Source: Thermodesulfobacteriota bacterium (GTDB lineage Bacteria > Desulfobacterota > WTBG01 > JAGOGO01). From it: a stretch of DNA of 32,000 nt. Where the stretch lies: assembly GCA_026625185.1 (NCBI GenBank), contig CP113000.1, positions 1,155,622-1,187,621 of the forward strand, read 5' to 3'. Below, piece after piece: positions 1-32,000 of the stretch. Both the position numbers and the translations under genes were made by a program. The notes beneath the pieces were generated by a model, which was given only the letters and a program-made list of their open reading frames with translations, had not been told where the DNA came from and ran no database searches. Every line of letters begins with the position of its first letter. Position 1 is the stretch's first letter.

Positions 1-657
1 CGCCAGGCGATCACCATTTCCACCCGGGGATTCCAAAAAATGAAGGAGAAGATAAAAGTCGGACTTACTGAAAAAGAACTTGCCAATATCTATGAATCTG
101 AGGTAAAAAAAGCGGGGGCGGATAAATTAGCGTTTGATACGATTGTCGCCAGCGGAGCAAGGTCAGCTTTGCCCCATGGCGTTGCCAGTGAAAAAAAAAT
201 CGGAGCCAGGGAATTGATTATGATAGACTTTGGCATTTACTGTCAGGGATACTGTAGCGACGAGACATGCACCGTCGTGACCGGAACCCCCACCGCAAAA
301 CAAAAGGAAATTTTTTCTATTGTCAAAAACGCTCATGATCGAGCGATTGAGAAAATTAAGCCGGGCATTTCTTCTCAGGAGATAGACAAAGCCGCTCGAA
401 GCTATATCGCAAAAAAGGGATTTGAAAAATATTTTGCGCACGGGACTGGCCACGGAGTGGGGCTCTGCGTGCATGAGGAGCCACGCATTTCTTCCTTGAA
501 AAAACAGATTCTGGAAGAAGGCATGGTTTTTACCGTTGAACCGGGAATTTATCTGCCCCAATGGGGGGGCGTGAGGATTGAAGATATGGTTGTGGTGACC
601 AAAAGCGGCTGTGAGGTGCTTACCCTTGTGCCAAAACAGTTAGAGATCATAAATTAG
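1..657 (+). CDS. M24B Xaa-Pro aminopeptidase/dipeptidase, 3' part (5' end outside window)
   Basis: Frame 1 is open from nt 1 (RQAITISTRGFQK precedes the first Met at 40). Blocks FDTIVASGARSALPHG, HGTGHGVGLCVHEEP, TVEPGIY and GGVRIEDMVVVT are the pita-bread-fold metal-ligand blocks of PepP/PepQ-type enzymes. Confidence 0.88.
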   Translation, partial: RQAITISTRGFQKMKEKIKVGLTEKELANIYESEVKKAGADKLAFDTIVASGARSALPHGVASEKKIGARELIMIDFGIYCQGYCSDETCTVVTGTPTAKQKEIFSIVKNAHDRAIEKIKPGISSQEIDKAARSYIAKKGFEKYFAHGTGHGVGLCVHEEPRISSLKKQILEEGMVFTVEPGIYLPQWGGVRIEDMVVVTKSGCEVLTLVPKQLEIIN

Positions 658-668
658 GAGGTTAAACG

Positions 669-1229
669 ATGTATTCCACCAGTGATTTTCGGCGGGGACT
701 GAAAATAGAATTAGAGGGAACGCCTTACAGTATTGTCGAGTTTCAGCACGTAAAGCCGGGGAAGGGCGGTGCCTTTGTCCGGACAAAATTAAAAAATCTG
801 GGCACCGGCAGGGTTATTGAACGGACATTTCGATCGGGCGAAAAAGTTGACAAGCCCGACCTGGAAGAAAAATCCATGCAGTATCTTTACGCCGAGGGCA
901 AGCAGTATAATTTTATGGACTTAGAAAGCTACGAGCAGACATTTTTAACCGAAGATCAGTTGGGAGACAGCAAAAACTACCTTCAGGAAAATATAACCAT
1001 CACCGCCCTTTTTCATCAAGGAAAGGTCATTGGGGTTGAAGTGCCGATGTTTGTTGAGCTTACGGTTGCCAAGACCGACCCCGGCGTCCGCGGCGACACC
1101 GCCAGCGGCGGAAGCAAACCAGCCACCATGGAAACCGGCGCGGTAATTCAAGTGCCTCTTTTTATCAACGAAGGCGATAAGATAAGAATTGACACCCGCA
1201 CCGGGGAATACATGGAACGGATAAGTTAA
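669..1229 (+). CDS. efp: Elongation factor P
   Basis: 186 aa. N-terminus DFRRGLKIELEGTPYSIVEFQHVKPGKGGAFVRTKLKNL, with the KPGKG loop, and C-terminal GDKIRIDTRTGEYMERI are canonical EF-P. GGAGG lies 7 nt upstream of the ATG. Confidence 0.95.
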   Translation: MYSTSDFRRGLKIELEGTPYSIVEFQHVKPGKGGAFVRTKLKNLGTGRVIERTFRSGEKVDKPDLEEKSMQYLYAEGKQYNFMDLESYEQTFLTEDQLGDSKNYLQENITITALFHQGKVIGVEVPMFVELTVAKTDPGVRGDTASGGSKPATMETGAVIQVPLFINEGDKIRIDTRTGEYMERIS

Positions 1230-1233
1230 TAGA

Positions 1234-3729
1234 TTAAAATTCTCCTGCCGGTCGTTTGTGCCGACCGCATTGCACCCGCAAGTCTTTGCCATCAATATAT
1301 AGCGTTATCGCTCCATCCAGGTCGGTTCGATAAAAAGCGCACTCCTTTTTCCGAAAACGCTGGATAACGTCAGGATGGGGGAGGTTAAAAGAATTTCGAA
1401 AACCCACGGAGCAGACAGCCACCAAGGGGCCGACTGAGTCAATAAAAGGAATACTGTTTGAGGTCGAACTCCCATGATGGGCGATTTTCAGCACATCTGC
1501 AGAAAGGTCCTTTCCGCTTTTTAACAGCATGTTTTCCGCCTCAATTCCAATATCCCCCGAAAAAAGAACGCCACTATTGCCATAGGCAAATTTAATAACC
1601 AGCGATTGGTTATTGCGCCGCTCGTCTTTGCCTTTTCCCGATCCTGAATAAGCCGGCGGAGGGTGGAGAACATCAATGTTTACCTTCTGAATCAGCAAAC
1701 GCGGGGATGCGCCGGAAAGTTTGCGCACAACTATTTTCTTCTGTGCCAGAATTTTTTCCAATTCCAAAAAATGGGGATCATCAATTTTATCTTTATTGGT
1801 CCAGAATTCTTTAATTGAAAAATTTTTGGCTAGGTAGATAAGTCCATCGAAATGGTCAGGGTGGGGATGGCTAAGCACCAAATAATCTATACGCAAAATT
1901 CCTTGCCCTAAAAGAAAGGGAGCAACAATATTTTTTCCGGTATCAAAATCTCCATTGGGAAAACCCCCGCCATCAATGAGCATGGTTTTTCCCTCCGGAA
2001 AGCGGATCAACGCGGAATCCCCTTGCCCCACATCAATAAAGGTAATAAAGAGCCCCGGTGATTTTAGGGGGGCAAGACAGTAAAAATAATTAGCCACCAG
2101 CAGGGTTGCAGCAATAAGGATGATTTTTTTCGGCCAGCCATAAAATTTCCAGCAAAAAAGAACGAGGATAATGAAATAAAAAAGGAAGACCGTGGTAAGC
2201 GAAGGAGTGGGGATAAGAAAACTTGTCCAGGGAATGTTTGCCAAAAAGTCGGCAATCCTGATGGAGATATCCGACAACAGGCCCGATAAGGAGAAAACAA
2301 ACCCGGCAATAAACGAGGAAAAGGGAATTAGCAGCACACCTATTAAGCCCAACACCACGATTAAAAAACCGGCCAGAGGAACAATGAGTAAATTCGCAAC
2401 CAGTCCGGAAAAAGAGAAAAGGCTGAAATAGTAGGCTACCAAAGGTCCGGTGGCAAGCATAGCGGAAAAAGTGACTACCATAAAAATGAGAAGATGATGT
2501 TTCGCTTTTCTCCACCAGGGTGGCTCTAATTTTTGCAGCAGATAATCTTGCTGAGGAAGGAGAGAAAGAATTTTCGGAGCAAGGAAGACGATTCCTAAAA
2601 CCGACATGAAAGAGAGCTGAAACGAGGCTCCAAACAATGCTGGAGGTTGGATAATAATGATCACCAGCGCAGCCAGCGCAGTAGCATGGTACAAATCCCT
2701 TTCCCGGTTAACCAGAAGAGCGGCTATATACGCAACCGTCATAATGAAAGCTCTTTGCACCGAAACTCCGGCGCCGGCGATCAGGGTATAGAAGAGAACC
2801 GGAATAACGGACAGACCAGCTGCGAGCTTGGGAACATTGGTCTTCAAAAGGAGGAACTCGGAAAACCCCAAGAGTCGTCTGAAAAGAAAATAAAAAAAAG
2901 CAGCGACAATTCCAATATTGAGTCCCGAAATAGCAAGGACATGAGCGGTCCCAGTGCGGACGAAGCTTTCTTTGATCTCCTCGGGTATGGCGCTCTGTTC
3001 GCCTAAAAGCAAACCGCGCAGAAATGAGTTTGTCGAAGGAGGGGTTGAGGAGTCAATGAGCTCTCGTATGGTGCTTCGAAATGCATCTATTTTTCTTAAC
3101 CAGGACTCACGTTCCGGCAGTCCGAGTCTGATTATGCTCTGCTGGCGGGAAACATACCCGGTTACGTAGATATCCTGAAAAGCAAGCCACCGAACATAAT
3201 CAAACCCACCGGGGTTTCCAAAATTATGGGGTTTGCGCAAACGGGCTGAAAAAATAAGCCGGTCGTAAACCAGAAATTTTTCTTCGTCATCTTCTATGGT
3301 AAGGAGTATGTTTCCGGCTGCGGGATATTTTTTTCTGTCGACGATGATCCACTGCGCCCGGACATAAAGGCGGGTCTTTTGGGGCAAGTATTCGGCCGGC
3401 CGGTAAAGAAATCCCTCGACGGTTAAGGGGCGATTTTGCGACCAGCGATAAATATGATGGGAAGGAAAATCCGGCCGGAGATAATGCGCAAGGGAGATTA
3501 CCCCAACCAAAAAAAGTCCGAGATAAAGCGCACCGTTTGATAACCCTGGACGCTTTTTCAGCATAGCAATGACGCCCAGGACCAAAGAACAGCTGATGGC
3601 CATAAAAATAATCAGTGCCTGCGGATGCCAAAAAAGGCCAACCACCAGCCCGGCCATATAAACGAAAAGAAGATAAAAAAGTGGGGATGCAAAATTTCGA
3701 TGAATATTTTTAAGTATCGGCAAGACCAC
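1234..3729 (-). CDS. comEC: ComEC/Rec2 DNA-internalisation competence protein (polytopic membrane domain + metallo-beta-lactamase domain)
   Basis: 831 aa with many TM helices. Competence-domain block TGTAHVLAISGLNIG. C-terminal MBL motifs IDVGQGDS, LSHPHPDHFDG and KIAHHGS. GTG start. Confidence 0.9.
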   Translation of the reverse strand: MVLPILKNIHRNFASPLFYLLFVYMAGLVVGLFWHPQALIIFMAISCSLVLGVIAMLKKRPGLSNGALYLGLFLVGVISLAHYLRPDFPSHHIYRWSQNRPLTVEGFLYRPAEYLPQKTRLYVRAQWIIVDRKKYPAAGNILLTIEDDEEKFLVYDRLIFSARLRKPHNFGNPGGFDYVRWLAFQDIYVTGYVSRQQSIIRLGLPERESWLRKIDAFRSTIRELIDSSTPPSTNSFLRGLLLGEQSAIPEEIKESFVRTGTAHVLAISGLNIGIVAAFFYFLFRRLLGFSEFLLLKTNVPKLAAGLSVIPVLFYTLIAGAGVSVQRAFIMTVAYIAALLVNRERDLYHATALAALVIIIIQPPALFGASFQLSFMSVLGIVFLAPKILSLLPQQDYLLQKLEPPWWRKAKHHLLIFMVVTFSAMLATGPLVAYYFSLFSFSGLVANLLIVPLAGFLIVVLGLIGVLLIPFSSFIAGFVFSLSGLLSDISIRIADFLANIPWTSFLIPTPSLTTVFLFYFIILVLFCWKFYGWPKKIILIAATLLVANYFYCLAPLKSPGLFITFIDVGQGDSALIRFPEGKTMLIDGGGFPNGDFDTGKNIVAPFLLGQGILRIDYLVLSHPHPDHFDGLIYLAKNFSIKEFWTNKDKIDDPHFLELEKILAQKKIVVRKLSGASPRLLIQKVNIDVLHPPPAYSGSGKGKDERRNNQSLVIKFAYGNSGVLFSGDIGIEAENMLLKSGKDLSADVLKIAHHGSSTSNSIPFIDSVGPLVAVCSVGFRNSFNLPHPDVIQRFRKKECAFYRTDLDGAITLYIDGKDLRVQCGRHKRPAGEF

Positions 3730-3838
3730 GCAACCGCCTCTTCCTGGTTTAGGAAAAAAATTATCTTTTAGTTACCTAACGTTATCGAAATAGTCTTTTT
3801 TTGTCAAGCAGGCAAGCAAGGGGGAGGAAGAAGAATCA

Positions 3839-3858
3839 AAAGATTTTTAAAAATCTTT
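3839..3858. repeat. Perfect 20-nt AT-rich palindrome (AAAGATTTTT|AAAAATCTTT) in the comEC upstream region; function unknown
   Basis: Read directly from the sequence; it is self-complementary over all 20 nt. It lies about 110 nt upstream of the comEC GTG on the minus strand. Confidence 0.5.
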
Positions 3859-3953
3859 GACATCATAACCCATGAGCGGTAAAAAAGAAATAATATTAAT
3901 GATAAAGATTTTTCTAAAGGAAGGGAAATGCCAACCAATCGCCAACAGAAAAT

Positions 3954-3993
3954 AAAAACACCTTTTGGCAAGAATAGCCGGAAAGGTGTTTTT
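3954..3993. terminator. Bidirectional intrinsic-terminator-like hairpin closing the minus-strand EPS operon
   Basis: AAAAACACCTTT (3954-3965) pairs with AAAGGTGTTTTT (3982-3993). Inner GGC/GCC pairs leave a loop of about 7 nt. T-runs follow on both strands (TATTTTTTT on +, ATTTTCT on -). Confidence 0.55.
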
Positions 3994-4107
3994 ATTTTTT
4001 TGCTTACATTTCTTTGTATAACAATCATTGATAATGTGGGGATTGCTCTCCTGCAGTCCGCAATAAAAGTCAAATCGGCGTGTTTGGGGAACGCTCCCTA
4101 CCAAAAT

Positions 4108-4399
4108 TTACGATTTACGTTTTATCGAGGAGCATATAGCTGCCACTGCCCGGAACAATGCTTTAACGGCCTTTCCGATTACCAGAAACGGGCGAAGGGA
4201 AAATAAAAGCCAGGCAACTTTTTTGGAAACCTGGTAGCGAAGCCGGAGGTAATCAGTGCTGGGGAAATGAGCACCCAGCAGAAAAAGCACTTTATCTTTT
4301 ATGCCGGGAATTCTCATCAGCGTAAGTAGGTTTCCCTTCTGTTCGCTCTCACCTTTAAAATTTATTAAACGCACAAGATTTTTGGGGTAGGAGGAAGCT
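4108..4399 (-). pseudogene. Orphan 3' gene fragment abutting the IS30 element (tail resembles C-termini of 'uncharacterised nucleotidyltransferase'-type EPS-locus proteins)
   Basis: The reading frame is open from the IS boundary (4398) to the stop at 4108 (ASSYPKNLVRLINFKGE...FPSTDYLRLRYQVSKKVAWLLFSLRPF...). Only an internal GTG with no SD is available as a start. The family guess rests on remembered tail motifs only. Confidence 0.4.
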
Positions 4400-4426
4400 T
4401 GGTGAATTCAAATTGCAAGTGCACCA
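4400..4426. repeat. IS30-family terminal inverted repeat (transposase-distal end)
   Basis: TGGTGAATTCAAATTGCAAGTGCACCA. The reverse complement of 5483-5509 matches it at 21/27 positions. Confidence 0.8.
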
Positions 4427-5403
4427 CGAGCTGCATTCCAGAACACTTCATAGGGTGTCCGGTAGTTGAGAGATTTTCTTGGCCGATTATTAAGCCTTTT
4501 AACAGCACGAGAAATATCACGTTCGGTAATTTTTCTCATGTAAGTTCCTTTCGGAAAATACTGCCGCAGTAATCCGTTGGTGTTTTCATTGGCTCCTCGC
4601 TGCCATGCAGCATAAGGATCGGCAAAGTAAATACTGAGTTTGGTTTTTTCCTCAAGTTCTTTAAATTGGGCAAACTCTGTTCCATTATCTACCGTTAAAG
4701 TTTGCCGCATTATTCCAGGAATGCGCCTGAAAATTTGAGTGCTTTTATCTGTCAATGTCGTAGCTTTCTTATTTTCCAGCTTGCCAGCCAAAAGGTAGCG
4801 GCTCTTGCGTTCGACTAACGTCGCGATATAGCCACTGCTTTTTTTGCCTTCGATCGTATCGCCCTCCCAGTCTCCAAATCGTTTTCTCCCTTCCACGATT
4901 TCAGGTCGTTGAGCAATTCTCTTGCGCCCGGCAAGAAACCGCCTTCCCAAACCATACCGTTTCTGGCGCCGTCGCCTTTTCCTCCCCCGCCGCAGGTTTA
5001 GATAAAGCTTGCCATTAACCTTCGCATCCTTATAAATCCAGCGATAAATTGTCTCATGGCACACTCGCATCGTCTCATCATCAGGATAATTAATCCGCAT
5101 ATAATCGCTTATCTCCTCTGGAGACCATTGCAGATTCAGTTTTGTTTTTACATAATCAACAAGGCGCTCGTTGCCCTCCCGACGATAATGCCTGGCCTGA
5201 TGCCGTCGTTTTAGAGCTACCGGATGCGTCCAGTCATACCAATAAACAGTGCAATCATATTCCGGCCCGTTGCGTTTAAGTTCACGACTGACCGTGCTGT
5301 GATCTCGGTTTATCCGGCGGGCAATTTCTCGTTTACTAAATCCAGCCACATTTAAATGGCTGATGACATATCGTTCGTTTTCTGTTAAATGTATATATGA
5401 CAT
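4408..5403 (-). CDS. IS30-family DDE transposase
   Basis: 331 aa. N-terminal HTH (HLTENERYVISHL...REIARRINRDHSTVSRELKRN). DDE blocks WEGDTI, DNGTEF and QRGANENTNGLLRQYFPKG. Confidence 0.93.
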   Translation of the reverse strand: MSYIHLTENERYVISHLNVAGFSKREIARRINRDHSTVSRELKRNGPEYDCTVYWYDWTHPVALKRRHQARHYRREGNERLVDYVKTKLNLQWSPEEISDYMRINYPDDETMRVCHETIYRWIYKDAKVNGKLYLNLRRGRKRRRRQKRYGLGRRFLAGRKRIAQRPEIVEGRKRFGDWEGDTIEGKKSSGYIATLVERKSRYLLAGKLENKKATTLTDKSTQIFRRIPGIMRQTLTVDNGTEFAQFKELEEKTKLSIYFADPYAAWQRGANENTNGLLRQYFPKGTYMRKITERDISRAVKRLNNRPRKSLNYRTPYEVFWNAARGALAI

Positions 5404-5482
5404 GGCAGGCTCTTTCTGGTTGCGAGTTGGTCGTTCTTCTCAACATACCAGAATTCCTGTCATGTCGCATGCTTTTCTCAAA

Positions 5483-5509
5483 TGGTGCACTTTGAAGTTG
5501 ATTCTACCA
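5483..5509. repeat. IS30-family terminal inverted repeat (transposase-proximal end)
   Basis: The reverse complement is TGGTAGAATCAACTTCAAAGTGCACCA. It pairs with 4400-4426. Confidence 0.8.
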
Positions 5510-8110
5510 GTATTTGCTTTTTTTTCGATCTACCTCATTTAAAACAACGCCCATAATAGGAGCGCCGGCCGCCTTAAGAATCTCAACCGCCTTTTTTGCT
5601 TCTTCTGGCTTGGTTACGCCTGCCTTAACTACCAAAATACTGCCATCGGAATATTGACTAAGAACCGGCGCATCAGCCATGAATAACGGCGGGCCATCCA
5701 GAAGAATGTAGTCAAAAATATCTCGGCACATGGAAAGGAGTACTTCAAACCCCCGCGAGGAAATGAGCGGCAAAGGGTTATGGAGAGGAGGGCCGCTGGG
5801 AAGCAAAAAGAGGTTTACTGTTTCAGTATCAACCAAAAGGCCGCTTATCTTTTTTTCTAACCACGGAGCATTTCCTTGGAGCTGAAATTTATCCATAAAA
5901 GACTCGACCACCAAACCGTCTTTTTTTATCTCTCCTTCGGTAAATTCATAAAAACCTTCTTCAGGGGAGAAAAGAAGATTCAGGGTTTCCGAAAGGTGAA
6001 GGGTGAGGAGGTTTTCCATTCTTTCCGGAGAAACCGATCCCATTGACAAAAGCACCGAACCCACCCTTCGGTTCGCGCTTTTGGCTAAATCTAATGCGTC
6101 GTCAAGGCTCTCTTTCTCAATAGCCTTGGTTCTTAAAAGTATTTGACCTAATCTTTTTTCCGGAGGACGATTTTCCCAGCAGAGGTCAACCATATTGCCG
6201 CGATCAAACAAAGCCAAAAAGTCTTTATTGCCCTTGACAATTTTTACCTTTCCGCTTTTGCCCCGGGTAAAGATTATCCTCTGGATATCTCCAAAGGAAA
6301 ATGCGTTGTTCAATATCCCCTTATTTTCTAAAGAAGGAAACTCGCGCAAAAACTCCGTGATCCCCCGGTTTTTTTGAGTGAAGACGTTAGTCAAGGAGGG
6401 TTTTTTGAAATCAGCATCAACTATTGCCACGCGAAATCCTGACTGGGCGAGCATGCTCCCCAAGGCTTTAACCAACGTTGTTTTTCCCACGTTGCCAACC
6501 GGTCCAGTAATAAAAATGGTTTTTAAAGGCTTTCCTAAAGACTGAAAGCGCAAATTGGTGGCCAGAGCCCGCAATGGCTCCGCAAGTTCCCCGCTCAGCT
6601 CTCCCTTGGCAATTGGTTCTTCTTTAGGAACAAGAGAAAGAGTAGGTAGCTGGAGATATCTATCCACATCTTTTTCCTCTTTTATGGAGCGATCCATATA
6701 TTCCAGAAAAAAGGAAAGGCCGATTCCAACGGAAAGACCAACGATAAGAGCAAGAAACATATTCATGGTCGGCCTCGGCTTTATCGGAACAAGAGGGAGC
6801 TGAGCTTCTTCTACCAGCCGCACATCTTCTTGGCCGATCCCTTTTAGAACTTCCATTTCCTTAAAATTGGTGAGCAAGGCCTGATAAAGCTCTTTGTTAG
6901 TTGTTACCTCTCTTTCCAGCATAGCATAACGGAGCTCTTTCCCCGAAAGCGCGAGGTTTTCGTTTTCCTTGTCTTTCATTTGCGAAGCAAGCCGCGTCTC
7001 TTTGCCCCACAGCATGGAGATTTGTTGCCTTAAGGCGGCAATGGCTTTGGCTATCTCGCGCCGAAAGCTTTCCTTAAGCTCTCTTATTTTAGCATTGTTT
7101 TCCACCATTGAGGGGTGTTTTTCTTTGTAAGTCTTCTTTAGCTCCTCACGTTCAATGGTTGCCTTAATAAGATCAGCCCTCAGATCAAAAAGAATTTTGT
7201 TATCTAAAATCGCCGGAGAAAATTCTTCGGTGTTTCCGCCCCGAAGCATCCGCTCGAGCTCCCTAGCTTTCTCTTCCAATCCGCTGGCTTCCACCTTGGT
7301 GGTGAGCAGGTCGCCGCTTAACGACCCGATGTCTTTGGCGGAAATATCTTTTTTCCCTTCGAGCGAAAAAATCCCCTCTTTTTGTTTAAAATCATAAAAA
7401 TTTTGTTCACTCTCTTGAAGCCTTTTCTTCATCTTGGCAATCTCGTCTGAGAAAAAAGAAAGGTAGTTGCGAAACGAATCAAGCCGGCTTTCAGATAAAT
7501 ACTGGAGATAGCTTTTGCAGATTGTGTTGGCAGCATCCCGGCAAAAGACAGGATCAGGATCTACAACATTTACTTCAATGAGTCGGGTATCGCGGATAGG
7601 GACAACCTCTACCTCTCCTTGAAGAATCCCGACCCAGACAGGGTAAGGGTCGTCTTTTTGCGGGTTGGCTTTTGCTTCCGATTTTTCCGCGGAAAAAGAA
7701 AAAAAGGGAAAAGGATATAATAACCCGCTTTTAATTTTTTCAAGGTTTTCCCTAATATTATTCTTAACGGTTGGCTTTTTTTCTTGTTTCTTGGGATCGT
7801 CAAGTGTTAATGCTTTTGCAGAACGGGCAAGAACCGGAAGACTTTTTATCATCATCGAATGGGTTTTAAAAGCCAAGGATTCCGAATAATCACTTTCCCA
7901 ATATCCTCCCCCGGGATTAAAGGTTGGTGGAGCGAGCTTTTGTTCTTTTCCCACTTTTATTCGAGCACTCGCCTGATAGATTGGCTGCACAAGGAAAGTG
8001 CCGATCCCGACGGTGGCAAGAAAGCAAACCACGGTAGCGACAACAAGCCACCTCCTTCTTTTTAGGACTTCCAAATAATCTAAAAGGTGAATTTCTTGTT
8101 CTTCGTTCAT
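5504..8110 (-). CDS. Polysaccharide co-polymerase (Wzz/GumC-like) fused to a BY-kinase/MinD-like P-loop domain that carries a large internal insertion; 3' end formed by the IS
   Basis: Wzz N-terminus (LLDYLEVLKRRRWLVVATVV..) and a long coiled coil. Second TM FLALIVGLSVGIGLSFF. Walker A GPVGNVGKT, A' VAIVDAD and B YILLDGPP. Start chosen at MNEEQE (8110) because the 8200 start would overlap the upstream gene by 68 nt. The last codon and the stop lie inside the IS inverted repeat. Confidence 0.85.
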   Translation of the reverse strand: MNEEQEIHLLDYLEVLKRRRWLVVATVVCFLATVGIGTFLVQPIYQASARIKVGKEQKLAPPTFNPGGGYWESDYSESLAFKTHSMMIKSLPVLARSAKALTLDDPKKQEKKPTVKNNIRENLEKIKSGLLYPFPFFSFSAEKSEAKANPQKDDPYPVWVGILQGEVEVVPIRDTRLIEVNVVDPDPVFCRDAANTICKSYLQYLSESRLDSFRNYLSFFSDEIAKMKKRLQESEQNFYDFKQKEGIFSLEGKKDISAKDIGSLSGDLLTTKVEASGLEEKARELERMLRGGNTEEFSPAILDNKILFDLRADLIKATIEREELKKTYKEKHPSMVENNAKIRELKESFRREIAKAIAALRQQISMLWGKETRLASQMKDKENENLALSGKELRYAMLEREVTTNKELYQALLTNFKEMEVLKGIGQEDVRLVEEAQLPLVPIKPRPTMNMFLALIVGLSVGIGLSFFLEYMDRSIKEEKDVDRYLQLPTLSLVPKEEPIAKGELSGELAEPLRALATNLRFQSLGKPLKTIFITGPVGNVGKTTLVKALGSMLAQSGFRVAIVDADFKKPSLTNVFTQKNRGITEFLREFPSLENKGILNNAFSFGDIQRIIFTRGKSGKVKIVKGNKDFLALFDRGNMVDLCWENRPPEKRLGQILLRTKAIEKESLDDALDLAKSANRRVGSVLLSMGSVSPERMENLLTLHLSETLNLLFSPEEGFYEFTEGEIKKDGLVVESFMDKFQLQGNAPWLEKKISGLLVDTETVNLFLLPSGPPLHNPLPLISSRGFEVLLSMCRDIFDYILLDGPPLFMADAPVLSQYSDGSILVVKAGVTKPEEAKKAVEILKAAGAPIMGVVLNEVDRKKSKYW

Positions 8111-8132
8111 TTTCCCATTTCTGCTAAATTGG

Positions 8133-8720
8133 TTAAAGTCTTGACTCCGGGACATAAATCCGGTCTCCGGGCAGGAGCAAAGGATCGGATTCTTTTCCAT
8201 CCCGTATCTTTTCCAAATTTATTTTCATTACCTGTTCTTTTCCGTCTTTTTTTCGGGTGATGGTTGCCCGGTTAGGAGCTGCAAAAGGGTCAAACCCTCC
8301 AGCCAGAGCACAGGCATTAAGAGCAGTGAGGCCTTCTTGATAATCATAGGCCTTGGGTTCTTTTACTCTGCCCAAAACGTAAATTTTTGAAAGAGCTTGC
8401 TTTTCCCGGTATTCTTTTACCGTTACATTAACAACCGGATCAACAAAGTAATCTTGTGCGAGCGCTTCTCTTACTTTTTTAGAAAAATCACTCAGGGAGA
8501 GATTAGAAGCCGGCACATCACCAAGAAAAGGAACGGAAACTATTCCTTCCCTGGAAACCGTTAGCGTGGATTTATTTTGCTCCTTGCCGCCGGCGAAAAT
8601 ATTCAAGATTAGGACATCTCCTGGGCCAATCTTATATACTTCATCGCAGAGGCCCAGAGAAGAGAAAAGATGAATTAAGCAAAAAATGAAAAACACAAAA
8701 CTGGCGTTTAATTTCCCCAA
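8133..8720 (-). CDS. Polysaccharide export protein (Wza-like; Poly_export + SLBB-type domains)
   Basis: 195 aa with a signal peptide. YKIGPGDVLILNIF... and C-terminal LLPGDRIYVPE are typical of Wza/EpsE-type periplasmic/OM export proteins. TTG start overlaps the upstream gene end. Confidence 0.85.
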   Translation of the reverse strand: MGKLNASFVFFIFCLIHLFSSLGLCDEVYKIGPGDVLILNIFAGGKEQNKSTLTVSREGIVSVPFLGDVPASNLSLSDFSKKVREALAQDYFVDPVVNVTVKEYREKQALSKIYVLGRVKEPKAYDYQEGLTALNACALAGGFDPFAAPNRATITRKKDGKEQVMKINLEKIRDGKESDPLLLPGDRIYVPESRL

Positions 8721-10011
8721 AAGCTTCCGACTCCCTTAATAGACAAAAAAACACGGTTCTCGTTATAGTCACTGTGTTTCAGGTTCGATTCCCTCTGAAT
8801 CCGGGTGTAACCAATGGGGAAAATGCACCACCTTTGAAATGCATATTCGATAAAACAGTTTCCTCCATAGAGCGAATCATCCCTTTTCTCCCACTTCCCG
8901 CTTTCGGTTAAACCCTTCTCTTGTTCATAGGTAAAATTTTCAAAAAAAGCAGAGACACCAATTCTGGTTTTGGGAAAAGGCTGGCAAGAGTAATCCAAAG
9001 CCGCCAGGTCAACAAAGTAGTAAGAATTACCATTGCCGAAATCAGCAGGAAAATGGTTATAAGAGAGCTCAGCCTGGCTTTTGGGGGTTTTCCTCACTAG
9101 TTTTGTGGTTCCCAAAACTCTGGTTACATCCCCTGCCACCCCCTTGATTTGTTTATCAAAAAATTTTTTTTGAGCGCCGAATGCGAGTTCCAAACGGTAG
9201 AGAGGTGTAAGCTGGCGGGTAACGCCAAAGAGTCCCTGGGATGAGTGGTAATCTGAAGACCACTGAAAATTTCGGCTTGTTTCTCGAAAATCAAAGAAAA
9301 CGTTGGTTCTAAAGTTTATTCGATAGCCCAAGGTTAAATTTCCTGAATAGGCATTTGAATCTTAATCATCAGGGTTAAAAGCGTCCAGATAATGGAGCCG
9401 GTCGTAACGGAATCTTAAACTGATTGAAACTCTGTCAGATAATTGTTTTTCTACATACGGAGAGAACCAGTTGCGATAGTATTTTGCTGCAGAAATCCGA
9501 TCAGTGCCAAGCCACATATCTGTTGGCCTCCGGGAAAGAATGAAAAGTTCTTCCATTCCCACCTTGAGCGTATCATTAATTAACCTTTTTCCATAAAAGC
9601 TTAGATTGTGACCTACATAGTCCAAGTCTTTCCGGTCACGCCCAGAAGCAGGATCAAGGTTGGAATACCGTGTAACCGGCATCAAGTAGTCCAAAGAGGC
9701 AGTATACCTCGGCCCGCTTGAATTAAATTGGATTCTCGGGGTAATGAAGGTAATGAGGTCCCGGCTCTGATTTTTTTCCGTACAAAAGATATTGTCGTCG
9801 TATTCTTCTGTCAGGGCGATAGAAAGCGAAAGAGGAACCTTTCGATCTACCTTGAACTCTCTTTCAAAAAAATTACCCCAATAACCTTGTTCCATTGGTT
9901 TATAAACCGTTGCCCAAAGGCTTTGCAGATCCTCAAGGCTTAGATCAAAAGCGCTTGCTTTTGAAACTATTAATAGGAGGGAGACGATAAGAAAAAAGAG
10001 TTTTTTATCAT
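8708..10011 (-). pseudogene. EPS-locus outer-membrane beta-barrel protein (OmpL-like 'bbp2' type), disrupted twice as assembled
   Basis: ORFs 9362-9895 and 8708-9331 are in the same frame, separated by a single TAA (9362-9364). The frame stays open upstream to 10009 and encodes KKLFFLIVSLLLIVSKASA. The ATG at 10011-10009 is one base out of frame across an A6 run. Alternating beta-strand-like sequence, an EEYDDNIF block and an aromatic C-terminus are present. Confidence 0.65.
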
Positions 10012-10013
10012 AT

Positions 10014-10568
10014 TCACTTTATGGGGGAAGCAGGAGTAGAATACGCCTCTGAAAGGGCGGTTGACAATGGCGGGGATTCTAAGGGATTTGCTGCTCGTAA
10101 GACATAACTTAATACTTGTGGATCGTTCAACAGGGTTAGCACTGAGTCCTTATCGATGCTTTCTTCACAGGCACAGTTAATTTTAAATTTTTTTTCTTTT
10201 AATTTGCGCAGGACCTCCTGGCAGGAAATATTCGCCCTTTGGCTTAGCGGGGTGGTAATCTCATACACCACCTCGGCCAAGAAAGAACAATTTGCGGGCT
10301 CATCCATCTTTGCTTTCTCAAAAACAGTATAACTTCTTTTTGTCACCAAATTTTTTTCAAAAGCAAAGCGCTCTGCTTTATCCCAATCTTCTGTATTTTT
10401 GGGGAGGAAGAATTCCAGGCCCGCAACCTTGATTACCAAATCAACAACCTCTCCCTGGGTCATTGCTGATCCTAAAAGATTTGTAGTTGCAGCAGCCCCC
10501 CCAAACGATAGCGAAGGGGAATAAAATCCAAAAAATGTTATGAGGAGCATTAAGAAGATTTTTTTCAT
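10014..10568 (-). CDS. Secreted hypothetical protein, first gene of the EPS operon
   Basis: Start taken at MKKIFLMLLITFFGF (signal peptide) because AAGGAGG lies 9 nt upstream. The longer ORF start at 10640 has no SD. No family recognised. Confidence 0.6.
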   Translation of the reverse strand: MKKIFLMLLITFFGFYSPSLSFGGAAATTNLLGSAMTQGEVVDLVIKVAGLEFFLPKNTEDWDKAERFAFEKNLVTKRSYTVFEKAKMDEPANCSFLAEVVYEITTPLSQRANISCQEVLRKLKEKKFKINCACEESIDKDSVLTLLNDPQVLSYVLRAANPLESPPLSTALSEAYSTPASPIK

Positions 10569-10639
10569 TGTTAAAAACCTCCTTTCTTGCCTTTTTAAAA
10601 GATCGATTCCTACGTAAACATTTAGTTGAATTTTGCGCA

Positions 10640-10668
10640 ATAATACAAGAAAAATTCTATGAGTTCAA
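10640..10668 (-). promoter_or_regulatory. Sigma70-like promoter candidate for the EPS operon
   Basis: Minus strand reads TTGAAC - 17 nt - TATTAT, about 70 nt upstream of the 10568 start. Confidence 0.35.
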
Positions 10669-10741
10669 CAAAAAACATCAGGTTTTATCTTTTTTAAAAA
10701 CACGTTAGATGACTGCAAGGGGGAGATTTTATATAATGCGA

Positions 10742-12583
10742 TTAGGAAGGATTCATCCGGGGAAGATAATTAATAACGAATTGAAATTTGGGAAAAATCC
10801 GAGGCAGGCGCATTAGATTAAACACCATCACCCCGATGCTTAAACGATCCAGCCAGGAAGACATGGGCCAGCCAAAGTGCACGATTATCCGACTCTCCGG
10901 CATTTCATACTCCACAACTTTTAGGATAGCAACCATTCTCTGGTACAAACCTGTCTTGATAAGGGGAAAACGATAATGGTTGGAGGCCGCCTTACTAGGG
11001 ATTCCCTGCCGAGGTGAATAAAAGGTGATATACGCTTCATTGTCTTTTGGGTTGCTCAAAGCCTCTTCCCAGGGTCGTCGAAAATAAATATGAAGATCAG
11101 GGCGGGAAGATTGAGCTAATTGGAGAATCATCTCCATCTCGCTGTCGGTTTTTTCAATCTCCTTGATCTCTGGTGCGCGCTTTCGAGCTATTATAAAACC
11201 ACCGAGCAAAACCATCCCGGTAACAGTTGCCCATAAGATCAAACCGTGGGGCTTCTTATTGGCCAGAAACACAAAGCAGCTCACAAACACAACCCACATC
11301 ACTAGCGTAACTAATCGGCTGGTGTTAAAATGAATGACCTCCTTTGTTCCCCTGAAATAACGGTAAATAAGGAGAGACCCCATGTTAATGCAGAAGCAAG
11401 CGATCAGACCCAAGGCGTACATATCAGCCAAGATCATCTGTCTGCCTTGCGTGATGAAAATGATTGCCGAGAAAAAAATAGCGTTAAGGAGGTGAATGCG
11501 GTAGAGCGACTGACGGCGGTTGGTGGCTATGAGCCAGAGAAATCCATAACGGTGCGCAGCCCGCTCCATCAGTTCGCTGGAGGCCACAAAGGCGGTGTTG
11601 ACCGCCATGGTCAGGGTGAAGCTGGCGAGAGCTCCTACGGCCATCCCGAAAGGAACACCATTGACCAATGTACCAAAGTAAGTAATCAAATCACCTTCGT
11701 GTTTTGCAAAATCAATATTTGCGGAGAGAGCCAATGCGGCAATTACAGGGGTTACCAGGCCGACCGTGATGGCTAAGAATATATACGCCTTTTTTGTCTC
11801 CTGCCAGTTCCGCACCAGCCCAGCGGTCTGAAGCACTGATTCAACACCGGAATATGCCAGCACGCAACTGGCGACCGAAGCAATAAAAATTTCATAGGTC
11901 CCGATCCAGGAACCGGTTTGTAAGCGGGCATGGGTCTGATGCACGGCCTCTTTTAGACGAGCTATGGAGTCGCCATCCAGGCCTATAATACCGGAAACGA
12001 TCAGGTTCAGGAAAATAAAAGCCGCCATGATAAAGATGCTAAAGGTAAAACGGGCGTTATCCCGGATCCCCAAGATGTTGAGTCCCGCCACCCCCCAGAT
12101 GATTACCAGAACCAGGGCAATAATTGCCGATTGAGATAAAGGGAAAAAAGAGGAAGCGTTGAGCACCGCACTCACTGCGGACAGGCAGGCAGTGAGGGTG
12201 TAATCTACCATAATGGAGGCCACGGCTACAAAGGAAACCATGGGGCCAAGTACCAGATAAGAGAATGAATAAACTCCGCCACCAATGAGTTTATGGTGCT
12301 CAAGAATCTCAGCAATCTCCACCAGCCGGGTGGTCATGTAATGGATAAATATTGCAGTAAAGGCGATAAAGAAAATAGCGCTGACGCCGATAAAGCGGTA
12401 AGCTTCAGCCGGAGCATAGAAAACCGAGGTGAGCTCGTCCATGAGGGTAATAATCGCGATGGAAAGCCAGGTGAGCAGCCAGCGCCCCTTGAAATAATAG
12501 GAGAGGAGTCCTGGTTTGCGAAGCAGAAAAATAAAGAGAGCAAGTAATGAGAGGTTAAGAATAAGAAGAGTTATAGTTTTCAT
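10742..12583 (-). CDS. APC-superfamily permease (amino acid/polyamine-type) with a cytoplasmic C-terminal domain of about 150 aa
   Basis: 613 aa with about 12 TM helices. The GGGVYSFSYLVLGP block is typical of APC transporters. The soluble tail was not recognised. Confidence 0.7.
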   Translation of the reverse strand: MKTITLLILNLSLLALFIFLLRKPGLLSYYFKGRWLLTWLSIAIITLMDELTSVFYAPAEAYRFIGVSAIFFIAFTAIFIHYMTTRLVEIAEILEHHKLIGGGVYSFSYLVLGPMVSFVAVASIMVDYTLTACLSAVSAVLNASSFFPLSQSAIIALVLVIIWGVAGLNILGIRDNARFTFSIFIMAAFIFLNLIVSGIIGLDGDSIARLKEAVHQTHARLQTGSWIGTYEIFIASVASCVLAYSGVESVLQTAGLVRNWQETKKAYIFLAITVGLVTPVIAALALSANIDFAKHEGDLITYFGTLVNGVPFGMAVGALASFTLTMAVNTAFVASSELMERAAHRYGFLWLIATNRRQSLYRIHLLNAIFFSAIIFITQGRQMILADMYALGLIACFCINMGSLLIYRYFRGTKEVIHFNTSRLVTLVMWVVFVSCFVFLANKKPHGLILWATVTGMVLLGGFIIARKRAPEIKEIEKTDSEMEMILQLAQSSRPDLHIYFRRPWEEALSNPKDNEAYITFYSPRQGIPSKAASNHYRFPLIKTGLYQRMVAILKVVEYEMPESRIIVHFGWPMSSWLDRLSIGVMVFNLMRLPRIFPKFQFVINYLPRMNPS

Positions 12584-12595
12584 CTAATGGAAGTT

Positions 12596-13120
12596 TTAAA
12601 GCAGTTTTTCTAACTCGTTAAGAAATATTTCGAGGCTCTCCTTCCCAAAAAGGCAAAAGACCACTTGTTTAATGTCCGTTCTTACCTTCAAGTACTCAAT
12701 GGTCGTGGAAAGCATGATTTGGGCGCACCGGTCGAGCGGAAATCCGAAAATGCCGGTGCTGATAGCAGGGAAAGCAATGCTTGTTAATTTGTTTTGTACA
12801 GCTACCTTGAGGCTGTTTAAGGTGGCATTTTTTAATTTTTCCTCTTCATTCCCTTCCCCCATCCGGGGACCGACCGCGTGGATTACATGCCGGGCTTTTA
12901 AATTCCCTCCGGTGGTGATTACCGCGCCGCCTACAAACGTGCCTCCGATTTTATCACACTCCTCCTGAATTTTTAGACCCCCTTTACGTCGGATTGCTCC
13001 AGCTACCCCGGCCCCGAGCTGGAGAGCCGCGTTAGCCGCATTAACAATAGCGTCTGTATCCATTTCTGTGATATCGCCTTCGACAAGCTCGATAATTGAT
13101 TTGTTGATGGTTATTTTCAT
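12596..13120 (-). CDS. Macro-domain protein (ADP-ribose binding / O-acetyl-ADP-ribose deacetylase type)
   Basis: 174 aa. DAIVNAANAALQLGAGVAGAIRRKGG, GGAVITTGGNLKARHVIHAVGP and AFPAISTGIFGFP are hallmark macro-domain blocks. Confidence 0.9.
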   Translation of the reverse strand: MKITINKSIIELVEGDITEMDTDAIVNAANAALQLGAGVAGAIRRKGGLKIQEECDKIGGTFVGGAVITTGGNLKARHVIHAVGPRMGEGNEEEKLKNATLNSLKVAVQNKLTSIAFPAISTGIFGFPLDRCAQIMLSTTIEYLKVRTDIKQVVFCLFGKESLEIFLNELEKLL

Positions 13121-13500
13121 AGATCACCCGTTCTTTCGCCGTAAAGCCGGCTATTTATTAAAATTGTCACCTTATCAAAACCCAAACAATATTTCAACCC
13201 TTGCTTATTTTAATGAAAAACATAAATGAATTAGACTAGTTTGGCTCGTTTCCAACGAATCAACGACTTGTTTTTTTATTGACTTTTTTCCTGGTTAGGA
13301 GTAAAAAAGTAAAAATATCAACCCCAAAAAAGATAAGGGACGGAAAGGGCAAAGGTGTCTTTGATGGGAAGGGTTTTCACGACTGATGAGAATATGAAAT
13401 AATGCCGATTGCCAAATAAAAAGGTAACGGGCTTTTTTGTTTTAAGACGGGATACACGATAACGAATTTTATTTGAGGGGGTTTTTACTGAGGACTAATA

Positions 13501-13532
13501 CTGACACTTACACTTATAGTTACACTGACACT
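13501..13532 (+). repeat. Direct repeats CTGACACT (x2, 24 bp apart) interleaved with TACACT (x2), upstream of the PD-(D/E)xK-like gene
   Basis: CTGACACT at 13501-13508 and 13525-13532. TACACT at 13509-13514 and 13521-13526. The repeats lie 60-90 nt upstream of the ATG at 13593. Confidence 0.4.
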
Positions 13533-13592
13533 GTAGTGGTGTTTAGGTTTTTATACGGATCAATATAATCGTTGTTAAATGGAGATTGATCT

Positions 13593-14348
13593 ATGGGAAA
13601 TCAGAAGTGGGGGGAGAGTTTTTTAAAGAGCGGATTACCACTTGAGCATCTTACGCTACTTGCCTTGAAATCAATCGGTTGGGAATGCGAACTCCACTAC
13701 GAATATCTGCGAGTTAATAGAGATAAGCAACTTCGGCGTTTTGAACACGATGCAATCTCATATAGCCCGTGGTCAGAAAACGGCAATATGCGATTGCTAA
13801 TTGAGTGCAAGTACCACGACGAAAGTCGCTTTTGGTTTTTTTTGCCTTGTGAAACAGAAGACCACTTAGCCCAATATGGGGCTCTTTCAGCCGGGGAGAA
13901 CCTCAATGTTAATTTTGCGGTAATTCATTCTGCACCTTATAAATGTTTGGCTAATCCTGAATCGGAAAGCCTCCTATCTCTAGCACCCAGGTGTGTCTGG
14001 GGTGTTACTGTATCTATGGATGGGGCTCGTCAGCCCAACGCAGTAGAGGAAGCTACTAAACAGCTTGCATTCGGGTTCGTTCCTTACTGTCTCGAAAGCT
14101 TTTACGGATTTCACAATCCAAGTGCTATTTTTATCCTTCCTGTTATTGTCACTAGTGCGCGACTTTTCCGCTTAAGACCTAATATTAATAGTTTTGATGC
14201 TTTCCGACGTGCTACTTCTCCAGATGTTATAGCGGATGAGTTGCCATGGTTGTGGTATTACCATGCGCCAAATGGAGATTTACTTGATCATAACAGTGAC
14301 GAAATAGATGCTTATAAGAAAAAAAGCAAATATGCGGGCAAAAAATAG
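13593..14348 (+). CDS. Hypothetical protein with an N-terminal PD-(D/E)xK (restriction-endonuclease-like) motif set; probably continues to 14536 across a homopolymer frameshift
   Basis: GGAG lies upstream of the ATG. Motifs are GESF...LPLEHL (E8/E18), FEHDAISY (D53) and MRLLIECKY (E71-x-K73), in the spacing of the D...(D/E)xK core. The C-terminal roughly 170 aa were not recognised. Confidence 0.6.
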   Translation: MGNQKWGESFLKSGLPLEHLTLLALKSIGWECELHYEYLRVNRDKQLRRFEHDAISYSPWSENGNMRLLIECKYHDESRFWFFLPCETEDHLAQYGALSAGENLNVNFAVIHSAPYKCLANPESESLLSLAPRCVWGVTVSMDGARQPNAVEEATKQLAFGFVPYCLESFYGFHNPSAIFILPVIVTSARLFRLRPNINSFDAFRRATSPDVIADELPWLWYYHAPNGDLLDHNSDEIDAYKKKSKYAGKK

Positions 14349-14588
14349 TTGCCGATCAATTAATAGAACTCTGGACATTCCCACATTGGATAGCTGTTCT
14401 GAATATAGACGCTGTGGCGAGGGCGGTCACGCAGATTTATAAAGACTTCCTGTCTCTTCCAAAAAATTTCTCAGGCGACAAGCTTATCGCTGAGATTTGG
14501 AAGGAGTGGAAACGTAAACGTGGGACGCAAAAGTGAAAATGATTTTTAAGCTCCGCACGTCCAGAAGGAAAGAACGAATAACGGAATA

Positions 14589-14623
14589 ACCGGGTCGGGC
14601 CCCGACAACGGTCTAACTTTTTT
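14589..14623 (+). terminator. Weak terminator-like hairpin + T6 downstream of the extended PD-(D/E)xK frame
   Basis: ACCG..GTCGG-GCC-CCGAC..CGGT, then CTAAC, then TTTTTT. The T-run is 5 nt away from the stem, so this is only a weak candidate. Confidence 0.3.
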
Positions 14624-14959
14624 GTGAATGTGACCAAAAAATAAACAAGTGATAGAATTGGGTAGTGTCTCTAGTTTTCTTTAACGACTTAAGCGGAATG
14701 TTCTTTAGCGAATTGATACAGATAATGAGGTTATTGCTTTCACTGGCACGCCCATCGCTTCAATTGGTTGGTCAGCAAAAAGAAGGTCTGAAAAAACTGA
14801 AGCAAAAACTGCTGCATTAGATATTGTCGTAAAAGAGAATTCGGAAGTCTGGTGATAATCATTTTGCCTGCATCGGGAAAATGATAGGCAAGACATTTTT
14901 TATGTATTTAATTGTCGATGCAATATATAAACTTTATAATCATTGTTAGGTTGCATTGA

Positions 14960-15358
14960 GTGGACAATGTCGTTATTTTTGACGGTGTATGCAAGCTATG
15001 CGCGCATTCCGTGAGGTTCATCCTCAATCACGAATCCGAGCCGACACTTCGGTTCACGCCATTGCAATGTCCGTTAGGGGCGCGGCTTATGCGTGAGCTT
15101 GGATTCAATCCCGTGGATGCAAAGACATTCATTCTCATTTCTGACGGAAGGCCGTATGTGAAGTCCGATGCGGTCATTCGTTTAGCGCGCTATTTTCGAC
15201 AACCGTGGAAATTGCTCGGCGCGATCAAAATTATTCCGAGGGCGATCCGGAATTGGGCGTATGACGCCGTGGCACGCAACAGATACCGTTGGTTTGGGCA
15301 ATTTGACACGTGCATGGTGCCACCGCCAGAACTCAAAGCAAGGTTTGTCGAGGAGTAG
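14960..15358 (+). CDS. DCC-family thiol-disulfide oxidoreductase (DUF393)
   Basis: 132 aa, GTG start. VIFDGVCKLCAHSVRFI (CxxC) and C-terminal YDAVARNRYRWFG are the family signature. Confidence 0.8.
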   Translation: MDNVVIFDGVCKLCAHSVRFILNHESEPTLRFTPLQCPLGARLMRELGFNPVDAKTFILISDGRPYVKSDAVIRLARYFRQPWKLLGAIKIIPRAIRNWAYDAVARNRYRWFGQFDTCMVPPPELKARFVEE

Positions 15359-15481
15359 TGAAATGCAACCCGATAACGCGTTCAGCAGCGGATTGATATA
15401 AACAATGGTTTCCGCTTCCACCGGGAATCAATGACTCCGGCGGCACGATAATTAAAAACTATTTACTGGAGGAACCACGCT

Positions 15482-16303
15482 ATGACATATCGGGCTGAGA
15501 CGAAGAATATGGCGCTTTTTTGCGATTTCGAGAACATCGCTTTGGGTGTTCGGGACGCAAACTACGCTCAATTCGACATTGGCAAGGTGATCGAGCGGCT
15601 CCTGCTCAAAGGAAATATTGTCGTCAAGAAGGCTTACTGCGATTGGGACCGCTACAAAGACCTCAAGTCGGCGATGCATGAGGCGTCTTTTGAGTTGATC
15701 GAGATCCCCCACGTGCGACAGTCGGGCAAGAACTCCGCTGATATTCGCATGGTGGTGGATGCGCTCGACCTTTGTTACACAAAAGAACACCTGGATACCT
15801 TCGTGATCTTCAGCGGCGACTCCGATTTTGCCCCCCTCGTCAGCAAGCTGCGCGAGAACAACAAAATCGTAATCGGGGTCGGCGTCAAAAATTCGACGTC
15901 GGACTTGTTGATCGCGAACTGCGATGAATTTATCTATTACGATGACCTGGTGCACCGCCGGCCGCCCCGCAAGAAGGGTGGCGGCCGAGGAATGAGTCGC
16001 AAGCCTCCACGGGGGCTGATTGTCAAAGCCGCCACGCCCGCCGGGGACAGGAAGCAGGAGGCGTGGGACCTGATCGTCGAGACCTATGAGGCTTTGGTTG
16101 AAGAACGCGGCGAGGGAGAGAAGATCTGGGGTTCCATGATCAAGCAAACCCTGAAACGGCGAAAACCTGGTTTCAGCGAGTCTTACTACGGCTTCAGGTC
16201 TTTCAGTCAGCTATTGGAGGAGGCGGAAGAGCGCGGGATACTTGAGCTGGAGCCTGAAGAGAAGTCGGGTGGTTTTATCATCAAAAGTTGTCATGCGGTT
16301 TAA
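15482..16303 (+). CDS. NYN-domain (LabA-like) ribonuclease-fold protein with a C-terminal OST-HTH/LOTUS domain
   Basis: 273 aa. ALFCDFENI, KAYCDW, GKNSADIRMVVDALDL and VIFSGDSDFAPLVSKLRENNKIVIGVG form the NYN part. A basic linker follows, then WGSMIKQTLKRRKPGFSESYYGFRSFSQLLEEAEERGILEL forms the OST-HTH part. Confidence 0.9.
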   Translation: MTYRAETKNMALFCDFENIALGVRDANYAQFDIGKVIERLLLKGNIVVKKAYCDWDRYKDLKSAMHEASFELIEIPHVRQSGKNSADIRMVVDALDLCYTKEHLDTFVIFSGDSDFAPLVSKLRENNKIVIGVGVKNSTSDLLIANCDEFIYYDDLVHRRPPRKKGGGRGMSRKPPRGLIVKAATPAGDRKQEAWDLIVETYEALVEERGEGEKIWGSMIKQTLKRRKPGFSESYYGFRSFSQLLEEAEERGILELEPEEKSGGFIIKSCHAV

Positions 16304-16344
16304 TACCAAGGCGCCTCCATTTGTATGCCTTTGTTGTCTCCTCG

Positions 16345-17082
16345 TCATACTCCTCGAGGTACTAAAATGTACGCCTGCGTCGATTCCTCGTCGTCGCCGT
16401 CGTTCAGTTCAGGAATAACTAGGTTGGTTAGTTCCGCCCAAATATTGAGTCGTTTCATGCAGCGAATCGATTCCAGTACTGCTTCCAAATGGCCGTGGCA
16501 AATGTTTTTGTAGAAGTCTTCCCGAAAAGATTTGAGGTCCACATCGCACGCGTCCAGAAAAGGAGCGATGGTTTCAATGGCTTCCATGGTCATGTAGCCA
16601 TTGGTAACAAAAACATTAAAAAGGCCTTCTTTCTTCCCCAATTTAGAAATATCGTAGGCATACTCAAAAAAGATAGTCGGTTCGGTATAGGTATAGGATG
16701 TGCTCCGACACCCGTTTGCCTTGGCTTGCCGGACCACCTCTTCGGGAAGGAGTTTATCGCCGGGTAGTCTCTGGTCTTTTCTTTTTGATGTCTGGGAAAT
16801 CTGCCAGTTCTGGCAAAAGTCGCAATGAAAGTTGCATCCTGGTGTGGCGATGGAAAAGGACGTGGTGCCAGGCAAAAAGTGATAGAGCGGTTTTTTTTCG
16901 ATGGGATCGATGTTGGCGGCGATCACTTCTCCGTAAGCATGGGTATATAACTTTCCGGCCTGGTTCTGTCTCATCCCGCAGATTTCGAACTCTGTATCGG
17001 CGATCCGGCAGTGATGATTACCCAAACAACAGGCAACCTTTTGGTCTTACAACTCTTTATAAAGCATGGCTTCTTGCATCAT
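16345..17082 (-). pseudogene. AmmeMemoRadiSam-system-type radical SAM enzyme (AmrS-like), with an in-frame stop and a truncated 3' end
   Basis: AAGGAG is followed 8 nt later by ATG at 17082. MMQEAMLYKEL-TAA(17047-17049)-DQKVACCLGNHHCRI... is all in one frame. Radical SAM box GCNFHCDFCQNW and DPIEKKPLYHF are present. The protein ends at LNDGDDEE.., about 100 aa short of the roughly 330 aa I recall for this family. Confidence 0.75.
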
Positions 17083-17159
17083 TTTGTAAACTCCTTTTAA
17101 TGTGCGCCAACCGCGACTAAAAAAATAAAAACAACACCGCCCTACCCTTTCGCCTCCTA

Positions 17160-17402
17160 TTAAGCATCAGCTTCAGTCCGGGGAACATGTTTGTGTCGCC
17201 ACTGTTCCAGATAACGGCTCACATCTTTCTCGGTGAGATCATACCAATGATGGTAAAAGCCGGCCACGGCAAAGGAAATGGTGTGAGCCACAATTAGGCT
17301 GATAATTGCATCTGCTTTAGCGTCGACCCGCTGGAAAGCTGAGGCGGACGCGACCGGTACTGCCACCACCACTTTCCCGGCTTCCCGCCGGCGACCACTG
17401 GA
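17160..17402 (-). pseudogene. C-terminal stump of a phosphoribosyltransferase-family protein
   Basis: The frame is open only from a TGA at 17403-17405. RRREAGKVVVAVPVASASA...ADAIISL...FAVAGFYHHWYDLTEKDV matches the C-terminal third of 'putative phosphoribosyl transferase' proteins. The PRPP-binding N-terminal two-thirds are absent. Confidence 0.6.
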
Positions 17403-17464
17403 TCATTACCCAACTGAGATAAGGGAAGGGAGAAATTTTATCCAATTCGCTTAAGGGAGACAAT

Positions 17465-18474
17465 ATGACCGAAGAGTGCGGAACCAGCAACAATCAAAAG
17501 AAGTGGCTTAAAGCCATTCCCATAGATATTCAGAGCTTGTATGAAAAAGTGGATGAGCCTCTGCCGCACTCAGCCAGGCGCTGGTGGTGGTGCTGGGGCG
17601 GAATAGTCGGGTTGCTTTTTTTGCTGGTTGCCGGGACCGGTCTCTTATTGGCGATGTATTGCCGAGCTGAACCTGAAACTGCTTATAATTCGGTAAAGTA
17701 TATAGCTGAGCAAGCCCGCTATGGGAGGTTTATCAGTTCGGTCCACCAGTGGGGCGCTAACTTTATGATTGTTTTTTTATTCCTCCACCTCCTCCGGGTG
17801 TTTGTTACGGGAGTCTTTCGGGAATATTGCTGGGGCGCCTGTATGGTAGGGGTTTGTCTTTTGGGGATTGTTCTGGGAATGGGGGTTACCGGCCATTCTC
17901 TGGTTTACGAGCAGATTAGCTACTGGGCCATCACGGTTACCTCGAATATTATGGCGAGTGTTCCGTTTATGGGATCCATGCTCAAGCACCTGTTTATTGC
18001 CGGAGAGGAGATTAATCAATCTACCTTAAGTCGTCTTTATGCTCTCCACGTTCAGATCCTTCCTGCTTTACTTATCCTTTGCAGTGTCGCGCATCTTTTT
18101 TTGTGCGTCTCATCGGAATGTATCTGGCCGGGAACCAACAGGACCGGGATGAAGAAGAAACGTTAACGACCCAGAAAGGCCACTACCACTTTTACCCCGA
18201 GCATTTCAGCAGTGAGTTAACAGTATTCCTTTATTTAACATTAATCATTTGTCTTTTGGCTATGGCCTTTCCTGCCAATATGGGACCTCCCAGCGATCCT
18301 CTGGTTACTCCCGAACATATCAAGCCCGAATGGTACTTCCTGCCTTTTTATCATTTGCTGAAGATAGTGGCGGGTTCAGTAGGGGTGGTTATTTTGGGAA
18401 TTTTCGGAACCATCTTTTTTTTGTGGCCCATTTTTGAACACTTTTTTCCAAAAAATCGATCAAAAAATTTTTAA
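17465..18474 (+). pseudogene. Cytochrome b (fused b6-like + subunit-IV-like), frameshifted as assembled
   Basis: ORF 17465-18166 carries the helix A-D heme-ligand region (FLFLHLLRVF, YALHVQILP...VAHLF). ORF 18079-18474 carries PEWYFLPFYHLLK. The two ORFs join if the T7 run at 18096-18102 is T8, giving HLFFVRLIG. Confidence 0.8.
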
Positions 18475-18688
18475 GGGACCCTTAGAAACAAGTTTGATAA
18501 TCGGAGTTCTTATTATCGGAGTTTATCTGGCCTGGGCTTCTCTTGAGACCAAACTGTAAAGCGGGCTTTTAACCACGGCCACCATCTTTTAACCGTTATT
18601 TTTTGCTCTCCACAAATCATTTTGGAAGGCTCGCGGTTTTTGTTCCCACATGCTTGACTGGAGATAGGTCGTAAGGCTAACGTCATTA

Positions 18689-18979
18689 TTGCAGATCTTG
18701 GATATGCTCCCGGTGCCTGTTGATTGTGGCCGGTGCGTACGCATTTGCTCGGAAATTTGGCAAGCTAAAGCAATTGGCTTTGTTGGCCGTGGCAAAAACC
18801 GGCGAGTTGATTTTCCTTTTGGCATACATCCCGAATCTCGTAAAAGCTGTAACTCCTTCATTATGCTTTGCCCCATTACAATAACACCCTGTGAAGGTCC
18901 GATGGAGCCCGTTGGGGATTCGCTTTGCAGGAAGTGCGAATCCCAATTCATGATTACCGAGAAGGACCCGCGTGCCTGA
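18689..18979 (+). pseudogene. Degenerate Fe-S cluster-binding fragment (NuoG / formate dehydrogenase / hydrogenase N-terminal type)
   Basis: VDCGRCVRICSEIWQAKAIGFVGRGKNRRV resembles the CIxCxRCVRxCxE...RG block, but the first Cys is replaced. The downstream CxxCxxCxxxCP-like segment is corrupted (SCNSFIMLCPI). No convincing start or SD. Confidence 0.35.
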
Positions 18980-19036
18980 ATGTTTTGCGATCTGGGGGAA
19001 GGTTTTTTATAGCCTCCCAACGCCTATCTAATTTTT

Positions 19037-19064
19037 TTGACAACAAAGAAACCGACCGTACAAT
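19037..19064 (+). promoter_or_regulatory. Sigma70-like promoter candidate P1 upstream of mscL
   Basis: TTGACA (19037-19042) - 16 nt - TACAAT (19059-19064). Confidence 0.45.
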
Positions 19065-19108
19065 TTTCTCGTTTCCAAAATAACGATTTATTATCAATAC
19101 GTTTTTTG

Positions 19109-19137
19109 TTGACAAACTACCGGCAATGGACTATGAA
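19109..19137 (+). promoter_or_regulatory. Sigma70-like promoter candidate P2 upstream of mscL
   Basis: TTGACA (19109-19114) - 17 nt - TATGAA (19132-19137), 64 nt upstream of the ATG. AGGAGG is the SD at about 19190. Confidence 0.45.
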
Positions 19138-19200
19138 TTTTTTAGCACCACCTTTTTGGGTTTCAGAAAATAACCTTTTAAAAAAAGGAAGGAGGCAAAG

Positions 19201-19644
19201 ATGTTTAAGGAATTTAAAGAATTTATTATGCGGGGAAACGTCATGGAAATCGCCATCGGTTTTATTATCGGCGGCGCGTTCGGTGCCATCGCAAAAAGCA
19301 TGGTCACAGACGTGTTAATGCCCCCGGTAGGCCTGCTTTTGGGCGGAGTCGACTTTAGTAATTTTTTTATTGTCCTTAAACAGGGGAAAGTTCCGGCTCC
19401 CTATAATGCGCTGGCTGACGCCCAGGCAGCAGGGGCGGTAACAATTAGCTACGGAGTATTTCTCAATACGGTGATAAGCTTTCTGATTATTTCTCTGGCC
19501 GTGTTTATTCTTGTTAAAGCAATGAATAAATTAAAACGGGAGGAGGCTCCCGCGGAACCAACCACCAAGGAGTGCCCCCATTGTTTTAGCACCATCTCGA
19601 CTAAAGCCACGAAGTGTCCTCAGTGCACGTCGGTGCTTACCTAA
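19201..19644 (+). CDS. mscL: Large-conductance mechanosensitive channel with a C-terminal CxxC...CxxC zinc-ribbon tail
   Basis: MFKEFKEFIMRGNVMEIAIGFIIGGAFGAIAKSMVTDVLMPPVG is the canonical MscL TM1. The tail is ECPHCFSTISTKATKCPQCTSVL. Confidence 0.93.
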   Translation: MFKEFKEFIMRGNVMEIAIGFIIGGAFGAIAKSMVTDVLMPPVGLLLGGVDFSNFFIVLKQGKVPAPYNALADAQAAGAVTISYGVFLNTVISFLIISLAVFILVKAMNKLKREEAPAEPTTKECPHCFSTISTKATKCPQCTSVLT

Positions 19645-19889
19645 GAAGAGGTAGAAATTTTCATTGATTTTTTCTACGCAGGACAAAAACATAAAGCCGA
19701 TACCGAAGAATAAAAGTATCTTTGAGTGTCCGTGGGGAAAAATGTATCCATGATTTTTGACAATAACAAAGGCCTAATTGCCGTATATAAGGGCGATGGG
19801 CCTTTTTGTTTGGGGCCTAATCACCATAGAGCCATGGAAGTTTTTGAAAATTTGCGCTTAATTAAGCTCTCCACGCTTCCGCGGGGCAG

Positions 19890-20354
19890 ATGAAATTAAT
19901 CAGTATGCAGGCATTTACCTTGAGGAATGGTATGGAATTTAAAAGATTTAACAATGTGTATGTCGTGCGCTTAGACAAGGACGAGGAACTCATTGAAACA
20001 CTGAAGGGCTTTTGCGCGACCAACCAGATTATCCTCGGCTGGGTCAGCGGAATAGGCGCGGTAAATCGGGTTGCGTTAGGCTTATTTGAGACAAAAACTA
20101 AGCGCTATGTTGCCGAAGAACTAACCGGAGACTTTGAGATAACATCTTTGTCGGGGAATATCACTACTATGAACGGAGAAGTCTACCTACACCTCCATGC
20201 CACGGTATCCGACCTTCAGCACAAGACCTACGGAGGGCATTTAACGTCAGCGGTCGCGAGCGCAACCGCAGAATTAATTGTTGTATCAGTCGAGGGTGTT
20301 GTGGATCGAAAATTCAGCCAGGAAATCGGCTTAAATCTTTTGGAGTTTTGTTGA
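19890..20354 (+). CDS. PPC (DUF296) domain protein
   Basis: VYVVRLDKDEELIETLKGFC...ILGWVSGIGAV...EITSLSGNIT...YLHLHATVSD...YGGHL matches the PPC fold pattern. The real start is probably the Met at 19932 (GAGGA 5 nt upstream). Confidence 0.8.
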   Translation: MKLISMQAFTLRNGMEFKRFNNVYVVRLDKDEELIETLKGFCATNQIILGWVSGIGAVNRVALGLFETKTKRYVAEELTGDFEITSLSGNITTMNGEVYLHLHATVSDLQHKTYGGHLTSAVASATAELIVVSVEGVVDRKFSQEIGLNLLEFC

Positions 20355-20375
20355 TAGTTTTATTCCGGAGGGCTG

Positions 20376-21485
20376 GTGTTTAGAACTATTCTTATTAGTA
20401 TCGTCAGTTTGGTGCACATGTATGTTTTTTGGCGCATTGCCTCAGTGCCGTTTGTGTATCGTTTTGTTTCAATAAAGGTTCTTGTTGGGGTGGGTGTAGT
20501 TCTTTGGGCAGGCTTTTTTTTCGCCCTCTTTTTTGGGCACGGCAGAACAGAATCTTTGCCTGCGACTTTGGAGTTGCTGGGGATGAACTGGCTGGGCATT
20601 TTGTTTCTGGCATTCGTCTCTTTTCTTGCGATTGAAATTATCACCGGATTCGGTTTGCTATTTCCCCGTATGGCGTTTTCATTGAGAGGGTTGGCGTTGG
20701 TTGCCAGCGGTGTACTTTCTGGGATTGCACTGCTCCAGGGTGCGAGGCCACCGGTGGTTCAAAGCTATGAGGTAAATCTTTCCGGTCTTCCTAATAAAAT
20801 GGATGGTACGGTAGTCGTCGTTATGTCCGACCTACACCTTGGCTCTTTGCTCGGCAAGCAATGGCTGGAGGCGCGAATCAAGCAGGTCCTAGCGCTGCAC
20901 CCCGACCTTGTAGTTCTGCTCGGCGATATTTTCGAAGGACATGGTGAACCCCAACGGGATCTGCTTCCGGTTCTGCGTGGCTTGTCGGCACCGCTCGGCC
21001 TCTGGGCTGTCCTAGGCAACCATGAGTTCTACGGCGGCTGGGGCAAGGAAATGTTCTTGGATAATGAGGATGGCATCCAATTGCTTCGTAATCGCTGGGT
21101 TGAGGTTGCGCCTGGTCTTATTTTGGCAGGCGTGGACGATCTTACTGTCGCCGGGCACAGGGTTGGCCAGGAGAGTAATTCTCTTTTGAAGACGCTCGGA
21201 GGGCGACCTCCGGGGGTTACCATTCTTCTTTCTCATACACCGTGGCAGGTTAAAACAGCGGCACGCTCAGGGGTGAATTTGATGCTTTGCGGGCATACCC
21301 ATGACGGTCAGATATGGCCCTTCGGCTATCTTGTTCACCGCTTTTATCCGCTTCTGGAGGGGCGGTACGAGGTGGATGGCATGACAGCCATTGTCTGCCG
21401 CGGCACAGGAACATGGGGACCTCGCATGCGGTTGTGGCTTCCCGGCGAGATTCTCCGCGTGACGCTGCGCAAAAAAGAAAACTGA
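20376..21485 (+). CDS. Membrane-anchored metallophosphoesterase (calcineurin-like)
   Basis: Four N-terminal TM helices, followed by SDLHLG, LLGDIFEG, GNHEF, LSHTP and GHTHDGQ. Confidence 0.85.
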   Translation: MFRTILISIVSLVHMYVFWRIASVPFVYRFVSIKVLVGVGVVLWAGFFFALFFGHGRTESLPATLELLGMNWLGILFLAFVSFLAIEIITGFGLLFPRMAFSLRGLALVASGVLSGIALLQGARPPVVQSYEVNLSGLPNKMDGTVVVVMSDLHLGSLLGKQWLEARIKQVLALHPDLVVLLGDIFEGHGEPQRDLLPVLRGLSAPLGLWAVLGNHEFYGGWGKEMFLDNEDGIQLLRNRWVEVAPGLILAGVDDLTVAGHRVGQESNSLLKTLGGRPPGVTILLSHTPWQVKTAARSGVNLMLCGHTHDGQIWPFGYLVHRFYPLLEGRYEVDGMTAIVCRGTGTWGPRMRLWLPGEILRVTLRKKEN

Positions 21486-21614
21486 ACAAGCGGGAGCTTA
21501 TAGGGAGAATTTTCAAATATAGCGTAATACAAATAGCTATTGAGATGGAGAACGAAATTGCTGCCGTTCATTAGGATAAATTGACATTGATAACTTTTAC
21601 ATTAAGAGGTAATA

Positions 21615-21902
21615 ATGCCTGCCTTCTTTTTAATCGAAATTACTAAAATAAGTGATGCTGAAAGTTATGGCATTTATGTTGAAAAAGTTGCCAACATTAT
21701 CAAGAAATATGGTGGTGAATATATATTCAAATCAGAACAGCTAACCCCTGTTTCGGGAGACTGGGATGCAAAAAGGATTATATTAATACGATTTGAAAAC
21801 AAAGGTATGCTCATGAAGTGTTTCAGATCAGAAGAATATAAAAAAATTGTTCATTTGAGAGAAGAGTCCACCGAATCAAAGGCAGTCATAATAGAAGATT
21901 AA
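21615..21902 (+). CDS. DUF1330 domain protein
   Basis: 95 aa. PAFFLIEITKISDAESYGIYVEKV...GGEYIF...RIILIRFEN...FRSEEYKKI. AAGAGG is the SD. Confidence 0.8.
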   Translation: MPAFFLIEITKISDAESYGIYVEKVANIIKKYGGEYIFKSEQLTPVSGDWDAKRIILIRFENKGMLMKCFRSEEYKKIVHLREESTESKAVIIED

Positions 21903-21952
21903 GTCACTAAGAAATTGCTTAGGCGTGGGAAACAGACAGGTCAGAATTTCGA

Positions 21953-22315
21953 TCAATCCTTTTTAGACCAAAACTCAATCAGCCTTCCCTCGGGATCCCT
22001 TAGTTCTACTACCTGTGCGCCCCAGTGGTGGCTCTTCCGTTCCACGGCTACTTTACATTTTTCTCGCAAGAGGCCATAAGCTTTTTCTATATTCGTCAGG
22101 CGAAAAGAAAGAACAATAGTTTCCGGTGCCGTAACATTTTTTTTGGTCCGGGAAACATTCATGAGACCAATACGAACATTGGGTGCCGGCTCAACCTCCG
22201 CCAAGATGTTGTTATCAAAGACAACGGGAAATCCAAGAATATCCCGGTAAAAAGAAATGCATTCTTCCCATTTCCGGCAGTAAAGGATGGTGTGGCAGCT
22301 CATAATGGGAAACAT
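21953..22315 (-). CDS. VOC / glyoxalase-bleomycin-resistance family protein
   Basis: 120 aa. HTILYCRKWEECISFYRDILGF...WGAQVVELRDPEGRLIEFW. Confidence 0.8.
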   Translation of the reverse strand: MFPIMSCHTILYCRKWEECISFYRDILGFPVVFDNNILAEVEPAPNVRIGLMNVSRTKKNVTAPETIVLSFRLTNIEKAYGLLREKCKVAVERKSHHWGAQVVELRDPEGRLIEFWSKKD

Positions 22316-22553
22316 AATTTTATCTCACGCATAATATGCGAATATCTTTTTCGATTGAAATCTCTTTTGTAAATTATTCCGCCAAACGCCGGGGATTCTC
22401 TGAAGCCTGAACCTTTAAGGGATTCCGGAATACTCCATCTTTAATATCTTCCCCTCGGGCACCCGAACTCCCGGAGGGCGGAGCGATAAAGTTTTCTTTC
22501 TTCTCTTTCAATAAGTAAATACCAATTTTCCATGTTGTGTTTTTCGCCTCTGC

Positions 22554-22913
22554 TTAACGATTATTTTTTCGCATTTCACAATATTCTTTTAGGGTAAAAG
22601 CATTATTGAACTTCTCGTCCTTGGCCCCATAAAGTAATGTTGCCGGCCCTGCGTTACTCTTCGCTACAATTAGTTCGACCACTCCCTTCTTGCTTTTTAA
22701 TTCTTCAAAGTAGCGGTGCTTGAAGGCATCCCATTTTTTGGGATCATGCGAAAACCATTTTCTTAATTCTTCACTGGGCGCAACATCTTTCAGCCACTCG
22801 TCAACCTGTGCTTTTTCTTTACTTAATCCTCGCGGCCAGAGCCGGTCTACCAGCATCCGGAAAACGTCTGCCTTTTCGGGTTTGGCATAGATTCGTTTTA
22901 CCTTAAGAGACAT
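22554..22913 (-). CDS. DUF488 (YeaO-like) protein
   Basis: KRIYAKPEKADVFRMLVDRLWPRGLSKEKAQVDEWLKDVAPSEELRKWF closely follows the YeaO pattern. Confidence 0.88.
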   Translation of the reverse strand: MSLKVKRIYAKPEKADVFRMLVDRLWPRGLSKEKAQVDEWLKDVAPSEELRKWFSHDPKKWDAFKHRYFEELKSKKGVVELIVAKSNAGPATLLYGAKDEKFNNAFTLKEYCEMRKNNR

Positions 22914-22983
22914 TTATCTCCTTCTTCAGCGTGCCTTTTTTAATTTGAATCCCGTAAGGGGTTCGCGTTTATCTTTCTCATTC

Positions 22984-23601
22984 TCAGGGTAGTAATTTTG
23001 AAAGCTTAAGTATTTCGTTCAAAAAACTGTTTGAATCATGAAACTCACCCGATTTAAAATAAAATTTTTCCATTGTTCCGTCAGGATAGTTCTTGGCGCC
23101 AATAAAGGTGGGGGTGGCCGTAACACCAAGCTTTTTACCGATCGTGCCATCTTGGTCGGGGAAGAGAGGAAATGGCACTTTATGCCTCGCCCGGAATAAA
23201 TCAACTTCATAAGTGCCATTGTTTAGGCCGATGCCAATTATTTTAATTTTTTCTTTCAGGTCGGGGCGGGCTTGGATTGCTTGGTAAAGTTGGTTAACCA
23301 ATGAGGCCTCATTCTGACAGTGAGGGCAATACGTATTGAAAACTTCAATAATAATCAACGGGCTTTTAATTTGCGTAATCATAAACTTTCCTGGACCTGA
23401 TATTCCCAGGTAATTTTTTTGCGTATCATTTTGAGGGATCGGAAGTTCAAAGACCGGGAAGGGTGTTTTTTTATCTGGCGCTGGAGAGATTTTTGCCGGA
23501 GAGTTTGCTAGTGCTTGAGCCTTGGAAGATACACAGCATAACAGAATTATTGCGAAAAGAAAAAAGAAGAGAGTGATTCCTTGAGATTCAGATAGCCTCA
23601 T
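22984..23601 (-). CDS. Secreted thioredoxin-fold (TlpA/ResA-like) thiol-disulfide oxidoreductase
   Basis: Signal peptide, CxxC active site in FNTYCPHCQNE, and a TATPTF cis-Pro-like block. Confidence 0.8.
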   Translation of the reverse strand: MRLSESQGITLFFFLFAIILLCCVSSKAQALANSPAKISPAPDKKTPFPVFELPIPQNDTQKNYLGISGPGKFMITQIKSPLIIIEVFNTYCPHCQNEASLVNQLYQAIQARPDLKEKIKIIGIGLNNGTYEVDLFRARHKVPFPLFPDQDGTIGKKLGVTATPTFIGAKNYPDGTMEKFYFKSGEFHDSNSFLNEILKLSKLLP

Positions 23602-23646
23602 TATTTCGCCTTTCTTGGCAAGATTATTTTTTATTTTAAAACTCTT

Positions 23647-24150
23647 TCACAACGCGTCTGAAGGTTTAACAAAAGACTGCTTTGGAGATTGAACGCTTCT
23701 GCGGATGAGTTTATCGAGGCTAAAAACCCTTCGATCGCAGAAAAAAACCTGAAGGGCAACAAGAAAGATGAGCAAATCCCGGAGGAATAAGCGGGTAGTG
23801 ATCTTTTGGTCAATCCACGGCGGAAAGCAACCGCAGCCCATATCAATTCCTCTTATCAAAGCAGATCCTATGGCAAACAGAAACATTATGATTAATAAGT
23901 TGATGATGAGGATACTTCCTCCGGTCAACAACCCCAAAAGGAGAAATATTCCACAAATGAATTCCAGCCAGGGAAGAATTAATGAAAAAGCATTAACCAT
24001 AAAAGGCGGCAAAAGTTTAAACTCCATCACCGCTTGAACAAAAGCAGCTGGATGAATGATTTTATAGAAGCTGGCGAAAATAAACATTAAGCCCAAGGCT
24101 ATCCTTCCCAATAATGCTGTATAAGGGTGAACGATGATTTTTTTAATCAA
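23647..24150 (-). CDS. MauE/DoxX-family redox-associated membrane protein
   Basis: Four TM helices and a GCGCF motif. Start taken at the TTG (24150-24148) that overlaps the rhodanese TGA (TTGA), with GGGAGGGGG immediately upstream. The ORF-track start at 24201 would overlap by 55 nt. Confidence 0.78.
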   Translation of the reverse strand: MIKKIIVHPYTALLGRIALGLMFIFASFYKIIHPAAFVQAVMEFKLLPPFMVNAFSLILPWLEFICGIFLLLGLLTGGSILIINLLIIMFLFAIGSALIRGIDMGCGCFPPWIDQKITTRLFLRDLLIFLVALQVFFCDRRVFSLDKLIRRSVQSPKQSFVKPSDAL

Positions 24151-24632
24151 CCCCCTCCCTCCTTTTCCTTCGGCATATTGTTTTTGGTCCACTCTTCCCA
24201 TCCTTCTTTAAAAACTTTTACATTTTTATATCCTTTTGCTTTGAGTAAAAAAGCCATGTATTTAGCATCAGAGCATTCGATCCTCTCACAATAAACAATG
24301 ACCTCCTGGCTAAAAGAAATTTGTTGCATAAATCCTGGTAGTTTTTCCGAAAATTCATGATAGGGAATATTTATTGACCACGGAATATGTCCCCTTTTAA
24401 ATTCTTGCGGAGAACGAACATCAATGAGGATAATATCCGGCTTATTGAAGTTTTCTTTCAGGTCCTGAAAAGAAATGGTACTTTCTTGATTATTTTTCGT
24501 TGGAAAAGAAACAGATTTGGCCCTGGTCTGAACAAGCGGAAGGCTATCAGAACGAAAGAAATTGACCACAAGAGCCAACGACACCGTAATAAAAAAAATT
24601 ATTGCCGCCTCTGATAAGTCTTCTTTAATCAT
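24147..24632 (-). CDS. Membrane-anchored single-domain rhodanese (sulfurtransferase)
   Basis: N-terminal TM helix. ILIDVRSPQEFKRGHIPWSINIP, active-site loop VYCERIECSD, and GYKNVKVFKEGWEEW. Confidence 0.85.
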   Translation of the reverse strand: MIKEDLSEAAIIFFITVSLALVVNFFRSDSLPLVQTRAKSVSFPTKNNQESTISFQDLKENFNKPDIILIDVRSPQEFKRGHIPWSINIPYHEFSEKLPGFMQQISFSQEVIVYCERIECSDAKYMAFLLKAKGYKNVKVFKEGWEEWTKNNMPKEKEGGG

Positions 24633-24730
24633 ATCAATCTTTGGGGATTTTTAATAATTTTTATAAAGGTATAATAATAATATCCCCAATTCAAGATAAT
24701 TTCGTAGGGTATCTTAGACAAGGTATGCGC

Positions 24731-25229
24731 CTATCTTTCTAATTGCCGGGGATAGTTCGTAAGAAAAATAGGCCTTTCAGAGCCAACTACTACGGTGTCT
24801 TCTTCCCGCACTTCCCAGCGATTGAGGTAAAGTCCGCAGTTACCGATAGCGATAACTATATTGGCAACAAGCGGAGGGGGAGCGTTCTCGCCATGAAAAA
24901 AGGCATGGCCTGGCGGCAGGGGTGACTCTTCAAACTCAATTCCCAAGCCATGAATGGGTGGCCCAAAGATATGCTCACCGTATCCCGCGGCCCTAAACAT
25001 CAAAGCCCACCACATGGTCAACCCGGGTAAGTGACCTAACATCGTCAAGGTCAGTCTTCGGAACGCCCAGACCTAATTTCCCTTTACGAGTGATCATTGC
25101 GTAAGCGCAAAGACGCCCATCCCCAATAAGATAAAACATATTAGCCGGCTTAGTGAGAAGAATGACGTCTAACCCATGCTTCCCCATCAATTCTACTGCC
25201 TTTTTTATCCTTTCTTCGTAAAATGACAT
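24731..25229 (-). pseudogene. Remnant of a second M24 (creatinase/prolidase-type) peptidase: N-terminal 78 aa + C-terminal roughly 90 aa in different frames
   Basis: MSFYEERIKKAVELMGKHGLDVILLTKPANMFYL is the Creatinase_N start. The second frame has AAGYGEHIFGPPIHGLGIEFEESP...VREEDTVVV. About 180 central residues are missing and the metal-ligand positions are substituted (HE->EE, EPG->GNC). Confidence 0.7.
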
Positions 25230-25276
25230 TAGACATTCCTCCCTTTTAGGTTTTTATCCCCTTTAGGTTAGAACCT

Positions 25277-25471
25277 TTATTCTTTCCACGCGATACAATC
25301 GCCCGGACACATGGCAATTGCTTCTTCGATGCACTTTTCATCTCCTCCCTCAGGAAGGATGACTGAAGCCTTTTCATTTAGTTCATCCATGGCAAAAACC
25401 TCGGGGCAAAGCTCAGCGCAACTGCAGCAACCGTTACAATAAACCTGATCAAGAACGACTGTTCGCGCCAT
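25277..25471 (-). CDS. Small ferredoxin (single [4Fe-4S]/[3Fe-4S] type)
   Basis: 64 aa. CNGCCSCAELCP ... CPGDCI. Its ATG overlaps the upstream stop (TAATG). Confidence 0.85.
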   Translation of the reverse strand: MARTVVLDQVYCNGCCSCAELCPEVFAMDELNEKASVILPEGGDEKCIEEAIAMCPGDCIAWKE

Positions 25472-28400
25472 TAGGCATTTCCCTTTCTTTCAGGGAGAAC
25501 TTTGAAGGGCACTCGGTCTTGGAAAAGCGGCTCAAAGGCCGGCCACAAAGTTTTTAAAACCTGCACTGCCAAGGCGCTGGTGAATTCGTATTCTGAAGCC
25601 TCGGGGCCCTCTACATGTGCAGTGACAATTCCAAAATAATGGTCCACAAAAAAAACAAAGGTGCTGGTGCGACTTAATATCTTTGAGCTCGATACCTCGG
25701 CGTTTCCACGAAAAGTCTCAAACCGGTTATCGCCGGTTCCTGTTTTTCCTCCGACCTCAAGAAGCGTGCCGTCAGGATTTACAAAAGTATTTTTAATCCG
25801 TTGGGCGGTACCCCTATTAACCACATTCTTTACCGCCATTTTTAAAACGCGGGCAACCTCAGGAGTCATAACTTTTTTACCGGGAACTGGTGATTTAACA
25901 AAGTGAGTTTCATAGGGAGTGCTTTGGGCAAAATGTAAAGTCTGGATATTAAAAGAAGCCTTAAAAATTCCCTCGTTGAGGATAATACCCATCAACTCCG
26001 CCAAGCTTGCCGGGCGATCAGCCGAACTTCCGATAGTCGTGGCCAAAGAGGGCACGAGAGATTCAAAGGGATATCCTAATGACTTCCAGTTACGGTGAAT
26101 TTCCCCAAAGGCCTTTCTTTCCAGCATTATCCTTATTCTTATGTTTTGAGCGGTATGAAAAGAAGATTTAAAAAGCCAGGAAGAAGAAAGTTTCCGTGCT
26201 TCTTTGCTTGCTTCCAGCACTTCCGTCCAGGGTGCCCGAGGGTGGTCTTTGAAATAACCGACAATCCAATCCTCCAAGGGATGTTTGCCGAGTAAATACG
26301 CTTCATCCATCAGGCTGAAAGATTTTCCCCGATAAGCTCGAAATAGTTTATTGAGATACGTGAGGTCTAAGGCATTTTCTCCGAAACGTGCTTTTGCCTT
26401 AGCCTCTAATTGGTCAAAAGAAGCCGTGGGGTTTTCTTTTAAATAAAGGAGCACCCAATTTCTTAGGGGATGTTTTTGAGATTGGCGGAGCAGATCCAAA
26501 GACTCAGCATAGCTTTTAGATTGATGAATACGATAAAATTTTCTGAGGAATTCAACTGCCTCTGATTCCGCGGCTTCCTTCAAGAGCGGTATTCGCTCAG
26601 AGTCGTTTGGATCGGAAAGGAGCTTTTTTTCGTCATACCCGAGCTCTGCAACATAATAATTTACCACTTCTTTCATGAGCCGGATAAAGACTAAATTTAC
26701 CGATTGGCACAGCCCCTCTTCAATGGTATACACCTTGTCGTCCTGGTCCTTTTTGAAATTTTTAAAAACGTGTAATCCACCGCCGGTGAAAAACTCTCGA
26801 TGAGGGTTGGCAGAAATTTCTCTCTGCAAGCTGGCCTTAAGCACTTCTTCTCGCGTTGCCTTGGGGTGCAGGAGACGATACTCGGCCACCCATTCTGATA
26901 ACGCATTGGGAGGCGATTTTCGCGCGGAGGGATCTTGGCTGGAAAAGCAATCATCAAGACGATCAATAGCCATGAGATAGGTGGCCAGGGTTCGAAGTTT
27001 GGCGGTTGAGCCGAGCTCCAGCTTTATACCGGTAGAAATATTAAGCGGTCTATTAAGCGTATCGGATTGCACCCGCAGAAAATTTCCCTCAGGCCGACTT
27101 TCAAAAAGGGAGATGCTGTAGACTACTTTTTCCGGATCACCAATGTTTAAAATATAAGGGGAAATAAACCCCTGTTCCTTTAAGAACTTCAGGTCATAAA
27201 GGGAGTTCAAGATGGTGTTGACTTTTTGCTGGGTTTCGAAGTCAAGGGTTGTATCAGCCGTAAGGTCTAAGCGATCCAGTTCATAAAGGGTTTTTATACC
27301 TAAGAGATCAAGCAGGTTTGTCCGCAGAGCATCCATCCCTTTTCGACGCAGCAAAGAAATGGGAGCCGGAAAGGGCGCGCCGGGTTTAAATGTTAAGGGG
27401 ATAGTTAGGGAAGCTTTTGTTAATTCAGGACTAATTATCCCATCTTTTTCTAAAAGGCGAAAATAGCTCGTTACTTGTTTGTTCAAGAGCGCCGGGTCAT
27501 TTTGCATGTAAAAGGAAGGATAGCGCGTGGCAATAATTAATGAAAAAGCCTCTTTTAAGGTCTTTGCCTTTTGATAAATTTTATCGAGACCGGTTTCCGG
27601 AAGAGATAGGTCGGATATTAATCGGTTTATGGTTTTGCCATACCAGGCCCACATCCCATTGCCGATGCCATTGATTTCTCCATAGCCCGGAGCTGCACCC
27701 AACGGCATTCCGTTAAGGTACTCTTTGACAATCTCCCGGCGCACTTCAATAGTATTAGGATTCTTCTGATAGGCCCAGATACTTGCTCCTGCCATTTGTT
27801 TAAGCTTATCCCAAGGAGTGCCGGTTATTCCCTTGCTGGAGTGTCTAAATTTTATTAGCTGGGTCGCCAGAGTGCTTCCGCCCATCCCGCCCGAAGAACT
27901 GAAAAATTTTTCATCCACATAGCTAAAAAGGGCCAATGCAAATCGGTCCCATTCAATCGCGGGGTTTAAAAAAGGACTTTTATAGTTTAAAAGCCCCCGG
28001 TTTTCCCGGTGAAGCAGAAGTTTTATCAGCAATGGAGGTATTGCCTGAAATGAGGAAAATTGTTCGGTGCTGAGATTAACGTAGTATATCTGGGAGCCAT
28101 CTTTGTCGTTAAGGCGAAGGCCAGGAGCGAGTTTTTTATCATAAGGGATCGCAATCCCGCTTCTTAACAAGGATTGGATTTTCTGGGACTGGCGGGCCTG
28201 ACGGGAGACTGCATAGCCGGCATCTTTAAGTTGTTTTTGAAAATCCGGCAACCGGGAATAACCCATTGCGATGTCATAAGGGCCATCCATAGGGAAAACA
28301 ATGCGGTTGTTTTTCCCTTTTTCAACCCCCCAATTTATGTCTTGGGCATACCAAGAAAAAAAGGTGGCTTCTATTTCATTGGTTTTTAATTCGTAAATGA

Positions 28401-28485
28401 TTGCCAATAAAAAAGGAAGCGCCAAAAAAGAAAGGACAAAAATTTTTTTTAGAATACCAGATGGTTCCCCTGGGCGTCTACTCAT
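25471..28485 (-). CDS. Class-A-PBP-like protein: divergent GT51 transglycosylase + transpeptidase-like domain with large insertions
   Basis: N-terminal TM anchor. GT51-like blocks HRENRGLL, GGSTLATQLIKF, DKLKQM and EIVKEYLNGMPLG...WYGK. Transpeptidase motifs STAK (493-496), SVN (595-597) and KTG (914-916). Confidence 0.8.
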   Translation of the reverse strand: MSRRPGEPSGILKKIFVLSFLALPFLLAIIYELKTNEIEATFFSWYAQDINWGVEKGKNNRIVFPMDGPYDIAMGYSRLPDFQKQLKDAGYAVSRQARQSQKIQSLLRSGIAIPYDKKLAPGLRLNDKDGSQIYYVNLSTEQFSSFQAIPPLLIKLLLHRENRGLLNYKSPFLNPAIEWDRFALALFSYVDEKFFSSSGGMGGSTLATQLIKFRHSSKGITGTPWDKLKQMAGASIWAYQKNPNTIEVRREIVKEYLNGMPLGAAPGYGEINGIGNGMWAWYGKTINRLISDLSLPETGLDKIYQKAKTLKEAFSLIIATRYPSFYMQNDPALLNKQVTSYFRLLEKDGIISPELTKASLTIPLTFKPGAPFPAPISLLRRKGMDALRTNLLDLLGIKTLYELDRLDLTADTTLDFETQQKVNTILNSLYDLKFLKEQGFISPYILNIGDPEKVVYSISLFESRPEGNFLRVQSDTLNRPLNISTGIKLELGSTAKLRTLATYLMAIDRLDDCFSSQDPSARKSPPNALSEWVAEYRLLHPKATREEVLKASLQREISANPHREFFTGGGLHVFKNFKKDQDDKVYTIEEGLCQSVNLVFIRLMKEVVNYYVAELGYDEKKLLSDPNDSERIPLLKEAAESEAVEFLRKFYRIHQSKSYAESLDLLRQSQKHPLRNWVLLYLKENPTASFDQLEAKAKARFGENALDLTYLNKLFRAYRGKSFSLMDEAYLLGKHPLEDWIVGYFKDHPRAPWTEVLEASKEARKLSSSWLFKSSFHTAQNIRIRIMLERKAFGEIHRNWKSLGYPFESLVPSLATTIGSSADRPASLAELMGIILNEGIFKASFNIQTLHFAQSTPYETHFVKSPVPGKKVMTPEVARVLKMAVKNVVNRGTAQRIKNTFVNPDGTLLEVGGKTGTGDNRFETFRGNAEVSSSKILSRTSTFVFFVDHYFGIVTAHVEGPEASEYEFTSALAVQVLKTLWPAFEPLFQDRVPFKVLPERKGNA

Positions 28486-28592
28486 AGTTTTGTGAAAAAA
28501 AGAAGCGGCGATAACAGCGCACGTCAGAAGTGATTATGAAGGAAGAAGTCATTTTATTGTCAGAGCAATAGCTAATCGGGCGGTTTAAGAAA

Positions 28593-29756
28593 CTAACGGA
28601 CTCCTTGGTGGAGGATTATCGGGTTAATTCCAAAATATTTCCAAATACACTTTTTTGTCTTCTGAGCGCTCGATAAGTCCTGATAAAATCCAACCTTGAC
28701 TCGATGGCGAACGACTCCATGTTTTGAAGAGGTCTTTTCAATAAATGATGGGTATCCATTATCAGAAAGCGTCTGATTGAGGCCAAGCGCCTTTTCCGAG
28801 TCGGAAAATGACCCAACCTGAAGGACGTAACTCCCCCTTTTGCTTGGGGGTGAGCTGATCGCCGGAGAAGATACTTGTCTAGAGATTTCTGGGTGTTTGG
28901 CAATTTTTATAACACTATTCCCTTTGTTTGTTCCTCCCCCATTAAATCCAAAGTCGAGCAGCTTCACGGCATCTTTAAAGTGATTATTAGAACCTAAAAC
29001 ACAAACCAAAAGATTTCTTCCGTTTTGCTGTGCTTCTCCCACAAAACACTTACTAGCACGACGAGTATAGCCGGTTTTACCACCGATCATTCCCGCGTAC
29101 CTGCCCAGGAGCTTATTGTGATTTCTCAGATAAATCAATCGCTTGTTGGGGCATTGGATAGACATTGACTCGGTTTGGACTATTTCCCGAAACACAGGAT
29201 TATTCATTGCATATTTAAATATCAAGACCAAATCACGGGCAGTAGAATAATGATCTCTTTGATCAAGGCCATGAGGATTGCTAAAGCGAGTATTGTTGGC
29301 GCCAATTTCTTTTGCCTTAAGATTCATTTGCCGAGTAAAATTTGCAATTGATCCAGCGGTTCCTTCGGCGATTACGACACAAGCATCATTGGCTGAGTTC
29401 AACAGGGTGCAGCGCAAAAGGTCATCCATTCGCCATTGTTCGCCGGAGCGGATTTCGACTTTACAGGGCTGCACGCGACTTGCGTCTTTGGTGGCGCAGA
29501 CAACTGAATCGAGTCGGTCATTTTCTAAGGCGACAATCGCGGTCATGACTTTGGTGGTGCTGGCAGGGGGCAAACGGAGATCGGGATTCTTTTGGTAAAG
29601 AATAGTTCCAGTATCTGCATCTATTAAGAAAGCAGCCTTGGCAGAGATAAACTCGTTAGAATTGATTTTGGCTTGGGATTTATCAGGGCTGCCGATTACA
29701 AACACGAAGACCGAGAAAATAATAACGATAAATTTCTCGGATAAAATTTTGACCAT
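28593..29756 (-). CDS. D-alanyl-D-alanine carboxypeptidase (S11, PBP5/6-type) with a C-terminal SPOR domain
   Basis: Signal peptide. Motifs ASTTKVMT (SxxK), NSANDA (SxN) and GKTGYT (KTG). C-terminal YVLQVGSFSDSEKA...HRVKVGFYQDLSSAQ is the SPOR part. Confidence 0.9.
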   Translation of the reverse strand: MVKILSEKFIVIIFSVFVFVIGSPDKSQAKINSNEFISAKAAFLIDADTGTILYQKNPDLRLPPASTTKVMTAIVALENDRLDSVVCATKDASRVQPCKVEIRSGEQWRMDDLLRCTLLNSANDACVVIAEGTAGSIANFTRQMNLKAKEIGANNTRFSNPHGLDQRDHYSTARDLVLIFKYAMNNPVFREIVQTESMSIQCPNKRLIYLRNHNKLLGRYAGMIGGKTGYTRRASKCFVGEAQQNGRNLLVCVLGSNNHFKDAVKLLDFGFNGGGTNKGNSVIKIAKHPEISRQVSSPAISSPPSKRGSYVLQVGSFSDSEKALGLNQTLSDNGYPSFIEKTSSKHGVVRHRVKVGFYQDLSSAQKTKKCIWKYFGINPIILHQGVR

Positions 29757-30121
29757 ATGAAAAACCTCAGTCCTTTAAAATAAACTCAGAGGAAAAAACA
29801 GGTACGGTGCCTTGTATGACAGGTAACGACTTTTCAAAGTATTACTTTAAAAAAATCTCTCTATCTCGTCAATACAATTTTAACATCTCACGGCGTGAAA
29901 ATTTCTCCGGTGGTAAAAATACTGAAGAAAAGAAGAAACTTATGTTCTTACGAGATTGCCCATTGTATAAAGCAAAAGATTTTGGTAAAATGTTTTTTGT
30001 TTATAAAAAGTTAACCAACCTGACCATTATTGCGGAGAGTATTCCTGTGTGATCCCCCGGGAAATTTAAAAGAAATACCCAATTCCTTTTCGCGGAATGA
30101 AATAATAGAAGGTTTTAACTA

Positions 30122-31447
30122 ATGAAAAAAATTTTAACGGTCGCCGGCTCAGACTCTTCTGGGGGGGCTGGAATTCAAGCTGACCTAAAAACAATTACTT
30201 TACTGGGGGAGTATGGCCTGAGCGTAGTCACGGCCTTGACCGCCCAAAACACTCAGGGTGTTTTCGGAATCCATCCGGCGCCGTTGGATTTCATTTCCGC
30301 TCAGTGGGACGCGCTGGTTTCGGATATCAGCCTGGATGCAGTTAAGACCGGAATGCTCTGGGACGAAAAAGTTATAAAGCTCATTTCCCAAAAAATAAAA
30401 AAAAGTAAAATCCCGATCAAAGTATTCGACCCGGTTATGGTCTCAAAATCCGGGGCTATCCTCCTTACCGATGAAGGCCAATCAGCCTTTATTAAGGAGT
30501 TGTTTCCTTTGGCTACGATCGTAACCCCCAATATCCCGGAAGCAAAAATTATTTCCCGCCGTGCAATCCGAACCGTCCAGGAAATGGAAAAAGCCGCAAA
30601 AAAAATTCTTCAGATGGGTGCGAAAACTGTTGTAATAAAAGGAGGACACCTTCGGGGGCAGGCGGTTGATGTTTTTTTTGACGGCAAGGAGTTTCTCCAT
30701 TTCTCTTCTCCCCGGATTAATACGATTCATACTCATGGGACAGGATGCGCTTTTGCCACTGCAGTTGCGGTTGAGCTCACCAGAAATCCGGATATTCGAG
30801 TAGCAATTCAAAAGGCTAAAGATTTTATCACAACCTCGATAACGGATTTTATTTCTTTGGGGAAAGGAAGGGGCCCGGTAAATCCCTATGCTTATTTTGC
30901 GCGGGAAGGAGAAATGTACCGCGCGATTCAAGCGTTACAGCGAGCAATAAAAAAATTTCAGAGCTATCCGGTCGGCTCGCTTATCCCGGAGGTGCAGTCT
31001 AATTTAGGATATGCGATTTCTTCGGCGAAAACCGCCGAGGATGTTATCGCTTTTCCGGGCCGGATTATTCGCTTTAAAGACCGTGTCCATGTCTTCTCTT
31101 CTCCTGAAGCTGGAGGATCGCGGCATGTGGCCAATATCATTTTAACGGCGATGCATTTTGACTCCGATTACCGGGCAGCAATGAACATTCGTTATTCAAA
31201 GGAGATTATTCAAAAGTGCCGAGAGCAAAACTGGAACATTAAAAAGTTTGATCGCCGGAAAGAACCTGATAGAATAAAATTTAAAGAAGGAGCGAGTTTA
31301 GAGTGGGGAATTGGTTCTATCCTTAAAAAATGTGCTTCTATCCCAGATGTTATTTATGATTTAGGAGATGTGGGTAAGGAGCCGATGATCAGGATTTTTG
31401 GGAAAAACCCTGAGGAGGTTGTAAATAAAGCATTATGTCTTCTTTAA
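30122..31447 (+). CDS. thiD: Hydroxymethylpyrimidine/phosphomethylpyrimidine kinase fused to a ThiN-type domain (ThiDN)
   Basis: TVAGSDSSGGAGIQADLKT...GTGCAFATA is the ThiD part (aa 1 to about 265). The C-terminal roughly 175 aa (IPEVQSNLGY...FPGRI...GGSRHVANIIL...DLGDVGKEPMIRIFG) resemble the ThiN domain known from archaeal ThiDN. Confidence 0.88.
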   Translation: MKKILTVAGSDSSGGAGIQADLKTITLLGEYGLSVVTALTAQNTQGVFGIHPAPLDFISAQWDALVSDISLDAVKTGMLWDEKVIKLISQKIKKSKIPIKVFDPVMVSKSGAILLTDEGQSAFIKELFPLATIVTPNIPEAKIISRRAIRTVQEMEKAAKKILQMGAKTVVIKGGHLRGQAVDVFFDGKEFLHFSSPRINTIHTHGTGCAFATAVAVELTRNPDIRVAIQKAKDFITTSITDFISLGKGRGPVNPYAYFAREGEMYRAIQALQRAIKKFQSYPVGSLIPEVQSNLGYAISSAKTAEDVIAFPGRIIRFKDRVHVFSSPEAGGSRHVANIILTAMHFDSDYRAAMNIRYSKEIIQKCREQNWNIKKFDRRKEPDRIKFKEGASLEWGIGSILKKCASIPDVIYDLGDVGKEPMIRIFGKNPEEVVNKALCLL

Positions 31448-32000
31448 CAACATTAAAAAAAGCTCAATCCGGAGAAATTACTCCGGAAATGGAACACGTG
31501 GCAAAAGATGAGGGGATTTCTCCTGAGCTTCTCCGTGACGAAGTTGCTGCGGGGAGGGTGATCATCTGTAAAAACAAACACCGTGCGAATTGTAAACCAA
31601 TAGGGATCGGCAAGCACCTCACGACCAAAGTGAACGCCAATATTGGCTCATCAGAAGCTCATGCCGATCTTAACGTGGAACTGGAAAAACTGCGGGTGGC
31701 GATTAATGCGGGGGCGGATGCGGTTATGGATTTAAGCACCGGCGGGCCAATTAAAGAAATTCGCCAGGCGGTTTTAAAAGAAGCATCAATTCCGATCGGC
31801 ACGGTTCCGATTTATCAAACCGCGATTGACACCATTCGAAAAAAAAAGAAAGGGATCGTGGAGATGTCAGCGGACGATATTTTTTCCACGATCCAGGAAC
31901 AGGCTGAAGAAGGAGTGGACTTTATAACGGTCCATTGTGGCGTAACCAGACAGGCAATGGAGAGGATCAATCGCCAGGGACGTCTTCTGGATGTGGTCAG
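31435..32000 (+). CDS. thiC: Phosphomethylpyrimidine synthase, 5' part (runs off window)
   Basis: ATG at 31435 overlaps the thiD end by 13 nt. MSSLTTLKKAQSGEITPEMEHVAKDEGISPELLRDEVAAGRVII...TKVNANIGSS...MDLSTGG...FITVHCGV is canonical ThiC. The frame is open to nt 32000. Confidence 0.93.
   Translation, partial: MSSLTTLKKAQSGEITPEMEHVAKDEGISPELLRDEVAAGRVIICKNKHRANCKPIGIGKHLTTKVNANIGSSEAHADLNVELEKLRVAINAGADAVMDLSTGGPIKEIRQAVLKEASIPIGTVPIYQTAIDTIRKKKKGIVEMSADDIFSTIQEQAEEGVDFITVHCGVTRQAMERINRQGRLLDVV

Follow-up and report, generated by a model that had tools for sequence, protein, structure and literature searches.

The window is a 32,000-nucleotide stretch of contig CP113000.1 (assembly GCA_026625185.1, Thermodesulfobacteriota bacterium) that contains an EPS module on the reverse strand (Table 1). 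The module includes a beta-barrel porin gene, a gene for a Wza-like outer-membrane exporter and a gene that joins a co-polymerase to a BY-kinase-like P-loop domain, with an IS30-family element and a gene fragment at its downstream end. Five independent relatives share the order BBP2_2, Poly_export, kinase, Wzy_C, TPR, or carry a priming sugar transferase downstream, and members of the kinase family described below always lie within EPS loci. No GGDEF, EAL or HD-GYP genes, tRNAs or Rfam elements were found in the window. The maximal open reading frame of the kinase gene reaches position 8200, and all residue positions given here follow its 898-residue numbering. The true start is likely M31, which agrees with homologues and with the 868-residue NCBI product; real residue numbers would then be 30 lower.

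Table 1. Features of the EPS module, the nested insertion and the adjoining insertion sequence (positions in the window; residues in the 898-residue numbering)
Feature	Position	Strand	Basis or remark
NTP_transf_5 gene, 3' fragment joined directly to the IS30 end	4162..4399	-	tblastn
IS30-family insertion sequence, 1110 bp, 27-nt terminal inverted repeats	4400..5509	-	inverted repeats; HTH_38 + rve
Co-polymerase + BY-kinase-like gene, PCP-2a-type (868 aa from M31)	5504..8110	-	Pfam + NCBIfam
Walker B YILLDGPP (aa 831-838)	5687..5710	-	motif position in ORF
Nested PATAN/DUF4388 insertion including alpha-clip (aa 623-788, 166 residues)	5837..6334	-	alignment to CapAB; PF14332; AlphaFold model
PATAN core, C-terminal half (aa 736-788): end of helix 4, strand GFYEFTE, two helices	5837..5995	-	models
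Alpha-clip, MshEN_N-type four-helix bundle (aa 683-735)	5996..6154	-	NF053729; profile vs 5HTL; Foldseek
PATAN core, N-terminal half (aa 627-675): strand, helix, three-stranded sheet	6176..6322	-	model secondary structure + Pfam alignment
Walker A' VAIVDAD (aa 591-597)	6410..6430	-	motif position in ORF
Walker A GPVGNVGKT (aa 566-574)	6479..6505	-	motif position in ORF
Poly_export/SLBB (Wza-like) outer-membrane export gene	8133..8720	-	domain match; directly upstream of the kinase gene, same operon
BBP2_2 beta-barrel porin gene of the EPS module	8717..10000	-	in-frame TAA at 9362-9364

The kinase gene product matches Pfam Wzz (aa 36-125) and GNVR (aa 427-498) above cut-off and also CbiA/AAA_31/ParA, and the full protein scores 125.7 bits against NCBIfam TIGR01007 (cut-off 108). 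The Walker signatures of BY-kinases (GK[ST], hhhhDxDxR and hhhhDxPP) are all present, with a lysine replacing the arginine of Walker A' (VAIVDADFKKP). The glutamate that precedes GK in the family is V571 in this copy, and the ExxRxxR oligomerisation motif before Walker A is represented by E541, R544 and A547. In an AlphaFold model of aa 530-898 (pLDDT 88, pTM 0.84), the P-loop part resembles CapAB, Wzc, Etk, VpsO and BceF once the insert is skipped (Foldseek E ~4e-11, TMt 0.7-0.8; the kinase-domain model matches 2VED, 4JLV and 3LA6 with E 4e-11). The protein resembles the Wzc, Etk, CapB and VpsO kinases in its Wzz and GNVR periplasmic part, two transmembrane segments and Walker A/A'/B P-loop fold, in its EPS locus beside a Wza-like exporter and, among homologues, in a tyrosine-rich tail. 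It differs from them in that the window copy has no such tail and in that the third ExxRxxR arginine is poorly conserved in the family (E in 49, R in 40 and R in 23 of 78 members).

The original prediction held that Walker A/A' and Walker B are separated by about 230 residues, where well under 100 would be canonical. All of the motifs lie where it placed them, and the distance between the Walker A' and Walker B aspartates is 240 residues. Among 62 relatives with the insert it ranges from 240 to 254 residues (median 248); among 179 other BY-kinases it is 77-101 residues in almost every case (median 81), which bears out the comparison with canonical spacing. Alignment to S. aureus CapB locates a clean insertion of ~166 residues inside the P-loop domain, as predicted: query residues 84-249 (aa 623-788) stand in for residues 147-151 of the CapAB chain, so that a 166-residue domain takes the place of a 5-residue CapB loop. 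The insertion site is a short surface loop after the helix that follows Walker A' of the BY-kinase domain.

The insert is matched by Pfam DUF4388 (PF14332) over aa 633-759, with E-values of 3e-11 for the whole protein and 4e-13 for the isolated insert (43.8-49.9 bits, the upper value on the isolated insert, against a cut-off of 25 bits). In the predicted structure, the N-terminal half of the PATAN core is followed by a conserved WxNRP linker (aa 675-679), the helical alpha-clip and the C-terminal half, in which G749, F751 and F753 are conserved. The alpha-clip of PATAN domains consists of two helix hairpins inserted in an alpha/beta core (Makarova 2006, as cited in bioRxiv 10.1101/2021.06.11.447907). 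The model shows the arrangement that this preprint describes for PATAN and alpha-clip: a strand, a helix and three strands lead into four helices, after which come one strand and further helices. A DUF4388-like flank had been proposed ahead of the repeats described below; PF14332 confirms the assignment, but the flank is not a separate module and belongs to one PATAN unit with its alpha-clip. Foldseek comparison of the PATAN core with the PDB gave no convincing relative, the matches to GyrB and other proteins being of low probability and high rmsd. Many PATAN domains contain an alpha-clip.

The alpha-clip is composed of two 24-residue repeats (aa 683-706 and 712-735) connected by the 5-residue spacer KSANR (aa 707-711), at the positions originally given for a tandem MshEN-type motif. 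NCBIfam NF053729 ('c-di-GMP_motif, MshE-related') matches aa 683-732 with E 4.8e-10 and a score of 39.1 bits, or 42.1 bits on the isolated insert (cut-off 38), and the NfrB-type NCBIfam models match the very same 50 residues. AlphaFold predicts clip helices at aa 684-690, 696-709, 713-720 and 725-743. In Foldseek, the insert-only model has as its top PDB matches two c-di-GMP-bound structures, MshE (5HTL) and PilF GSPII-B (8PFA), and the predicted four-helix bundle superposes on 5HTL over 55 columns with an rmsd of 1.3 Å and 34% identity, and on 8PFA with an rmsd of 1.0 Å. A profile of the insert-bearing family matches MshE 5HTL residues 7-62 with E 4.6e-12 and, by sequence, recovers PilF, PilB and MshE among PDB proteins. 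Support for the MshEN assignment comes from the NCBIfam model, a profile search of the PDB and the predicted fold; the HMM similarity expected of the insert was found for DUF4388 and NF053729, whereas Pfam T2SSE_N/GspE_N gave no match to the insert even at E 10. The MshEN_C subdomain is absent, and in the model the bundle runs straight back into the PATAN core.

The clip shares with MshEN_N of V. cholerae MshE and GSPII-B of T. thermophilus PilF the paired 24-residue motifs with a 5-residue spacer, the four-helix bundle, the RLG starts and LxxxL ends, and a canonical consensus in the family. In those proteins the domain is N-terminal on a secretion ATPase, whereas here it is embedded in another domain and lacks MshEN_C. 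The window copy keeps 9 of the 14 strict ligand positions (R1, L2, G3, G10, L17, L21 and Q24 in each of the two motifs; PMC5013675), whereas most other family members retain these residues; it scores 18 of 22 on the relaxed Wang 2016 motif. Its deviations, all listed correctly beforehand, are G10K and Q24A (A706) in motif 1 and L2V, L17M and Q24H (H735) in motif 2.

A search of 1.84 billion proteins returned end-to-end matches including the insert for ~70 of the best 150 representatives, and the insert-bearing layout is found in at least 78 protein clusters, either fused to the co-polymerase or as a stand-alone form of ~400 aa. The hosts are anammox Planctomycetota, Desulfobacterota, Nitrospirota and others, a list that is a minimum, with taxa drawn from a locus search whose 8-sequence alignment represents one subgroup; complete genomes with the architecture are those of Desulfosarcina variabilis and Ca. 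Brocadia pituitae. PF14332 is matched by all 32 members tested, and NF053729 is above cut-off for each of 25 inserts tested (best E 1.6e-18). The family consensus reads RLGxxLLxxGxIxxxQLxxALxxQ, a 5-residue spacer and [PR]LGxILLxLGY[VI]xxxxLxxxLxLQ. Most members come close to the canonical motifs, as is seen in Brocadia, Kuenenia, Jettenia, Scalindua and Desulfosarcina variabilis. In most of the family position 1 is R/K, position 3 is G and position 24 is Q/N; both repeats fit the relaxed Wang 2016 motif in only 8 of 74 members. Four members retain the PATAN core yet lose exactly the 53-residue clip, which implies that the core has a clip-independent role.

The layout, of which the original prediction knew no other example, is not unique to the window copy, and its spacing is normal for the subfamily. 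This does not refute an insertion. That the long spacing is the norm in a conserved subfamily of this size shows that the insertion has been selected, and it is the family, rather than the window copy, that is the object of interest. The three-level nesting of an alpha-clip in a PATAN domain and of the PATAN domain in the P-loop domain of a Wzz/GNVR co-polymerase is, together with the existence of the family, close to certain.

The catalytic motifs are retained throughout this family. The Walker A GK[ST] is present in all 73 aligned members, the position of D595 is Asp in 69 of 76 and Glu in 7, that of D597 is Asp in 75 of 76, and D835 and P838 of Walker B are found in 76 of 76. An EcpK-type pseudokinase was considered for the family and rejected, since its Walker residues are invariant. 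EcpK and HfsB are likewise non-canonical relatives of BY-kinases, whose action on a co-polymerase involves no tyrosine phosphorylation (PMC12004946); as pseudokinases they lack the Walker residues that the family keeps. A tail with at least three tyrosines is present in 56 of 78 members; by analogy, the window copy and some other tail-less members could behave like EcpK and HfsB.

The window copy itself has been altered at its 3' end by the IS30 element, whose transposase is encoded at 4408-5403. The kinase gene ends in AAA TAC TGG TAG, whose final two triplets, the TGG codon and the TAG stop, come from the IS30 inverted repeat. The encoded protein terminates in KKSKYW, where an 86%-identical homologue continues KKSKYYYYYFGKNYG; the C-terminal tyrosine-rich cluster has been cut off by IS30. 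The NTP_transf_5 fragment at the other end of the element corresponds to residues 279-362 of the 378-residue L042 protein (tblastn, E 1e-16), and relatives carry Wzy_C, TPR and rSAM genes between the kinase and NTP_transf_5 genes. The junction marks a deletion of ~5-6 kb. In this IS30-associated event the kinase has lost its tyrosine tail, and the locus the Wzy_C and TPR genes that follow it elsewhere. The predicted sensor is also degenerate, with both ligand-contacting glutamines replaced (A706 and H735) and the glycine of the first turn replaced by lysine. Together with the lost tail and genes and the porin stop, this indicates that the locus is most likely decaying and that the window protein is probably inactive; we consider decay of this copy likely.

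We infer that the nested module senses a second messenger, least firmly in the window copy with its two replaced glutamines. MshEN_N by itself binds c-di-GMP with a KD of ~0.35 µM (PMC5013675), and the Wzc octamer is held by the tyrosine tail of one subunit in the active site of its neighbour, phosphorylation leading to dissociation (PMC8285477). In canonical family members the bundle would be a putative c-di-GMP site, as in MshE and PilF GSPII-B. Binding may move the PATAN module, which lies next to the switch-I-like Walker A' region, or make it more or less rigid, and such a change could shift the octamer cycle of formation, autophosphorylation and dissociation. With Wzx/Wzy-dependent polymerisation and export depending on that cycle, high c-di-GMP would act post-translationally on EPS export. 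We place a c-di-GMP-gated mechanism in the canonical members at slightly below even odds, and the narrower proposal that c-di-GMP on the nested bundle directly gates octamer assembly or autophosphorylation is more tentative still. For the best explanation as a whole, which blends architecture, decay and mechanism, we estimate a probability of about 0.6.

Structural context bears on this proposal. Restoring the consensus did not rescue binding in a domain whose site is blocked by its surroundings, so the motif by itself is insufficient for c-di-GMP binding (PMC12002112). Here the PATAN core anchors the bundle at both of its ends, which in MshE adjoin the ligand site, so that the site could be occluded. 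In GSPII-B, a double Gln-to-Glu change abolishes binding (PMC11731258). Points counted against the proposal are the unmatched T2SSE_N model, the missing MshEN_C, a window without GGDEF or EAL genes, the small share of relaxed-motif members (8/74) and the clip-less members.

The nested PATAN domain might instead serve protein-protein interaction or localisation, without nucleotide sensing, the alpha-clip being merely a structural 'landing pad'. PATAN domains of the PixE/PixG type do work by binding PilB1 and PilC (bioRxiv 10.1101/2021.06.11.447907; PMC9090330), the clip-less members keep their PATAN core, and both glutamine contacts are lost in the clade of the window copy. A phosphatase, a glycosyltransferase, a Wzy-type polymerase or a polar landmark would be candidate partners recruited to the kinase ring. 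A purely structural bundle would, however, have no need of the solvent-exposed ligand residues (R/K 1, G 3 and Q/N 24) that most members keep, and every one of the 25 inserts passes a curated c-di-GMP_motif model. We regard interaction without sensing as unlikely; the two functions are not exclusive, since partner binding could be ligand-gated.

Much less probable is a bundle that binds another cyclic dinucleotide or some other phosphorylated molecule, an idea that applies above all to the window's clade with its Ala/His at position 24. All of the clade shares this pair (7 of 74 family members, 59-100% identity), which in that respect resembles a retained variant more than random decay, but G10 also varies there in both repeats, positive evidence for another ligand is absent, and c-di-GMP is the ligand of every characterised MshEN/GSPII domain that has binding activity (PMC5013675, PMC11731258). 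Finally, the long spacing could be spurious, arising from a chimeric assembly, from a wrongly called fusion or from a motif matched by chance in a low-complexity linker, given that the window comes from a metagenome-assembled genome and that an IS element adjoins the gene. The uninterrupted architecture across the clusters, which come from independent samples and include complete genomes, refutes this reading; the HMM E-values of 1e-10 to 1e-13, the confident fold of the insert and the position of the IS outside it also speak against an artefact, whose probability we take to be negligible.

Sensing by a receptor-type domain within the kinase itself would constitute a direct c-di-GMP route. Post-translational control by c-di-GMP is known in synthase-dependent secretion (BcsA/Alg44 through PilZ, PelD, PgaCD, and NfrB through MshEN), and in Wzx/Wzy-dependent pathways control is known mainly at transcription. 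The on/off cycle of the latter pathways is run by the BY-kinase/co-polymerase (PMC8285477). If the proposal is true, the master regulator of a Wzx/Wzy-dependent polysaccharide pathway would for the first time be seen to be switched post-translationally by c-di-GMP, in anammox and sulfate-reducing bacteria that form granules and biofilms. The family is centred on anammox bacteria and Desulfobacterota, groups in which aggregation and EPS production are of practical and ecological importance. NfrB offers a functional parallel in being a polysaccharide-secretion enzyme with an MshEN-type receptor, a c-di-GMP-activated glycosyltransferase with a C-terminal MshEN; it is synthase-dependent with a terminal fusion, whereas the protein described here regulates a Wzx/Wzy-type pathway and carries a nested one.

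In full-text literature searches, no paper brought PATAN, DUF4388 or MshEN together with a BY-kinase. The nested layout is undescribed in the literature found, and the Pfam domains are already listed on these proteins in databases. The PATAN-REC regulators PatA, PixE, PixG and LsiR have the same PATAN/DUF4388 domain (PF14332) with an alpha-clip at the identical place; in these regulators PATAN is N-terminal to a receiver domain and the known partners are type IV pilus motor proteins, whereas here it is inserted in a P-loop kinase of the EPS machinery. PATAN domains would thereby gain a role beyond pilus and heterocyst regulation. As Desulfosarcina variabilis and Ca. Brocadia pituitae have complete genomes, the hypothesis is directly testable with purified domains.

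The P-loop domain of the co-polymerase/BY-kinase fusion encoded in the window is interrupted between Walker A′ and Walker B. Alignment with canonical BY-kinases places ~170 extra residues of this protein and its relatives between the ‘GLTxxL’ helix after Walker A′ and the strand leading to the ‘LPSG’ turn, where aa 623–788 (query residues 84–249) stand for five residues (chain 147–151) of S. aureus CapAB (3BFV). The Walker A′ and Walker B aspartates lie 77–101 residues apart (median 81) in almost every one of 179 insert-free proteins and 240–254 apart (median 248) in 62 insert-bearing ones. As judged from these alignments, the segment is a true insertion, and the unusually long spacing described in the original prediction stands.

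All of the predicted motifs were located at their expected positions in the 898-residue ORF (table). Its real start is probably nt 8110 (M31), because all homologues and an 868-residue NCBI product (Thermodesulfobacteriota MAG, 3.3-Mb contig) begin at the equivalent residue. The upstream Poly_export gene ends at 8133; the longer ORF (region 8110–8200) overlaps it by 68 nt, and with the M31 start the two genes lie 22 nt apart, as they do in the related contig. The BY-kinase model TIGR01007 exceeds its cut-off on this protein, and an NfrB-type glycosyltransferase model matches the same residues as NF053729 (both NCBIfam). The window's subclade has diverged at kinase positions conserved elsewhere: the Glu preceding GK in Walker A (aa 566–574; with aa 541–547, nt 6479–6580), present in 67 of 73 family members, is Val, and the third Arg of ExxRxxR (aa 541–547) is Ala.

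Features of the kinase ORF and its surroundings (nt of the window unless marked aa, which refers to the kinase ORF)
Feature	Position	Strand	Remarks
Kinase ORF	5504–8200	-	898 aa; carries all predicted motifs
Wzz	aa 36–125	-	Pfam
GNVR	aa 427–498	-	Pfam
P-loop, split match	aa 560–613 and 855–893	-	Pfam
DUF4388	aa 633–759	-	Pfam, over gathering score
NF053729, ‘cyclic di-GMP-binding domain, MshE-related’	aa 683–732	-	NCBIfam, 39.1 bits, cut-off 38, E 4.8e-10
IS30-family element, complete	4400–5509		1110 bp, 27-nt imperfect terminal inverted repeats; transposase 4408–5403, HTH_38 and rve
NTP_transf_5 orphan 3′ fragment	4162–4399		abuts far end of IS30; matches residues 279–362 of a 378-aa homologue
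BBP2_2 outer-membrane β-barrel gene of EPS module	8717–10000		in-frame TAA at 9362–9364

The DUF4388-like stretch and the tandem MshEN motifs are both present, with PF14332 and NF053729 each scoring above threshold, but they are parts of one known unit, the PATAN domain with its helical α-clip, rather than two separate modules. A passage in bioRxiv 10.1101/2021.06.11.447907, citing Makarova et al. 2006, reports that the clip's repeats also open type II secretion and type IV pilus ATPases. In these ATPases the N-terminal element is known as MshEN_N, a receptor for c-di-GMP. In an AlphaFold model of aa 530–898 (34-sequence alignment, pLDDT 88, pTM 0.84), the P-loop fold is interrupted by a strand, a helix and a three-stranded sheet, then four helices (aa 684–690, 696–709, 713–720 and 725–743), then a strand and two helices. 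With the insert left out of the alignment, the P-loop portion resembles CapAB, Wzc, Etk, VpsO and BceF. When the insert was modelled separately (pLDDT 78), its best PDB match was MshE with c-di-GMP (5HTL; 55 columns, rmsd 1.3 Å, 34% identity, probability 1.0), followed by PilF GSPII-B with c-di-GMP (rmsd 1.0 Å); the PATAN core had no convincing PDB match. The insert is predicted to fold as a separate element with an MshE-like four-helix bundle.

The same insertion recurs in homologous kinases. An exhaustive HMMER search with aa 540–898 against 1.84 billion representatives returned 50,981 hits; of the top 150, about 70 align continuously through the insert, and the others align in two stretches, as canonical kinases do. 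At least 78 clusters bear the insert, in fused (860–950 aa) or stand-alone kinase (390–420 aa) form. PF14332 matched 32 of 32 members tested and NF053729 all 25 inserts tested (best E 1.6e-18), and an insert profile retrieved PilF (E 1.6e-26), PilB (E 1.8e-12) and MshE residues 7–62 (E 4.6e-12) among PDB sequences. The family consensus, RLGxxLLxxGxIxxxQLxxALxxQ, five residues, then [PR]LGxILLxLGY[VI]xxxxLxxxLxLQ, is canonical. The motifs are near-perfect in one subgroup traced to Ca. Brocadia, Kuenenia, Jettenia, Scalindua, Anammoxibacter and Loosdrechtia, Desulfosarcina variabilis (complete genome), Desulfatitalea, Desulfosudis, and Nitrospirae and Deferribacteres MAGs. The lysine of Walker A and the aspartates of Walker A′ and B are essentially invariant, and 56 of 78 members have tails with at least three Tyr; members are predicted to be active kinases rather than EcpK/HfsB-type pseudokinases (PMC12004946).

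We consider c-di-GMP binding probable (about 0.6–0.7) for canonical members, the Brocadia and Desulfosarcina proteins for example. Physiological binding by the window copy appears unlikely. In its clip, R1 and G3 are intact in both motifs, as are the hydrophobic core and the spacing (18/22 on the relaxed Wang motif, 9/14 on strict key residues), but K692 takes the place of the first turn Gly, and A706 and H735 that of the two Gln which form hydrogen bonds to the ribose-phosphate. The A/H pair occurs only in the window's own clade (7 of 74 members). In PilF GSPII-B a single Gln-to-Glu change lowers affinity 77- to 158-fold and a double change abolishes binding (PMC11731258). PilF GSPII-A, with His and Arg at these positions, is non-binding, and restoring the consensus did not rescue it, its site being obstructed by helix capping and by contacts between subdomains (PMC12002112).

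BY-kinase/co-polymerases work in a cycle: polymerisation and export are supported by the unphosphorylated octamer, which comes apart on trans-autophosphorylation and is restored by dephosphorylation (PMC8285477). The putative sensor sits in the loop directly after the switch-I-like Walker A′ element, where a ligand-rigidified bundle could influence ATP turnover or assembly of the ring. In an alternative, a partner might be recruited ligand-dependently through the PATAN core, which is known to bind proteins. We infer this mechanism as a whole. The main rival is that PATAN binds a partner without any ligand, which both the degenerate window clade and the clip-less variants favour. Four members, P0077, P0080, P0096 and P0221 (L045, 9001–11634), nest the PATAN core in the kinase and lack exactly the ~53-residue clip, with a Walker A′–B spacing of 192–195 versus ~248, and make natural ‘sensor-less’ controls. 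In P0065 the clip is degenerate and the spacing is 231. Against ligand-free binding, most members conserve exposed ligand-contact residues.

The components are already known, and PF14332 is already listed on these proteins in databases. A full-text literature search found no paper tying PATAN, DUF4388 or MshEN to BY-kinases and no description of c-di-GMP binding by a BY-kinase. The interest lies mainly at family level, the window locus being an apparently decaying example. The IS30 element, of which the window has a single copy, sits at the 3′ end of the kinase gene, whose last codon and stop (TGG-TAG) are the first bases of the terminal inverted repeat. The protein ends KKSKYW*, where an 86%-identical homologue goes on KKSKYYYYYFGKNYG. 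Past the other IS30 end lies the NTP_transf_5 fragment, not the remainder of the kinase gene. In one relative NTP_transf_5 is ~5.5 kb downstream, separated from the kinase gene by Wzy_C, TPR and radical-SAM genes, none of which is found within the window. The IS30 element therefore marks a deletion; the comparison implies an IS-associated loss of ~5–6 kb that would have taken out the Tyr tail together with the Wzy_C, TPR and radical-SAM/SPASM genes, all present in relatives. The split in BBP2_2 reflects either a pseudogene or an error in sequencing and, taken with the IS30 event, suggests that the EPS locus is decaying. In Wzc the Tyr tail, lying in the neighbour's active site, accounts for about a third of the interface within the octamer (PMC8285477). 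Without this tail, and with its Wzy_C partner missing from the locus, the window protein probably does not function.

Gene order makes the family's assignment to EPS export secure: in five independent relatives a small hypothetical gene, a BBP2_2 porin, Poly_export and the insert-bearing kinase gene, in that order, are followed by either a Wzy_C and TPR protein or a priming sugar transferase and sugar-modification genes. Radical-SAM/SPASM, PqqD-like and NTP_transf_5 genes recur beside the EPS module of several relatives (L042, 12109–15753; L043, 13438–17107; L045, 4682–5917 and 16315–17559), which hints at a linked peptide-modification or nucleotidyltransferase function. A 62-nt intergenic stretch between convergent NYN and radical-SAM genes (16299–16360) is 89% identical to intergenic positions 364–425 of L001, a locus in a related MAG; neither a tRNA nor an Rfam family matches it. 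What looks like a bidirectional terminator lies at 3949–3998, where the NTP_transf_5 fragment is separated from ComEC by a perfect inverted repeat with 17-nt arms (AAAATAAAAACACCTTT / AAAGGTGTTTTTATTTT) and a 16-nt loop.
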